IMG/VR virus record: IMGVR_UViG_3300035698_021020 | Span: 8,391-72,390 of that record | Source of the DNA: a virus | Reading direction: 5' to 3' (one strand) | DNA length: 64,000 nucleotides | Shown here: piece by piece, positions 1-64,000 of the stretch | How positions within the stretch are numbered: position 1 is the stretch's first letter | Layout of the letters: each line of letters begins with the position of its first letter | Program-made: the position numbers and the translations under genes | The notes under the pieces: model-generated | The model's input: only the letters and a program-made list of their open reading frames with translations | Databases searched by the model: none | What the model was told of the DNA's origin: nothing

Positions 1-1
1 T

Positions 2-244
2 GTTATCGCAAATCGTGATGATGGATATGAAGGAAGCTATAAGTTCTTCGAAATGAGAACAGACTATTTTAGATTGACTGAGGAAGTTGGAATAAATAGT
101 GAATACTATAGCGATGACGAACAAATCGGTCAGCTAGAAGAAGAAATTAGAGCAGAAACAAATGCTGTTGCTTCTGGACTGAATGATGGAATAACATTAG
201 CTGGTGAAGGAGATTATGATAATCTCTTTGACGCAATAAAATAA
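2..244 (+). CDS. C-terminal end of a gene truncated by the window edge, possibly gp41/DnaB-like replicative helicase
   Basis: Frame is open from position 2 (VIANRDDGYEGSYKFFEMRTDYFRLTEE), resembling the NR-x-G...RL-x-E end of gp41-type helicases, followed by an acidic tail. Confidence 0.45.
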   Translation, partial: VIANRDDGYEGSYKFFEMRTDYFRLTEEVGINSEYYSDDEQIGQLEEEIRAETNAVASGLNDGITLAGEGDYDNLFDAIK

Positions 245-254
245 TCCAATATGG

Positions 255-824
255 ATGAGTATAGACGACACAGAAAACACATATCATCGTGAGGAATCAA
301 ATGAGGAAATACACTCAAGACGTTCTAAAGAAGATAAAATATTCGGAAACGGCTACAAAACCGGTGATGGTCTTTCTGAGGACGATGAATATCAATATAC
401 ATCATCAATAGAGGTAGAAGCATCTTATGCTAATAGATACCTAAAGGATATTTACGAATATGAATCTGGGATAGAATCTAACTTTACATTAGATACTATT
501 TTTGATATCGTTAAAAAAGATAAACGAATCACTACTATTTTAGAAGAAGCTGCATCTGACTCCAAATCAGCTAAGATTAAACTAAAAAGAGAACAAGTTA
601 ATTTCATTTTCTTTAGAATAGAAGAGTTATTATTGGAGGAAACTGATTCATCTATATTCAATAGCTCAATTTATATTTTAGAAGTAATCTCAGCTTTGTC
701 TTCGAATGAATATAAGAAATTATTTGATATGCTTGATACAGAAATCCAAGAAAAACTACTTATTGAATTAAATGAGAAGTATAAATTCTTAGATGGCAAG
801 ATGAACAAAAAACGTATACACTAA
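255..824 (+). CDS. hypothetical protein
   Basis: 189 aa ORF tightly packed in the operon; no recognisable motif. Confidence 0.6.
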   Translation: MSIDDTENTYHREESNEEIHSRRSKEDKIFGNGYKTGDGLSEDDEYQYTSSIEVEASYANRYLKDIYEYESGIESNFTLDTIFDIVKKDKRITTILEEAASDSKSAKIKLKREQVNFIFFRIEELLLEETDSSIFNSSIYILEVISALSSNEYKKLFDMLDTEIQEKLLIELNEKYKFLDGKMNKKRIH

Positions 825-1057
825 TGGGAACCTTTCTAAAAGTCAAAACTGTTTCAGGAATTGAGACGGTTATTAATATGGATAATATATTTCAATATTT
901 TTTCCTACATGCTTCACCTAATTCAGGATTATATTTACACACAAGCCAAACATCCTTGATAGTTCATACTATTGTTGAAGCTGAGGCCAGAAAAATGGAA
1001 AAGGATATGGATAAACTCCTTAAAACTATTGACTTAGCTTCACTATCAAATCAATGA
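824..1057 (+). CDS. hypothetical protein
   Basis: 77 aa; stop/start overlaps with both neighbours. Confidence 0.55.
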   Translation: MGTFLKVKTVSGIETVINMDNIFQYFFLHASPNSGLYLHTSQTSLIVHTIVEAEARKMEKDMDKLLKTIDLASLSNQ

Positions 1058-2160
1058 TAACATCAATTGAAAACATACGTAAGGTTTTCATATTGGGTGA
1101 TCTTCATATTGGAGTTCGCAACAACTCAAAAGAATGGGTTGAAATACAGAGAAACTTTTTAATTAACCACTTCGTCAAACTAGTTGACGAAGAAGGTTTT
1201 GATCCTGACCGAGATATTCTTATTCAACTTGGGGATTGGCATCATGTTAGAGAATCAATGAATGTCAGAGTTTTTCATGAATCATTGATGATAGCTGAAA
1301 CTCTATGTAAGAAATTCAAACGTGGAGTTTTTGAGATCGTTGGGAACCATGACGTTTATTACAAAGATAGAACTGATGTCAACTCGATGACTATATTAGA
1401 CAAGACTATTGATAATTTCCATGTATATGAGAAAACTACTGTTCTTAATGTAAATGGTCAGAAATTCTTAATGCTTCCATGGATAGAATCAGTATCTGAA
1501 ATCAAAGATGAAGTTCTAACCCATGATGATTGTGATTATATCTTCTGTCATGCTGATGTTAAAACCTTTGCTTTGAATCGTAGAATGAAATTGGAACATG
1601 GTCTAGAACGTAAAGATCTTGAGAATTTCAAGCATGTTTTTATGGGACATATTCATATTAGGCAAAATAAAGGAAATGCGACATACGCTGGTACTCCATA
1701 TGAATTAGATAGAGGAGATCGTGGAAATACTAAGGGATTCTATGTATTGAACCTTGAAGATGATTCGATTAAATTCATAAAGAACTTATTTTCTCCCGTC
1801 CACGTCAAATATGAAGCGCTTGATATCTTGGAATTAACTCTAACTGAAGCTAAGGAGAAATTCAACAATAACTTTGTCGATATTATGATAGATTCAGAAT
1901 TAGCTTCTAAGTTTCCATATGCAGATTTTGCTGAACTTATTGATAATTCAAAACACCGCAGATTAGACTTTTTACCAAAACCTAATTCCAAATCAGCATT
2001 AGAATCTGACGTAGATTTAAACCAATCATATGAATATAACATCTTTAATATACTTGATGAGAAGATAAATGCGATGAAGATCTCATCAGATGCTGCTGGA
2101 AAAATAAAAGGAAAATTCACACAAGTGTATGATTCAATAAGCGCAGACTCAGCCGAATGA
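1054..2160 (+). CDS. gp47: recombination endonuclease subunit (Mre11/SbcD-like, T4 gp47)
   Basis: Phosphoesterase motifs GDLH, GDW, GNHD, CHAD, GHIH; directly upstream of the Rad50-like gene. Confidence 0.92.
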   Translation: MITSIENIRKVFILGDLHIGVRNNSKEWVEIQRNFLINHFVKLVDEEGFDPDRDILIQLGDWHHVRESMNVRVFHESLMIAETLCKKFKRGVFEIVGNHDVYYKDRTDVNSMTILDKTIDNFHVYEKTTVLNVNGQKFLMLPWIESVSEIKDEVLTHDDCDYIFCHADVKTFALNRRMKLEHGLERKDLENFKHVFMGHIHIRQNKGNATYAGTPYELDRGDRGNTKGFYVLNLEDDSIKFIKNLFSPVHVKYEALDILELTLTEAKEKFNNNFVDIMIDSELASKFPYADFAELIDNSKHRRLDFLPKPNSKSALESDVDLNQSYEYNIFNILDEKINAMKISSDAAGKIKGKFTQVYDSISADSAE

Positions 2161-3845
2161 AATTATTAGAAGTATCATATAGAAATCTTATTTCCTACGG
2201 AAATATTATGCAGACCTTTAAATTTGGCGATGAACCTAGATTAGTATTAGTCGAAGGACCAAATGGCGCAGGTAAATCCTCAATTAAAGAAGCTCTTACT
2301 GTTTCAGTTTATGGCAAGTCTGCAATTCGAGCAATGAAGGATATCCCAAATTGGATAAACAAAAATGCATATACTCGTATTAAATTTCTAACTAACTCTG
2401 GAGAACTTGTAGATATTGAACGTGGAATAGCACCAAATTTTAGTAATATAATTATTGATGGTGTTCCATTTAATCTTCCAGATAAACGAAAAGTTGATGA
2501 ATTTATAGAAGACGATTTGGCTAGAATTCCATTTAGCGTTTTCTGTAACACAATAAGTTTATCATTTGACGACTTTAAATCATTTGTGAATCTCAATAGA
2601 GTAGATAAAGAGAAAATTGTTGATAGAATATTTGGAATTGATATTCTTTCTAAGATGAGAACAGTAGTTAAACAAGAGCTTAGCGACAGTAAGAAAGAAT
2701 TAGCTACCGTTAATGCACAAATATTAAAAGATAGATCTACACTACAAAGATCTATGGCCCAATTAGACGAACTAAAGGAGAAACTTACTCAAAAGAAAGA
2801 TAAAGAAGCAGAGGACTTAAGAAATAAGATAAAGGCTGACTCTATTTCTTTAGAGACGCTGGCCAAAACTAACGACCTGAAAAAGAACGAAGTTCAATTG
2901 GCCATAGAAAAAACATTATCTTATAGAGATAGTGCAAAGGCAATACAATTAAAAGTAGCACAAGTAGATAAGAATCTAGATCTATATAAGAATAACACTT
3001 GTCCACATTGCTTAAATGACTTAACATCTAATACCTCAAATCAAATTAAGGAAACTTTAGAATTAAAAAGAGAAACACTTCGAGATAATATTCCAGAAAT
3101 AGCTAAATCGTTTAAATTAGCGAAAGCTGAATTAGAGGAATTAATTGCATCTCAAAATATATCAAATGCTGATTATCATAGAGCTCAAGCCGATATTTCT
3201 AATTTGAAATCTGATTTAGCGTCTATTATTGCTAATATGGTAACTGATGAAACTGAATCTATTCAGAGCATCATTGATTCAATAAGTGGAGATATTGATT
3301 CTAGTTCTGTTGATCATGAGCATAAGAGCGAAGAAGTAGAGCTATATTCGACTCTAGATATACTCCTGTCTGAGTCTGGTATAAAGAAAACATTAATTAA
3401 TAAGATTATACCAACTCTAAATAATAGGATCGCTGCCATATCTGAAAGACTTGAATTCAAATTCTCTTTTTCATTCGATAGTAATTTTGACCCGACTGTT
3501 AATTATCTTGGAATGGATATTCCTCCTTCTGCTTTATCTACTGGACAAAGGAAAAAGATGAACTTAATTGTTCTTCTAGCATTCATCGAAATAATTAAGA
3601 TGAAGCATGGCAAAATGAATATTATGTTCTTAGATGAGATATTCAGCTCATTAGATAAGAATAATGTGTATATGGCCATGGAAATACTTAGGGAGTATGC
3701 AAACAAATATAAAATGACCATATTTGTTGTATCACATGAGACATTACCAGAAGAATTCTTTGATACTAGAATTGTAGTTAAAGAGAGAAACGGCTTCTCA
3801 GAAATGGAAGTGATTGAAACAGTTAATCAAATCGCTAAACCTTGA
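2157..3845 (+). CDS. gp46: recombination ATPase subunit (Rad50/SbcC-like, T4 gp46)
   Basis: Walker A GPNGAGKS, coiled coil with CPHC zinc hook, signature LSTGQ, Walker B FLDEIF, VSH. Confidence 0.93.
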   Translation: MKLLEVSYRNLISYGNIMQTFKFGDEPRLVLVEGPNGAGKSSIKEALTVSVYGKSAIRAMKDIPNWINKNAYTRIKFLTNSGELVDIERGIAPNFSNIIIDGVPFNLPDKRKVDEFIEDDLARIPFSVFCNTISLSFDDFKSFVNLNRVDKEKIVDRIFGIDILSKMRTVVKQELSDSKKELATVNAQILKDRSTLQRSMAQLDELKEKLTQKKDKEAEDLRNKIKADSISLETLAKTNDLKKNEVQLAIEKTLSYRDSAKAIQLKVAQVDKNLDLYKNNTCPHCLNDLTSNTSNQIKETLELKRETLRDNIPEIAKSFKLAKAELEELIASQNISNADYHRAQADISNLKSDLASIIANMVTDETESIQSIIDSISGDIDSSSVDHEHKSEEVELYSTLDILLSESGIKKTLINKIIPTLNNRIAAISERLEFKFSFSFDSNFDPTVNYLGMDIPPSALSTGQRKKMNLIVLLAFIEIIKMKHGKMNIMFLDEIFSSLDKNNVYMAMEILREYANKYKMTIFVVSHETLPEEFFDTRIVVKERNGFSEMEVIETVNQIAKP

Positions 3846-3863
3846 TCACTATTTAGTGTATAA
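3837..3863 (+). promoter_or_regulatory. putative early/middle promoter AAAC-N17-GTATAA
   Basis: One of 8 copies of AAAC-N16/17-GTA(T/G)AA, each just upstream of a gene start. Confidence 0.6.
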
Positions 3864-3884
3864 AATATAAAGACTTACTGAAAT

Positions 3885-4748
3885 ATGATAATGCATCATG
3901 GCGAGACATTCGCTGACGTATACCAAAATAGTTTAATTGAGTTGATGACTGATCCAGAATATCATACTCGACCTAGAGATATGTTAGTAAATGAAAACAC
4001 TAATGTTGCTCTTCAAATAGGTAATCCATTATCTTGTTTATATAATACAGAGGCTAGATCTTCTATGAAGAAATATATAGCTGCAGAACTTCTATGGTAT
4101 TTCATGGGTAGGCGAGAGGTAGAGTTCATTTCCAAATATGCTAAATTTTGGAAAAGCATAGATAATGGTGATGGAACAGTAAATTCAGCATATGGTTATC
4201 TACTATTTAAAGAATATGGATTAACTGGAATTACTCAATATGAATGGGCATACAATTCATTAATTGAAGATAAAGATACCAGACAAGCTATTATGCATTT
4301 CAATATGCCTAAACACCAATATGAAGGAAATAAAGATTTTGTTTGTACTTTAACTGGAATATTCCAAATAAGAGACAATTGTTTGAATTTGAGTATAAAC
4401 ATGAGAAGTAATGATGTTATTTGGGGATTACCCACGGATCTCGTATTCTTTGTAATTTTACAAAGCCAAATGCTTTCTCATTTAAAAACAAAATACCCAG
4501 ATCTTAAAATGGGATCATATACTCATTATGCTCATTCATACCACATTTATGAAAAGCATTTTGAACAAGTCACAGACATGATAAATTTACCATTCAAATC
4601 AGAAAATATTCCATCAGTTGGATTAGACCTTATTGATGTTCATGGTAATGCTACATCAGATTTTCAATTATTATTTAAAAACTATGAAGAGACTGATACT
4701 CTTTATGAAGACCCACTATACTCATGGATACATCAAAACTTAAAGTAA
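3885..4748 (+). CDS. thymidylate-synthase-fold enzyme, dCMP hydroxymethylase (T4 gp42)-like
   Basis: NSAYG, DTRQA, catalytic DFVCT, RSNDVIWGLPTD with Asp at the E. coli TS Asn177 position, HSYHIYE. Confidence 0.8.
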   Translation: MIMHHGETFADVYQNSLIELMTDPEYHTRPRDMLVNENTNVALQIGNPLSCLYNTEARSSMKKYIAAELLWYFMGRREVEFISKYAKFWKSIDNGDGTVNSAYGYLLFKEYGLTGITQYEWAYNSLIEDKDTRQAIMHFNMPKHQYEGNKDFVCTLTGIFQIRDNCLNLSINMRSNDVIWGLPTDLVFFVILQSQMLSHLKTKYPDLKMGSYTHYAHSYHIYEKHFEQVTDMINLPFKSENIPSVGLDLIDVHGNATSDFQLLFKNYEETDTLYEDPLYSWIHQNLK

Positions 4749-4948
4749 AATTAACCGGAGCCTTGACTGCTGGAATTAGTGCAGTATTAATATATGCAGT
4801 TCTTTCTGCTTGTTGCATGGCTGTGTATTATAGTACGAATCTATCTGAGTTATTTAATATTGATCCTACATATTGGCAATGGCTTGGAATAGTATTCATA
4901 ACATCTATACTTTTTAACGATATTCCAATTACATTTAAAAACAAATAA
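4724..4948 (+). CDS. small membrane protein
   Basis: 74 aa with two hydrophobic stretches. Confidence 0.55.
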   Translation: MDTSKLKVKLTGALTAGISAVLIYAVLSACCMAVYYSTNLSELFNIDPTYWQWLGIVFITSILFNDIPITFKNK

Positions 4949-5364
4949 TGGAGAAGCAATTAAAATACGATAAAGCCTATTTAAAAATGGCTACAGAATG
5001 GAAGAATCTTTCTTGTTGTAAGCGCAAGAAAGTTGGTGCATTAATAGTTAAGGATGGTGCAATAATTTCTGATGGATTTAATGGAACTCCTACTGGTTTT
5101 CCAAATGATTGCGAAGATCAAAACAATGAGACATATTGGTATGTACTTCATGCTGAAGCTAATGCTATATTAAAGGTAGCTAGATCTACACAAAGTACAG
5201 ACGGAGCTTCATTATATCTTACATATTCTCCATGTAAAGAATGTTCTAAGTTGATCCTGCAGTCTGGTATAAAACGAGTAGTATATCAAGATGAATATCG
5301 AGATATAATGGGTCTCAAAATACTTAGAGAAGCTGGAGTAGAAATAATTCAACTTACCTTATAA
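4948..5364 (+). CDS. dCMP deaminase
   Basis: HAEANA and PCKEC zinc motifs; KVGALIVKD...GFNG. Confidence 0.93.
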   Translation: MEKQLKYDKAYLKMATEWKNLSCCKRKKVGALIVKDGAIISDGFNGTPTGFPNDCEDQNNETYWYVLHAEANAILKVARSTQSTDGASLYLTYSPCKECSKLILQSGIKRVVYQDEYRDIMGLKILREAGVEIIQLTL

Positions 5365-5365
5365 T

Positions 5366-5797
5366 ATGGAGGAAGAACACACAGAAGAAGAAAAAGTAAT
5401 TCACAATATCTCAATAGTGTTTGTACGAGAATACAAATATTTCATTAGAGTATTTGAGAAGAAAACTAGGGAAGATTATATCCTGAATGTAAGTAAAATA
5501 ATTAAGGATAAATTTAAGTCAAAATTCATTGTTCCTAATAAGATTCAATCGTTTTTATTGAATTATGAAATAAAGAAACTTCTGGATAAAGCCATAAATA
5601 CCAAAAGCAGAAAATACAAAAGAGTTATTTATTTGAACTCAAATCTTTCTGAATCTGTTATATTGAATACAATTGATTTTATTAATGATGAGTATGTCGA
5701 TTTTAAATTCGATTACTCTTTAATAGAAAACGGCTCAGAAGATGAGCCGTTTCGTGAATTAGATATGTTGACTACTTTAGTTACTCCTCAGAAGTAG
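5366..5797 (+). CDS. hypothetical protein
   Basis: 143 aa ORF at the end of the operon. Confidence 0.55.
   Translation: MEEEHTEEEKVIHNISIVFVREYKYFIRVFEKKTREDYILNVSKIIKDKFKSKFIVPNKIQSFLLNYEIKKLLDKAINTKSRKYKRVIYLNSNLSESVILNTIDFINDEYVDFKFDYSLIENGSEDEPFRELDMLTTLVTPQK
5722..5752 (-). terminator. putative intrinsic terminator for the minus-strand late operon
   Basis: Perfect 10 bp stem AAACGGCTCA (5728-5737) / TGAGCCGTTT (5743-5752) with a 5 nt loop, T-rich 3' end on the minus strand, just downstream of the stop at 5781. Confidence 0.6.
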
Positions 5798-6584
5798 TAG
5801 GGACTTCATTTCCTTCTTCTTCATCCTCGTCCTCATCTCCGCCTTCTTCATAAGATTCAAGTTCAGATTCTATATCATCTAGTGCAGTTGCACTTAATAA
5901 ATCAGATTCTCCTTCTAAATCTACACCATCCTCATCATCATAATTTTCATAGTCATCTTGTGGTTCAGACTCATCAGGCTCTTCTATATTATCTCCATAC
6001 ATAGATGCATGATCTTCATCAGACATTGTTCCTGCATTAGATCCTATCATAAGGTCTTTAGCATCTTCATCATAGTATGCAACAACTTGTCCATCCTTTG
6101 TGAAGGCTTTACCGTTAATTCCACTTGGTGCAGCTCCGAAACCATCCCAATCTATTTTCCTTTTATCAAGTTCATCTTCAGCTAACGCAATATTACGTAC
6201 GCTTATTGTTTCTTGGTTTTCTCTAGAATATTGCTCATTCAGGAAAGAATCAAATGAAGTGATTGCGAATCCTTCTCCAATTACTTTAACTGGAATAGCT
6301 GTATGATATGGATCAGCATAATTTGTTGACTTCTTTCCTTCTTGCTTATATACAATATCATTTGTAGCAGCTTTATATGTAGAGTCATAATGAGGCGATT
6401 TAAACAGCTCGTGTCTTTCCATAGTGTGTTGGTATTGAGCTAATTTAGGTGCTTTATTGATTCGATTTCCTTTATCGTCTTTATATAGTTCTCCTGAAGC
6501 TGGTCCACCGAATCCAGGTTGAGTTAAATCCATATATCGATCGAAATCTAGAATATCTCTTCTCTTTGTGTCAAATACTTCCAT
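5781..6584 (-). CDS. hypothetical acidic protein, possible head internal protein
   Basis: 267 aa with a very acidic C-terminus and an internal ITSFDSFLNEQ motif. Confidence 0.6.
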   Translation of the reverse strand: MEVFDTKRRDILDFDRYMDLTQPGFGGPASGELYKDDKGNRINKAPKLAQYQHTMERHELFKSPHYDSTYKAATNDIVYKQEGKKSTNYADPYHTAIPVKVIGEGFAITSFDSFLNEQYSRENQETISVRNIALAEDELDKRKIDWDGFGAAPSGINGKAFTKDGQVVAYYDEDAKDLMIGSNAGTMSDEDHASMYGDNIEEPDESEPQDDYENYDDEDGVDLEGESDLLSATALDDIESELESYEEGGDEDEDEEEGNEVPTTSEE

Positions 6585-6588
6585 CTTA

Positions 6589-7158
6589 TTATACGTTTAT
6601 TTGTCCTATTCGTGATTCTTTCCAAGCATCAGCTCTAAACTTAGCATCAATATCATAAAGCTTATCAGAATTATAATCAAGGTCTAGTGGAGTTAATGCA
6701 CCATTTGGTATAACTGGTGTAAATTTGAATTCTCTAAAAATAGATGCTTCTTTATTTGCGATTCCAACATATATTTCTCCAACATAATCACGCTTAAGTC
6801 CTTGACGACCAGTTAATGGGTCATATACTAGATCTCCCCATGCACGTAATGTATTATAAATGTACATATTATTGTCATCGTTTAAATTAACTGTGAATTT
6901 AATTGCTAAATCAGCAATAGTGTCTTTAGGTATAGCAGAACCGAATGAACGTTTCGCAAATTTATACTTTTGTTCAACTAAATCAGTTGGTGTAAGTTCA
7001 GGAAGACCTGTAAGAGTCAGAACGTGTTCAACCAATAAATCAACGTTATCAGTTATCACAGAAGGTGGAGTAATGATCACCTCAAATTGATTGACGAATA
7101 TTGGCTCCCAATACTCAGTCGCTGCTTTAGAATTACTCCAGTGTGGTAAACCGGCCAT
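6589..7158 (-). CDS. gp19: tail tube protein (T4 gp19-like)
   Basis: Likely start MAGLPHW at 7158, 3' of late promoter 7179-7186; EPIFVNQFEV, LRAWGDLVYDPLTG..GLKRDY tube-like motifs. Confidence 0.75.
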   Translation of the reverse strand: MAGLPHWSNSKAATEYWEPIFVNQFEVIITPPSVITDNVDLLVEHVLTLTGLPELTPTDLVEQKYKFAKRSFGSAIPKDTIADLAIKFTVNLNDDNNMYIYNTLRAWGDLVYDPLTGRQGLKRDYVGEIYVGIANKEASIFREFKFTPVIPNGALTPLDLDYNSDKLYDIDAKFRADAWKESRIGQINV

Positions 7159-7177
7159 GTTGTAATGATTATTTAGT

Positions 7178-7996
7178 TTATTTATCTCCTCTAGTTGGAG
7201 TTTCGCTAGCTGCTGTTGAACTATCTTTAATATCAAACAAATTATCAAAGTCAGTCATCATGTGCGCTGCGATTTGTGAAGAACGATTAGAGTATGTTTC
7301 TATTGATACTTGATCTCCACTGAATTGTAGAATTAAACTAGGAAGAATAGTTCTAAAAATAACATCATATTGATTTTCAATATCATCAAATTCTTTAATT
7401 GATGAAATAGGATGCTGTGGGTCTTGTCCTAAATTTAAAGTGTGAGAACCTACTACGTTTACTTTGAATGCCTCCCAAGTTTTAACTCTTTGTCCATTTA
7501 AAGTATCAACCATTCCAGTTGAAGCCTTAAGTGTTATCTTTGGTGCTCCTGAATCAAGTCCGCTTGTTGATACTTCTCTAAAAGTTAAATGATCAGTTGT
7601 GAAATTAACTGTGTATTTAGTGCCAGCAAAGTGTTCCTTATTTAATTCAGTAATTCTAGTACTACTTAAACCAGATTCACCTTCGTTGGCCATTATGTTT
7701 GCATACTCAGGATTAATACGTTTTTTGATAGCTTCACTGGCCATCTCAAACTTTCTCTTAAGAATATTAACCTCACTTAATATTACATAAGTTGAGGTAG
7801 CAGTTCCGTCCTTCAGTTTAACATCTGGAAATATGTCTAACGTGTGTAATTTAGCATTAATTTGTTTAGGATCAATGTGAGTAACTCCATTAATTATAGA
7901 CCAGACTATTTCATGGCTCACAACTGCTTGAAAAACGAATCCACCATCTTTAGCAGATACGTTATCGCTATATGCTTCTTCAGTAAGTGGATACAT
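7178..7996 (-). CDS. hypothetical protein
   Basis: 272 aa ORF in the late operon. Confidence 0.6.
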   Translation of the reverse strand: MYPLTEEAYSDNVSAKDGGFVFQAVVSHEIVWSIINGVTHIDPKQINAKLHTLDIFPDVKLKDGTATSTYVILSEVNILKRKFEMASEAIKKRINPEYANIMANEGESGLSSTRITELNKEHFAGTKYTVNFTTDHLTFREVSTSGLDSGAPKITLKASTGMVDTLNGQRVKTWEAFKVNVVGSHTLNLGQDPQHPISSIKEFDDIENQYDVIFRTILPSLILQFSGDQVSIETYSNRSSQIAAHMMTDFDNLFDIKDSSTAASETPTRGDK

Positions 7997-8274
7997 TATT
8001 TCTTCTCTTTCTTCTCTTTGCTGTCTCTTTTATGAGTGTATGCTTTCCAAAGAGTATTGTATATGTTACATGACGCACCCAAGAAGTTAGCAATACCTAC
8101 AAACTTCTTTTTGTCTTGTCCATCCATGTTAGCGATTTTGACGCCAATTTTCTTGGCGTCATTTACTGTAAGTTCTTCATCCTCGTCTTTTCCAACGAGT
8201 TTCTTAAGATCTCCCTTCTTCTCTAACAAACGGAATTCATCAAAGCTTGTTATGGCTTTCTGAGTCATGTCCAT
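7996..8274 (-). CDS. small protein with capsid-targeting-like N-terminus
   Basis: KAITSFDEFRLLE. Confidence 0.6.
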   Translation of the reverse strand: MDMTQKAITSFDEFRLLEKKGDLKKLVGKDEDEELTVNDAKKIGVKIANMDGQDKKKFVGIANFLGASCNIYNTLWKAYTHKRDSKEKKEKK

Positions 8275-8277
8275 TAC

Positions 8278-8508
8278 TTAGTTTATCTTTTTATTCTTAA
8301 TTTGAGCAAGATGCTTAGTCGTGCCTTTCTTAATCGCTGGAGTACCTGCACCCTTAACTGGACCTACGCCCAATTCTTGGTTTACTTTTGCAGAACCACT
8401 TTTACCTTTATCAGCAACATTTGCTTTTTTTCGGTAGTTTTTATCAGCACTATTAAAAGCTGACATGAACTGTGCGTAATTCATTACTGGATTAGCCATT
8501 ATGTACAT
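8278..8508 (-). CDS. small basic protein, possible DNA-binding head protein
   Basis: Lys-rich 76 aa, VMNYAQFM N-terminal motif, late promoter at 8519-8526. Confidence 0.6.
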   Translation of the reverse strand: MYIMANPVMNYAQFMSAFNSADKNYRKKANVADKGKSGSAKVNQELGVGPVKGAGTPAIKKGTTKHLAQIKNKKIN

Positions 8509-8518
8509 GATTTTTTAT

Positions 8519-8526
8519 TATTTATC
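8519..8526 (-). promoter_or_regulatory. T4-like late promoter GATAAATA
   Basis: GATAAATAATAAAAAA on the minus strand upstream of 8508; motif recurs at more than 15 gene starts. Confidence 0.65.
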
Positions 8527-8571
8527 TTCTATTTGTCTAAAAAAAATAGTATCTTATACTTAATCCACACA

Positions 8572-8598
8572 AAACTAAATGACTTATCTGTGTATAAG
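8572..8598 (+). promoter_or_regulatory. putative early/middle promoter AAAC-N16-GTATAAG
   Basis: Recurrent motif ending 8 nt before the ATG at 8607. Confidence 0.6.
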
Positions 8599-8606
8599 TT
8601 AACTAC

Positions 8607-10190
8607 ATGGCAGAAATAACTCTAGACTTCAAACCGAGGAAACAACAAAAGGAAATGCTTGCCTTTACTACTTCTGCCATAAATAGTGGTAAGAAGTTTA
8701 TTATGATTGATGCACCAACGGGTACAGGCAAATCGTTCTTTGCGATTATGCTTTCTCATTGGTATACTAAGACTTATAATAAGAAAGCTAAGATTGATAT
8801 CCTGACCAACACCAAGCTCCTTCAGGACCAATATGTTGATGATTTCGAATTTGCTGCTAATCTAAAAGGAAACAATAATTATTACTGTGGGAAACACAAA
8901 ATAAATTGTGGAGAAGCTAAATTGATTAATAGAGCAAATAATGACCATTGTAAAATATGTCCTCATAGAATTGCTCAAAATAAATTCACAAGAAGTCCAT
9001 TAAGCCTTACTAATTTCCATCTAGCTACGTCATATATGATGTATCTTCCACAGTTTTTTCTTGAACGAGATGCTCGACTTCTAATTATTGATGAAGCAAA
9101 TATGTTTGAAGAGACTTTTTGTGACTTCATTGCTTCTACTTTGTCAGAAAGGAGTTTAAAATTAATGGATATTTGGGAACCATTTATGGAAAGTGATATA
9201 TCTCGATTAGATACTCTTCCAGCTATTTCTGGATATATTGCAGATGTAGTTATTCCATTGATTGATAATAAGATTGAAGAACACTTATCTGGAGTTAAGA
9301 ATCTCAGAGGTAAAAAGAAATTAGATGCGGCTAAGAAAGCAGACTTCATAGATAAAATCAAATGTAAATATGACAGATTTGTAGGCGATTCTGAGAATTA
9401 CAAAACAAATTGGATATTTGAAAAAGATCTAGATAATCACGGTAAAACTAGAATTACGGTTGAACCTATATGGGGAAACATTTATCTAAAAGAAAACTTT
9501 TGGGATAAATACGATCATATCGTCCTAATGTCGGGTACCATATTAGACCAGGAGTTATTCTCGTTTATTATGGGAATACCAAATGAAGAATCTACATATC
9601 TATCTTTGGATTGTCCATTTGATGCTGAGAAGCGACCAGTGATCTACGCTAAATTTGGTAAAATGTCATATTATGATAAAGCCGAAACTTTTAAAATAGC
9701 TGCACCAGTAATCGCAAATATTTTAAAAAAGAATGCAAAGCACAAAGGAATAATTCATACATCTACTTATCAGTTCAGTAAGTGGATACAGGAACAAGTC
9801 AAAGACAAGCGACTTCTATTTCATACTACTGCTACTAGAGAAAAAACACTTAAGAAACATATCGTAAGTCAAAAGGAGACAGTTATAGTTTCTCCATCCA
9901 TGATAAATGGAATTGACCTTAAAGATGAATTATCTAGATTTCAGATAATTTTAAAAGTACCTTTTCCTAATCTTATGAGTAAGAGAATAAAGAGGAGACT
10001 TGAAACTAAACCTGAATGGTATAATTGGAAAGCTCTTGCTGATTTACTTCAAGCATATGGCAGATCAATTAGAAATAGTACAGATTGGGCAGAAACATAT
10101 ATTTTGGATTCATGCTTTGATCAAATACGGTATAATGCACCACAATATTTCAAAGACGCATTAAAGATCAAAACACTACCTAAGAAATGA
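8607..10190 (+). CDS. DinG/Rad3-family SF2 helicase
   Basis: DAPTGTGKS, LQDQY, Cys cluster, IIDEAN, MSGT, GIDL, QAYGRSIR...D. Confidence 0.88.
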   Translation: MAEITLDFKPRKQQKEMLAFTTSAINSGKKFIMIDAPTGTGKSFFAIMLSHWYTKTYNKKAKIDILTNTKLLQDQYVDDFEFAANLKGNNNYYCGKHKINCGEAKLINRANNDHCKICPHRIAQNKFTRSPLSLTNFHLATSYMMYLPQFFLERDARLLIIDEANMFEETFCDFIASTLSERSLKLMDIWEPFMESDISRLDTLPAISGYIADVVIPLIDNKIEEHLSGVKNLRGKKKLDAAKKADFIDKIKCKYDRFVGDSENYKTNWIFEKDLDNHGKTRITVEPIWGNIYLKENFWDKYDHIVLMSGTILDQELFSFIMGIPNEESTYLSLDCPFDAEKRPVIYAKFGKMSYYDKAETFKIAAPVIANILKKNAKHKGIIHTSTYQFSKWIQEQVKDKRLLFHTTATREKTLKKHIVSQKETVIVSPSMINGIDLKDELSRFQIILKVPFPNLMSKRIKRRLETKPEWYNWKALADLLQAYGRSIRNSTDWAETYILDSCFDQIRYNAPQYFKDALKIKTLPKK

Positions 10191-12055
10191 CGAAGAAAAG
10201 TATAGATGATAATTATCAGAAACTAACAGATTCTGAACATGTTTTAAAAAGACCATCTATGTATATAGGAACAGTCGTTCCACATAATGGACCAATACAT
10301 TTATATGATGGCAAGAAGGTATATTTAGACACAATTACCTATAATCCGGGATTTATAAAGATATTTGATGAAATTATATCTAACTCTGCTGATGAACATC
10401 GTAAAAATAAGAAACTTTCTGAGGTACGAGTAACATTAAATCTAGATTCAAATACTATAAGTGTTTGGGACAATGGTGGAATTCCTGTTAAAATGCATAC
10501 GGTACATAAAGAGTGGATCCCAGAAATGATATTCTCAAGTCTTAGATCTGGTTCAAATTTTGATGATACTGAAAAACGAAAAGGCGCTGGTACAAATGGA
10601 GTAGGATCAACTCTTACTAATATATACAGTACAAAATTCAAAATTGTTACCTGTGATGGAACAAATCAATTTCATCAAATATTTAGTAATAACTTATCTA
10701 AGAGGACCAAGGCCTTAATTACTCCAAATAAACGAAAATTCACAGAAATAACTTATACTCCAGAACTTTCTAGGTTTAAAATGGAAACTATTTCTGATAA
10801 TGATTGTAAACTTTTATTTAGACGATGTTTAGATATCGCTGCATGTAACATAAAATTGCGAATCTCATTCACGACTATTAAAAACAAAAAGAAAAGCACA
10901 TTTAATATTAAGCTAAACTCATTCTCAGATTACATAGCATTACATACTCCTGATTATTTTTATGAAGAAAGTGATGATTGGAAGATAGGATTTGCTGTTT
11001 CTAATGATGGGTTCACGAATACTAGCTTTGTTAACTCTGTACATACATCAAATGGTGGTACTCATGTAGAGTATATTACAAATCAACTTATCGCTCATCT
11101 AAGGGAGTTCATCAAAAAGAAACATAAGATTGAGGTCAAGCCAAATGATATTAGAAATCATATACACGTGTTTATTGAAAGCTCTGTTATAAATTCTAAT
11201 TTTGATGCTCAGACTAAGACACAACTGATGACCGAAGTTAGAGACTTTGGAACAGAGCATAATGTTTCTGAAAAATTAGCAAAGGCTGTTTTTAAATCTG
11301 AAATTGTTGAATCAGTATTAGATTGGGTAAATCAGAAGCTTAAGGCTCAGGAAAATGCAGAACTTAGAAAGTTAAACAAAGGGCTTAGTAAAGAGAAAGT
11401 CATCAAATTAATTGATGCACAGAAGAAAGGAGATAGAGGTAAATGCACATTAGGAATATTCGAAGGAGATTCTGCAAAATCTGCATTTAGAGAACATAGA
11501 GATCCTCAATATCAAGGAGCATTTCCTTTACGAGGTAAGTTTATGAATGTGAGCGAATTAAGCAATCTTAGAGTTGTTAAGAATAAGCAAGGAAAAACTA
11601 CAGAAGCTGTTCCATTAATGGCAGCAATTGGTTTAAAACTTGGTGAGAAACCTAAAAACTTGAGATATGGAAAGATCTACATATATACTGATGCGGATCC
11701 AGATGGAGATTGCATTGCTGCTTTAGTAATTAATTTCCTAAATAGATATTGGCCTGAATTATTCGATGATGGTAGAGTCTATAAAGTATTGACTCCACTT
11801 GTTGTTGCCAAGAAAGGAAAACAAGTAAAGAGTTTCTATACTTCTGAAGAATATGAAAAATGGACCAAACTTAAAGGATCCGCTGGTTGGGAAACTGAAT
11901 ATAAGAAAGGATTAGCTGCATTATGTGATTCAGAATATAAAGAGATAATTCATAATCCAAAATTAATTAAAATGATTAATGATAAAAATTATAAAGATTC
12001 ACTAGATGCATGGTTTGGAAAAGATTCTCAACCTAGAAAAGATAGACTTTTATAA
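10187..12055 (+). CDS. gp39: DNA topoisomerase II large subunit (gp39+60 / GyrB-like)
   Basis: HVLKRPSMYIG, EIISNSAD, GTNGVG, TOPRIM EGDSA, PLRGK, DADPDG, YKKGLA. Confidence 0.95.
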   Translation: MTKKSIDDNYQKLTDSEHVLKRPSMYIGTVVPHNGPIHLYDGKKVYLDTITYNPGFIKIFDEIISNSADEHRKNKKLSEVRVTLNLDSNTISVWDNGGIPVKMHTVHKEWIPEMIFSSLRSGSNFDDTEKRKGAGTNGVGSTLTNIYSTKFKIVTCDGTNQFHQIFSNNLSKRTKALITPNKRKFTEITYTPELSRFKMETISDNDCKLLFRRCLDIAACNIKLRISFTTIKNKKKSTFNIKLNSFSDYIALHTPDYFYEESDDWKIGFAVSNDGFTNTSFVNSVHTSNGGTHVEYITNQLIAHLREFIKKKHKIEVKPNDIRNHIHVFIESSVINSNFDAQTKTQLMTEVRDFGTEHNVSEKLAKAVFKSEIVESVLDWVNQKLKAQENAELRKLNKGLSKEKVIKLIDAQKKGDRGKCTLGIFEGDSAKSAFREHRDPQYQGAFPLRGKFMNVSELSNLRVVKNKQGKTTEAVPLMAAIGLKLGEKPKNLRYGKIYIYTDADPDGDCIAALVINFLNRYWPELFDDGRVYKVLTPLVVAKKGKQVKSFYTSEEYEKWTKLKGSAGWETEYKKGLAALCDSEYKEIIHNPKLIKMINDKNYKDSLDAWFGKDSQPRKDRLL

Positions 12056-12119
12056 AATATTATTAAATTTAATAAGCTTAAGTAACTTATTCTAACTCTA
12101 ATTATAAAAAGAATACTGA

Positions 12120-12656
12120 ATGGAGAATAGTAAAACAATAACTGATTTCCTAGACAAGGAATATCGAGACTATGCAGTTTATGTTCTTGAGGAACGAGCT
12201 ATTCCATCTGTAATTGATGGATTTAAGCCAACTCAAAGAAAAATCATTTATATTGCAGATAAAGTCTGGAAGAATGGAAAAGAGAAGCCTTTGAAGGTAT
12301 TCCAACTTGCAGGTAGAGTTGCAGCAGATGCTAAGTACCATCATGGCGACTGTCTTGATCCAGATACTGAGATATTATTAAGTGACGGTTCATATATCAC
12401 AATATGTGAATGGTTTGAAAAATATCGAGATACTAAACTTAAAGTTTTAGCATTTGATGAATCTACTGATAAATTTGTAGAAGCAATCGGTCATTCTCCT
12501 AGGATAGGTCAAGTTACTGATCTTGAGTATGAAATTGAGATGGAAGACGGTAGCATATTCAAATGCACAAACAATCATCCGTTCTTAACTCAGCGTGGAT
12601 GGATTAAAGCTAAAGATTTAGAGGAAGACGACGACATAATAAATTTAAAATCATAA
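12120..12656 (+). CDS. gp52: topoisomerase II gp52 N-extein (77 aa) fused to split intein IntN (101 aa)
   Basis: RAIPSVIDGFKPTQRK...YHHGD followed by intein block A CLDPDTEILLSDG (from 12351) and block B CTNNHPFLT; ends with acidic DLEEDDDII. Confidence 0.92.
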   Translation: MENSKTITDFLDKEYRDYAVYVLEERAIPSVIDGFKPTQRKIIYIADKVWKNGKEKPLKVFQLAGRVAADAKYHHGDCLDPDTEILLSDGSYITICEWFEKYRDTKLKVLAFDESTDKFVEAIGHSPRIGQVTDLEYEIEMEDGSIFKCTNNHPFLTQRGWIKAKDLEEDDDIINLKS

Positions 12657-12708
12657 TCCATCACCTTGGTGATATTTAGCCTAATAAATAAAATAAAAGC
12701 TAGTCACT

Positions 12709-13644
12709 ATGGAATTAAAATGCGATAAATGCAACATAATGTATAATAATAGCCCATATCTAAATACTAATAGAATTAATAATGATCCTATTAGATTTCT
12801 ACATACATGTAAGGAATGTAGAAAAATTAAGAAATGTGGAAACTGCAATAATGAATTTAAACATTATCAGAATCAAACATGTTCTAAGAAATGTGCAGCT
12901 ATTCTAAAGGAGAAAACATATATGTTAACACAGGGAGCTCCACATAATTTTTCTAAGAATTCGAAATCTAAAATTAGAATACAATTAGAATTACTAGAAA
13001 ATGAAGGAATATCTAATGTTTTTCAAAGGGATACAGTAAAGGCTGCAATTAAAGCCACTATGATGACAAGATATGGTGTAGACAATATATCGAAATCTGA
13101 AGATATTAAAATTAAAAAGAAAGAAACTCTTCGTCAAACGTTAATTGATAATCCTGATCTATTTAAGAACAAATGGTGGGAGAATCATAATAGATTTATA
13201 AATGACATAGGATATGATCCAAGATTGAGTATATTTGGAAAAGCGTCGATTGAATCAATGCTAGTATTTAATCCAATATCTAAATTATGCACATCACTTG
13301 GAATACTAGAATCTGATATATATGTAGGACATGATACTAAATCTGAATATTTTATTAATATTGGTACTAAAACATATTTCTATGATTTCTGTATTAGATC
13401 TAAGAATATAATAATCGAATATCATGGTGTCGGATTTCATGCAAATCCTACGTGGGAATTGACTAAACTAAATAAATGGAGATCTGCATTTACAAATGAG
13501 ACCTCAAGTGAGAATATTAGAAAGACTAAAATAAAAAATAATGCAGCTATTAATAAAGGATTCAAGATTCTTGAAATATGGAGTGATTCCAATATAGATG
13601 ACAATATTAATCTGTGTAAAGCATTTATAAACGCTAACATATGA
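12709..13644 (+). mobile_element. free-standing homing endonuclease ORF (Vsr-like PD-(D/E)XK with zinc ribbons) inside the split intein locus
   Basis: CxxC pairs, RYGVDNISKS motif, C-terminal YDFCI..IIIEYHGVGFH...GFKILEIW; stop overlaps the IntC start (ATGA). Confidence 0.82.
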
Positions 13645-14885
13645 AAATAAAATCTATTAAAATAAACAATCTAGAATCTCCTAAGAAATTCTATGATATA
13701 ACCGTAGATAAGCATCACAATTTTGTAATTGGACGCAAATCTAAAATAGTGACACATAATTCATCATTGAATGGAGCTATTATAACCATGGCTCAGTCAT
13801 TTAAGAACTCTATGCCTGTCCTTCAATCAATTGGACAATATGGATCATTACGATCTCCAGAAGCAGGAGCCCCAAGATATGTATCTACTAAACTTCATGA
13901 GAACTTCAGACAGATCTACATGGATTTTGAATTGCTTACTCCAACTTATGATGAAGGCGATGAGATAGAACCAGAATATTTTCTTCCTATTATTCCAACT
14001 GTGTTACTGAATGGGAGTTCAGGAATAGCGGTAGGGTTCGCAACTAATATCTTAAATAGAAATCCAATAGTTTTAATTGACTGTTGCCTAAAGGAATTGA
14101 CTGGAAAGAGATTTAATGAGCCTGTTCCATGGTACAATGGATACAATGGAGTTGTGCATAAAGATACAGCATCTGGCTCATGGATATTTAGCGGAAGATG
14201 GAATGCTAAAAATACAACTACTGTTGATATATCTGAACTTCCACCATCTATGACATATGAGAAGTATGACACATATCTTTCAAACAAAGAAGATCTTAGA
14301 GCTATTACGAGTTATGCGAACAGAGGTAAAGGTTCTATTGATTATGAAGTGAAGTTCTCTAGAAGCGAATTAGCTAGATTAACGACAAGTGATAGACTAA
14401 CTCGTTTATTGAAGATGGAAGAAAAACAATCTGAGAATCTAACTGTCTTAGATGAGAATAAGAAACTGAAAATCTTCAAAAGCGCATCAGAGATAATCAA
14501 ATACTTTGTTGCCTTTAGATTGAAATATTATGATAAGCGAAAAATTCATTTAATTGAGAAACTCAATAGAGAATTATTGATGCTTACAAATAGAGCTAGA
14601 TTCATTAAAGACATTATCGATAGGAAACTGAAAATCAATAATGTTCCTAAGCGAACTATAGTTCTTTATTTGGAAACCGCAGATTATGATGAAGTAGATA
14701 GATCATATAACTATTTGCTTTATATGCCAATTCACTCACTAACTAAGGAAAGATATGAAGAGATCTTATCTGAAGTAGGAGATAAGAAGGTAGAATTAGT
14801 AGCAACAAAAAAGCTGAAACCTGCTACGATGTATGAAACAGATCTTAAAGATCTCAGATCAGCACTAATTAAGAAATACAAATGA
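13641..14885 (+). CDS. gp52: split intein IntC (40 aa) fused to topoisomerase II gp52 C-extein
   Basis: MKIKSIKI...FYDITVDKHHNFV...VTHN|S (junction 13760/13761), then GQYGSL, catalytic APRY, EPEYFLPIIPTVLLNG..GIAVG. Confidence 0.92.
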   Translation: MKIKSIKINNLESPKKFYDITVDKHHNFVIGRKSKIVTHNSSLNGAIITMAQSFKNSMPVLQSIGQYGSLRSPEAGAPRYVSTKLHENFRQIYMDFELLTPTYDEGDEIEPEYFLPIIPTVLLNGSSGIAVGFATNILNRNPIVLIDCCLKELTGKRFNEPVPWYNGYNGVVHKDTASGSWIFSGRWNAKNTTTVDISELPPSMTYEKYDTYLSNKEDLRAITSYANRGKGSIDYEVKFSRSELARLTTSDRLTRLLKMEEKQSENLTVLDENKKLKIFKSASEIIKYFVAFRLKYYDKRKIHLIEKLNRELLMLTNRARFIKDIIDRKLKINNVPKRTIVLYLETADYDEVDRSYNYLLYMPIHSLTKERYEEILSEVGDKKVELVATKKLKPATMYETDLKDLRSALIKKYK

Positions 14886-15952
14886 GCGAAAATCAAACAG
14901 CATTAACTTACGATGACGTGCAATTAATTCCTGCACGTTCATCAGTCGAATCAAGAGAAACTATTGATCTTACTACTCAATTAAGTAGGAATTATCAAAT
15001 AATGACACCATTTATTGCTTCATGTATGGACACAATATGTGAGAAAGAAATGGCGTTCAAAATGTTCCAATATGGTGGAGTAGGCTGCATCCATAGATTT
15101 ATGTCAATTGAACAGCAGTGCGTACAAGTTAGATGGCTCTCAGTAGAAATATCTAATTACTTATCGACTGCTGACGACGATTGTATATGGGAATGTGCCC
15201 CTAGTGAGATCCCAATAATGGCAGCAATCGGTATTGGTCATGATTATGTCGAACATGCAGAACGACTTGTCGATGATGGAGTAAATGTCATATTAATAGA
15301 TGTTGCCCATGGACATCATACTAGAGTTATGTTGGCTATTAAAAAACTAAAAGAAGTGTTACCTAAGCATGTCGATGTTATTGCTGGCAATATCGCAACT
15401 ACTGAAGGAGCAGTCGCTCTCATAGAATCTGGAGTAGATGGACTCAGAGTTGGAATAGGCGGCGGTAGTCTATGTACAACTCGAATAAAAACAGGATTTG
15501 GTGTTCCAAACCTAACCGCTATTCAGAATATCGCTAGACTAGGAAGTACTGTAGATATTCCAATCATGGCAGATGGCGGAATACGAAACAGTGGTGATAT
15601 TGCAAAGGCTCTTGCCTTTGGCGCAGATTGCGTAATGCTAGGTTCTATTCTTTCTGGAACAGAAGAAACACCAGGAAAGATAATAGAACAAGACGGTGCT
15701 CTATTTAAAAGATACGCAGGAGCCGCTTCATTAGAAACCAAATCAAAACATGGTCAGAAAGAACGAAATATCGAAGGAGTATCTACAATGGTTCCATTCA
15801 AAGGAGGAGTAAAATTCACACTAGAAGGATTAATTGACGGATTAAAATCAGCTCTTTCATATGGAGGTGCTGAGAATATTTATAAATTTGCACCAGAATA
15901 TTGTATAGTAACTACTTCTGGTAGAATAGAAGCATCACCTCATAAAATATAA
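14882..15952 (+). CDS. IMP dehydrogenase / GMP reductase family protein, no CBS domains
   Basis: [44 protein letters not shown]. Confidence 0.9.
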
Positions 15953-15953
15953 T

Positions 15954-16271
15954 ATGAGCAAAACAATAACAGTACGTGCAGATTTTCGAGATACTATTAT
16001 TAATCTGAGTGAGATTACACGCATTGAAGCATTAGCTGATTATGTTATTATTCGAACTAAGACTGATAAGATCGTGACAGTGTCTACAATGAAAGGCATT
16101 CTTTCTCGTCTTCCTGAAAAATTCATAAGAACTCATCGTTCGCATATTGTGAATTCTGCTAAAATAAAGTCTGCTAATTATAAAGCAGTTATACTTCCAG
16201 GAAAAGTTGTTGTCCCAGTTGGACGAGCTTTCTGGAAAGAACTTCGAGATAAGCTTAGAACTGCTGCATAA
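15954..16271 (+). CDS. stand-alone LytTR DNA-binding domain protein
   Basis: IEALADYV...LPEKFIRTHRSHIVN...VPVGR. Confidence 0.85.
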   Translation: MSKTITVRADFRDTIINLSEITRIEALADYVIIRTKTDKIVTVSTMKGILSRLPEKFIRTHRSHIVNSAKIKSANYKAVILPGKVVVPVGRAFWKELRDKLRTAA

Positions 16272-16431
16272 TTTAGAGATCTTAGAGGCAAGTTACTGGG
16301 AGCATTTTAAATACGCTAAGGATCTTGCGATGTATCTTCCATTAAAGCATCCTAAGCGAATTGCGATAGAAGCTGAGTTAAATAAAATGATAGAGGAGAT
16401 CAACAAACTGAAAAAATCAAACTCGAAATAG
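16207..16431 (+). CDS. hypothetical protein (start uncertain)
   Basis: Fills the gap between LytTR and the next ORF; helical C-terminus. Confidence 0.4.
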   Translation: MLSQLDELSGKNFEISLELLHNLEILEASYWEHFKYAKDLAMYLPLKHPKRIAIEAELNKMIEEINKLKKSNSK

Positions 16432-16446
16432 TATAATAATTACACA

Positions 16447-16737
16447 ATGGCCGAATACTCAAAACAATATTTAGATGTACATGATCCAGGCGGAATGGAT
16501 CCTGATTTTGATATCGAAGAAATCGCGTCTAGCCTGAGTAGTAAACAATATGCCTCGCAAATATGTGAAGGCTTTGGATTTATTGCAATTGGAAAAAATA
16601 AAACTGGTGAAATACAATTAGCCATGCCTACTGCTGAATCATTAAGTGGAGGTAAACCAGGAGCTACAGTAAATGTAGAATGGAAGTCACTCAAAGAAGT
16701 AATAACCAATTCCAAAAAAAATGAAGAGGAAGTTTAG
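16447..16737 (+). CDS. hypothetical protein
   Basis: 96 aa with ICEGFG motif and A-rich leader. Confidence 0.6.
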   Translation: MAEYSKQYLDVHDPGGMDPDFDIEEIASSLSSKQYASQICEGFGFIAIGKNKTGEIQLAMPTAESLSGGKPGATVNVEWKSLKEVITNSKKNEEEV

Positions 16738-17029
16738 TCTTATTTTAATTTTATGTGTACTGTCAATTGGCGGAGTTATTGCACAAGATACAATTTTTAT
16801 GTTCACTCCACATAATGACCCTATTGTTCATCATACTGAATCGAGAGATTCGTTATTTATTTACAATAATACAATGGGTAGACTTATCCAAGAGATTTGG
16901 GTAGATGACCCTATTGATCATGATGGATACTCACCAGTTATTGTAATGGTCCCAACGGTTATTGTAATATTCCGAAAGAAATTAGAACACGCCAAAAATG
17001 AGCAAGCAAATAACAGTAACTTTTACTGA
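16721..17029 (+). CDS. secreted or membrane hypothetical protein
   Basis: Signal peptide MKRKFSLILILCVLSIGGVIA|QD. Confidence 0.55.
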   Translation: MKRKFSLILILCVLSIGGVIAQDTIFMFTPHNDPIVHHTESRDSLFIYNNTMGRLIQEIWVDDPIDHDGYSPVIVMVPTVIVIFRKKLEHAKNEQANNSNFY

Positions 17030-17162
17030 AACCGAACGAATTGCTATTAACACTCTTTCTCATATGTACGTTGATAAGATGGATGAGAAAGCGGACATGA
17101 GTAATCCAGTTCTTGTTCAAGTCAAAGCAACACTACAATCAATTCAGAAAAAACTAGTATGA
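16998..17162 (+). CDS. small hypothetical protein (54 aa, not in the ORF track)
   Basis: MSKQITVTFTETERIAINTL...QKKLV*; stop overlaps the next start (ATGA at 17159-17162). Confidence 0.55.
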   Translation: MSKQITVTFTETERIAINTLSHMYVDKMDEKADMSNPVLVQVKATLQSIQKKLV

Positions 17163-17575
17163 TCTCAATAGAGAATACTACCATAGACGATCAGCCACAT
17201 CAAATGGTTGCTGAGGGTTCAGAAGATTCTAAAATAGATGAGTCTGAAGTGTATATGTTTATGGATGCTCAAGGCTGGCATGTTCAATCAATCGAAATAA
17301 ATTTCGATACTCTTCAGTCAGTATGGCGATGGACTTGTAAATTACACACTAAAAATAGTCTTACTCTTCTTCAATTAAAGGAAAAGATTGATTATTTACT
17401 TAAACATAATCCTAGGCATGCTAATTGGCAAGTTAAGATACTTGATAATTCACCTAGCATGGGAGCCAGATCATCTACTGCTATTGATAATCTAGATCCT
17501 GGATTTGATTGGGAATCAGGTATTATTCATTTAAAAACAAGAGTGCCTCTTTATAAACACAAAAAAGCAAAATGA
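17159..17575 (+). CDS. hypothetical protein
   Basis: 138 aa with overlapping start/stop. Confidence 0.55.
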   Translation: MISIENTTIDDQPHQMVAEGSEDSKIDESEVYMFMDAQGWHVQSIEINFDTLQSVWRWTCKLHTKNSLTLLQLKEKIDYLLKHNPRHANWQVKILDNSPSMGARSSTAIDNLDPGFDWESGIIHLKTRVPLYKHKKAK

Positions 17576-17874
17576 TAACATTCTTTCTTATTCTTGGGAT
17601 ATTTTCTATTATTAATCTAGTAGAACTTGGATATATGTGGTTCCAATGGGACAAAATCTCAGTCACTTTGGACATAACTAAAGGAGTTGTCAATATTGCA
17701 GGACAAAAGGAGAAACTGGACGCAATTGCTTCTATTGTATTAAGCGTCCTATCTAAATTCAAAGGACTAGTTATGATCCCTATAATCCTACTTCTTTTTA
17801 TAAACCTTATTGCTTCTATTGTCTTAGGTTTTATATTGTCAGGATTACATAGTATAGTACTATTATTCGTCTAA
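17572..17874 (+). CDS. membrane protein
   Basis: Two or three hydrophobic helices. Confidence 0.6.
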   Translation: MITFFLILGIFSIINLVELGYMWFQWDKISVTLDITKGVVNIAGQKEKLDAIASIVLSVLSKFKGLVMIPIILLLFINLIASIVLGFILSGLHSIVLLFV

Positions 17875-17888
17875 AAACAAATCGGAAA

Positions 17889-18179
17889 ATGAAGTACAAC
17901 CCAATTGACATTCAAAAAGAATTGATTCGAAGTAAGATAATCGCTTACTTCATTCAGTATATTTCAGGTAACCTTTATTACAAGGTAACTTTAGAATCAG
18001 GAACATATCAGTTTCCTATAGAGACTACTGAACTTGTTGAAAAATCTGATGATCTATCTGAGATGATTCTATCTACAGATCTAGGTACCAGTAACTTTAA
18101 TGCTGAAATGAAAGGATCTTATCTGAATCGCTGGATCCAGAAAGCAATTAAAAATAAAGAGTTCATTAAAATAGATTAA
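17889..18179 (+). CDS. hypothetical protein
   Basis: 96 aa, GNLYY...YQFPI...DLG..F.AEMK. Confidence 0.6.
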   Translation: MKYNPIDIQKELIRSKIIAYFIQYISGNLYYKVTLESGTYQFPIETTELVEKSDDLSEMILSTDLGTSNFNAEMKGSYLNRWIQKAIKNKEFIKID

Positions 18180-18217
18180 GTCATTCTACGCAACCTACCC
18201 CAAAAGTGTGACACAAG

Positions 18218-18249
18218 AAAAAGGCCTCTAAAAATTTAGAGGCCTTTTT
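18218..18249. terminator. bidirectional intrinsic terminator between convergent operons, downstream of the capsid gene
   Basis: AAAAAGGCCTCTA-AAAATT-TAGAGGCCTTTTT perfect inverted repeat with T-tracts in both directions. Confidence 0.85.
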
Positions 18250-18268
18250 AAGTAAGCGTATTTAACTC

Positions 18269-19900
18269 TTAGCTACCTAAAGCTGAAGGAGCAACACCAC
18301 CAGTAAGAACTGCTAGGTCTCCAGCTATATCCATAGAGATATATTGAGTTTCTGGATGCCATCCAGCCTCAGTTACAGCATAACGAGACTTCATACCAAC
18401 TTTAGGAGAGAAAGATCCCTCTGAGATTGTTTGAAGTGACTCAGCCATGATATAAGGCATGAATTTAACACCTGGCTCTTCGTCTGCACCTTTACGTCCA
18501 AGTACGATACGTGTATCTCCCCATCTAAGGTTAGGATCTACGTATACTTGTACTCCGTAAACTTTTCCTGCAGGATAAAGGTTTCCAGCAACTCCACTCA
18601 TATCCGAAGGAACTTGAGCAATTGAGTAACCAGCAACATCAGCCATAGCAGAAGCAACTCGTCCATTTGTTACCAAGAAGGTACCAGCACCGAATCTCCC
18701 TCTGTGATAGATCAAGTTCGCAAGCTCTAATGTCTTGGTAACTAATCTACGTTGTAGAGTCGAAACGTTTTCAAATCCACCAGTTCCAGCATTAAGATCA
18801 AGAGTAGTAATACCTGAACCTTCAACTAACGCTACTTCCGCAGAGTGAGTGTCAGCTAGATCGAATACTCTATCTACTAATACTTTATTGATTGACTGTG
18901 CCAAGTCATTAACTGCAACGTTCTCAAGCATTGAGATAACGTCGTAATTCCATACTCGGTTAAGATCCTGAATCTGTTCAACAGTTGCAGAAATTGCTAC
19001 TTGGTCAGAAATAGCTTCTACGAACTTTGTGAACATTCTCATACCCATTTGACGGAACTTAGAAAGTTCTGCCTTTTCTCTGGTCATTCCCGTAGGAGTG
19101 TTACCAGTCGCAGGTAGATAAGGACCTTCGAACTGTGTAGTAGCGTAATCTTCATCACTCACTGCAGTGAAACCAGAAATATGGTTTTCAAGAGCAGAAG
19201 GTAGAGATACAGCACCTGTTCCAACTACTGCAGCATCACCAGAAATGGTAACGTTGTTTCCTTCGAACGATAGTGCAACTGTTTCATTAGCTACGGTATC
19301 AGCAAGAATTTTTATGATTACATGACCATCAACTCGAGAGAATCCTACGAATTGAGCAGTGTGACCTGTTTGTCCAGTAACAGCATCACCAGATACTGCA
19401 TTTGGGTAATCATTTGCGGTTAATCCACTAAGCTTGATCAGATAAGGATCTGCATCCTGATCTTCACGACCACCAGCGTAGACATAATCCAAATAAGGTA
19501 AGAACCCTACTGGAGAATCCATTGGAATTACAGGGACTAGATCGAAACCGATAGTCTTAGCTGCAACTTGGATAGCTACGGGTAGAAGTGAAGGAAATTT
19601 ATCACCTGAACCTGAGTCAGCGTATGAATTTTTTGCACCACCACTAAAAGGTGTTTGTGATGCAGTTGGAGCAGCTGGTGCTCCCATGAAACCTCCGATT
19701 GACTGAGGAGTTTGGAAAAACGATCCTGGAGCAGCTTGCTCAAAGAGTGGTGTAGCGTTATCAAAGATCGCATGGTTGTGAGCATATTCTGCTAACCATG
19801 GAGTCTTCTCAACACTTGCACCCATTCCTTCTAGGATTGGCTTCCAGTTCTCATTCAACTGGTTGTCGTTTGTACGTTTAAAAACTTTAGTACGTGCCAT
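18269..19900 (-). CDS. gp23: major capsid protein (T4 gp23-like)
   Basis: W-x-PILE N-terminus, FDLVPVIPMDSPVG, EQIQDL, YPAG..GVQVYVDP, FMPYI, FSPKVGMKSRYA. Confidence 0.9.
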   Translation of the reverse strand: MARTKVFKRTNDNQLNENWKPILEGMGASVEKTPWLAEYAHNHAIFDNATPLFEQAAPGSFFQTPQSIGGFMGAPAAPTASQTPFSGGAKNSYADSGSGDKFPSLLPVAIQVAAKTIGFDLVPVIPMDSPVGFLPYLDYVYAGGREDQDADPYLIKLSGLTANDYPNAVSGDAVTGQTGHTAQFVGFSRVDGHVIIKILADTVANETVALSFEGNNVTISGDAAVVGTGAVSLPSALENHISGFTAVSDEDYATTQFEGPYLPATGNTPTGMTREKAELSKFRQMGMRMFTKFVEAISDQVAISATVEQIQDLNRVWNYDVISMLENVAVNDLAQSINKVLVDRVFDLADTHSAEVALVEGSGITTLDLNAGTGGFENVSTLQRRLVTKTLELANLIYHRGRFGAGTFLVTNGRVASAMADVAGYSIAQVPSDMSGVAGNLYPAGKVYGVQVYVDPNLRWGDTRIVLGRKGADEEPGVKFMPYIMAESLQTISEGSFSPKVGMKSRYAVTEAGWHPETQYISMDIAGDLAVLTGGVAPSALGS

Positions 19901-19937
19901 TTTTTATATTGACTTTTTTTATTGTTACTTTTTACTA

Positions 19938-21968
19938 TTACTTGCGATATTCTGCCATTCTAAGCATTTTATCCATGTAACTTTGAGTGTAACCTCTCTG
20001 GGACTCAACAACCTGTTGAACAGGTATTAGGCCTTCTGTACTTTGGCTGTTTTCGTTGAGTTGTTTCAATTTTTTATTACTCTTTTCTACTTCAATTCTC
20101 TCATTAATACCTCGTGTATCCATTTCTGACCAGAAGGTAGTAACTTGATATGGAGTATTTAATGTATAGAGATGTGCTCTATTATAAATCTGAGCTTTTT
20201 CGCTTTCATTCATTTTGCTCCATAGATCTTTCTTACTATCAGGCATGAATTTAATAACATTTGGAATTTCAGAGTTTTTATGATTAACTACTGCTTCCAT
20301 TATAGATACTACATCTTTCTCAGTAAACCATACTGATCCGTGTAGAGCTTCTACGATTGATACGCGAGTTTCGCTATCGATTTTGAAGAAAATATCTTTA
20401 TTCGGTTGTGATAATACTTTTAAGAATGGATGTCTTCCTTCTAAAACTGCATTTGCAGAATCACTCTTAACATCAAGTATAAGATTATCAACTTGTTCAA
20501 CTAGAGCATCTACTCCAGTAAGTTGGATAGTTTCTCCTGTAGATTCATTCACTTTAGAAACTCCTTTAAGGATATTCCTTTTAGCTTTAGGTCCATCTGA
20601 ACCATTTATCTCTTCAGTGATGTATTCAGCATAACCGATTGTCTGAGTTACTTTTTCACTAAGATAATCTCCAAATTCTCTGTTGTTTTGAATATCTTTA
20701 GCAAGAGATTCAGCATATTCGATTCCAAGATTTGTACCTTCTCCAATATATTCAGCATATTGAAGCCCTTTATCAAGTTCCTTTGCTAAGTAATCTTGAT
20801 ATTTAAGTGAATTCTTAAGATTCTCTTTTAAGTATTCTGAGTATTTAACTGAACCAGCTACTTTCTCTAGAATAGAATCTTGTTGTTTACTTAAGTTAGC
20901 CGTTTTCTCTCCAATGTAATTTGCATACTTGATAGAGTTGTTAGTAACTTCAGAAACATGTTGAGTATATGAAATAGATTCATTTAATTTCGTTGACATA
21001 TAATCAGTGAAATTAATAACTCCTTCTAAAGTAGAAGTCAAATAATCTACATATTCATATAGTTTCTCAGTACTTTCATTTGCGATAGTGTCTACGTCTG
21101 TAGAGTTACGCGATTCATTAATAAGAGTTCTTTGAGCAGCTAATTCTTGTTTAACTTCTGCAAATTTCTCTTTTAGGACTCCTGAATACTTGTCCATATG
21201 TTCCGCTGTTACAAACTCGGCCATTGCGTTATTGTTTTTTTCTTCGTTTTTACTTAACACTGGGATTGCTCCTAGATCATTATTAAGTTTATTTATCTTA
21301 TAGACTTTAAAATTATCAGCAAAGTTCAAGCTTTCTGATATGTCTTGTAAATGATTCGATTTAACTATTGAAGTCTCCTTTAAATGATCGTAACTTTCAG
21401 TTATCATTTTGAATTCGCTTTGTAGCGATTCATTAGTTGTTTTCTTTAGAATTGCCTCAGTAAAACCAGGTTCTCCAACTAGGTCATAAGTAAAGATACG
21501 TTGTAGTGATACACGTCCACCTTCATTAACTGTTCCAGCTGATCTCGATGAGATCGAGAGATTAACTCCTCCATCTAATAAAGCCTTAGCGATTTTTCCG
21601 TTTGGTGTATTTTCTAGTAGTCGTAGTCTAATATTTACTTTATCACCACCATCATATTCTAAACCTTCAATAATATGTGAAGCATCCGCTAGTTTAACAT
21701 CGAAATGTTGAGGATGATCTAAATCACCAGTAAGCTGACGTTTAGATATTTTTTCTTTAAGATAAGTAAGGTGTGGAAGATACTCTTCCTTCTCGTAAAC
21801 TCTGCGATTGTTATTCGCTTTTCCAAAAACCGCACATACTCCTTCGAGTATAATTGATTTAGGATCTTTAGAGACAACTGCTAAATCTTCACCGATATTC
21901 TCTATAATAAGAACAGCGTCATCTGAGATTTCAGACATCCACATAGGTAATTCATTAGAATTCTTCAA
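19938..21968 (-). CDS. gp21: prohead protease (gp21-like) fused to a coiled-coil scaffold (gp22-like)
   Basis: NRRVY, GDLDHP, SISSRSAG, TYDLVGEPGF in the N-terminal third; long coiled coil with 14-residue YxxY periodicity. Confidence 0.85.
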   Translation of the reverse strand: MKNSNELPMWMSEISDDAVLIIENIGEDLAVVSKDPKSIILEGVCAVFGKANNNRRVYEKEEYLPHLTYLKEKISKRQLTGDLDHPQHFDVKLADASHIIEGLEYDGGDKVNIRLRLLENTPNGKIAKALLDGGVNLSISSRSAGTVNEGGRVSLQRIFTYDLVGEPGFTEAILKKTTNESLQSEFKMITESYDHLKETSIVKSNHLQDISESLNFADNFKVYKINKLNNDLGAIPVLSKNEEKNNNAMAEFVTAEHMDKYSGVLKEKFAEVKQELAAQRTLINESRNSTDVDTIANESTEKLYEYVDYLTSTLEGVINFTDYMSTKLNESISYTQHVSEVTNNSIKYANYIGEKTANLSKQQDSILEKVAGSVKYSEYLKENLKNSLKYQDYLAKELDKGLQYAEYIGEGTNLGIEYAESLAKDIQNNREFGDYLSEKVTQTIGYAEYITEEINGSDGPKAKRNILKGVSKVNESTGETIQLTGVDALVEQVDNLILDVKSDSANAVLEGRHPFLKVLSQPNKDIFFKIDSETRVSIVEALHGSVWFTEKDVVSIMEAVVNHKNSEIPNVIKFMPDSKKDLWSKMNESEKAQIYNRAHLYTLNTPYQVTTFWSEMDTRGINERIEVEKSNKKLKQLNENSQSTEGLIPVQQVVESQRGYTQSYMDKMLRMAEYRK
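21290..21297 (-). promoter_or_regulatory. internal late promoter within the protease gene
   Basis: GATAAATA about 65 nt upstream of an in-frame ATG at 21224 that has an A-rich leader. Confidence 0.5.
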
Positions 21969-22026
21969 AGCCTGTTGAATTTTTTATTATTTATTCAGGC
22001 TCCGAAGAAAAATTGACAGGAAGGTA

Positions 22027-23076
22027 TTAAATGTTCTTCAGCAGGGAAATAAGTAGAGTTTTATTCTTTTTCGTTAGTTTAGAAACATTTGGTGCCAGGA
22101 CGTTGAATCGTATAGTATAATCACCCAGTTCACCAGATGAACCGATTATTCCACCTTTAGGCAATACGAACTTCAAATTATTAGTTGATTCAGGCTGATT
22201 AATTTTAGCCTCATATTTCTTTCCTATTATCGTTTCAATTTCAATCTTTTCTTCTTCCGATAATATTTTATATAGAGGGAGATCAACATATTGGATAATT
22301 TCACCATCATTTATTTCAATTCTTTCTGGAATAACTAAATGAACTTCGATGAATAAGTCACCAGTAATTGGAACTAATATTTCTTCATTCCAAATATCAG
22401 TATTACGATACACCTCTTCATTACCCATTTTCTGGACTCTGATTTTTGATGTATATACTCTATCATTTATTTTCTTAAATTGGAGATAATTAATTTTTGT
22501 ATTTAGAGTAATACTTATATCCTTATCTTCAGTAGACATATGGTATTTTATTTTACCATCTGCATATTTTCCATCATATGATATGACTTTTCTAGATACG
22601 TGAACTACTATCTTTTCTCCAGTCATTGTTTCGACTAAGCTGACTTCTGCAGGAACAGTTAAAGATAGATGATCAAGAGTTGGTGGGGCTGCGTGAGTCT
22701 TTCCTTGAGTTCCTCTAGCGCTATCACTACTTTTCTGCCTAGCTCCTTTAGTATAATTGAATGGATTACTTTGAAAGTCTCTATCACGTCCTCCGTTTTT
22801 AAATCGATCCTTATTTATGAAGTCTTCAAAATCATCTACACTCGTTCTTCGAGTATAAGGTCGTTTAGGTTTTCTAGAATTATCATACGTTCTCTTCTTA
22901 CTATCTGAACTCAACGTATCATATGCTTCAGAAACTTGTTTAAATTTCTCTTCTGATGCTTTGCTTCCTTGGTTTTTATCAGGATGATACTTTACGGCTA
23001 ACTTTCGATATGCTGATTTTATCTCCGGCTTAGTAGCTAATTCAGTTACACCTAATATTGAATAATAATCTGTCAA
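22027..23076 (-). CDS. dnaJ: DnaJ-domain co-chaperone
   Basis: DYYSILGV...[17 protein letters not shown]...[10 protein letters not shown]; DnaJ C-terminal-like GDL/GDY segments; TTG start. Confidence 0.88.
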
Positions 23077-23081
23077 GATAT

Positions 23082-23108
23082 AAACTTTTTATTACTATCT
23101 TGTATAAG
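23082..23108 (+). promoter_or_regulatory. putative early/middle promoter AAAC-N16-GTATAAG heading the glycan island
   Basis: Recurrent motif upstream of 23131. Confidence 0.6.
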
Positions 23109-23130
23109 AAATTGAAAAATAGTTCTACCC

Positions 23131-23805
23131 TTGGGAAAAATAGTTAAAAGGCTTCGAGAATTTATAGGCATCCATTATGGACAGGATATAATTGTATGCG
23201 GGTGCGGGACTTCTCTCTTAGGCTTCGAGGAACATCATTCTGACTATATCACAATTGGTGTAAACGATGTACCTAAGTTATTTGAACCTACATATTTAGT
23301 AGTCACAGATCACCAAGGTCGATTTAAAGAACAACGCAGGAAGGATTTAGTGAACAATTCGAAAGCGAAACGATTATTTACTTGTGCTGCTGGCTGGAGA
23401 CATAAGAATATAGTTCACTTTGATTTGGGAGAAAAAGCACTAAAAAATCTAGATTCACAACATAAAATCGATCATTTTGTTAATTCACCATATGTTGCTG
23501 CTTGTCTTGCTTATAAACTTGGCGCTAGGAATATTGGAATAATTGGAGTAGACTTCAATACTGGTCATTTCTATAATCCAAAGGATGGTAAACATCCAGT
23601 CTTACAAATGAATTATTTGAAACAAGTAAAAGCAGCATATTCATTACTCCATAGTCAATTAAAACTCAGAGGAGTAGCTATGTATGATTTGAGCTTGAAT
23701 GGCCAATTAGACATACCAAAAATAACACTGGAAGAATTCAGCAAATTACAGAAGAATGAAGATAATAATACCTGGACGAAAGGCTTCAAAAGGCCTACCA
23801 TTTAA
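23131..23805 (+). CDS. Maf/DUF115-like (sialyltransferase-fold) glycosyltransferase 1
   Basis: IVCGCGTSL...IGVND...YLVVTD...AYKLGARNIGIIGVDF..HFY. Confidence 0.7.
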   Translation: MGKIVKRLREFIGIHYGQDIIVCGCGTSLLGFEEHHSDYITIGVNDVPKLFEPTYLVVTDHQGRFKEQRRKDLVNNSKAKRLFTCAAGWRHKNIVHFDLGEKALKNLDSQHKIDHFVNSPYVAACLAYKLGARNIGIIGVDFNTGHFYNPKDGKHPVLQMNYLKQVKAAYSLLHSQLKLRGVAMYDLSLNGQLDIPKITLEEFSKLQKNEDNNTWTKGFKRPTI

Positions 23806-24403
23806 GAATAGGAAATTATTCTTCCAAACTGCAGACATAATACCACACGATATTAGACATGATGTTTGGGTGACAAGTGATGATTCTTTACTCGAAACTA
23901 AAGCTAAACAACATAATTTTAATTTCATAAAACGACCTGAGTCTTTAAGTCAGGATACTACGTCTATACGAGATGTATTAGTACATGCCTTAAATCAAAT
24001 ATTACCTGATCCAGATGAAATCATATTACTTTTATATTTGACGTACCCAGAAAGGACTTGGGAGCATGTTAATAATGCTCTTAAATTTTTCAAAGATCAG
24101 CATATTAATAGCAATGCTACTTCTATGTTGTGTAAAAAAGAAATAAAGACTAATCCATATTTATGTTTACATGAGCATGGAGTAGATGGAATATATGGAA
24201 AACAGATTATACCGCACGATTTATACAGAAGACAAGATTATCCTAAGTGCTTTGAGATAAGTCATTATGTATGCTTTTTCCAGGCGTCAGCTATAAATAA
24301 GTTAAACAAAAATATGTACGGAGAATCTACTGTATTTTACACCATTCCAGATGTAATAGATGTAGATAGTCAACGTGAACTAGATGAATTTACCAACAGA
24401 TGA
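23756..24403 (+). CDS. neuA: CMP-nonulosonic acid synthetase (acylneuraminate cytidylyltransferase)
   Basis: IIIPGRKASKGLPFKN, VTSDD, RPESLSQD, RRQD, DVDSQ. Confidence 0.88.
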   Translation: MKIIIPGRKASKGLPFKNRKLFFQTADIIPHDIRHDVWVTSDDSLLETKAKQHNFNFIKRPESLSQDTTSIRDVLVHALNQILPDPDEIILLLYLTYPERTWEHVNNALKFFKDQHINSNATSMLCKKEIKTNPYLCLHEHGVDGIYGKQIIPHDLYRRQDYPKCFEISHYVCFFQASAINKLNKNMYGESTVFYTIPDVIDVDSQRELDEFTNR

Positions 24404-26060
24404 AATAGTATTCGTAACTGAAGCTAGTGATAAGTTTTTACATTTAACTAGAACTTGCATATTTACATTTACTAAAGAGAATCAATGGTCTGATGGAACG
24501 ATAATTTTATTGATCCACAAGTCGGCAGCATTTAGTAATCGTTCTCTTTCTGAATTAATTAAGATTTATCCTAAAATTGAATTACGAGATGTCACAAATA
24601 ATCCTCTTATTGAATATGCAATATCTCGTAATTCAAGATTTACCAAAGATCCAGCATATATTCTAGATCTTTTTAAACTTTCATTATTTGGATTAGAGCA
24701 TAAGATCATATACTCTTCATACTATAATGTGTTCCTTAAATCAATAAGTGAATTCTTACTTGAATCTTCTATTACTATTAATGATTCTGGACTACTGTTA
24801 TTCTACAAAGATTCAAATATAACTCTAGACGATGTTCTCATTCTTGACGCATTAAGTAATGATATAGGATTATTGTCTATGCATGGAATAGATGAATTAA
24901 TAACCGAGTTAATCACTAAAGAGGAACATAATACTATCCAGCAATATGTATTAATTAGATCCACTGAAATTACCGATAAGAAATACAATCAACTTTCTCC
25001 CAAGATAAAAGCAGCACATATTATAAACTTCAATAGTATTAAGAATAAATCTGCTATGCATGCTAAAATAGATCGACTTTGGCAATTTACAAATAAGTCG
25101 TCAACTAGATTATCAAATAGACCTGCTAATTATACTAATAGAGAAGTAGCAAATATGCGTGCTAGAGATATTGCTAGACGAAAGAAAACGACTAAACTAC
25201 CTAATCGAGTTAGACTAGATAAACCTGCAATTCCTAAATTAGGTGCAACGTATATAGTATTTGATGGCATTGAGTTATTGGAATCAGCAATAAATAGTAT
25301 ACGAGAACATGTAGATTTCGTATGTGTCGCATATCAAAAGGTATCATGGTTTGGAGCTAAGATTAAAGCTAAAGATGTAGCTGAGCTGAATAAATTAAAG
25401 AAGATCGGATTAATTGATTCACTTATTGAATTTTCAGCATTTGCACCAGTAAATACAAAATCGAAGGCTAACAAAGTAAAAATAGCTAAGTCGTATGAAA
25501 TAGCTAAACGAAATTTCACATTAAACGAGTGTATTAGAAATGGATGTACTCATTATATTTGTCTTGATGTAGATGAATTCTATGATGCATATGACTTTAA
25601 ACAAGCAAAAGACTATATTTACATGAATGATGTTCATTATAGTGCATGTAAATACATAAATTATGTTACTCCAGTTCTACATAGAGGACTCAGTAACCAA
25701 TATGTCCCATTTATCTGCAGAGTAAACCAGACTAGTAAAAACGGATTACAATTCTTTGTACGTACTGATCCTACTCGTGGTGTTTATACAAGTAATGCTA
25801 CTTCAACACATACTTTTACTCCAGCCAGACTAATAATGCATCATATGGAAACAGTCAGAATGGATATACACAGAAAATATGCGTCAACTACTAGATTCTA
25901 TTTAGATCGAGATAGACTAAAGGAACTATCGAAAATAATAAATTCAGTAGAACCTGACCAAGAACACATAGCATTTGACAGTATAATTTACGCAGCAGGC
26001 GAATCATACAAATTAGTAAAAACAACAAATAAATTCAATATCCCATATACATCATGGTAA
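24384..26060 (+). CDS. two-domain putative glycosyltransferase
   Basis: N-terminal degenerate GT8-like region; C-terminal GT-A-like domain with LDVDEFY and MHHM. Confidence 0.6.
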   Translation: MNLPTDEIVFVTEASDKFLHLTRTCIFTFTKENQWSDGTIILLIHKSAAFSNRSLSELIKIYPKIELRDVTNNPLIEYAISRNSRFTKDPAYILDLFKLSLFGLEHKIIYSSYYNVFLKSISEFLLESSITINDSGLLLFYKDSNITLDDVLILDALSNDIGLLSMHGIDELITELITKEEHNTIQQYVLIRSTEITDKKYNQLSPKIKAAHIINFNSIKNKSAMHAKIDRLWQFTNKSSTRLSNRPANYTNREVANMRARDIARRKKTTKLPNRVRLDKPAIPKLGATYIVFDGIELLESAINSIREHVDFVCVAYQKVSWFGAKIKAKDVAELNKLKKIGLIDSLIEFSAFAPVNTKSKANKVKIAKSYEIAKRNFTLNECIRNGCTHYICLDVDEFYDAYDFKQAKDYIYMNDVHYSACKYINYVTPVLHRGLSNQYVPFICRVNQTSKNGLQFFVRTDPTRGVYTSNATSTHTFTPARLIMHHMETVRMDIHRKYASTTRFYLDRDRLKELSKIINSVEPDQEHIAFDSIIYAAGESYKLVKTTNKFNIPYTSW

Positions 26061-26728
26061 ACAACATTACAGCATTACGTGATATACACAGAGGCAAGGA
26101 CATATATGTCGTAGCTAGTGGAAAAAGCTTAGATTACTTCTCTTCTACTTTCTTTGATGATAGAATAGTCATTGGAGTAAATCAAGTTTACAAAAAAATA
26201 AGGACTAAGTATTTAGTGTATAAGGAGCCTAAGCTATTAGATAAAGCAGTTGCGACAGGAGCAAAGGTTCTTTTATCTAAACACAGATATGGAAATACTA
26301 GACTTCCTTTGAATGTTATACCTAGAGATTCCAGAAATGTATATACATATCGACATAATTGTAATACTGATGCAGGAATAATCGATTCATCTGATATTAA
26401 AGAGAAATTGATTGTTAGTAAATCGACCATAACTACTGCTATTCATGCGGCTGCCTATATGGGAGCAGGATCTATTTTCATAGTAGGCCACGACTGTGGA
26501 CTAATAAATAATGAAGCTAATTTTAGTGGATATTATGATACGATTACTGATACTCCATGGAAACAGTGGGATGATTATAAAGCTTGGCTCCTGACTATTG
26601 AAGCTCAAACTAAGAATGTTAAAGCTCTAATTTCTAAAGCTTATTCGTGTAACATCCATTCAATTAATCCATTCATTAATTTTAATCTAGAAGGACAGAA
26701 ATATTCTGGAGAAAATAATATAAACTAA
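26054..26728 (+). CDS. Maf/DUF115-like glycosyltransferase 2
   Basis: YVVASGKSL...IGVNQ...STITTAIHAAAYMGA..IFIVGHD. Confidence 0.7.
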   Translation: MVNNITALRDIHRGKDIYVVASGKSLDYFSSTFFDDRIVIGVNQVYKKIRTKYLVYKEPKLLDKAVATGAKVLLSKHRYGNTRLPLNVIPRDSRNVYTYRHNCNTDAGIIDSSDIKEKLIVSKSTITTAIHAAAYMGAGSIFIVGHDCGLINNEANFSGYYDTITDTPWKQWDDYKAWLLTIEAQTKNVKALISKAYSCNIHSINPFINFNLEGQKYSGENNIN

Positions 26729-27417
26729 TGGTAGACGTAGTCATAATAAGCTTAGCTAAAAACGCAGAATTCAAGAAATTAACAATGGATACCGTTGATA
26801 CTCTTCTATCGTCTGATCCGCTGATACGATTTAAAGTTTACATAATTGAATCAAACAAAGCCGAATCCTTTCCTGAATATGCAAATAATGGGGATATTGA
26901 AGTAATTCATCCAACTTCTAAATTCGGATATCACCGATATTTGAATATTGGAATAAACGCTGGCAAGAATCCATTTGTATGTTTATGTAACAATGACCTA
27001 CTTTTTGAAAAGGGCTGGGCAACTAGTATGATGCATGCCATGAATAAAGACCCAAAGTTACTAAGTACATCTCCATATTCAACTAAGCCACATAAAACAG
27101 TATTCAAACTTCCACAAGATCGTGAAATAGAATATGGATATAAAATAAGACGACATGTAGCAGGTTGGTGTATATTTCAAAAGCGTTCCATATATCAGAA
27201 GATTGGAAGACTAGATGAACGATTTGAATTTTGGTATGCAGATAATGATTATGCTGAGACACTAAAAAGAAAGAATATAAAACATGCATTAGTTAGAGGA
27301 TCAGTAGTTGAACATGTTGAGAGTAAAACACTCAAATCAAAATCAGCAGCTGAACAGCATGCTTTAACTAGGGCACAAGTAAAAACATTCACCGATAAAT
27401 GGAAAATACAACCATAA
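26728..27417 (+). CDS. GT2-family glycosyltransferase
   Basis: VDVVII, N.GI, LCNNDLLF, GWCIF, LDERFEFWYADND, V.H. Confidence 0.85.
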   Translation: MVDVVIISLAKNAEFKKLTMDTVDTLLSSDPLIRFKVYIIESNKAESFPEYANNGDIEVIHPTSKFGYHRYLNIGINAGKNPFVCLCNNDLLFEKGWATSMMHAMNKDPKLLSTSPYSTKPHKTVFKLPQDREIEYGYKIRRHVAGWCIFQKRSIYQKIGRLDERFEFWYADNDYAETLKRKNIKHALVRGSVVEHVESKTLKSKSAAEQHALTRAQVKTFTDKWKIQP

Positions 27418-28508
27418 AGAAAGGATTACATCTCTGCTCAGTTTCAATAAATTCTGGAGATATAAATTTAGCAGAAGCAGCAGAAGTTGCATTGAAGGCT
27501 AAGTGTAATATTGCCTGGACTAGAGATGATTGTCGAAAGTTAGTAACACTAGATAGAGTCTTGGAAATAAATGAGAAATTCGATTTTATTGTTCTAGGTC
27601 CAGGTGGAATCTTTTTATTAGATGAAGTAAATGGAAAAGGAATAGGCAAATTGAATAATCTTCCATATAATTCTATAAAGAGACAATCAGGATATCAATG
27701 GATAATCTCAGACTCTGTTCTGGATAGAATAACTATTCCTATTATTGTATTCTCAGTTGGTTGGAATCAATTTAGACAAGCAGATCGAAAGCAATATCCA
27801 AATAAAAATTCTATGATTAAACTGATTGAGAAATCAGCTTATTTTTCTATGAGACACCGTGGAGACATAACTGATTTCTTAGCTAATTCTGATCCTAAAC
27901 TTAGAGATAAGATAGATTTCTGCTTCTGCCCAACGATACTAAACGATGTACCTATTACTCAACACAAGAAGAAAATAATAGGCTTTCAAATAGCCAATGA
28001 CAGATGGCAAATGCGATATGGTAATAAAGACCAAGCCTATTCTAAATTTAAACACATTGCTAAAACTATGGAGCACTTTCGTAAATTAGGATACGAGATT
28101 CACATAATCGACCAATGCTTAGATACGATGTTTATTGATTGGCTTAAATATACGAAACAGTTGAGAAGTCAATATAAACTGATCGTACTTAAGGGAAGAT
28201 CTAGAACTTTCCAAAATGAATACTATACTAGGCTTGAGACTATTTTTGCAACTAGAGGTCATGCACAAATGATACCTATGGGATTAGGAACAAAAGTAGT
28301 TTCGATAATCTCGCATAATAAATTGAAATACTTCCTTTCAGATATCTCAGCTGACTCTACTGGAGTAGAATTTAGTGATATTTCATTACAGACACTATTG
28401 ACTGCATATATGAGTACAAGAACAACTGATTTTAGATCAATTGTGAAAACAATCAAAAGCAACATCAATTCGAATTTAGATAAAATAACTAATATAATTA
28501 ATGGCTAA
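27399..28508 (+). CDS. polysaccharide pyruvyl transferase-like protein
   Basis: NSGD, VLGPGGIF, SVG, SMR, CPT, TRGHAQM pattern. Confidence 0.65.
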   Translation: MENTTIKKGLHLCSVSINSGDINLAEAAEVALKAKCNIAWTRDDCRKLVTLDRVLEINEKFDFIVLGPGGIFLLDEVNGKGIGKLNNLPYNSIKRQSGYQWIISDSVLDRITIPIIVFSVGWNQFRQADRKQYPNKNSMIKLIEKSAYFSMRHRGDITDFLANSDPKLRDKIDFCFCPTILNDVPITQHKKKIIGFQIANDRWQMRYGNKDQAYSKFKHIAKTMEHFRKLGYEIHIIDQCLDTMFIDWLKYTKQLRSQYKLIVLKGRSRTFQNEYYTRLETIFATRGHAQMIPMGLGTKVVSIISHNKLKYFLSDISADSTGVEFSDISLQTLLTAYMSTRTTDFRSIVKTIKSNINSNLDKITNIING

Positions 28509-29148
28509 CGGTAGTTTAATTAAAGTTGAATTAGAGAAGTACAATGCTCTTCATAATAGGAAAGCCTACGGTTTGGAAACAGCTAGGAAAAAGTGGTTTA
28601 CTTTACCTAGTGATTCAAAATTTATACGCAAAGCCATTAAAATATTGTCAAGTTCAGATACTATTCTTGATGTAGCTTGTGGAAAGGGTTCATTTATTGA
28701 TCACTTTAAAGAAACACTTAATTCAGAAATACAAGGAATCGATATTTCAAATATAGCTGTTGATTCTAGGCCAGATTTGAGTATTGATTTAGGAAGTATA
28801 CACAGGCTGCCATATTCTGATAATTCATATGATTGTGTTTATCATTTAGACGGAATGGAACATATTCCTGTTACACTACAATCTAAGGTATTAGATGAGC
28901 AATTTAGAGTAGCAAAGAAATTTATCATACATAGTCTTAGCACTAATATTGATAAAAGGAGTGACGAATATCTAAAGAAGATAAATATTAATACAACATC
29001 AGTTCATATAAATCTTAAATCATTTGATGAATGGAAGAACTTCTTTAGAAAAAAAGCAAGAGAAAATGGATGGAAGATCATCGAATTTGATTGTGTTTCC
29101 TTTGATACACAAGTTTGCATAATAATGAAAAATAATACAAGTAAATGA
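28501..29148 (+). CDS. class I SAM-dependent methyltransferase
   Basis: ILDVACGKG, GIDIS, LPYSDNSYD, MEHI. Confidence 0.88.
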   Translation: MANGSLIKVELEKYNALHNRKAYGLETARKKWFTLPSDSKFIRKAIKILSSSDTILDVACGKGSFIDHFKETLNSEIQGIDISNIAVDSRPDLSIDLGSIHRLPYSDNSYDCVYHLDGMEHIPVTLQSKVLDEQFRVAKKFIIHSLSTNIDKRSDEYLKKININTTSVHINLKSFDEWKNFFRKKARENGWKIIEFDCVSFDTQVCIIMKNNTSK

Positions 29149-30038
29149 TAAAGACTCAAATAATAGGAGAAATTGGCATTAATTTCGCATATGGCGAGGA
29201 TAAGACTAAATTTCTTGAAAACACTAAAAAACTCATAGACGTTGCTTGTGTTGCAGGTTGCGATTATGTTAAATTCCAAAAAAGAACTCCAATTCTTTGT
29301 GTTCCAAATGAACAGAAAGGAAAGGCTAAACGAGTTCCATGGAACGAAAATGAAATAACTTATCTTGATTATAAGAATGACTCAGAATTTGGAAAAGCTG
29401 AATTTGATGAGATAGATAAGTATTGTGACGAAAAAGGAATGAAGTGGTTCGCATCAGTTTGGGATACCAAATCAGTTGATTTCATGAGTAAATATGAGAT
29501 CTTACTTCCAAATAATACTTGGGGATCAATGATGAAGATTCCATCAGCTCTAATTAATGATGTCGCTTTAGTCGAATATGCTAGGGAATATTGTGAGTTC
29601 CTTATTATTTCAACAGGGATGAGTACTCAAAAAGAAATTGATACTGCAATATATGTAGGATCACCTGATGTAGTTATGCATACTAATTCTACATATCCTT
29701 CTCCAAATGACGAATTGAATTTAGATTACATACGTTATTTAACCATGATGAATGATAGTGGCGATTTTGATAAGAAATTTGATGTTGGTTATTCTGGTCA
29801 CGAATTTGGACTAACTACTAGTATTGTTGCCACGGTACTTGGAGCAACATGGATAGAAAGACATATTACTTTAGATCGAACGTTATGGGGCAGTGATCAA
29901 ATGGCCTCAGTAGAGCCACAAGGCCTAATTAAATTAGTAAAGAGTATTCGAGATATTGAGAATGCTAGAGGAGGATATGGGCCAAGAAAGGTTCTTGATT
30001 CTGAGAAGTCAAAGAGAAAAAGTTTAAGAGGAGAATGA
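29145..30038 (+). CDS. neuB: N-acetylneuraminate/nonulosonate(-9-P) synthase, short form lacking the AFP-like C-terminal domain
   Basis: IGEIGIN, VKFQKR, SVWD, KIPSA, STGM, STYP, GYSGHE, IERHITLDR..WGSDQ. Confidence 0.92.
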   Translation: MIKTQIIGEIGINFAYGEDKTKFLENTKKLIDVACVAGCDYVKFQKRTPILCVPNEQKGKAKRVPWNENEITYLDYKNDSEFGKAEFDEIDKYCDEKGMKWFASVWDTKSVDFMSKYEILLPNNTWGSMMKIPSALINDVALVEYAREYCEFLIISTGMSTQKEIDTAIYVGSPDVVMHTNSTYPSPNDELNLDYIRYLTMMNDSGDFDKKFDVGYSGHEFGLTTSIVATVLGATWIERHITLDRTLWGSDQMASVEPQGLIKLVKSIRDIENARGGYGPRKVLDSEKSKRKSLRGE

Positions 30039-30667
30039 TAATAACGAAGAACAAAATAGTAATATTGGATAATCCGAAGACAGGCTCACGATCATTACGT
30101 ACTTCAATATATCCACAAATAGTCAGAAAAGGTAATTGTGCCTTTCGATCTAATAAAAATGTTTATCAAGTTGATTTTGATTATGATAATGCTAACTATG
30201 GTCATGGCTCATTAAAGAGTGCAGTTGAATATATTAGAACAACACTCAAAGATGACCCAGAAGCATATACATATATTACAGCAATTAGGAATCCATATGA
30301 TAGAATACGATCATGGTGCAAAGATCAACATAATCGGTCTAAGGAAACATTAGATATTAGCCCCAAGCAAGTATTTGAGTTACCTATTGACTGTGGACCA
30401 AGTAGATTTTTGAATTTTATTCCGACTAAGTTCAGATTCTATGAGGATTTTAAAATAACTGAATTTATGTTTACTGAAACTCTCAATTCAGATTTAAGAA
30501 GAATAAGCGAGAAGTATAAATTAAATCTAATAGTTGATGATTCAGTAAGAGAGAATAAGAGTAAATTATATCCTTCTTTGGATTTATCGATGGACTCTAA
30601 TACACTTTCTAAAATAAATGAATTCTTTCATGAAGATTTTATTGATGGTGGATACACAAAAAAATAA
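30035..30667 (+). CDS. sulfotransferase (Sulfotransfer_2-like) 1
   Basis: 5'-PAPS-binding PKTGSRSL, 3'-phosphate-binding RNPYDRIRS, C-terminal HEDFIDGGY. Confidence 0.8.
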   Translation: MIITKNKIVILDNPKTGSRSLRTSIYPQIVRKGNCAFRSNKNVYQVDFDYDNANYGHGSLKSAVEYIRTTLKDDPEAYTYITAIRNPYDRIRSWCKDQHNRSKETLDISPKQVFELPIDCGPSRFLNFIPTKFRFYEDFKITEFMFTETLNSDLRRISEKYKLNLIVDDSVRENKSKLYPSLDLSMDSNTLSKINEFFHEDFIDGGYTKK

Positions 30668-30674
30668 ATAATTA

Positions 30675-31364
30675 ATGCTAATATTAAAGTCAAAATTAAT
30701 TTTCTTAGAAAATCCAAAATGTGGATCTAGTACATTACGTCATTACTTTAAACAAATTCCAGACAGTGATAGGATTTTTAAGTCTATGGAAAAAATAAAT
30801 GAGTGTTCTGGTATTCATGATCCAAATTATATTCACTGTACATTAAAAGCAGCAATTATTAAACTTAGGGAGCTTGCTCTTGATCCAGATGAATTTACAT
30901 TTATTTGTGCTATTCGTGAACCATATACCAGAGTAAAATCTGCTTTGAATTATCATAGAGTCCTAGTTAATCGAAGAATGCAGACTGATGAATTCATAAA
31001 AACTAGAATAGTTACAACTATTGCAAAGGACTATAGATTTTTTGAAAAATATAAGATTCATCATTTGATTAAATGTGAGACAATTAATAGTGACCTTGCC
31101 GAATTGAATATACAATATAAATTAGGTTTAACTATTAATTTATCTACTAAAATTAACTCAAAGGGATTTGCTAAGCCTATTCAATTAGCCAATGAACATA
31201 TTGCAATGATAAACCACGCCTATCATGAAGATTTCATAGATGGCGACTATAAAAAAATAATTCCAGATGACTTACCTAGAAAAGTTAAAAGCCGAATTAG
31301 TAATGTCAACATATTTAGATGGATGGCAACTCCTTTGGATAAAAAACAAGATAAAGGAACTTGA
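30675..31364 (+). CDS. sulfotransferase (Sulfotransfer_2-like) 2
   Basis: PKCGSSTL, REPYTRVKS, HEDFIDGDY; paralog of the preceding gene. Confidence 0.8.
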   Translation: MLILKSKLIFLENPKCGSSTLRHYFKQIPDSDRIFKSMEKINECSGIHDPNYIHCTLKAAIIKLRELALDPDEFTFICAIREPYTRVKSALNYHRVLVNRRMQTDEFIKTRIVTTIAKDYRFFEKYKIHHLIKCETINSDLAELNIQYKLGLTINLSTKINSKGFAKPIQLANEHIAMINHAYHEDFIDGDYKKIIPDDLPRKVKSRISNVNIFRWMATPLDKKQDKGT

Positions 31365-31666
31365 AACCAAAAATAACTCTTAAGAATATCTCTAATTTTT
31401 TAGAGGGCAATCTAAAAATGCTTGGTGATAACTTTGGACTTCTTCCGGCTTATCAAAAGGAACAAGTATTATATCGAGGAAATATTTGTAAAGCTGATTG
31501 TGTTAAGAATGGTTTTTGCAAAGAGTGCGGCTGTGATCTTCCAGGTAAATTTTATTCTACTGCATCTTGTAATAATGGAGAACGGTTTCCAGACATTATG
31601 AATGAAGCCGATTGGGAAGAATTCAAGACTGAAAATAAGATTAAGATAAATGATATACTACATTGA
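31361..31666 (+). CDS. small Cys-rich putative zinc-binding protein
   Basis: C..C..C..CGC...C pattern; TTG start. Confidence 0.55.
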   Translation: MKPKITLKNISNFLEGNLKMLGDNFGLLPAYQKEQVLYRGNICKADCVKNGFCKECGCDLPGKFYSTASCNNGERFPDIMNEADWEEFKTENKIKINDILH

Positions 31667-31955
31667 TATTGATGATACTATTTGCAAGTTAGAAGCACCA
31701 ATGGATTATGCCTCGGCTAAACCTATTAAAAAGGCCGTGGATAAAGTTAATAAATTATATGCAGACGGTCATATTGTTGTTTTTTGGACTGCTCGTGGAA
31801 CTGTGTCTGGTAAAAACTTCAGAGAATTAACCGAACACCAATTGAAACTCTGGAAAGTTAATCATCATGAATTGAAGATGGGTAAACCAGCATATGATAT
31901 ATTTATTGATGATAAGAATATGAACAGTATAGATTGGCTAAATGAAAAAGACTAA
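31650..31955 (+). CDS. HAD-family phosphatase (capsule-biosynthesis type)
   Basis: DIDDT, TARG, GKP, IDDK. Confidence 0.85.
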   Translation: MIYYIDIDDTICKLEAPMDYASAKPIKKAVDKVNKLYADGHIVVFWTARGTVSGKNFRELTEHQLKLWKVNHHELKMGKPAYDIFIDDKNMNSIDWLNEKD

Positions 31956-32550
31956 AGTTCTCATATTAGGTAATGACCCACAAATAAATGATATTGATTT
32001 CGATCGACTTGATCCATCTATAATTACGCTTGGTGTTAATAGAATTTGGCTCAAATACATACCGAATTATTTCTTCTTCCATGATTGGGATATTGTTCAT
32101 GAACTAAATCAGAATCCAGAGACGCTGGCTAAGCTTCGCGAGAATTCCACTATTTTCTCAAGCGATTGGTATAGATTCAACAAAAAACCAATACCAGCAT
32201 GGTTAAGATTATTGGATCGGCCACGTAGTAAAAAGAGTAATTTCCCAGATTCAGTAACTACGTCTATGTGGTTATTTAAGAATCACTATGCTGAGCATTT
32301 AGAGTGTACGTATTACATTGCTGGAGTCTCATTGAAGTGGCAAGAACCTAGTCATTTTTGGAAGACTATTCCAAATTATCAAACCAAGAATAAATTCAAT
32401 AGCGTTTGGTATAATCCTAGATTCGCAAAAACCTTACAGAATTTTAAAGCATTAGATGGAGCAAGATATCGAATGATATCAGTTAATTCTAATTCTAATC
32501 TTAATAAGATGATGAGGCACGAAAGTATTGATACTCTCTACTTAAAGTGA
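31942..32550 (+). CDS. Maf/CstII-like glycosyltransferase 3
   Basis: KVLILGNDPQINDIDFDRL...LGVNRIW..PNYFFFHD...YIAGVSL..HFW. Confidence 0.65.
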   Translation: MKKTKVLILGNDPQINDIDFDRLDPSIITLGVNRIWLKYIPNYFFFHDWDIVHELNQNPETLAKLRENSTIFSSDWYRFNKKPIPAWLRLLDRPRSKKSNFPDSVTTSMWLFKNHYAEHLECTYYIAGVSLKWQEPSHFWKTIPNYQTKNKFNSVWYNPRFAKTLQNFKALDGARYRMISVNSNSNLNKMMRHESIDTLYLK

Positions 32551-33336
32551 GACTTTTACTGACTTAGAAAGAGTAGCTTCTTTAAATGCTTTTACTGCAC
32601 TTGATAAAGCTCCTGGAGTAGTTGGCGTCTTAGCATCAATTGCTTGAGCCATGACTTCTAATAATAAGAATAACATATCTCCTAATACTGCTGGTCCAGT
32701 TACTGGATTATGCCCAACTTTTACAAAATTTCCATTTATCCAAATATCATTTGATGATGCTTCTATTTCACTACCTGAAGTCATCTCAATTCTAGAATTA
32801 GAATTCATTGTGATATTACCGCCTCTAAATTCTAAGATCGACTGAGTTTCAGCATGTTCAACTGTGATTGCTTTATCTCTAGCTATGTTTATACGAGATC
32901 CTTTAAGCTCAATAGTTATTCCTTTACTTAACGAGAACCATACTTTTAGATCTTCATCTCCATCAAATAAGATAATATGTGAACCTAAATATTCTCCATC
33001 CTTATTCAATTCTTCTTTAGCATCATCTGCTAATTCATGGATTGAATGGTATTCTGGAGAATATGGATTTCCACCATCAAATTTAACAACAACCACTGCT
33101 CCTTTCTTTGGAACTGATAATGATCCTGCCTTTCCTTCTTTTCCGAAGAATGCACTCTTTTGTTTTGGGTATGCCCAAGGTAAATCATTAGTGTCTTCGA
33201 TATCATCGTGTAAACTAATGACTCTGACTCTAGCTCTTCCTTCTTTTCTTGGATCATTAGGATCCTCAATAATTCCTAAGAATTGTTTATCTAAAAGGTC
33301 TTGCTTTCGTATGTTAATATCGTGATTATGATCCAT
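32542..33336 (-). CDS. gp5: baseplate hub/spike protein (gp5 OB-fold), no lysozyme domain
   Basis: GIIEDPNDPRKEGRARVRV..LH..LPWA...VP..G..V.V.F..G; beta-helix-like C-terminus. Confidence 0.8.
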   Translation of the reverse strand: MDHNHDINIRKQDLLDKQFLGIIEDPNDPRKEGRARVRVISLHDDIEDTNDLPWAYPKQKSAFFGKEGKAGSLSVPKKGAVVVVKFDGGNPYSPEYHSIHELADDAKEELNKDGEYLGSHIILFDGDEDLKVWFSLSKGITIELKGSRINIARDKAITVEHAETQSILEFRGGNITMNSNSRIEMTSGSEIEASSNDIWINGNFVKVGHNPVTGPAVLGDMLFLLLEVMAQAIDAKTPTTPGALSSAVKAFKEATLSKSVKVSL

Positions 33337-33342
33337 TTAATT

Positions 33343-33369
33343 CTTATACAATTTCTCTTAATACAGTTT
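33343..33369 (-). promoter_or_regulatory. putative promoter AAAC-N16-GTATAAG
   Basis: Recurrent motif ending 6 nt before the ATG at 33336. Confidence 0.55.
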
Positions 33370-34410
33370 TCCTAAATCTGTTACTGGTGGTTCTAAAAAT
33401 GCACTTGCTGCACCTAATGCTGGATTTACGAAACTTCCAATTGAACCGAGCGCATTCATAACTTGTCCACCTGCATTTGCTATATCATCTCCAATAACTG
33501 GTAATCCAGATAGGAAAGATGCAGCATTTGTTGCAAGTGCTCCAATGTTTCTAGCGCCACTCCATGGGTTATTAATTGAAGATTTCAATAAATTGTCATA
33601 TAGCTTTGTTCCATCTGCATATTTACTTTCTTCTTCAAAATATCCAACATTTATCTTAAATAGATTAGTCTCTTGATCTTTAACTGTGTCTACACTTATA
33701 TCACGACCACCTGCAAATGTTTCTGAAAAATCAAAGGTACATTGTCGACATTTGAATTTCACATATCCATAACTTTGAAGGACGTTAGATAGGATGTTTC
33801 CACCTCCAACGATGTTTCCTAAATCTGCTGTATTTACTCCTAACGCGTTTGCTGCTTGTTGCGTTACTCCAGGAAGTCTGAATCTCATATTTCTAGCTTC
33901 AGCCACATATATATCCATTGAGAACCATTGTAAATTGTCTGGAACACGTTCTCTCATGAATTGCTTGTCATAAACTGCATTTCGATATAAATCAGCCAGT
34001 CTGTTTATTCTAAGATCAACCGCTTCAAGAGTTTCTATCTCAATAACTGCTTCCATTCCTTTTTGTGCAGCTTCTATATTTGTTCCCTTTTGCCATAGAT
34101 CTCGTAATCCAGTTATACTTTGGAAATACCATGGTGCATTAAACGTCAAATAACTAAGAGTCTCTTTGAATACTTTTAGGTTATTTGCTTTGTCTGCGTA
34201 TTGTCGATTTATCAAGAAATTAATGGCGCTATCTTTGCTTTCTCCAAACAATGGAGATTGCCATAAATGGTTATCGACAAGTGAGGTTGGTATACCTTCA
34301 AAATTAAAGTCAATAGCGAAAGTTAGGAACGTAGGCTCATCATATGGATCTGTGAAAAAACCCTTTCTAAAATTATTAGTTTTATTTTTTATTCCTATAA
34401 AATTATGCAT
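33358..34410 (-). CDS. putative tail tube initiator / baseplate protein
   Basis: Position in the baseplate operon; tube-like pattern (FQSITGL, IEIETLEAVDLRI). Confidence 0.5.
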   Translation of the reverse strand: MHNFIGIKNKTNNFRKGFFTDPYDEPTFLTFAIDFNFEGIPTSLVDNHLWQSPLFGESKDSAINFLINRQYADKANNLKVFKETLSYLTFNAPWYFQSITGLRDLWQKGTNIEAAQKGMEAVIEIETLEAVDLRINRLADLYRNAVYDKQFMRERVPDNLQWFSMDIYVAEARNMRFRLPGVTQQAANALGVNTADLGNIVGGGNILSNVLQSYGYVKFKCRQCTFDFSETFAGGRDISVDTVKDQETNLFKINVGYFEEESKYADGTKLYDNLLKSSINNPWSGARNIGALATNAASFLSGLPVIGDDIANAGGQVMNALGSIGSFVNPALGAASAFLEPPVTDLGKLY

Positions 34411-34411
34411 C

Positions 34412-35932
34412 TCATTCTGTTATTTTTGATGGCTTCCATTCTCTCCTTGACAGAAATAATTCAGTCTTTAATGGACTAGCACTAAGTACATCATAATGAT
34501 ATTTGGTTCCACTTAGGAAATAAAATCCAGTAAGTTGCTCATCAGATACTTCTTTAGCTAAATCAATATCAGGTATTTGTTCAACATCTTTGTCAGGTTT
34601 ATTTAATCCAGTAGATGTCTTGAATAATTTTTGTGCTTGATGCATCGTTACATATATAGGAACGGCAAATCCTCTAGATACTTGAAAATTGATATTCTTA
34701 TTTACTGCACGCAATTTTAGCTTATCTAATTCTTGGATATTATGTCTATTTAATAATCTGGCTGCATTCCATTCTGGGTGAGTATTTCCATAATCTATGC
34801 ACATCCATTTAGTCGATGTATTAGTAATTAGTGCTTCTTCATCAGGTATCAAGAAGTTATCATTATCTCTATCTTCAGATTTTAATGGTTCAATAAAGAA
34901 ATTAGTAAACTTCTTAGCTGGTTCACTATCATTTTTTAAATGATCATAATAATATACCTCTTTTTTATATCCTTGATTTCGAATTATTCTTCCATGATCA
35001 GAAGCTAATGCTAATTCATATATGAAATTAGAATCTGATTTTCTTTGCATCTCAGTCGTCAGATAATTGTAAATTACAGTATCTTCGATAGTTTCACGAA
35101 TTGCACCAGTTTGTTCAACTGCAGCTTGGCTTAAATCTTTCATTAAAGAATTAGAAGATGTGACGAAAGTATCTTGCATTTCTTCTATTTTCAATTGAGA
35201 ATTTACCTCTATGAAATTCAGATAGTAATACTTATCTATAAATGCAATAAAGAATGAATCATCATTTTGATATGCATGGTCTGCAATCTCTTGCATTAAT
35301 TCACAATAACTCAAGTTAGCATTTACCCAAGTCATCTTATCATTAGTTGTATATTCATTCTCAGCAAAACCTAGACCAAGTTCATCACATATCTTTATTA
35401 GGGCACGCTTTGAGGTCATATTAGCATAGCTCACTGCAGTCAAATCATAAAGATGTGGTATATACAGTTCTCCTTTTACCATGTACGTGGTGCTAGATCC
35501 TGCAGCAGAATCAGTTCCATTATATGATCTCGGCATTGCCTTCATACTTGTTATAATAAAGTCACAACGAATAGGCTTAAATTTTTCACTTCCAGATTTT
35601 AAATAGACATTCATGATTAAATTAGTCTTAGGGTAATAATCACCAGCGAATTCGCCTAATTCATCAATAAATATCATACTTATCTTAGGAAGAAACCCAG
35701 TCTCGTCAATAGTTAATGTTTCTATTTTAGAAAGAGGTTGTCCACTTATTTTAACGTATGGCTTATTAGCACCAGTTTTCTGACCAGTACTTGGCTTATC
35801 TTTATTGTCTACTCTAGAAGTATTACTATTGCCATCATTATTTGAACCAGCTTTAGAAGTATCAAGTTCAGTTAATGACTTTAGAGGTATTTTAGGAAGT
35901 AATGTTCCTTTTATTGCTTGATTAAATGACAT
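34412..35932 (-). CDS. putative baseplate hub protein (gp27-like)
   Basis: 506 aa in the baseplate operon; FIDKYYYLNF and GFYFLSG..Y hub-like segments. Confidence 0.5.
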   Translation of the reverse strand: MSFNQAIKGTLLPKIPLKSLTELDTSKAGSNNDGNSNTSRVDNKDKPSTGQKTGANKPYVKISGQPLSKIETLTIDETGFLPKISMIFIDELGEFAGDYYPKTNLIMNVYLKSGSEKFKPIRCDFIITSMKAMPRSYNGTDSAAGSSTTYMVKGELYIPHLYDLTAVSYANMTSKRALIKICDELGLGFAENEYTTNDKMTWVNANLSYCELMQEIADHAYQNDDSFFIAFIDKYYYLNFIEVNSQLKIEEMQDTFVTSSNSLMKDLSQAAVEQTGAIRETIEDTVIYNYLTTEMQRKSDSNFIYELALASDHGRIIRNQGYKKEVYYYDHLKNDSEPAKKFTNFFIEPLKSEDRDNDNFLIPDEEALITNTSTKWMCIDYGNTHPEWNAARLLNRHNIQELDKLKLRAVNKNINFQVSRGFAVPIYVTMHQAQKLFKTSTGLNKPDKDVEQIPDIDLAKEVSDEQLTGFYFLSGTKYHYDVLSASPLKTELFLSRREWKPSKITE

Positions 35933-36519
35933 TAAAATAAATTAGCTTTAGTCAATTGTTGAATAAGTCTAGCTCTAGATATTGGAACTGGACAATTATC
36001 TTTATTAATGGATGTAACATCTTCGCCAAATATAACCTTTCCATCTCTTACTTTTACATTCTTGTTTCCAGAAGTATTAACATTCGGTGGAACTACTTCA
36101 GATACTTTGGCTTTAATTGCGTCAAGGCGTTTTTTATCTTTTACGTTCTTTGGCTTAAGAAGTTTATCTCCATTACTTTGAGTTGTTCCTCTTCCTTTTT
36201 CTACAATTATCTTTGCTGGTCTAATTAATGAATCTAACTTACTAATAATTGGAGTTATTAGGAATTCTCCAGGCATAAGCGAAAATGGATTTGATATTCC
36301 ATTATATTTCAATAGCACATCCCAATACTTATGATCAGCGTAAATTCTGTCACTAGTTAAATCAGGACGGCCAGCTTCATCTTCAGAAACCATCGTAAAT
36401 CCTCCAGCAGTTTGGCCTGAACCTAAGAAACTAAATGTCGCACTAATTAAGTCAACAATAGTTTCTCCGTTTGCTTTTGTGAAAAGTCTTTTACTTCTTA
36501 ATAATTTCGATAGTAACAT
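35932..36519 (-). CDS. baseplate wedge LysM-like protein (gp53-like)
   Basis: GRPDL.S..Y....W.VLLKYNGISNPF. Confidence 0.7.
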   Translation of the reverse strand: MLLSKLLRSKRLFTKANGETIVDLISATFSFLGSGQTAGGFTMVSEDEAGRPDLTSDRIYADHKYWDVLLKYNGISNPFSLMPGEFLITPIISKLDSLIRPAKIIVEKGRGTTQSNGDKLLKPKNVKDKKRLDAIKAKVSEVVPPNVNTSGNKNVKVRDGKVIFGEDVTSINKDNCPVPISRARLIQQLTKANLF

Positions 36520-38411
36520 TATTCTTTAGTTTTTAAGTCTTTGAAATATCCAACTAGTACTGGTGATTGAGCAAAAGATTCACCATATGCACTTCTTATT
36601 CTAGGTCTCCAAGCGTCTGCCATTTGTTCAGCTGGAGGCAAACCGCTCGAAGTATTTGCATTTTCTGGTGTTCCAGGATTATTAACTGTTGTTACATTTT
36701 GAGTAGCATCAACTGATCCTCCTGCTCCTCTAGAATCAGCAGTTTCACTGATTACTTTATCTTTATCTCCTTGTGATTGATATGCACTAGACGGAGGAGG
36801 CAATGGTGAGAAATACATTTTACCGCCACCTAAGTTGAATATTGATTCTATATCTTGTTTTGCTCTAGGTCTTCCATGTTTCAAATTTACTGTGAACGTG
36901 ACTTCAGTCGGTACATCATCTAGTCCAAGTTCTTCATTGAATGTAATAGTTGTGTTATACACAAGAAGATTTCCTATTGTTGCAAATGGATTCATTGGGT
37001 TGCCCACAGTTAAGTGCCATTCACCTACTGCTCTACCATCTAAAAATGATCTCATCGTTAGTGGTACTTGCATTAAGTTTTGTACCCAAGAACCGGCTAG
37101 ATTCTGAGCTCCGCCATTATTTCTTAGTGACTCTGTAATAGCACCTTCATCTTTATTATTAATTCCAGTTCCAATATCGTCAATTAACTTCTTAGTGTCT
37201 TCAAGTTGATTTTTTATAGTTGCTGCAATATATGCAATTACTTCTTTTATTCCTCCAATATAATCTCCTTTTTCAAATAATGTAGTTGGTAATCCAGGTA
37301 GAATATATCCAGTCTTTTGGAAATATCGAGTAGATCCGCCCCAAAATTCTGCAGAATTATGTGTTAAGGCTAGGAAGTTAGATATTAGGTCCAACATAGC
37401 CACCTTTGGATTAACATTACCCCAACTTCTGAGCTTATATGTGAACTTTAATGCAATATCATTAGTGAAATCAAATCCTCGATCTCTAATAGTAGTTTCA
37501 TGAATAACATTAACAGGACCAAGTACTCTATTCCAATATGGTCCAGTATCTCCATATGATTCTTTTACCCAGGTCTGCATCTTCTCATCATATCCAGTAG
37601 CTTCATATGGATTATTTGGATTATCAAAAACAGTTGCTAGTAATATATTTCTAACTGTTTCATTCTCAGCTTGAGTAATACCTACTGCATCAAGTAATGC
37701 TCCAGCATCTACTTCATTTCCTTGTACATCCTTAACATCAGCTGTTTTCTTAGCCCATTTGAATCCATAATTTATTCCTAAGACTTCACCAATTTTATTT
37801 CCAGATTCTCCGCCCCACCAGGTAACGGCTTGAGCTAATGGAATAAGAGGCATCTCTTTATCTGCTTGTTGTAGGTTATCATCCACTGGAATAGGATACC
37901 TACGCAAAGTGAGTAATCGGTTATTTGGAATCTTTCCATAATACTTACACCATAAGAAATCGTTTAATTGATATGGTGTTGGTCCTAAGATAGTTCCACT
38001 AATATTATCACCTGCTCCATTTTTGGCCCAACGAATAATTTCAGTAGCAGTTGGATTTTCTACAATATGCTTATAATCTGAACTTTGTACGCTAGGTCCT
38101 CTATTAGTTCCTGGTGCTATTTCACTAAGATCTCTGTGATTCTCTGGATAATATTGTTTTCCATCAGTTGATCCATATTTAGCATATCTAAACATGTATA
38201 ATGGATTAAACATAGATGGAGTAGCAATTAAAGGAATTGCATTTGCGCCTAATGCTCCTTCTACTGCATCTCCAGTAGCAGCATAGGCACTATCTACTTG
38301 TTGAAACGTCGAATCATCAACATTCTGGAGTATATTCGTAGTCGCAGAAGGAGTATCTACTACTTGTCCTATTGTGTTTTGCGCTGCGATTATATTTGGA
38401 TTTCCAGCCAT
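36519..38411 (-). CDS. putative baseplate/tail structural protein
   Basis: ~630 aa, first gene of a late-promoter (38428-38435) baseplate operon; C-terminal DDVPTEVTFTVNL tube-like motif. Confidence 0.55.
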   Translation of the reverse strand: MAGNPNIIAAQNTIGQVVDTPSATTNILQNVDDSTFQQVDSAYAATGDAVEGALGANAIPLIATPSMFNPLYMFRYAKYGSTDGKQYYPENHRDLSEIAPGTNRGPSVQSSDYKHIVENPTATEIIRWAKNGAGDNISGTILGPTPYQLNDFLWCKYYGKIPNNRLLTLRRYPIPVDDNLQQADKEMPLIPLAQAVTWWGGESGNKIGEVLGINYGFKWAKKTADVKDVQGNEVDAGALLDAVGITQAENETVRNILLATVFDNPNNPYEATGYDEKMQTWVKESYGDTGPYWNRVLGPVNVIHETTIRDRGFDFTNDIALKFTYKLRSWGNVNPKVAMLDLISNFLALTHNSAEFWGGSTRYFQKTGYILPGLPTTLFEKGDYIGGIKEVIAYIAATIKNQLEDTKKLIDDIGTGINNKDEGAITESLRNNGGAQNLAGSWVQNLMQVPLTMRSFLDGRAVGEWHLTVGNPMNPFATIGNLLVYNTTITFNEELGLDDVPTEVTFTVNLKHGRPRAKQDIESIFNLGGGKMYFSPLPPPSSAYQSQGDKDKVISETADSRGAGGSVDATQNVTTVNNPGTPENANTSSGLPPAEQMADAWRPRIRSAYGESFAQSPVLVGYFKDLKTKE

Positions 38412-38457
38412 CAAGTATGCTTTTTATTATTTATCGAAAAGGAGAAATAATAGCCGA

Positions 38458-40065
38458 TTAAGATCTCTTGCTCTTAGAACTTATAAAATCATCAAAAGTA
38501 ACAATTACTCTTTTCTTCTTCTTTACAGCTTTCTTCTTCTTTCCAGGACCAGCTTGTGACATTTTATCCATATCAGATACAATTGCATCTGGGGTTTGTA
38601 ACAATTGTCCTGGAGCAGAACCGCTGTCTGGATTCATTACAGTCTCACCACCACCTCCGTTTCCCATTGGAGTCATTTGCTCTTTGACTTCTTCTTTAGG
38701 AGTCATTGCTTTTTCAATTGATCTACCGGTTTGTTTTCCACCAATGATGGATCCAGTTCCTTTAGCTAATTGAGTTATTCCACTCCAAACAGCTAAGTTT
38801 CTTTTTCTAGCTTTTTGAGCAAAGGCTTCATCTCCTCTATCTGGTTGACTTCCGACTAATCCTTTAAGTATGCTTCCTACTCCAGATAAAAGATTACGCA
38901 ATGGGCTCTCTTTTATTCGATCTTTTTCTGAAACAGCTAATTTGACTGCAGTATATAATGGAAGTACTATTTCTGGTGATAATTGAATACCTCCGAAGTT
39001 TCCAAGGTTAAAATCTCGTGAAAGATAATAATTCTTGATCTCTTTATTCTTCTCAGTAACAGTATCTTCTAGCCTAGTTACGTAATTTTGTTCTGAACGT
39101 ACGTCCAATTCACCATCTTTAGTGCTTTTTATGTAACTTAGCATCCAAGAACGCGATGAATTAAGATAAACCAACTGATCTTCTTCTTCTGAGCTTTCTG
39201 AGACTCTTGCAGTTCGACTAAAGTCGATATATTTAGCTTTTGTGTTACCAAATACGTATTTTTGCAATGCTAAGTCCATCCAAGGCGTATTTCTGCGTTC
39301 TAGGGCCTTAAATAGCTTAAAATAATCACCAGGAACTTCAATTTTACGATTTGCTAATGCTGGGAGTTGAGAAATACTTATTGCACGTATTAATCTTGCA
39401 ATAATACGCTTTTTACGCTTAATTGTAAGATTCTTGTCTATTGGGATTTTTCTTTCCTTAGTTTCAAGACTTTTTGACAAAGCTTGAGTCATTAATCCAA
39501 TCATAGTCAGCATATCTCTATGTAGATCTATTTTCTCTTGACTATCCGGCTTCTCAGGTATCTCCTGAATACTCTTGTCCTCTAATGTTATGATATTATT
39601 GAATGGAGTAACTGCTCCTTCCCTGCTTATATCAATGATCTTCTGGATATGACCCTTAGCTTCTTTATACATAGTAATCGATTCAAAGACTACATGGTCT
39701 ATCTGCCCAACCAATAAATTGTGAACCTTTAATAATCGTTCAGCAGAATGACTAAGCTTATTGATTAGGCCCATGAATGTGAGCTGGTCTTTCTCTCTAT
39801 CTAAAACTGTGATTTCTTTTTCTAAACTAATTGCAATATCTTTTTCAGATGTTGCATATGTTTCTAAGAAATCGATCTTGTCTTTACTAACTACAGTATA
39901 AAATAATTCGTCTAATCCAGTATTAGTTGGATTATCGAAATATTCCAATGGAATAGAATCAAATGAAGTATTGAACCCTTGTATTGAGGCACTAACTGCA
40001 TCTTTATCTTTAATGCTTCCACCTATCTTTGAAATAATATGCTGAATGATCGACTTAAAATCCAT
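38458..40065 (-). CDS. hypothetical protein, probable virion component
   Basis: 535 aa with basic C-terminus and terminal VIVTFDDFI motif. Confidence 0.6.
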   Translation of the reverse strand: MDFKSIIQHIISKIGGSIKDKDAVSASIQGFNTSFDSIPLEYFDNPTNTGLDELFYTVVSKDKIDFLETYATSEKDIAISLEKEITVLDREKDQLTFMGLINKLSHSAERLLKVHNLLVGQIDHVVFESITMYKEAKGHIQKIIDISREGAVTPFNNIITLEDKSIQEIPEKPDSQEKIDLHRDMLTMIGLMTQALSKSLETKERKIPIDKNLTIKRKKRIIARLIRAISISQLPALANRKIEVPGDYFKLFKALERRNTPWMDLALQKYVFGNTKAKYIDFSRTARVSESSEEEDQLVYLNSSRSWMLSYIKSTKDGELDVRSEQNYVTRLEDTVTEKNKEIKNYYLSRDFNLGNFGGIQLSPEIVLPLYTAVKLAVSEKDRIKESPLRNLLSGVGSILKGLVGSQPDRGDEAFAQKARKRNLAVWSGITQLAKGTGSIIGGKQTGRSIEKAMTPKEEVKEQMTPMGNGGGGETVMNPDSGSAPGQLLQTPDAIVSDMDKMSQAGPGKKKKAVKKKKRVIVTFDDFISSKSKRS

Positions 40066-40079
40066 ATAGAAGGTTTTGT

Positions 40080-40277
40080 TTATTTATTCGTCTTGAAATC
40101 GTTATATGGTTTTACATAGAGATGCTTATTTACGTTTCTCTTCATATATGAATATACTGAAGTTTCTTCATCTTCTTCAGGGTGCTGTAATACTGCATTT
40201 TGAAGTTTAGCTTTTCCTCGTCTATAATCTCTAAAATTCTTCCAACTTGGATCTTGTTTTATTGGCTTCTTTCCCAT
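40080..40277 (-). CDS. small hypothetical protein
   Basis: 65 aa downstream of late promoter 40294-40301. Confidence 0.55.
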   Translation of the reverse strand: MGKKPIKQDPSWKNFRDYRRGKAKLQNAVLQHPEEDEETSVYSYMKRNVNKHLYVKPYNDFKTNK

Positions 40278-40292
40278 GTGTCAAGCTTTAGG

Positions 40293-40331
40293 TTATTTAT
40301 CAGAAGACTATCATATCATGCTGATAAATAA
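40293..40331. promoter_or_regulatory. back-to-back divergent late promoters
   Basis: TTATTTATCAG (40293-40303) and CTGATAAATAA (40321-40331) form a perfect 11 bp inverted repeat. Confidence 0.65.
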
Positions 40332-40347
40332 TAAAAATCATTACAAT

Positions 40348-41172
40348 ATGCTACTTACCTCTTTTACTGAATGGAAAGCGAAACTGTTCGAAAGTGACAA
40401 AGCTGATAAGACTTCTGAGATAACGCTTACTGATATTTGGAGAGGATATGATGTTTTAAAATTTGGAGCTAGACAGATATCGCCAACCTCGGCACTAAAG
40501 ACGATTCAGAAAAAAATATTGATAAATTTGAATGGTAATCCTAAAAATAAGGATTGGGCAATTAAGAACAAATTTACAGTAGATGGAGACTTTGGTAAAA
40601 CTACTGCAGCTGCTTTAGGCATGGTGTTAACAGGAAAGCCATTCACGGATCCTACTAATCTTTCAATAGGACCAAACACATTAAAGAAATTAGGCTTCCT
40701 AGAGCCACCTAAATATTCATTAGATGTAACATTAATGGCTACAACTCTAGTAGTTGAAGCTGGTGGAGGAGGAAAGAAAGAAATACAAGCAATAAGTAAC
40801 GTGATTGCTAATAGAGTAGTAGCTAGAAAGAAATATTCAGCAATCCAAATAATATTAGAAAAGGGTCAATTCTCTCTATGGAATCCATATGATAGATCAT
40901 CAAAGGATAAATTATTAAATAGTGCTATGCGTCATTGGAGGCCAGAAAATAAGAAGAATTGGAAATATTCAGTAAATATGGCCAAAACTATTTTAAATAA
41001 AGCGGCCTTTGAAGATAATACTAGAGGAGCGACTCACTATTTTAATAAAGAAATCGTTTTTCCAAAATGGGCTAAAGTTCCTACTTGGAAAAAGCACGAG
41101 ACTGGATTAATTCATACATTCGGCAGAGATACTTCAGTATCATGGGCTAAAAACCCAGTATTAAGAGCTTAA
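40348..41172 (+). CDS. cell wall hydrolase (SleB/Hydrolase_2-like) with peptidoglycan-binding domain
   Basis: VDGDFGKTTAAAL PG-binding motif; EAGG...VIANRV...GQFSLWN...DNTRGATHYF...P.WA...HTFG; likely start ATG 40348 after the promoter. Confidence 0.82.
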   Translation: MLLTSFTEWKAKLFESDKADKTSEITLTDIWRGYDVLKFGARQISPTSALKTIQKKILINLNGNPKNKDWAIKNKFTVDGDFGKTTAAALGMVLTGKPFTDPTNLSIGPNTLKKLGFLEPPKYSLDVTLMATTLVVEAGGGGKKEIQAISNVIANRVVARKKYSAIQIILEKGQFSLWNPYDRSSKDKLLNSAMRHWRPENKKNWKYSVNMAKTILNKAAFEDNTRGATHYFNKEIVFPKWAKVPTWKKHETGLIHTFGRDTSVSWAKNPVLRA

Positions 41173-42848
41173 TAATTGATTGTTGTAAACTCGCCATCTA
41201 TGAAATTGATATGCTGAGCTTTTCCAGACTTATGAATAATAATATGAGACTGTAACCATGCGCTAGCACCAATATTGTATCCCATTCGCATAACAGTTGA
41301 GGTACCTACAGCTAATGCTCCATCCTTTCTTCCTGGTGAGTGATAATGTCCTACTATTATCTTAGTATTAAGCTTTCTGAATTGTTGTAATGATCCTCTG
41401 CTTCCGCTTGTTCCAACATCTCCATGTTGAGCTAATTCCCAATCTTTAACAATATAACTATCACTTCTTCCTAGAGTAATGAAAGTAGGAAACTTCTGTT
41501 CGATAAGTATTGGAATAACTCCTTTAATCTCATCATTTCTGTATTGATTAGCATGTTGTTCTAATAACAATTGGCTAAATTGCATATACTCTAATGAGTT
41601 CTTAGAAGTGGATTGTTTCTTCCAATCTCCATCACGTAGCCATCTATCTAAGAAATCATCGTGATTACTTCTAACAATGACGACATTATTATAATGTTGA
41701 AAGTCTTCAAGACCGGTCAACATATAATCTACTTCTCTACGTAATGAATTTGATCCATTTATCTCTTTTCCATATTGAGCAAATGGGTCCTTTGATTCAT
41801 GATGATTTATAGACTTGCCGTCAAATACATCGTGTAGAACCACATGATCTGGATTAACTGTATCCAAAAATCTATGTGTCTCACGCATTACTTCTTTATC
41901 TTCATATCCATAATGGATGTCTCCTAATACGCAAGCTTCAAGTTTTTCTATTCGAGTTACATTAGATATGCCTTCCCATTTCACCGGTTCTGCACCTAAA
42001 TTAGCTTTAGTCCATTCAGCTTTTTCTCTAGCTGTACTGAATAAAATAGGTACATATTCGCCAGTTGATTTTATATCGTATATTAAATCTGAGAAGTCTC
42101 CATTTGCATCTGCTGATACTTGACGTATAAAGAAAGTTTCGTCATCTTTTATCTCAATAATAGCAAAACCTAAAGTATGATGAAATTCTCCTTTCTTTCC
42201 GGCTTTAGAATCTGTGTAATTCTTAACTGTACATGCTCCTGTCGTAACCATCATTTTAGGTTTACAACCATCTAAGACAGCACACATTTCCATTTGAAGT
42301 TTAGGCGAGCCGAATACACATGAATTAACTCCACTCATACCTTGCATTCCAGTCATTGGATTAACTGCAGTTGGTTGAATCTTAACATCAGACATGATTG
42401 ATACATATTTATGTACATTGTGTCTAGCTGCATCCAGATATGGAATTAAAATTTCGCTCCATACATCAGCTTTTTGCGTTGAGCCTAATGTTGTTGAATT
42501 TCGATATCTTCCTGCAATAACATGAATATCTGCTTTTCTAAATTTAGCATATTCTTGTACACTTGCGAAGAATCGTTCATGTGCTGGAGTATTATTCTGA
42601 GCATATGTAATAAAGAAAGTCTTAGTTTTCTTGTCGAATTTCTTAGTCCTAGCTTTGATTAATTCGTCAGATTCAACATCCGCCTTTTGTTTTAGACCTA
42701 ATTCTACTGCCCATCTAGCAACAGTTCTATGTGACTTATCGATATATTCTGATAAGACTGATATGCGCTGTGACCATGGAATAGCTGAATCATAATAAAC
42801 TTTTTTGAAAAATGCTTTATTTGCTGTAGTTAGTTCTTCAAATTTCAT
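41169..42848 (-). CDS. calcineurin-like metallophosphoesterase with N-terminal HTH-like region
   Basis: GDIH, HDVFDG, SNHD, QHGD, GHYHSP. Confidence 0.75.
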   Translation of the reverse strand: MKFEELTTANKAFFKKVYYDSAIPWSQRISVLSEYIDKSHRTVARWAVELGLKQKADVESDELIKARTKKFDKKTKTFFITYAQNNTPAHERFFASVQEYAKFRKADIHVIAGRYRNSTTLGSTQKADVWSEILIPYLDAARHNVHKYVSIMSDVKIQPTAVNPMTGMQGMSGVNSCVFGSPKLQMEMCAVLDGCKPKMMVTTGACTVKNYTDSKAGKKGEFHHTLGFAIIEIKDDETFFIRQVSADANGDFSDLIYDIKSTGEYVPILFSTAREKAEWTKANLGAEPVKWEGISNVTRIEKLEACVLGDIHYGYEDKEVMRETHRFLDTVNPDHVVLHDVFDGKSINHHESKDPFAQYGKEINGSNSLRREVDYMLTGLEDFQHYNNVVIVRSNHDDFLDRWLRDGDWKKQSTSKNSLEYMQFSQLLLEQHANQYRNDEIKGVIPILIEQKFPTFITLGRSDSYIVKDWELAQHGDVGTSGSRGSLQQFRKLNTKIIVGHYHSPGRKDGALAVGTSTVMRMGYNIGASAWLQSHIIIHKSGKAQHINFIDGEFTTINY

Positions 42849-42871
42849 TCGTGATAAACTTTTATTAATTA

Positions 42872-42899
42872 CTTATACCACAAAAGGAAAATCAAGTTT
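42872..42899 (-). promoter_or_regulatory. putative promoter AAAC-N17-GTATAAG
   Basis: Recurrent motif upstream of 42848. Confidence 0.6.
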
Positions 42900-42901
42900 T
42901 A

Positions 42902-44839
42902 CTATTGATTTTCCTCTGTAGTTTCATTATTCTCCTCGGAAGTAATGATATTGCCAATTGCTGATAGTCCTTTAAAGGTGACTTGAGATTCATTTAACTT
43001 AGTATATTCACGTTCTTCTTTAATAGCAGCATCTTCAGTCGTTCCTTCTAATTCATTTCTAAGATTAAAAAACTCTGAAGCGATAGATTTTGGAACCTTC
43101 TTCTTAAATTCTTGAAAATTAGAATCTCTAATTAATGCTAACAAATCAGATGAAGCTACATAAGTAGGAAGCTCTATTAATTTGAAATCATCCATGAATT
43201 TGAATGGGATTCTTCTTTTCTTTATGTGATCTAATTGAACTGCGAAATCTTTAATTCGCTTTTCAGTTGTTCCCCATAAGACTGGTTTATAATCTGATTG
43301 AATTGCATCAATTACTTCCTCAATTTGACCAGAAGAAATTATTTTAATCTCAATTATATCTTGTGAATACTCTTGTTGAACTTTAGAAAGCATTGTTTTA
43401 GTTTGCTTTAAAGTAAATGGAGAAGTTTTAGTTTGAGAATCTGATTTGATTGCAATCAACACAGTCTTATGTCCATTTTCAGCATTCAATTTCTGAGTAG
43501 CCTTAATATGACCTATTGAAATAGGCTGAAATTTCCCAATTAAAATATTAACAGAAGTTACTTTATGTTTTCTAGATCTATTTCTAACTGATTCTTGTTC
43601 GCTAACTAATCCGCTTCCAACTGATACTCCGATGAATTCTTTGAAACTTGGGAATAAGCCCTCATAAACTGCATCTCCCATTATAATATTCTTAATCTTC
43701 TTAATAACGAGGTTCAACTGATTAAGCAATTCTGGAGTAAAGAATCCAGCTTGTGATTTCTTTCGAGTTCTTCTAAAGAAATTCAATAGAATTTTGTATA
43801 TCTCAGTATATGTTTCATTATTCGCAATAATTGACTTTACTTCTGGATCATTAATCAATTCAGTATTTAAAGCAAATTCAGGTCTCTTTAAATAATCTGG
43901 AACTTCTAACATAAGTCCTTTATATTTTGAGCTATATTCCTTAATAAAATCTTTGAATATCTTATTTATAAGATTCAAATACTTCTCATCAAAGGTTGAA
44001 CCTGAGTTAGCTGCTTGTGTTAATTCCGAAATATCATAAAGCTCAATATGGTTCATAATATCTAATATGATGAGCCAAATATAATCTTGTGAAACATTCG
44101 GTTTAGCTTCATTATCTTTAAGTCTCTGTTGGAATACCGGATCCATGATCTTTGCTAAGAAAACTCGTTCTTCTGGATTTTCCGAAGCATCGTCATAAAA
44201 TCTAAATACAATAGTATCTATATCTCTACCACCAGTGATGAAGGATTCATCAGCTAGAATCGATAGAATATATTTAGTGAATGATTTAGTTCTGAATTTA
44301 TCATTAAGTTCATCTAACGGAGTATATATAAATTCCAATATATCAGAGCGTTGCTCATCATCTAAATGACCTTCAAATACGATTGGAGGTCTTTCTACTT
44401 CTAAGTAATCTGCCCATTTGTCAAGTTGTTCCTTAGTCTGAACAGTCTTTAAAATATTTCCTGAATCATCTAATCGATGAATATAAGAAAGCATCAAGTC
44501 ATTCTTAGGAATAACCTTAAGTCCTTGTTCATATGCATCTCCTCTAGTAAAATATTGAAATCCGAAATAGAAGTTAGATAGAATTCTATTACGCTTTTCT
44601 GGTGACATACTGTTAAAGTATGATATTGCTGGATTGTAGTACTTCATTAGCACTCTATCCACATAACTAATTTCACCTGATTTTTTGAAGTATTGGAATC
44701 TATCATCTTTGCTTTTCTTTACACCAAAGAAGGCACCATCTATTCTCTCATTTATGATAACATAATTGTTGAGTAGACCGGTTAGAAAGTCTTTACCTTT
44801 CTTCTCATAAATCTCACGTAAATTGTTTATTCCTGCCAT
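42902..44839 (-). CDS. protein with N-terminal ligase-like domain and C-terminal HIGH-type nucleotidyltransferase-like domain
   Basis: INERIDGAFFG (ligase motif I-like, K replaced by R); IGKFQPISIGHIK...SPFT. Confidence 0.55.
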   Translation of the reverse strand: MAGINNLREIYEKKGKDFLTGLLNNYVIINERIDGAFFGVKKSKDDRFQYFKKSGEISYVDRVLMKYYNPAISYFNSMSPEKRNRILSNFYFGFQYFTRGDAYEQGLKVIPKNDLMLSYIHRLDDSGNILKTVQTKEQLDKWADYLEVERPPIVFEGHLDDEQRSDILEFIYTPLDELNDKFRTKSFTKYILSILADESFITGGRDIDTIVFRFYDDASENPEERVFLAKIMDPVFQQRLKDNEAKPNVSQDYIWLIILDIMNHIELYDISELTQAANSGSTFDEKYLNLINKIFKDFIKEYSSKYKGLMLEVPDYLKRPEFALNTELINDPEVKSIIANNETYTEIYKILLNFFRRTRKKSQAGFFTPELLNQLNLVIKKIKNIIMGDAVYEGLFPSFKEFIGVSVGSGLVSEQESVRNRSRKHKVTSVNILIGKFQPISIGHIKATQKLNAENGHKTVLIAIKSDSQTKTSPFTLKQTKTMLSKVQQEYSQDIIEIKIISSGQIEEVIDAIQSDYKPVLWGTTEKRIKDFAVQLDHIKKRRIPFKFMDDFKLIELPTYVASSDLLALIRDSNFQEFKKKVPKSIASEFFNLRNELEGTTEDAAIKEEREYTKLNESQVTFKGLSAIGNIITSEENNETTEENQ

Positions 44840-44851
44840 GATGTGTATTGA

Positions 44852-45445
44852 TTATAGATCGCTATTATCTATCTCTGGCTTAACCTCAGCCTTTGGCTTC
44901 TCTTCTACTTCTTTTTCTACTTCTGGTTTAGCCTCTTTCTTAGGTCCATTTTCTTCTTCTTTTCGATGAAGTTCTGTTCTAATACTCTTTGAGTCCATAC
45001 TAATTGTAATACTTTGGATGCTATCTGCATCTTCTTTATTCTTAAGGAAGTATTTTAAAAGTTTCTTAAGATTCATATTAAGTGACTCTTCTCCGAAACC
45101 GCCAGTCTCACTTATTTTGTCCTTTAATTCTTTAGTAGCTTCCCAGCTTCCTTTGTAACTAATTGACCAAACATAAAATCTAACGTCTTCATCCTTACTT
45201 CCGTAATAATGATCATGGTCTTTAATCTTTTGGATTGCGCCATTTGCATCTCGATAAGTAGTAGTTCTACCTAAAGTATCAGTCGGCACTCCGAATCTCA
45301 CACTATCAGGAAGAACTTGCATTAGTTCTTCAATACGTTCAATGATTTGACCAGACTTATAACCTTTTAAAGGTTTGCCCTTTTTATCGCTGTGTTCGTC
45401 TTGTTCCTTTAGATATTCGGTGAATCCTATAACTCTTCTACCCAT
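44852..45445 (-). CDS. hypothetical protein with capsid-targeting-like N-terminus
   Basis: RVIGFTEYLKEQ; late promoter at 45463-45470. Confidence 0.6.
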   Translation of the reverse strand: MGRRVIGFTEYLKEQDEHSDKKGKPLKGYKSGQIIERIEELMQVLPDSVRFGVPTDTLGRTTTYRDANGAIQKIKDHDHYYGSKDEDVRFYVWSISYKGSWEATKELKDKISETGGFGEESLNMNLKKLLKYFLKNKEDADSIQSITISMDSKSIRTELHRKEEENGPKKEAKPEVEKEVEEKPKAEVKPEIDNSDL

Positions 45446-45465
45446 TGTGATAGATTTTTTATTAT

Positions 45466-46083
45466 TTATCCTAAGACTGGAATGCTATTCACTATATTAT
45501 TCATAGTCTTATTAAACCTAGCAATACTCTCTTCATCAAAGTTATTATTGAAATATTCCAATGAATTATTTCTAGTAGTATCAGCCATATGTCTAGTCAT
45601 CTGATAATATACTTTAGAAAAGTATCTAGATTCTATTTCAGGATTCTCGAAATTGTCAAAATAGTCATGTGATTTATCACGATCTGAATCATTAAGATCT
45701 GCTGATCTAGTTATATGTAATACACTTACGTCATGAAATAACTCAGAATTACTTAAAACAGCTTCAAATTCATCCATTAATCTTCCTTCATGCATTCTAC
45801 GTCTATACATAGACCAAACATATGCTGAGAAAATCGACCTGTCAAATACTAGAATCTTATCTTTAAATATCGTATTATTCAATTCAAAAATAGTTAGAAC
45901 ATTTGCTATGCTGAAGTAATGTATTCCAGGACCAGTCTCTTGATCCTCTAGTCCTAAGTCGCTCAAATACTTTGAGAATTGGAACTTATAATATTGAACA
46001 CGCGGGTCTGTATTTTGTGCAAAGAATGCATCCATTAAATGCGTTTTTCCCACGTGCCTACTACCTTCTACTAATATTAACAT
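45466..46083 (-). CDS. thymidylate-kinase-like P-loop (d)NMP kinase
   Basis: ILVEGSRHVGKT, VFDRSIFSAYVW. Confidence 0.75.
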   Translation of the reverse strand: MLILVEGSRHVGKTHLMDAFFAQNTDPRVQYYKFQFSKYLSDLGLEDQETGPGIHYFSIANVLTIFELNNTIFKDKILVFDRSIFSAYVWSMYRRRMHEGRLMDEFEAVLSNSELFHDVSVLHITRSADLNDSDRDKSHDYFDNFENPEIESRYFSKVYYQMTRHMADTTRNNSLEYFNNNFDEESIARFNKTMNNIVNSIPVLG

Positions 46084-46126
46084 TCGTTTAATTTTTTTAA
46101 ATATCGTGGGCCTTCAATCATTAAAA

Positions 46127-46678
46127 TCATATCAGTATTACTTTTTTAGCACCGCTTATTTGAATATTGTCAATCTTGAACATGTTAGACTTATCAACCA
46201 AATATAGTTTTACCTCATATGCATGTTCAACACTATTAAAATAGTCTTGATACAATGAAAGCTGATGAATAGAATCTTCATAAATCTCAATGACATTAAT
46301 ATTCGGACGAGCCTCCAGCATTATGATAACTTCATCTACTTTTGGGGTTCTTCGTCCTAAGAAATGAAATTCGTTAAATTTAATGCTTCTATTACTTAGA
46401 ACTAACTTAACTTCTTTTTCTACTTCTTTAACTCTGTGAGTTATTAAAGTTTGAAAGGTCTTCATATCTCCTCTGCCTTCTTTCCACGCATCATATACTG
46501 GTCCAACCATTTGAATGTTGTATACATTATCATTTAATGAATTCGGGTGGTCATAAAAGTCATACGGGTGTGTGAACGTTATTTCTGAATTTTCTGCTAG
46601 TCTTTTGCTAGCATAACTAGGGACTCGAACGAATGTCTCGTCAAAGTCAAATACTTGTAATCGATTATATTGTTCCAT
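46127..46678 (-). CDS. HAD-family protein (RNA-repair-associated HAD-like)
   Basis: VFDFDETF..P, LITHR, K, IYEDS; likely start ATG 46678 after promoter 46687-46713. Confidence 0.65.
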   Translation of the reverse strand: MEQYNRLQVFDFDETFVRVPSYASKRLAENSEITFTHPYDFYDHPNSLNDNVYNIQMVGPVYDAWKEGRGDMKTFQTLITHRVKEVEKEVKLVLSNRSIKFNEFHFLGRRTPKVDEVIIMLEARPNINVIEIYEDSIHQLSLYQDYFNSVEHAYEVKLYLVDKSNMFKIDNIQISGAKKVILI

Positions 46679-46718
46679 GTACCTGTCTTCTACAGATAAA
46701 TAATAAAAAGTTTTCAAC

Positions 46719-47207
46719 TTGGGCAAACTCAAATACATAATGCTGCGTGAAGAACTTATCGAAGATGAGGCAGAAACTTCTGAGGGTACTTGGAATCATA
46801 TTCGAGATGCAATACAAACAAAAGTTCCATTTGTCATAATCACATTTAAGACTAAGGAAAGCTGTAATGCTGCAATTAAAACAGATCTTAGAGAATATAA
46901 TGTGACTCGTCAATTAAATATTCTGTATAGAAATAATGATAAGTTGAAATACCCATCCGTTTTCTTCGTATTAAATAAAGACTTTGACTTTAAAGAAAGA
47001 GTTAAGGATCTATTTGAGAAATATGATGTTCGAATGATTATTATTGGAGTACAGAATGGAGATTCATCTACTGTTTACTTTGAAGATGGCTCGTCTAGTA
47101 ATTATGGAAACGAAGTAGTCAATGTGCTTGACCAAGCTGAATTCCAAAATGAGGATCACTTCAAAGTAGGTTCAATGCATTACCAATTCGTAGAATTTAA
47201 AAAATAA
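46719..47207 (+). CDS. hypothetical protein
   Basis: 162 aa; late promoter at 46695-46702. Confidence 0.6.
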   Translation: MGKLKYIMLREELIEDEAETSEGTWNHIRDAIQTKVPFVIITFKTKESCNAAIKTDLREYNVTRQLNILYRNNDKLKYPSVFFVLNKDFDFKERVKDLFEKYDVRMIIIGVQNGDSSTVYFEDGSSSNYGNEVVNVLDQAEFQNEDHFKVGSMHYQFVEFKK

Positions 47208-47232
47208 ACTATTATACTACTTTGAGTATAAG
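47206..47232 (+). promoter_or_regulatory. putative promoter AAAC-N16-GTATAAG
   Basis: Recurrent motif upstream of uvsY/uvsW. Confidence 0.6.
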
Positions 47233-47250
47233 ATATAAAACATTGATTAA

Positions 47251-47709
47251 ATGAGCGATGTTGCAAAATCAGAAAAGGAATTAACTCCACAAGAAAAAAT
47301 GGCTGCTCGCTTTGAAACAGAGCGAAGTAAAGTATCAAAGGAAATTTACGAAAATATTGGCTATCTATCTAGCTTGAATACTCTTGGTCAAGCACAAGTC
47401 AATATGTTATCATTACGACAACGTCTACTTGAGGATAATCATACTCTGTTAGAACATATAACTAAACTTCAAAGAGATTATAGAAAGAAAAGAGCGCTTG
47501 CTCTTGAACAACTCTCAACGAATCAACAATATCGGTTCCAATCTAAGGAAAAAGATGCATTAGTAGATGGAAAGCTTTCCGATACTAAGCAATGGCTTGA
47601 AATGTTTGAAAATCAAGTTCAATTCTTTAATGATACTATGCGAACAGTTGACAACATCATTTTTGGACTCAAAACTCGACTAGATATAGAAAAAACAGTA
47701 GGCATGTAA
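47251..47709 (+). CDS. uvsY: UvsY-like recombination mediator
   Basis: Helical 152 aa protein directly upstream of UvsW; C-terminal TVDNIIFGLKTRLD resembles UvsY. Confidence 0.55.
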   Translation: MSDVAKSEKELTPQEKMAARFETERSKVSKEIYENIGYLSSLNTLGQAQVNMLSLRQRLLEDNHTLLEHITKLQRDYRKKRALALEQLSTNQQYRFQSKEKDALVDGKLSDTKQWLEMFENQVQFFNDTMRTVDNIIFGLKTRLDIEKTVGM

Positions 47710-47711
47710 TC

Positions 47712-48734
47712 ATGCTTAGGTTTAAAATATCTGAGGACAAGAAAACCGTTAAGCTTGTTCATTTCGATCTGAATTCTGAACGGAGCCACCTAGTTTCTTA
47801 CTTCAAAAAGAAATCAAAGAAAGCTGACTTTAATGTGTTGGTTGAACGTGGCATATGGGATGGAATGGATTCATTCTTTAAAGACAACGAGATAAAAATA
47901 GGTCTATGGAAAGAGATCTATAATTTCGCTGACCAATACGGTTATGAAACTGAAATTGAAGGAATAGAGAAGCATCTAAATTTATCATTCACTAAGGAGA
48001 AGTATGACAAGTATGTTACTGATTTACTTGATGGAGTTACTGACGAATTTGGAGAGCCTCTAATTCCAAGAAATTATCAAGCTGAGTCTGCATATAGAGC
48101 AATAAAGTATAAATTCTGTACTCAAGAACTAGCAACTGCTGCTGGTAAGACCTTAATCTTCTACATATTCAATTCATTCCTTAGAGACGCTGGCAAAATT
48201 AACAAAAAGTCAAAGGCTTTGTTAATCGTTCCAAAGGCTGGATTAGTAAACCAGACAGCACTTGCATTTAACAGATTTACAAAGAAAGGGAGAGATCCAC
48301 TTAAGCTTTGCCTAATTGGTGGAAAGAATAAATTCGACCAGAAGATATTTGATGAATCTGAAATGATTATAGCCACTTATCAAAGCCTAAATCATTGGCC
48401 AGAGGAGAGGTTCAAGTCAATTTATTGTGTAGATGTTGATGAATGCTTGCATCCAAGCACTTTAATAACAATGTCGGATTATACTACTAAGTCTATCTCT
48501 AATATTAATATTGGAGATTCCATAATAACAAAGAATGATATGACTGGAGAACTAGAAGTCAGTGAAGTAGATAAAATACATCATAATTTATCTAGTGAAG
48601 AAAATATGTTTGACTTGGAGTTAGAGGATGGGACTAATATATTACTTACTGGTAATCATAGAATTAAATTAGTATCTGGTGAATATATTAGAGTTGATGA
48701 ATTAACTGGAGAAGAAGATATTATGTCCCTCTAA
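47712..48734 (+). CDS. uvsW: UvsW helicase N-extein (244 aa) fused to split intein IntN (96 aa)
   Basis: PRNYQ, LATAAGKT, IVP..LV.Q, ATYQSL, VDVDE then block A CLHPSTLITMSD (from 48444) and block B LTGNHRI. Confidence 0.92.
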   Translation: MLRFKISEDKKTVKLVHFDLNSERSHLVSYFKKKSKKADFNVLVERGIWDGMDSFFKDNEIKIGLWKEIYNFADQYGYETEIEGIEKHLNLSFTKEKYDKYVTDLLDGVTDEFGEPLIPRNYQAESAYRAIKYKFCTQELATAAGKTLIFYIFNSFLRDAGKINKKSKALLIVPKAGLVNQTALAFNRFTKKGRDPLKLCLIGGKNKFDQKIFDESEMIIATYQSLNHWPEERFKSIYCVDVDECLHPSTLITMSDYTTKSISNINIGDSIITKNDMTGELEVSEVDKIHHNLSSEENMFDLELEDGTNILLTGNHRIKLVSGEYIRVDELTGEEDIMSL

Positions 48735-48771
48735 TTTTATGAAGTTCTTTATATAAATAAAAGTAAAGGAA

Positions 48772-49586
48772 ATGACTAAACTCGAATTATATAACCATAT
48801 AAATACAAATAAGTCTAAATTTATTGCTATTTCCGGTAAAAGTATTGATGATAATTTAAAAATTGGTTAGAACAAGAGAAAATATCAATTCCAATACCTA
48901 AAATAACAGTAAATGCAGTATATGACTATCTTTTAAATAATAAAGGAAAATATTGTGCACTTTGTCGTTCTGAAAATAGATTCAAATCTTTAAATTTAGG
49001 ATATACTTTATTTTGTTCAAAGTCGTGTCTTCATAAATGGCGATCTATTAATATGTCTGGTAAAAACAATAATGTCTTTAAAATGTCAAATGAAGCCAAA
49101 TTAATCAGTAGAAAAAGGCAATCTGATACTATGAAACAACTTATATTAGATGGTAAGTTTACACCAACTGTAACAAATAGCTGGTGTAAATCTAGAATTA
49201 AAGTCAATATTTCTAGAAATAGTGAAGATATTATAATATCATGTCGATCATCTTGGGACGCATATTTTCAAATACATAATCCTACTTTTTTATATGAGAA
49301 TGTTAGAATACCATATGAATATTGTGGAAAATTCAAAGTTTATTTAGTAGATTTTGTTGATACTTCTAATAGAAAACTATATGAGATTAAACCAAGTGGA
49401 TTAATTGAGTCTAAAATGAATAGACTTAAAGAACATGCTGCTATTTCTTGGGCTAAATCAAATAATTATACCTTTGAATTTATTACTCAAAAATGGTTTA
49501 AGAAATACTTTGATATATCGAAAATAAAAACGCAGTCTGAATATACTAAAATTAAAAGATTACTATCCCAATTTCATGAAAATTAA
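48772..49586 (+). mobile_element. free-standing homing endonuclease (TnsA-N-like PD-(D/E)XK with zinc ribbon) inside the split intein locus; frameshifted near 48855-48870
   Basis: RSSWDAYF, YENVRIPY, YLVDF..YEIKP; upstream CALC/FCSKSC in the same frame; ATG 48772 is in a different frame that stops at 48870. Confidence 0.75.
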
Positions 49587-50538
49587 AAAAATAACAAAAT
49601 TAGGTAGGGCAGGGGAAGTTTTTAACTTGCGTATTAAAACACAATCTGATGCAAATCATAATTATTTTGCAAATGGAATAAATGTAGCAAATTGTCATAA
49701 AAGTAGAGGAAATGTAATCAAGAAGGTAATAGAATACTGTATAAACTGGAGATATATGCTTGGTTTATCTGGAACAGTAAAGCTTGATGAAAAATACTCC
49801 GATTATTTCAGAATGCTTGAAACAATTGGTCCATTGGTTCTTACTTTATCTGCGAAGCACCTAATTGACAATCAGTATTCTCCAAATATCAAAATTAAGC
49901 AAATTAAGCTGGCTTATGATAAAGATAGTGAATATTTGAAGAAATATTGGGACTTGAAGGCAAATGGGGCTTCCATGTACTCAAATAAGCGAGATTTTGG
50001 AGGAGATATGTTCGAATTGGAAAAACAATTCCTTTATAATAATCCAGAACGACTATCTTTCATAAATGAACTAGTTAGGCGTCTAAATAAGAACACATTA
50101 GTCTTATTTTCGAATATCAAAGATGAATATGGCAAAAAGATATATGAAGAGATTTCAAAATGGAATAAGCATACCTTTTATATCGATGGTGAAGTAGATA
50201 ATGATCTTCGTGAACAATATAAGGCAATAATGGAAGCAGAAGACAATGTTGTCATCGTTGCTTCATTTGGGACGTTCTCAACCGGTATTGATATTAAGAA
50301 AGTGTATCACATTATCTTTGCTGAATCAACCAAAGCTGAAATAACCATTCGCCAATCGATAGGTAGAGGAATGAGAGCGTTTAAGAATAAATTAGCAACA
50401 TATATTTGGGACATCGTCGATATGCTTGATGGATATATGGTCAAGCACTCAAAGGCTCGACTTAAGATCTATAAAGAGCAGAAATTTGAAGTATCTAATA
50501 TGGATGTAGATCTAACGAAGTTCAATAAGCCTAATTGA
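49576..50538 (+). CDS. uvsW: split intein IntC (39 aa) fused to UvsW C-extein
   Basis: MKIKKITKLG..EVFNL..NHNYFANGINVAN|CH (junction 49692/49693); GLSGT, FGTFSTGIDI, QSIGRGMR. Confidence 0.92.
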   Translation: MKIKKITKLGRAGEVFNLRIKTQSDANHNYFANGINVANCHKSRGNVIKKVIEYCINWRYMLGLSGTVKLDEKYSDYFRMLETIGPLVLTLSAKHLIDNQYSPNIKIKQIKLAYDKDSEYLKKYWDLKANGASMYSNKRDFGGDMFELEKQFLYNNPERLSFINELVRRLNKNTLVLFSNIKDEYGKKIYEEISKWNKHTFYIDGEVDNDLREQYKAIMEAEDNVVIVASFGTFSTGIDIKKVYHIIFAESTKAEITIRQSIGRGMRAFKNKLATYIWDIVDMLDGYMVKHSKARLKIYKEQKFEVSNMDVDLTKFNKPN

Positions 50539-51300
50539 TTACTTAGACCCATTGAGCTGTTCACTACTCTCTATCTTCTCAAACATAGTTTCAATCTTCT
50601 TAATAATTGGGTGACGGACTATGTCCTTCTTCTGTAATTCAACACAAGCAATATCTTCAATATCATTAAAGTATTCAGTTAATATTTCAAGAGCACTCTT
50701 ATTTCGCTTATTAACTGACTTTTGCTTGATGTCTCCTAAAAATATCATCTTAGCTCCATATCCAATTCTAGTGATAAGAGTTCTGAGGTTGTCTTTTGAT
50801 ATCTGCTGAGCTTCATCAATTATGATTATTGAATTATCTAGTGTAACGCCTAATGCAAATTTAATAGGCAGAGTCTCAATTACTCCCATGTCTCTAAGAA
50901 TAGTAGTATTTGCTTTTCCAATTACTTTATGGAAATTACTGAAGAATGGATACATAAACATTTCCATCTTTTCTTGTAGTGTTCCTTTTAAGAATCCAAT
51001 TTCTTCATCTCTAGGTACATTTACAGATTTGATTAATATGATTTTCTTATATGTTCCAGGATCTTCTTTGATATATTTTAAAGCTCTTGCACAAGCTAAA
51101 TAAGTCTTTCCCGTCCCAGGTGGGCCTGTAATAATAGATATGATATTCTCATCTATTGCATTGACTACTGTTTTTTGAGCTACACTTTTACATTTGATAT
51201 TTATAGTAGAGGATAATGACTTTGATATAGTCGCTATATCTCGTTCTTCGGTCCAATCATCGAAATTTTCTTCACTTTGTAATCTGTGTACTTTTGCCAT
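50539..51300 (-). CDS. phoH: PhoH-like ATPase
   Basis: GPPGTGKT, IGFLKGTL.EK, IIDEAQ, LITRIG, GD..Q, IVRHP. Confidence 0.92.
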   Translation of the reverse strand: MAKVHRLQSEENFDDWTEERDIATISKSLSSTINIKCKSVAQKTVVNAIDENIISIITGPPGTGKTYLACARALKYIKEDPGTYKKIILIKSVNVPRDEEIGFLKGTLQEKMEMFMYPFFSNFHKVIGKANTTILRDMGVIETLPIKFALGVTLDNSIIIIDEAQQISKDNLRTLITRIGYGAKMIFLGDIKQKSVNKRNKSALEILTEYFNDIEDIACVELQKKDIVRHPIIKKIETMFEKIESSEQLNGSK

Positions 51301-51303
51301 GTG

Positions 51304-51921
51304 TTAGTATATTTTTGTTGCAATAACTATTCCTAGTATAATTCGAATATAGTTTAATCTAAAATTTAGGAAATATGTTATTGATTGTTCTTCTTTTTCT
51401 GATAAGCCTAATCCGATCATGTTCTCATAATTCAATTGTAATATTCCCAATGTTTGAGTAGTACTTAGCGCCACATCATTAATGATGAACATATCATATA
51501 AAATTGATTCGAATGGAGGATCATGTAATGGATCTGATTCAAGCTTATGTATAAAGTTTCTGCTTCTTTTTAAAGCGTCCAGCTTTAAACTTAACTCCTT
51601 TGACTTGAGCGCTTCGTCTAAATAATTTTTGACTGGAGTTAATTGAACTACTTTGTCTGCGGATTCTGTTAGTTCATATATATGGTCTAAATTAAATGCA
51701 ACCATTAATTTAAAAGTTCCATCTCGATAGAAGAAATTAATCTTCTCATTAGTACCAAATGAACCTAATGTTTTCAATAATATTTCAGATACTCCTATTT
51801 CAGAAAAATCTGTTCCTTCTACCTCTATTGCTATATTATATTCATTAAATGGAAATGCTTCCATGAATGGAAGTATATCATACAGCTCCTCGAGTTTATT
51901 AAGTGGGGTTTCATCACTCAT
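51304..51921 (-). CDS. hypothetical protein
   Basis: 205 aa; late-like promoter at 51941-51948. Confidence 0.6.
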   Translation of the reverse strand: MSDETPLNKLEELYDILPFMEAFPFNEYNIAIEVEGTDFSEIGVSEILLKTLGSFGTNEKINFFYRDGTFKLMVAFNLDHIYELTESADKVVQLTPVKNYLDEALKSKELSLKLDALKRSRNFIHKLESDPLHDPPFESILYDMFIINDVALSTTQTLGILQLNYENMIGLGLSEKEEQSITYFLNFRLNYIRIILGIVIATKIY

Positions 51922-51948
51922 TAACTTCTCTCTTTCTTATTATTTATT

Positions 51949-53028
51949 TCATAAACCAGCTATATGAGATCTAAAAATTGCTTTTAGTGCTCTAGTATTA
52001 TTACGCAATATTCGTAGATCGACAATTAAAGATGGGTCAAAATTACTACGACCAGTATATGTATTTGACTCTACTGCAAAACTATCATATGTATCTGCCC
52101 TCAATTCAAATCGTCCAAAATATTTTAGAGAGTCAGATGTTAAATTTAACGCTTCTAGATTTACCATACAGAGTTGAAGTATATCAGTTCGATTTGACGT
52201 TAAATTAATATTTTTCATATTAGTTGTTTTATCTACTTCTATTCGTATTAATTTCATTGAATGAGGTAATATTATATTATACATTATTGACTCATTTTCA
52301 AAATGATTGCTTATTTCCCAAGTATTTCCAAATTGTTCATTAGATTTTTCTGGATTTCCCTTAACTGTAAGAATAGGAATAATTAATTTACCGGAAGTAT
52401 TATTCTTATTAAGTTTTATAATTTGAGACTTGGCTTGAACTATGTCTCCCTTTTTTGTATACTTTAATTGAAGGGCAAGGTCTAACTTCTTCCAATTTAT
52501 TCCAGAAATACCTATATTATCTGCTGTCTTTTTGACTGTCACTAACATATCACTAAACGCAGTATTTTTAGATGCAACAGAAGCCGATGCTGCTTTACTT
52601 ATTAAAGTAGGACCATGTAAAACATATTTTTCATTAAGATATTTTAGCGCCTTTATTGCATAATCTTCAGATGAAATATCAGGATCACGCATTAACATTC
52701 TAGGTTCGCCTGCCCCAAGTAATCGCAAATAATTAGATTTTAGAAAAATAGTTGGTCTCATTCTGTCCATTGCACCCTTTGTAAATTCAAGAGTCCCATT
52801 TCCTAATTGAACTATTGTTGATCTAAGTGTGTATGATCCCTTCTTCAGAAACTTCTTCATTTCTGGAGTAGTCAGAACTGCATATAGCCACTCTGTTTCT
52901 GGATTCTTAGCCATTTCTTTTAACCAACCTGGAGTACCAATTGTTCTAGATGTCTTTCGTAGTGCTGCTCTAATGTCAGGTTTCGGTATATCCTCATATG
53001 ATTCAAAAAGAGAATTTGTACTTTTCAT
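51949..53028 (-). CDS. hypothetical protein
   Basis: 359 aa; late-like promoter at 53034-53041; N-terminal SLFE. Confidence 0.6.
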   Translation of the reverse strand: MKSTNSLFESYEDIPKPDIRAALRKTSRTIGTPGWLKEMAKNPETEWLYAVLTTPEMKKFLKKGSYTLRSTIVQLGNGTLEFTKGAMDRMRPTIFLKSNYLRLLGAGEPRMLMRDPDISSEDYAIKALKYLNEKYVLHGPTLISKAASASVASKNTAFSDMLVTVKKTADNIGISGINWKKLDLALQLKYTKKGDIVQAKSQIIKLNKNNTSGKLIIPILTVKGNPEKSNEQFGNTWEISNHFENESIMYNIILPHSMKLIRIEVDKTTNMKNINLTSNRTDILQLCMVNLEALNLTSDSLKYFGRFELRADTYDSFAVESNTYTGRSNFDPSLIVDLRILRNNTRALKAIFRSHIAGL

Positions 53029-53053
53029 ACTCTTATTTATTTAGTATTGTAGT

Positions 53054-53081
53054 AAACTTACGAACTAGTCGTTAGTATAAG
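53054..53081 (+). promoter_or_regulatory. putative promoter AAAC-N17-GTATAAG
   Basis: Recurrent motif ending 5 nt before the polymerase ATG. Confidence 0.6.
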
Positions 53082-53086
53082 ATCGT

Positions 53087-54526
53087 ATGGAAGACAATTC
53101 TAAACTACTTAAGAAGCTCGATCTAAAGCAAAATGCGATCAAGCTTCTTATCAACTCTATTTATGGCGCATTTGGAAACAAGTGGTTCTACTTTTTCAAT
53201 AGAGACATAGCTCAATCAATTACTTTACAAGGACAAGATTTAATTAAATTCAGTATTAAAGCTGCTAATCATTATTTCTACAATAAGTGGCACCTCGATA
53301 CTGAAGTTCATAAGTTATTAGGTATAGACCATTACAAAATCAATAAAATTGATTATGATGCATCGATTTATAGTGATACAGATTCAGTATATGTTCAATT
53401 TGATTCTGCTATTGCTTCAATAGAAGGATTTGACTATACTGATATTGAAAAAGGTCTTGAAATATGTATTGCTCTAGATAGATATCGAATAGCTCAGTAT
53501 TTTACTGATTGCTTTGATAAGTACAGCAAATTATTCAACACAAAAAACCGTCTTAATCTTGAATTAGAGAATTTATCAGAATCTGGAATATGGTTAGCCA
53601 AAAAGAATTATGCAATTAAAGTTGCATATGAACCTAATGCAAACTTTGCAGTATTGCCTCCAAAGGACAGATATATGATAATTAAAGGATTGGAACCAGT
53701 TAAGAGTTCATATCCAACTTGGGCTAGAACGAAATTAAAGGAACTAACTGAATATATGGTGAAAATGGGTAAAACCCTTAATATTGAGGAGGACCTTATG
53801 CCTAAACTCAAGGAACTTGAAGAAGAATTTCAAAATGTTCCTCACCATGAAGCATCATTCAATTTCAAAATTCGAGTTTACAATAAGTATATTGAGAGTG
53901 AAAAAGAGCTTCGACTACTGAAGGGTATTCCAATATATTCTAGAGCGGCAGCTTATTACAATCACAGATTACTTCAAACTGGTTTAAATAAGAAATATAG
54001 CTTACTTCGTGAAGGTGATAAAATCAAGTATTATTTTTGTGAACAAAATGAAAATGATTTTGAGATCTTTGCGTATCATCCAAGTAAATTTCCAGACGAA
54101 ATAGTTCCTCCATTGGATCGTACGAAGCAATTCTTTGCATTGATTGTGGAACCAATGAATAGAATATTAACAGCTATGAGAATGAGTTCACTAGATGAAG
54201 ATCTAAAACGAGCTGTTCCATATGTGAATACTAAAACTAAGAAGGTATTAACTGATGCTGATTTGTTTCCACTTTACATCATCAATATAGAATCCTTAGA
54301 ATATGTAGAAGTACCTGAGAAATTCTGGAAAATTATTGGAAATCCTAATGTCGAAGTTCCTGATGAATATTATGAAGAATATCTTTCAGTCATCACTAAA
54401 TATGGTTTAAATTCCGCAATAGTCACTAAAATCGAACTTCCAAAATACCTTAAGCGGCTTGAACGTAAAGCTGAGCGTCTTGCTAAAAAAGAAGAAGAAG
54501 CTAAGTTAGCATTACAAAATGGATAA
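53087..54526 (+). CDS. gp43: family B DNA polymerase, C-terminal subunit only (split gp43)
   Basis: Motif B KLLINSIYG at residues 19-27, motif C YSDTDS, KKNY, KGLE; no exonuclease domain or motif A. Confidence 0.88.
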   Translation: MEDNSKLLKKLDLKQNAIKLLINSIYGAFGNKWFYFFNRDIAQSITLQGQDLIKFSIKAANHYFYNKWHLDTEVHKLLGIDHYKINKIDYDASIYSDTDSVYVQFDSAIASIEGFDYTDIEKGLEICIALDRYRIAQYFTDCFDKYSKLFNTKNRLNLELENLSESGIWLAKKNYAIKVAYEPNANFAVLPPKDRYMIIKGLEPVKSSYPTWARTKLKELTEYMVKMGKTLNIEEDLMPKLKELEEEFQNVPHHEASFNFKIRVYNKYIESEKELRLLKGIPIYSRAAAYYNHRLLQTGLNKKYSLLREGDKIKYYFCEQNENDFEIFAYHPSKFPDEIVPPLDRTKQFFALIVEPMNRILTAMRMSSLDEDLKRAVPYVNTKTKKVLTDADLFPLYIINIESLEYVEVPEKFWKIIGNPNVEVPDEYYEEYLSVITKYGLNSAIVTKIELPKYLKRLERKAERLAKKEEEAKLALQNG

Positions 54527-55652
54527 CAAATATTCTATAAAGGAATATTGCCAAGACATATTAATTAAGCGATTTCCTGGAGATAAGTATCGACAACAGA
54601 TAAACGATACTAATCCAATTAAGCTTATTTTCGCATGTCCATTTTGTGGAGATTCTCTCAAAGATGCATCAAAAAAAAGAGGAAATCTACACTTAGATAC
54701 ACAAACATACAAGTGCTATAATGATGGCTGTATGATATGGATGCCATTTTCCGACTTCGTATCTAAATTCACTCCAAAATACAAGCTTAAAATACCCGAC
54801 ATTCGGGAGACTACTCTTAAATTTGATATTAGCAAGTCTAGGCATAAGCGCGGATTTATTATTGAGTTCTTATTAAATACTGAAGCGAATCGTCATCTTC
54901 TATCATTTTCTGAAATAGTTCAGAAATTCTCATTGACTCCATGTAAGGATGCAGATCCAGAAAGTAGAGTAGGTTTATATGTCAGAAAAAGGAACTTAAT
55001 TGGGCTTCCGATGTTCAATAAGACTTGTTATTTCGACTCAAGTCAGAATAAAATATACTTGTTCAACATTGACCTTAAATCAGATAAGTTAATTGGTTTT
55101 GCTTTACGTAAAATCAATGATGATGCTCCTGGTCTGCGCTACAATATAAAAGACTACAAAGACTTTAAAGAAACTGGATTAGCTAAGGGGCTCTCAGATG
55201 ATTATATCAATGAGATAATTCAAATCAATAATTACTATAACGTTCTTAACTTAAATTTCACAGAGGACATTACTGTAACTGAGGGACAGATTGATGCTAT
55301 GTTTATACGAAACTGCGTCGCTACTACTGGTGTTACTAAATCTAAGAATATTCTTGAAACTCTTACCACTAAGCGAAAAACAAGAGTTTTGTTTGATAAT
55401 GATGGTGCAGGACTAAAAGAATCAATTGAACTACTTAGAAAAGGATATCGAGTTTTCCTATGGGCTAAGGTAATAGCTGGTCTTAAGAAAAAGTACTCAA
55501 AGGATATTTACACCATTCGAACAAAAATAAAAGACATAAACGATCTATACTCATTCCTAAAGTCTCATGATGCTGACTTGGATTATGAGAAATTCAATAT
55601 CTTTATCGACTCATACTTCTCTGATTCTATTTTCGATCTTCTTTCTCTTTGA
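54519..55652 (+). CDS. gp61: DNA primase (T4 gp61-like)
   Basis: CPFCGDS..KKRG...YKCYNDGC zinc finger; TOPRIM TEGQIDAMF, FDNDGAG, KDIND. Confidence 0.9.
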   Translation: MDNKYSIKEYCQDILIKRFPGDKYRQQINDTNPIKLIFACPFCGDSLKDASKKRGNLHLDTQTYKCYNDGCMIWMPFSDFVSKFTPKYKLKIPDIRETTLKFDISKSRHKRGFIIEFLLNTEANRHLLSFSEIVQKFSLTPCKDADPESRVGLYVRKRNLIGLPMFNKTCYFDSSQNKIYLFNIDLKSDKLIGFALRKINDDAPGLRYNIKDYKDFKETGLAKGLSDDYINEIIQINNYYNVLNLNFTEDITVTEGQIDAMFIRNCVATTGVTKSKNILETLTTKRKTRVLFDNDGAGLKESIELLRKGYRVFLWAKVIAGLKKKYSKDIYTIRTKIKDINDLYSFLKSHDADLDYEKFNIFIDSYFSDSIFDLLSL

Positions 55653-55675
55653 TAAATAACAAAAAGAGATCGGTA

Positions 55676-55993
55676 ATGAGTTATAAAGTCATGTCATTCA
55701 AAATGTACAAGTTAAATGAGCAAGCTGAAGAGCGAGGCGAAGAACTAAACGTTGAAGAATCAATAATTGGTGATTTAGTTGAATTAGTAGGATCAGAAGC
55801 TGATGTTGAAGAAGCTGCTGAAGCTGCCTTTGATGATTTAAGTGCATCTTTTGAGTCTGGAGAGATAGAAGTAGGAGAAGGCGATGTACCAGAAAATCTA
55901 GCAGTATCTGCATTAGTTTTAAAGTTAGTAGAACTTGGAAAACTCGGTCCAGATGAAGCTGATGCGTTTATTACAGCATCTGTAAAAGCCTAA
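55676..55993 (+). CDS. acidic small protein with capsid-targeting-like N-terminus
   Basis: MSYKVMSFKMYKLNEQ after late promoter 55651-55658. Confidence 0.6.
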   Translation: MSYKVMSFKMYKLNEQAEERGEELNVEESIIGDLVELVGSEADVEEAAEAAFDDLSASFESGEIEVGEGDVPENLAVSALVLKLVELGKLGPDEADAFITASVKA

Positions 55994-56001
55994 CTTCCAT
56001 T

Positions 56002-56502
56002 TTGGCAAAAGCGAGGCAAATACAGCAGTTTCTTAAGCCTCAGCGAGGTAGAGTCCGCCAGGGTTACTTTACACCAATTAATCCAGAAAAATATAAAGGA
56101 GACTCATCAAATATCATATATCGATCAAGTTGGGAACTTAAGTTTCTACAATATTGTGATAATAATGATAAAGTATTAGAATATGTCGCTGAGCCAGTCG
56201 GAATACCATATTTTAACCCACTAAATAAGAAAACGAGTACATATTGGATAGACTGCTATATGAAAACTATCAATAGTGACGGTTCTAATACAGAATGGCT
56301 AATAGAAGTTAAACCAAACAAGTACTTAACTCCACCTAAGGAACCGCAAAGACTTACTGAGAAACAATTAAGAGCTTATGTTAAATATGCTAAAGCCTAT
56401 GCAGTCAACACTGCTAAGTTCGCTGCAGCTAGAGTATATGCACATGAACATAGAATGAGATTCGGAATTATAACTGAAAACTTTCTGTTTAATAAAGTGT
56501 AA
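56002..56502 (+). CDS. gp4: head completion nuclease (T4 gp4-like, TnsA-N fold)
   Basis: P.NPEKYKGD..NIIYRSSWE, IPY, Y..D, IEVKP, N.AK..AA, IITE. Confidence 0.85.
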   Translation: MAKARQIQQFLKPQRGRVRQGYFTPINPEKYKGDSSNIIYRSSWELKFLQYCDNNDKVLEYVAEPVGIPYFNPLNKKTSTYWIDCYMKTINSDGSNTEWLIEVKPNKYLTPPKEPQRLTEKQLRAYVKYAKAYAVNTAKFAAARVYAHEHRMRFGIITENFLFNKV

Positions 56503-56508
56503 GAGATC

Positions 56509-57186
56509 TTGATTTTGAAACGATTCGAAGACATACCCAAAAATTATGGTAAATTAAGCTTTTCTGAAGTAGCAAATGAGTATGGAGTTGATGTTAATGT
56601 TGGCTCATTTACTCCTGGAAGATTCTATAGTTTAAAAATAGAACCTACTTCTCCAGACTTAAATGAAGGTATAGTTTTAGAACTTAATAATGGTAGACCA
56701 TATTATGATGTGAATCCTACTGGATTAGTTTTATACCACGAAAGATGGCAAGAAACTACTTTGATTTTAAATCTTAGAGTCATACCTCCAAGAATAGCAG
56801 ATGGATTATTACATGGTTATTATAATTTTGCTTCTAAGAACGGATTAGAAAATCTATATAACAACAAAATCGAAAAACCTACCAACGAGAATAAATTAAA
56901 GGTTGCTAGACGATATCAAGAAATTAAACCATTAAATGAACGTCTGATGATAAATCAACGATTTTATATGGTAACTGCGTCCGCATTAGCAGATATGTTA
57001 AGAATACATACATTAGATTATGCGATAAATAAATACAATACTGATTCTATTAGAGAAGCTAAGCTTATTGATTGGGACAATTTTGGAATGCTCGTTAACC
57101 CACGAATATCACCAAAAGGATTTTTTCCAACTCCATTCAATATTATGCGAGTCTATGAAGAATTCATTGAAAAATCATTAGAATAA
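56509..57186 (+). CDS. DNA end protector (T4 gp2-like)
   Basis: PGRFYS, PYYD.NP, LNL..IPP, AINKY; adjacent to gp4. Confidence 0.55.
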   Translation: MILKRFEDIPKNYGKLSFSEVANEYGVDVNVGSFTPGRFYSLKIEPTSPDLNEGIVLELNNGRPYYDVNPTGLVLYHERWQETTLILNLRVIPPRIADGLLHGYYNFASKNGLENLYNNKIEKPTNENKLKVARRYQEIKPLNERLMINQRFYMVTASALADMLRIHTLDYAINKYNTDSIREAKLIDWDNFGMLVNPRISPKGFFPTPFNIMRVYEEFIEKSLE

Positions 57187-57187
57187 T

Positions 57188-58948
57188 ATGGCAGGTTTCC
57201 TAAACACTTTCAATTCTAGAGCAGGCTCAAAACTAGCCAATCTTAGTAAATTTGGAACTAGACACGAAGATCTTCTGTTGAAGAACTCACAAGCAATTGG
57301 TTTCATTGAGAGTCAATTAGCTGCAAGATCAAATAGAATGAATAGTCAAGATGATCTCTTGCGTTATTCAATGGCTATTGCAGATACAACTTCTCAACTG
57401 AGAACTAAAGCAATCGCATTCTTCCAATTAGATTATGCAGTAAAGCGAGAAAGATTAAGAGATGTTGCCTCAAATGGTGAGATAGAATTTATCCTTGAAA
57501 CAATCGTAGATGATATGATTGTGTATGATAATGAAAATCAGTTTGCTTATTCACGAGATCTTACAGGTAAAATGCTTTATCGTGGAGATAATAAGAAAGA
57601 ACGTCTTAATTTCCAAGAAAAAGTAGTAACTGCATATACTGAGACCTTTGAAAAGATATACACTGCATGGGGATTCAACGAAAGTATAACAGCATGGCAA
57701 TATGCTTTCCAGTTCTTAATAGAAGGTCACCTTGCTTTTGAAATTATATATGACGACTTAGAAAATCCTAAGACGATTATCGGTTTCAAAGAAGTAGATC
57801 CTGCAAGTATTGCACCTCAACTTCAAAAAGATACTAAAGGTAAGCTGTTCCTTCAGTGGGTACAATATGATCAAGGTTCTGGAGAAACTCGTACATTAAA
57901 TGATTCACAGATAATTTATATCTCATTCGCTAATCACTTTAGAACTAAACGAGTTTCGTTCGTTGAACGACTAATTAGATCATTTAATCTTCTTAGAATC
58001 ATTGAACACAGTAAAGTTATTTGGCATGTTATGAATGCGCCAATTAGACTGGCAACAACTGTTCCAGTTGGTTCTAAATCACTTCAAAAATCTCAAGAAG
58101 ATGTTCGAGAATTTATGAACCTTCTTAAAGAGGATATTTACTTTAATGGAGATACTGGAGAATTGAATGTTGAAGGTAAACCTAATGTTCTTTACTATAA
58201 GAACTATGTATTGCCTGTAAATGATCAGAATCAACAAGTAAAGATCGAAGCTCTTTCATATCCTGGTCCAAATTTATCAAGTTCAGAACTTCTGAACTAC
58301 TTCTATAAAAAACTGAAAATGGACTCGAAGATACCTTATTCACGTTGGGAAGGCCAAAGTGGAATGGGTGCCTTTACTCTTAATGCTGAAGGTATTACAA
58401 GAGAGGAAGTTCGATATCAGAAATTTATAAACAGACTAAGATCTGCATTTTCTGAGTTATTAACTAAGCCATGGTATCTACAAATGTGCTTAGACTTTCC
58501 AGAACTAGCAAAAGATCACAAGTTCAAGAGAGCAATCGGTATCGATTATCATAATGATAATGTCTTCGAAGAAATGAAGCAGAGTGAGATCGAAGCTAAA
58601 CGTATTGCTTCTTATATTGCTAAGAAAGGAATTATGCGAGATGATGGTACTCCATATTACTCTACTGAATACTTAATTCGTAAATCGCTTAAGATGAATG
58701 AAGCTGAGATTGAAGCTAACCAAAAATGGATAGATCAAGAGAAGAATATGGCTGAAGATCAAGAATTACCAGATGCTCCAGAATTTGGAGCAGCCGCTCC
58801 ACCAGCAGATGGTGGAGGAGGTATGGCTGGAGGCGGAGCAGCACCTCCGCCAGCTGGAGGAGAAGAAGGAGCAGCCGCACCTGAAGGTGGAAGTGGAGAA
58901 GAAATGGGAGGAGAAGGTTCTGAATCTTCAGGAGAAGGTCAAACTTAA
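57188..58948 (+). CDS. gp20: portal protein (T4 gp20-like)
   Basis: F.IEG, IW..MNAP, YFYKKL..S.IPYSR, ITREEVRYQKFINRLRS.F; acidic G/A/E-rich tail. Confidence 0.88.
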   Translation: MAGFLNTFNSRAGSKLANLSKFGTRHEDLLLKNSQAIGFIESQLAARSNRMNSQDDLLRYSMAIADTTSQLRTKAIAFFQLDYAVKRERLRDVASNGEIEFILETIVDDMIVYDNENQFAYSRDLTGKMLYRGDNKKERLNFQEKVVTAYTETFEKIYTAWGFNESITAWQYAFQFLIEGHLAFEIIYDDLENPKTIIGFKEVDPASIAPQLQKDTKGKLFLQWVQYDQGSGETRTLNDSQIIYISFANHFRTKRVSFVERLIRSFNLLRIIEHSKVIWHVMNAPIRLATTVPVGSKSLQKSQEDVREFMNLLKEDIYFNGDTGELNVEGKPNVLYYKNYVLPVNDQNQQVKIEALSYPGPNLSSSELLNYFYKKLKMDSKIPYSRWEGQSGMGAFTLNAEGITREEVRYQKFINRLRSAFSELLTKPWYLQMCLDFPELAKDHKFKRAIGIDYHNDNVFEEMKQSEIEAKRIASYIAKKGIMRDDGTPYYSTEYLIRKSLKMNEAEIEANQKWIDQEKNMAEDQELPDAPEFGAAAPPADGGGGMAGGGAAPPPAGGEEGAAAPEGGSGEEMGGEGSESSGEGQT

Positions 58949-59322
58949 TCGTAGAAAATAGAAATAGTATTATTAATGTCTGGAATGTCGACTAGGAGAA
59001 CAAAAATCTCTCTAGTTGAGTTCCAGTCTGGGTAAGAAGCTGGTCTAACAGTCACTGCTCTTTTTCTAGTTTCACCAACATATTTATGTAACTGTGAGGA
59101 TGCATCTTTAGTAATAGCATGTGGATCTATATCAAACTCAAACAAATATTTTTCTACATCCATTCCAAAATCAGGTTCACCTAGAACCTCACCTTTTCTT
59201 GTAAATAAAGTCATTCGTATTTGTTGCAACATAGATTCAGTTGCATCATATACTTCATACTGATTCGCTCGATAAGCAGGATCGTCGTCTCGTCTTATAT
59301 AAAAGTCTCTTAGATTTGCCAT
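58945..59322 (-). CDS. gp25: baseplate wedge subunit (gp25-like)
   Basis: LFTRKGEVLGEPDFG...YLFE. Confidence 0.82.
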   Translation of the reverse strand: MANLRDFYIRRDDDPAYRANQYEVYDATESMLQQIRMTLFTRKGEVLGEPDFGMDVEKYLFEFDIDPHAITKDASSQLHKYVGETRKRAVTVRPASYPDWNSTREIFVLLVDIPDINNTISIFYD

Positions 59323-59338
59323 TATTAGATTTATTTAT

Positions 59339-60334
59339 TTAGAGAATCATGAACTCGAATCTAAAACCTAGTTTCATACATGCATTCATCTTAGCTATAT
59401 TTTTATCTTGATCTTTCTTATAAGTATATGTTGATTTAACTTCAATTATTTTATTCTGTGATTTAATGTATATGTCTGGGTAATATCTACATGTTTTGCC
59501 ATTTAGTTCATACATAATTGAGCCAATTTCTTTTTCAATATTTTTATCCCGTATTATCAAATCAGATTCATTATATGTTTCTAATAGTTCATCTAATGCT
59601 TGTGGCTCGTATCCTTGAACTTTTACTATTCTTCCTGATGGTAGAACATATTCCTTTAGTTTAAATGAAGTTTTGCTTAATTTTTCTAATCTACGTTCTT
59701 TTTCCTCTAGATTTTGCATTGGATACGGAACACCAAACATTTCCATAGATTTAGCTATTCTAGCATCCTCGCATTCTTTGGTTTCTAAAAATGAAGATTT
59801 ACTATATTTTCTGTAGCACGTGGCTTGTCTCTTTTTTACTATCTGATCTTTATTTAAAATCATCGATGTCTTAACAGCTTCTATTAATTTTGGAGACTGA
59901 GTATTCCAATCAACACCTCTTCTTTTTTGATTAGTTGCTTTTACTTTATCGTGCCATAGCTGAGTTTGAGATATATTCTTTACTCCATGTTTCTTTAGTA
60001 CTCCTTTCTCAGTTTGTTCATAATTATATTTGTTCTTACATTTTGGAGTATTACATGTGGCTGTATAGAAGAGGTCTCCTATTAGTCTAGCGTTAACTGG
60101 GCGAACTTGACGTAGTTCATTACAATATTTGCAATGAAGAGTATGATTTATTTTATTTAGATAGTGATAAGCTCTTTGTTTTATAGTCGCTTCTGGAAAT
60201 GATGAGTCTAAAAATGAGGTCGCTTCTAATAATTCATCTAGCATACTATTAGTATTACGTTTTAAAGCTAGGATTAAACTAGTTGGCCTTTTTGGATTAA
60301 ATATAGTTTTGAGATAAGTATCTAAATTTGACAT
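59339..60334 (-). mobile_element. free-standing homing endonuclease (PD-(D/E)XK with repeated K(H/Y)GV-type DNA-binding motifs)
   Basis: CKYC..C..C, repeats KHGVKNISQ / RRGVDWNTQ / MFGVPYPMQ, QGYE, YYPDIYI...IIEVKST. Confidence 0.8.
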
Positions 60335-60404
60335 ATTAGTACGTCTTTTAGTTATTTATCTAATTAAAAGTAGAAAATGTACTAGAATGTGAATTATTAG
60401 TCTT

Positions 60405-61136
60405 TTAATGCATCAGGTACATCCAATCAGGGACGTTTTCTGAAGCCATCATTTTCTTAACGTCTTCCATTTCTTTATCGGCAGTTGCTGTGATTGATTG
60501 GTAGTTCACAGTTACATCTCCAGGTAAAGTATAATTGAACGTTTCAAGCATGTGTGCTGTTCTTAATTTAGCGTGAGCACGAACATATCTTTGAAAGAGT
60601 TCATCGTTGAATAATTTATCTTTGTCTAATTTCTTGAATACTCTAAGAACTGTACCAGTCTTTGGAGTTCTTCCGATTATTCCTAATAGCTTTGAGTTCT
60701 TGTTATAATCATATGCAATAGTATCAATCATAAGACCCTTAGTAAGATCTAGGAATGAGAACATAATTGTACGATACATAATACTTTCTCCCATAAATGG
60801 AGTCAAATAGATCTCAGAACCAATGAATTTCTCTTCTGCAAAATCTCGATCAATCGTTGCGAAGATAGAACCACCCTTTGCTTCCTTGCAGTCAACTACA
60901 AATTGTACACAATCTGGAAGTTGAATCTGTCTGAATTTCTTGAATCTAGCACTTTCAAATAATGATAGAGGTAATAGAAGATATCGAGACTCTACCGCAT
61001 GTCTCCAGTTATCATAGAAGTATCGAGTATCATTTTCTATAATGCGCTTAAGTTCTTTGACTGGTACTGAATAAGGCATAGCACCAGAAAAGGTAACTTC
61101 ATCTTGTAAATCTTGTATTAGTTCTGCTTCTGACAT
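60405..61136 (-). CDS. gp13: neck protein (T4 gp13-like)
   Basis: C-terminal F.RYV.A.AK....L..F...LPG.VTVNY..I...A..E pattern. Confidence 0.7.
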   Translation of the reverse strand: MSEAELIQDLQDEVTFSGAMPYSVPVKELKRIIENDTRYFYDNWRHAVESRYLLLPLSLFESARFKKFRQIQLPDCVQFVVDCKEAKGGSIFATIDRDFAEEKFIGSEIYLTPFMGESIMYRTIMFSFLDLTKGLMIDTIAYDYNKNSKLLGIIGRTPKTGTVLRVFKKLDKDKLFNDELFQRYVRAHAKLRTAHMLETFNYTLPGDVTVNYQSITATADKEMEDVKKMMASENVPDWMYLMH

Positions 61137-61141
61137 ATCGT

Positions 61142-61588
61142 TTATTGATTTGAACCTGGGCCAGTACCTTCACGCTTATCACTGAATCTAGTTCCTGAAG
61201 TATCGATTGTACCACCAGCATCTCGATCACCATCAGGTTGACGCATGGCTCTCATATTTTTTTGTTGAATTACATCATCAGTCGCACCAGCCCGTTCAAC
61301 TGAACTTCTCATCATTTGATCTAGAGCTTTTTCTTTTAGTTTAGCTTTCCAATTACTATGGAAAACCATATTCATAGCTCGAGTTATATCAATGTCTTCA
61401 ACCGTTCCATCATATCTAGTTTGATTTCTAGCAGCCTTTTCATTAGCTAGTTCCTGAGCAATAGCCATAATTTGAGTATAAACTCCAGATAAAGCCACAG
61501 CTACCATACCCTTAAAATTCGTAGGGTATACTACTTCTTTCGTAACCTCAGTTATGAAATCATCATATGACTTTAGTTCGTCTTCCAT
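61142..61588 (-). CDS. hypothetical protein with capsid-targeting-like N-terminus
   Basis: LKSYDDFITE. Confidence 0.6.
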   Translation of the reverse strand: MEDELKSYDDFITEVTKEVVYPTNFKGMVAVALSGVYTQIMAIAQELANEKAARNQTRYDGTVEDIDITRAMNMVFHSNWKAKLKEKALDQMMRSSVERAGATDDVIQQKNMRAMRQPDGDRDAGGTIDTSGTRFSDKREGTGPGSNQ

Positions 61589-61848
61589 TATACTGCTGCT
61601 ACTTGATTTGCTGCAGCGATTGCATCTTGTTGTTGTTTCTGAGCTGATTGCTGAGTATATTCACCTTCAATCTTCTGAAGCTCATTCTTCTTAGTCATCA
61701 ATTGATTTTCAAGTTCTAATATATCTTGTCTCAATCTATCAATATCGCTAAGTTCATCTTGTAAAGAAGGATCTACTTGTTGAGGTGCCGCGAGTGGGGG
61801 CGCCTGTTCTTTTAAAAAGTCTGCATAATCTAATAGTGGCTTCTCCAT
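61588..61848 (-). CDS. small coiled-coil protein with capsid-targeting-like N-terminus
   Basis: LLDYADFLKEQ; late promoter at 61868-61875. Confidence 0.6.
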   Translation of the reverse strand: MEKPLLDYADFLKEQAPPLAAPQQVDPSLQDELSDIDRLRQDILELENQLMTKKNELQKIEGEYTQQSAQKQQQDAIAAANQVAAV

Positions 61849-62150
61849 TACTTCTTTATCTTTTTATTATTTATCGATTCTTTCTTAGCAAGTACAGCCA
61901 TAAAATCTCGGAAGGATAATACGTTCTTCTTACGGTCTTTCTTTGGATTTATTCCAAAGGTACTTGTTAGTCTTCCGCCTGAAAGGAATGGAGAATTGTT
62001 CCAATGACTAGGTCCGCTTCCTTGAGCTCCAGCCGAATTACTTATTCTGCTATTCTGCTTCAAGTCAGGTTTGACCAAATCAGCAGCGTCTCTCTGCATG
62101 GTATTGGCACCAAACTCTTCATTTATATATTTTTCAAACGGGTATTCCAT
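61848..62150 (-). CDS. hypothetical protein with capsid-targeting-like motifs
   Basis: YPFEKYINEE and VLSFRDFM. Confidence 0.6.
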   Translation of the reverse strand: MEYPFEKYINEEFGANTMQRDAADLVKPDLKQNSRISNSAGAQGSGPSHWNNSPFLSGGRLTSTFGINPKKDRKKNVLSFRDFMAVLAKKESINNKKIKK

Positions 62151-62557
62151 TAGTGCTTAGGAAAATCTAAATTAATTCCAGGTTTTCCACCACCTTCTTC
62201 GTCAGATATTGCAGTACGAAAATCAATATTTGCATAAGATGGGGCTCCATCCATATGGTCTTCTTCTTCTTCCTCTTCTGATCCTTCTGAATTTCCGAAC
62301 TCATCTGCATTATTTTCAATGAATGCAGTAATACCCATGCATACAAGTGGATCAATGGCTCTACATTTTTCTAAGAAGTCAGCCACAGTTAATACCATGA
62401 CGTCACCTTGATCAGCTGACGAGTCTCCTTCTGCAGGCAATTGTGTATCTATGTCTCCTAGATCAGCTACTGATGGCTGCAATCCTAGTTCTTGTATATC
62501 TTCGTCAGAAATATCTTCCTGCTCTGTTAGTCTTTTTATTCTAATTCGTCCTTCCAT
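62150..62557 (-). CDS. acidic hypothetical protein
   Basis: 135 aa; late-like promoter at 62592-62599. Confidence 0.6.
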   Translation of the reverse strand: MEGRIRIKRLTEQEDISDEDIQELGLQPSVADLGDIDTQLPAEGDSSADQGDVMVLTVADFLEKCRAIDPLVCMGITAFIENNADEFGNSEGSEEEEEEDHMDGAPSYANIDFRTAISDEEGGGKPGINLDFPKH

Positions 62558-62621
62558 TGTATAAAGTTTTTTTATTCGTCTGAATTTAGTTTATTTATTC
62601 CAAAGAATTACTACATTACAT

Positions 62622-62855
62622 ATGAGTGACAAAGGAAATCAAAGTGGGGTACAAGTCCTAAAGAAATTAGAGAAAGAAGCGTTTGCTAAGCTGGATGCTA
62701 TTCGAAATCAAATAATGACTAGTACTAGATCTGAGGATGAGAATATTCAGATAACTCTTGATGTAGTTGATGCATTAGATGATGTTCTTCTACATTGGGA
62801 GGAAACATATGTTCCTGATATGCTAAAGATCCTAGACAAGGATGATTTAGATTAA
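62622..62855 (+). CDS. hypothetical protein
   Basis: 77 aa, predicted helical. Confidence 0.55.
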   Translation: MSDKGNQSGVQVLKKLEKEAFAKLDAIRNQIMTSTRSEDENIQITLDVVDALDDVLLHWEETYVPDMLKILDKDDLD

Positions 62856-63280
62856 TATTTACTAGGTATAGATGCAGTACAAAAAATAAGACCGTTTTTA
62901 TCTATATCACTAGTGTACCACGACAATAATATATTAGTTCCATCTGCTTTTTTATGAGTAATGGTATATTGTTCGAATTTTTCTCCATTTTTTTCTTTTT
63001 CTTTATACATAGCTAAAACTCGTTCAGATTCTCCTTCTTCTATAAAGTCTGTCCAAGGATGAGTATAAATATATTCCTTTTCATATCCTAATAAATTAGC
63101 GAAGGTTTGATTTACCCATTTCCACTTATACGTTGAATCAGAATAACCGATACATAATGGAAAACGAGGCTCATCAAAAACTTTAAGCATATTTGCAACA
63201 TGAGAAAATACCTCAAGTTTAGAATTTAATCCAAGAATACTAAAGTCTAATGAAGCTCTAATTTCATCGTTAGTCGTCAT
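62852..63280 (-). CDS. stand-alone PAS domain protein
   Basis: WVNQTFANLLGY..E....W.DFI...E.ER; HKKADG..I.L.W. Confidence 0.8.
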   Translation of the reverse strand: MTTNDEIRASLDFSILGLNSKLEVFSHVANMLKVFDEPRFPLCIGYSDSTYKWKWVNQTFANLLGYEKEYIYTHPWTDFIEEGESERVLAMYKEKEKNGEKFEQYTITHKKADGTNILLSWYTSDIDKNGLIFCTASIPSKY

Positions 63281-63686
63281 TGCTTATATCCATTATTATT
63301 TTAGTATCGACTGGATAAAACATAGAAGTCTCTTCAAGCGATTTAACACCAATTACTTCATCTTCATATACTATTATGCCAGTTTCCATATGCTGCTCTC
63401 CATATATTACATAAATAAATCTAGTAGGAACCATTTTATGTAGATCGACAGTAGATCCAGCTTTAGCCTTTAGCATAATTTGCTTATTACCGGTTGATTT
63501 ATCAGGAAATATAACCTTTGCCATTATATCAGGAAAAATTTCTTTCCAATCCTTCGTTAATTCTACCACTTTTTCTTGATAATTTGATTTTGCACATAAT
63601 ATCTTAAATGCATGCACACTAGTCTCTAATGAGCTACATGCTGTGCTTATTGCATTTCGTAATTCCGGAGTAGTTAGTAATTCCAT
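63270..63686 (-). CDS. putative cupin-fold protein
   Basis: G.TVDLH....FIYVIYG beta-rich C-terminus. Confidence 0.4.
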   Translation of the reverse strand: MELLTTPELRNAISTACSSLETSVHAFKILCAKSNYQEKVVELTKDWKEIFPDIMAKVIFPDKSTGNKQIMLKAKAGSTVDLHKMVPTRFIYVIYGEQHMETGIIVYEDEVIGVKSLEETSMFYPVDTKIIMDISNDD

Positions 63687-63976
63687 TATTTTGGACTTAT
63701 TAGAGCTTGAATCATATTAGTTGCAGTAGTAATTGCTGGAATTACCTTTTCCTGAATATCTCGGTGCAATGCATCTTTTTCAACCTGTAATTGTTTATTT
63801 TTATCAGTTTCAGCAGAAAGAAGAGTAGAAAGTTGTGTAATTTGTGCTTCCTTATCAATAATTCTGTCGCTGTGCGATTTCTTCATATACGCAAAAAGTA
63901 CTCCACTTCCAGATATTACAATTCCTACTAACACAATAACTGCCCAACGTAACCACTCAAATTCACTAGCGTTCAT
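63686..63976 (-). CDS. single-TM protein with cytoplasmic coiled coil
   Basis: WAVIVLVGIVISGSGVLFAYM followed by heptad repeats. Confidence 0.6.
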   Translation of the reverse strand: MNASEFEWLRWAVIVLVGIVISGSGVLFAYMKKSHSDRIIDKEAQITQLSTLLSAETDKNKQLQVEKDALHRDIQEKVIPAITTATNMIQALISPK

Positions 63977-64000
63977 TGGAGGTTCAATTGTTTGAGCTAA

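Follow-up and report, generated by a model that had tools for sequence, protein, structure and literature searches.

The uvsW repair-helicase gene of a salt-lake phage, represented by a metagenome contig from which we analyzed a window of 64,000 nucleotides, is very probably a fractured gene, in which a class-1 split intein and a free-standing, TnsA-like homing-endonuclease gene form a mobile cassette inserted in the DE|CH sequence of helicase motif II. As read from its open frames, uvsW is present as two genes whose products are most likely joined post-translationally by the split intein, and the nuclease gene lies in the gap between them. The features of the locus, in window coordinates, are as follows:

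47712-48734, plus strand: ORF for the uvsW N-extein and IntN, 340 aa
47712..48443, plus strand: uvsW N-extein, 244 aa, with Walker A (TAAGKT) and a C-terminus (..SIYCVDVDE) that supplies the DE of motif II
48444..48734, plus strand: IntN, 96 aa (48444-48731), and stop codon TAA (48732-48734)
48772..48870, plus strand: 5' fragment of the endonuclease gene, a 32-aa ORF with its own start codon in a frame different from that of the remainder
48855..48862, plus strand: frameshift site of the endonuclease gene, T_TTA_AAA followed by A, with the A5 run at 48858-48862
48855..49586, plus strand: main frame of the endonuclease gene, 243 open codons; the first ATG (49053) gives 177 aa (listed ORF 49053-49586)
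49576-50538, plus strand: ORF for IntC and the uvsW C-extein, 320 aa
49576..49692, plus strand: IntC, 39 aa, starting MKIKKITK, with block F NHNYFAN and ending ..NVAN
49693..50538, plus strand: uvsW C-extein, 281 aa and stop, starting with the CH of motif II and carrying the helicase motifs SGT and QSIGRGMR

Anatomy of the uvsW locus

Cys1 of IntN is encoded by TGC at 48444-48446 and belongs to block A (CLHPST), with block B reading TGNH. At the other end of the intein, the penultimate Ala and the terminal Asn of IntC are encoded by GCA (49687-89) and AAT (49690-92), and Cys+1 (TGT, 49693-95) is followed by His (CAT). The first 11 nt of IntC are shared with the 3' end of the endonuclease ORF. 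IntN ends the first ORF, IntC opens a later one and a free-standing endonuclease ORF stands between them, all on one strand, which is the layout of a fractured gene. A preliminary description made from the letters of the window had placed the end of the N-extein at VDVDE, Cys1 of a 96-aa IntN at 48444 and its stop through 48734, and every coordinate agreed with the sequence; its 39-aa IntC, ending NVAN before Cys+1-His, likewise matched codons 49576-49695, and the block F HNY that it noted is present within NHNYFAN. It had further expected a helicase of ~525 aa with DECH at the joint, and the two exteins indeed sum to 525 aa (244 + 281) and abut at DE|CH with nothing missing. Its core reading is thus borne out: a split intein fractures uvsW within motif II, and a free-standing nuclease gene occupies the space separating the two parts.

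Both exteins resembled T4 UvsW. The best PDB sequence matches of the N-extein were T4 UvsW entries (1rif/2oca; 5e-09), with query residues 27-237 aligned to UvsW 25-226, and the sole match of the C-extein was T4 UvsW 2oca (1.7e-22), where the first query residue pairs with UvsW 234. The N-extein alignment stops 7 residues short of the break, at UvsW 226, and an ungapped extension leaves no loss at DE|CH. Pfam searches returned DEAD (2.7e-09) and ResIII (2.5e-08) for the N-extein and Helicase_C (1.1e-07) for the C-extein; UvsW_N scored 18.9 bits, below its cut-off of 25.3. Among PHROG families, phrog_16259 matched the first ORF from residue 27 to residue 338, a span that takes in IntN (E 5.7e-39), and phrog_9690 matched the last ORF (E 1.6e-57). 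With SF2 motifs and similarity to T4 UvsW over the full length, the relationship is far beyond chance as judged from these alignments. A megablast search of the uvsW locus against phage records gave no match, and Pfam DNA_pol_A was absent from the record. A promoter and terminator scan yielded 19 promoter-like sites where 18.1 were expected, and nothing usable.

Since the contig is a low-depth metagenome assembly (mean word depth in sequencing run X1 of ~5-7), the IntN stop, the gap or the whole arrangement could conceivably be a chimera or an error. Logan contigs of run X1, which were assembled separately, reproduced the IntN stop, the sequence between the halves and the frameshift site exactly (0 differing letters, 0 gaps); because this run is probably the sample behind the contig, it does not count as independent support. 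In run X2, from another study, the junction of extein and IntN was crossed identically, and pieces of the locus were identical in three other studies (X2-X4). Considering also that the same architecture recurs in 38 other split loci, we regard an assembly or sequencing artefact as extremely improbable. Joints lacking the intein or the nuclease gene were not seen among the assembled contigs, which drop rare variants, and no RNA data set was listed as containing the locus. The record is estimated to be 28% complete, and a second, intact uvsW may be present elsewhere in the genome.

The split intein and its last residues

Scored alone, the window protein fell just below the Pfam cut-off for Hint (28.8 bits; cut-off 29.7) and also below the curated cut-off for Intein_splicing. 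The profile of the IntN family matched inteins of solved structure, namely the Ssp DnaB mini-intein (1mi8, E 2.5e-11), NrdJ-1, DnaX, gp41-1 and, at 3e-4, the Npu DnaE IntN (4lx3_A), and the IntC profile matched the C-termini of the KlbA (2jmz, 3.3e-4) and DnaX (7cfv, 1.4e-3) inteins. A word-based protein search with the IntC region returned 2 proteins only, the window's own among them. Conservation of residues was scored on alignments of 31 distinct related split inteins. Cys1 and the T, N and H of block B were invariant in 31/31 IntN sequences, as were N39, C+1 and H+2 in 31/31 IntC sequences, and all of these residues are present in the window. Taken together, Cys1, block B TxxH, the C-terminal Asn with Cys+1, the similarity to known inteins and the in-frame insertion point to a class-1 intein split at the canonical site; the penultimate His that is common, though not obligatory, in this class is Ala in the window.

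We infer from these residues that the halves associate and splice. The phage would make N-extein-IntN (340 aa) and IntC-C-extein (320 aa) as separate polypeptides, whose intein parts would associate into a single Hint fold. Protein trans-splicing would then proceed through Cys1, Cys+1 and the terminal Asn, yielding a contiguous 525-aa UvsW with its DECH box restored and releasing the intein halves. The naturally split cyanobacterial DnaE intein (Ssp/Npu) is similarly a class-1 intein with Cys1 and Cys+1, the same canonical split site and similar split sizes; however, its two parts are encoded at widely separated places of a bacterial genome, with no endonuclease gene between them, whereas the uvsW intein belongs to a phage.

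The penultimate Ala, called atypical in the preliminary description, does deviate from what inteins in general have at this position, yet within its own family it is nothing unusual: at the 41 IMG/VR loci that hold both intein parts, the residue was Ser 34 times and Ala 7 times, and never His. On a tree of the 31 inteins, Ala at this position involved at least 3 changes. Pairwise comparisons among three Ala-bearing inteins (L050, L051 and L053) gave dN/dS of 0.09, 0.14 and 0.11, with dS of 0.28-0.47, which indicates purifying selection. The Asp position of block F (YDL/YDI in KlbA and DnaX) is Asn (YNL/FNL) in 31/31 family members. Both residues that usually help in the last steps are replaced in the uvsW DE|CH inteins (Asn in block F, penultimate Ser or Ala), yet these inteins are under purifying selection across many phages.

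The Ala and the block F Asn could also be read as signs that the intein halves no longer splice and instead dock the helicase pieces non-covalently, like the 'genes in pieces' NrdA of phage Aeh1. One relative (L009) carries a truly dead intein remnant in a split uvsW, beginning MKIKKITK.. and without the terminal Asn and Cys, at another split site. Such docking would not need Cys1, the terminal Asn, Cys+1 or block B TxxH, which are nevertheless invariant in 31/31 sequences, and since the break falls within DECH, this box would stay interrupted if the joint were non-covalent. Moreover, penultimate Ser or Ala is the norm of the family (41/41 loci) and is kept under purifying selection, and two contiguous members with Ala (L014 and L015) must splice in cis to make any helicase at all. 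By the titles of papers by Chen from 2000 and Sun from 2005, the Ssp DnaE split intein reportedly splices without a penultimate His. Non-covalent docking is thus quite unlikely, and we favor trans-splicing of the two halves.

His at intein position 3 (CLHP..) was considered as a residue compensating for the missing penultimate His and was rejected, the cross-table of position 3 against the penultimate residue reading H/S 28, D/S 6, D/A 4 and H/A 3. There is a small chance that the uvsW DE|CH inteins represent a catalytic type of their own among class-1 split inteins, one that works without both usual last-step helpers. If so, with other assisting residues or with slow or conditional splicing, the inteins could set when active UvsW appears in the infected cell, and they could form a new, orthogonal family of split-intein tools. 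Independently of that proposal, the dozens of natural split inteins with penultimate Ser or Ala are candidates for protein-ligation tools.

The nuclease gene in the gap and its frameshift

The gap gene encodes a TnsA-like PD-(D/E)xK catalytic domain preceded by an N-terminal region rich in Cys. Its main frame matched phrog_15427, annotated 'endonuclease' (4.8e-30), and a PDB sequence search with it gave 0 matches at E up to 10. The preliminary description had called the nuclease TnsA-N-like. Pfam Tn7_TnsA-like_N (PF08722) scored 21.8 bits, under the cut-off of 26.5, and it was the fold comparison that bore the assignment out: an AF2 model (pLDDT 93.9) matched TnsA 1t0f_A with Z 9.9 (rmsd 3.5, 142 residues aligned), the next match reaching Z 6.2, and Foldseek gave a probability of 0.99-1.0 against TnsA. 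The modelled fold is thus TnsA-like. The motifs RSSW, YE, Y..DF and E.KP, invariant in its relatives, are all kept in the window, and E148, D166, E177 and K179, invariant across 22 nuclease sequences, are the putative catalytic residues. TnsA of Tn7 (1t0f/1f1z) and the uvsW-locus nuclease share the PD-(D/E)xK core and the E...D...ExK pattern, but they are only 11% identical, and the nuclease lacks the C-terminal domain of TnsA and the Tn7 partners and has the Cys-rich N-terminal region instead. The contexts differ as well, being homing for the nuclease and transposition for TnsA. The nuclease presumably cuts intein-less alleles of uvsW, and it would formerly have spread the cassette by doing so; indirect support comes from the polymorphic presence of the cassette and from the incongruence of intein and exteins described below.

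In its present form the gene is interrupted. The ORF at 48772-48870 and the frame from 48855 are colinear with intact relatives of 270-277 aa only if a -1 shift in the A5 run is assumed, and the 32-aa 5' fragment corresponds colinearly to the N-termini of L030, L019 and L016, the nearest three of these relatives. The letters of the A5 run were identical in the separate contig assembly of run X1. Because of this -1 frameshift, the window's nuclease gene is probably decaying. The frameshift was absent from the preliminary description.

The shift site has the X_XXY_YYZ heptamer form, and the catalytic core downstream of it is intact, with all of the invariant residues of that part. A shift at T_TTA_AAA could accordingly be imagined as programmed recoding that throttles the endonuclease, or else the working enzyme could be the 177-aa protein that starts at the ATG at 49053; either way the gene would not be a pseudogene. 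Against this, the gene of the closest three relatives is a single uninterrupted frame that lacks a slippery sequence at the corresponding position, and no stimulatory structure was found downstream of the shift (z -0.11); programmed -1 frameshifting was rejected on these two grounds. A further relative (L033) has a frameshift elsewhere in the gene, likewise in an A run (A6), which fits random slippage mutations. A functional reading of the frameshifted gene is therefore very unlikely, and decay remains the better account.

Considering that the nuclease gene is frameshifted, decay is under way at the locus, and the uvsW pieces might themselves be non-functional leftovers of a dying gene on a record that covers ~28% of the genome. 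Both halves are, however, full-length open frames that retain Walker A, SGT and QxxGR and align end to end with T4 UvsW, and dozens of divergent phages, cultured lytic phages among them, have retained uvsW in the same two pieces. That uvsW is dying along with the nuclease gene is therefore highly improbable.

The topoisomerase gene gp52 in the same window is also fractured, with a nuclease of another type. The model of the gp52-locus nuclease matched I-Bth0305I (3r3p_B) with Z 9.5 (94/98 residues aligned), Vsr with 9.0 and TnsA with 5.7, while a PDB sequence search with it gave chance matches only. It belongs to the I-Bth0305I/Vsr-like family (EDxHD; 3r3p), the type described for fractured genes, which the uvsW-locus nuclease resembles weakly and less than it does TnsA (3r3p Z 5.6; 1cw0 Z 6.0). 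The difference in type between the two nucleases had been stated in the preliminary description and is upheld by these fold matches (TnsA-like Z 9.9, Vsr-like/I-Bth0305I-like Z 9.5). Its corollary, independent fracture events, also fares well: since the nuclease types differ, hhalign gives a probability of 2% between the two nucleases and the IntN sequences of the uvsW and gp52 loci are 32% alike across 42 residues, separate insertion of the two cassettes is the simplest reading.

Relatives, mobility and known fractured genes

The fractured layout is of a known kind and common in phages. For the fractured genes described by Dassa et al. (2009; PMC2677866), such as gp41-1, NrdJ-1 and IMPDH-1, the text gives the same order of N part-IntN, endonuclease ORF and IntC-C part on a single strand, and the window further shares with them phage origin, a host enzyme of DNA metabolism and overlapping endonuclease and IntC frames. 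The host enzymes named there are gp41 helicase, IMPDH, DnaE, NrdA, NrdJ, DNA ligase and terminase, and the words uvsW and topoisomerase have 0 occurrences in the main text (PMC2677866). The endonucleases described in that paper are GIY-YIG or Vsr-like, whereas that of the uvsW locus is TnsA-like by predicted fold; a hairpin upstream of the endonuclease ORF is reported there, whereas none was found in this position in the window (z +1.53). In the literature searched, which was mostly open-access, we found neither a description of a uvsW intein or split intein nor a split intein paired with a TnsA-type homing endonuclease. With uvsW, and with gp52 topoisomerase in the same window, two more genes would be added to those of phage DNA metabolism that split inteins keep fragmented.

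Among cultured phages, S16, STP4-a and PM2 already carry the cassette in their deposited genomes. Salmonella phage S16 (gp114/gp114.1/gp115), STP4-a, CF-SP2, SEA1, Proteus phage PM2 and Prevotella phages Lak-B2/B4/B7/B8 have the same DE|CH site with homologous IntN and IntC, and the nuclease is homologous to that of the window (phmmer 1.8e-17 for S16 and 7.3e-32 for Lak-B4). These relatives differ from the window in several respects. S16 has kept the penultimate His (..AHN|CH) and has CFDGDT in block A, where the window has Ala and CLHPST, and Lak-B4 has a penultimate Ser and a nuclease gene with 8 TAG codons read as Gln. The nuclease ORFs of the S16 group, PM2 and the Lak phages are unbroken, whereas that of the window is frameshifted. 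Overall, of the 1593 phage records that the N half matched, 14 (the S16 group, PM2 and the four Lak megaphages) have the same cassette at the same site, as do 43 of 55 IMG/VR loci fetched with the IntN alignment.

Two lines of evidence suggest that the cassette is mobile. First, inteins were more alike than the exteins that carry them: in one pair of loci (L050/L051) the identity was 90% for the intein and 53% and 63% for the exteins, and between the window and L013 it was 59% as opposed to 36% and 29%. Second, presence of the cassette is polymorphic, as Lak-B1 and Lak-B4 have flanks that are 98.5% and 99.0% identical and differ by the cassette (1717 nt vs 63 nt), uvsW of Lak-B1 being uninterrupted (..CDECHH..).

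As judged from their sequences, the relatives show all stages of the homing cycle. A window-type nuclease gene was found in 34 of 38 split loci, mostly as a single open frame, a count that takes in the frameshifted L033 and two loci (L021/L022) whose gene is in pieces under table 11. The gene is frameshifted in the window and in L033, the gap of L013 holds a 92-aa nuclease remnant, and in L026 the halves are separated by a stop codon only. Two other loci (L043 and L044) have other ORFs in the gap, without a window-type nuclease. Contiguous inteins at DE|CH, with which comparison had been proposed in the preliminary description, do exist: L014, L015 and L046 are contiguous mini-inteins, the first two with penultimate Ala. 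This series suggests that split inteins and mini-inteins may be interconverted. Within it the window itself is ordinary, one further member whose endonuclease gene is probably decaying. Records of the S16 group, PM2 and the Lak phages annotate the pieces only as 'DNA helicase' and 'hypothetical protein'.

A uvsW gene in three reading units

The source of the window is a 72,390-base IMG/VR virus record, estimated by CheckV to be 28% complete, and the stretch is contained in salt-lake metagenome runs, with no RNA run among those listed. The locus has phage genes for neighbors (SbcCD, thymidylate synthase, topoisomerase II, capsid, portal, PhoH and primase). Between positions 47712 and 50538, three reading units were found in succession on the plus strand, given here with a motif inside the last of them:

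47712-48734, plus strand: ORF of 340 aa, uvsW N half plus IntN (the N-terminal split-intein part); SF2 helicase (Pfam DEAD 2.7e-09, ResIII 2.5e-08)
48772-48870 (start part) with main frame open from 48855, plus strand: nuclease gene, between the two uvsW ORFs
49576-50538, plus strand: ORF of 320 aa, IntC (the C-terminal split-intein part) plus uvsW C half; Pfam Helicase_C 1.1e-07
49621-49629, plus strand: FNL motif in IntC, placed by the IntC alignment against solved inteins

The N-extein ends in ..SIYCVDVDE and is joined directly to a 96-residue IntN, which starts CLHPSTLITM and has TGNH inside, while the 39-aa IntC (MKIKKITK..NHNYFANGINVAN) is followed by a C-extein opening CHKSRG... The preliminary description had placed all of these elements correctly (Cys1 at 48444, stop at 48732-48734, IntC of 39 aa, penultimate Ala, Cys+1-His), and its estimate of ~525 aa for the rebuilt UvsW agrees with the exteins (244 + 281 = 525 aa). 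Its claim of a fractured UvsW helicase was also borne out, as both exteins match T4 UvsW and abut at DE|CH, the insertion site in helicase motif II. Among solved structures, T4 UvsW gave the best sequence match to the N-extein (1rif/2oca, 5e-09; query 27-237 against UvsW 25-226) and the sole match to the C-extein (2oca, 1.7e-22). The N-extein alignment stops at UvsW residue 226, 7 residues short of the break. Since its ungapped extension ends at residue 233 and the C-extein starts with its Cys (of CH) paired to residue 234, the junction has neither lost nor duplicated a residue relative to T4 UvsW. A further helicase, at 8607-10187 of the window, belongs to a different type (Helicase_C_2).

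The analysis shows the anatomy, the homology, the residue conservation and the population pattern; from what is established for class-1 split inteins, we infer that the two polypeptides would associate via IntN and IntC, that Cys1, Cys+1 and Asn39 would carry out the N-S shift, trans-thioesterification and Asn cyclisation, and that the splicing product would be a 525-aa UvsW. The layout is the same as that of the fractured genes in the accessible part of Dassa et al. (2009; PMC2677866), where the hosts are gp41, IMPDH, DnaE, NrdA, NrdJ, DNA ligase and terminase, and the endonucleases are GIY-YIG or Vsr-like; in that part of the text, UvsW and topoisomerase have zero occurrences. In our literature search, of incomplete coverage, no publication came up on a uvsW intein or on a split intein accompanied by a TnsA-like endonuclease, and GenBank entries for cultured phages contain the uvsW cassette without remark. 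The window uvsW is a real feature that was correctly read in the preliminary description, and it belongs to this known class of fractured genes.

An intein family at DE|CH

Alignments of 31 distinct IntN sequences and of the matching IntC sequences, window included, showed Cys1 and block B T, N and H to be invariant in the former, and the terminal Asn, Cys+1 and His+2 in the latter. Profiles of these alignments matched solved inteins (IntN: Ssp DnaB mini-intein 1mi8, 2.5e-11, also NrdJ-1, DnaX, Npu DnaE and gp41-1; IntC: KlbA 2jmz, 3.3e-4, and DnaX, 1.4e-3), and the window protein by itself scored slightly below curated Pfam cut-offs (Hint, 28.8 vs 29.7 bits). Two PHROG families cover both halves together with the intein parts (phrog_16259, residues 27-338 of the first ORF; phrog_9690, residues 21-313 of the last). 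The insert is an intein, one member of a large family.

Among 1593 phage records matching the N half by tblastn, IntN was also covered in 14, namely the Salmonella phage S16 group, Proteus phage PM2 and Prevotella phages Lak-B2/B4/B7/B8. The three S16 genes are annotated as gp114 'DNA helicase', gp114.1 'hypothetical protein' and gp115 'UvsW', with junctions ..MMNDE|CFDGDT.. and ..AHN|CH..; those of Lak-B4, with TAG read as Gln, are ..IIDE|CCHPDT.. and ..ISN|CH... In IMG/VR, 9 loci were found via the C half and 55 via the IntN alignment, the intein standing right behind ..DE of a UvsW-like N half in 43 of the 55 and in other host genes in 12; some of the 43 are contigs also among the 9, and some are near-identical among themselves. 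Dropping identical pairs and locus L026 left 30 distinct split relatives plus the window. In locus L009 (644-3149), uvsW is split elsewhere, before motif II; the tail of the first piece resembles IntN but lacks Cys1, the second piece opens with MKIKKITK.. and has no terminal Asn/Cys, a different endonuclease gene lies in the gap, and the intein is a dead remnant. In L010 (3944-5752, on a contig shared with L013), the C half of uvsW is broken again farther downstream, where a tail resembling IntN (..NLSENDDIDL..) closes the ORF and another ORF of 317 aa comes next.

IntC could be located in 41 loci, all of the 43 except L041 and L045, which break off before it; the penultimate residue was Ser at 34 of these 41, Ala at 7 and His at none. 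Outside this set, the residue is His in S16 and Ser in Lak-B4, and P0002, 67% identical over the IntC region, ends VAN|CH as well. For the 31 split inteins, a maximum-likelihood tree (without contiguous inteins, duplicates, L026, S16, Lak-B4 and P0002) required at least three changes to Ala (the window; L025; L050/L051/L053), with every Ala lineage nested among Ser bearers. Ala codons were GCA in 5/5, and Ser codons TCN in 19 and AGT in 7. Intein dN/dS in the Ala clade L050/L051/L053 was 0.09-0.14 at dS 0.28-0.47. Comparison with contiguous inteins at DE|CH yielded L014 and L015, mini-inteins with Ala in a single 412-aa open frame from Cys1 into the C-extein, whose helicase could be obtainable only via cis-splicing. 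Because of these counts, the tree, the dN/dS values and the contiguous Ala mini-inteins, penultimate Ala, described beforehand as atypical, is so only against the general intein consensus; within the uvsW DE|CH family it is normal and selected. Splicing without penultimate His has reportedly been seen before, judging by the titles of papers by Chen et al. in 2000 and by Sun et al. in 2005, the latter on the split Ssp DnaE intein, both cited in PMC4031507.

An invariant Asn (31/31; YNL, in the window FNL) stands at the place taken by the block F Asp in the solved inteins KlbA and DnaX (YDL, YDI), at what would be block F position 4. It seems to mark a second absent 'helper' residue beside the penultimate His, one missing from the preliminary description.

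The TnsA-like nuclease and mobility of the cassette

The nuclease matched phrog_15427 'endonuclease' (4.8e-30). The earlier assignment to a TnsA-N-like type agrees with its fold, although the Pfam Tn7_TnsA-like_N score was sub-threshold (21.8 vs a cut-off of 26.5 bits). TnsA was the best Foldseek match (E 0.04, probability 0.99-1.0) of a confident AlphaFold model (22 relatives; pLDDT 93.9), and VIA-align gave Z 9.9 (rmsd 3.5, 142 residues) against 6.2 for the next entry, 6.0 for Vsr and 5.6 for I-Bth0305I. The invariant RSSW, YE, Y..DF and E.KP are all kept in the window and are compatible with a nuclease core of the E...D...ExK kind. Between primase-like and portal genes, at 56002-56499, lies another TnsA-like endonuclease gene, free-standing and of 166 aa (PF08722, 3.6e-18, over cut-off); its best PHROG is phrog_218, whose label 'head closure' looks like a mislabel.

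Of the 38 split loci in IMG/VR, 34 have a nuclease of the uvsW-locus type in the gap (phmmer E-values from 1e-18 to 1e-80); of the others, L026 has a stop codon only, L013 a 92-aa remnant, and L043 and L044 other ORFs. In T4-like phages, among them the one below, a nuclease of the same family separates the two parts of the gene for the large terminase:

Yersinia phage phiR1-RT, 1621-4470 of locus L072 (g166-g168): fractured large terminase; short tail resembling IntN; nuclease of 199 aa from the uvsW-locus family

The first terminase piece ends ..IYIDE|CVSKDT.., likewise directly behind Walker B DE, so that one nuclease family goes with breaks after 'DE' in two distinct ATPases. The nuclease gene of the Lak-B4 cassette (4380-5621 of locus L002) contains 8 in-frame TAG codons that can be read as Gln, and it has therefore become adapted to, or originated in, a TAG-recoded phage.

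In the window nuclease gene, the start codon and first ~30 codons (48772-48870) are off-frame from the rest, and residue-for-residue colinearity with L030 needs a -1 shift in an A5 run (48858-48862). The three closest relatives, L030 (9.5e-80), L019 and L016, have a single open frame of 270-277 aa, and in L033 (3760-4843) the nuclease gene of the uvsW cassette carries a frameshift as well, within an A6 run at a different place. Logan contigs of metagenome run X1 have identical letters at the shift site, but X1 is probably the source sample. The site reads T_TTA_AAA; no slippery sequence was found at the homologous place in L030, L019 or L016, and no structure downstream of the window site. We favor a real inactivating mutation as the probable explanation; an error at low depth is unlikely, and recoding, or use of an internal ATG at 49053, takes the small remainder of the probability.

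The intein tree is incongruent with the host gene. The closest intein to the window's is that of L013 (59% identity; exteins 36% and 29%), while the closest UvsW among those compared is that of L019 (exteins 57% and 56%; intein 52%), and L050 and L051 are 90% identical in the intein against 53% and 63% in the exteins. Lak-B1 and Lak-B4 have flanks 98.5% and 99.0% identical, yet Lak-B1 has an unbroken ..CDECHH.. and 63 nt in place of 1717 nt. This incongruence and the presence/absence pattern in Lak-B are what would be expected of homing into intein-less alleles. The relatives span the full series from intact endonuclease gene through frameshifted gene, remnant and lone stop codon between IntN and IntC (L026, 3501-3924) to a contiguous mini-intein of ~140 aa (L014, L015 at 3501-4736, and L046).

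The gp52 locus and a DNA polymerase ORF

The second fractured gene of the window, gp52, consists of:

12120-12653: gp52 N part plus IntN, topoisomerase II
12709-13641: nuclease gene, 311 aa, C-terminal domain I-Bth0305I/Vsr by fold (Z 9.5)
13641-14882: IntC plus gp52 C part, intein terminus ..THN|S

No profile similarity was found between its intervening protein and the uvsW-locus nuclease (hhalign 2%). The gp52-locus model was poor overall (pLDDT 53.7) and better over residues 180-311, with structural matches to I-Bth0305I (Z 9.5, 94/98 residues), NGO0050 (9.3) and Vsr (9.0), against 5.7 for TnsA. It is of the Vsr-like type described by Dassa et al. (2009; PMC2677866), and differs from the TnsA-like nuclease of uvsW as originally proposed. 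Since the nucleases are unlike and the two IntN parts are only 32% identical (over 42 residues), the simplest reading is that of two separate invasions, in agreement with the independent fracture events suggested before.

A family B DNA polymerase ORF at 53087-54523 begins at Pfam DNA_pol_B position 147 and matches only positions 502-840 of 856 in phrog_262. Its upstream gene is on the opposite strand, so this polymerase too may be a split gene whose N part lies in another place.
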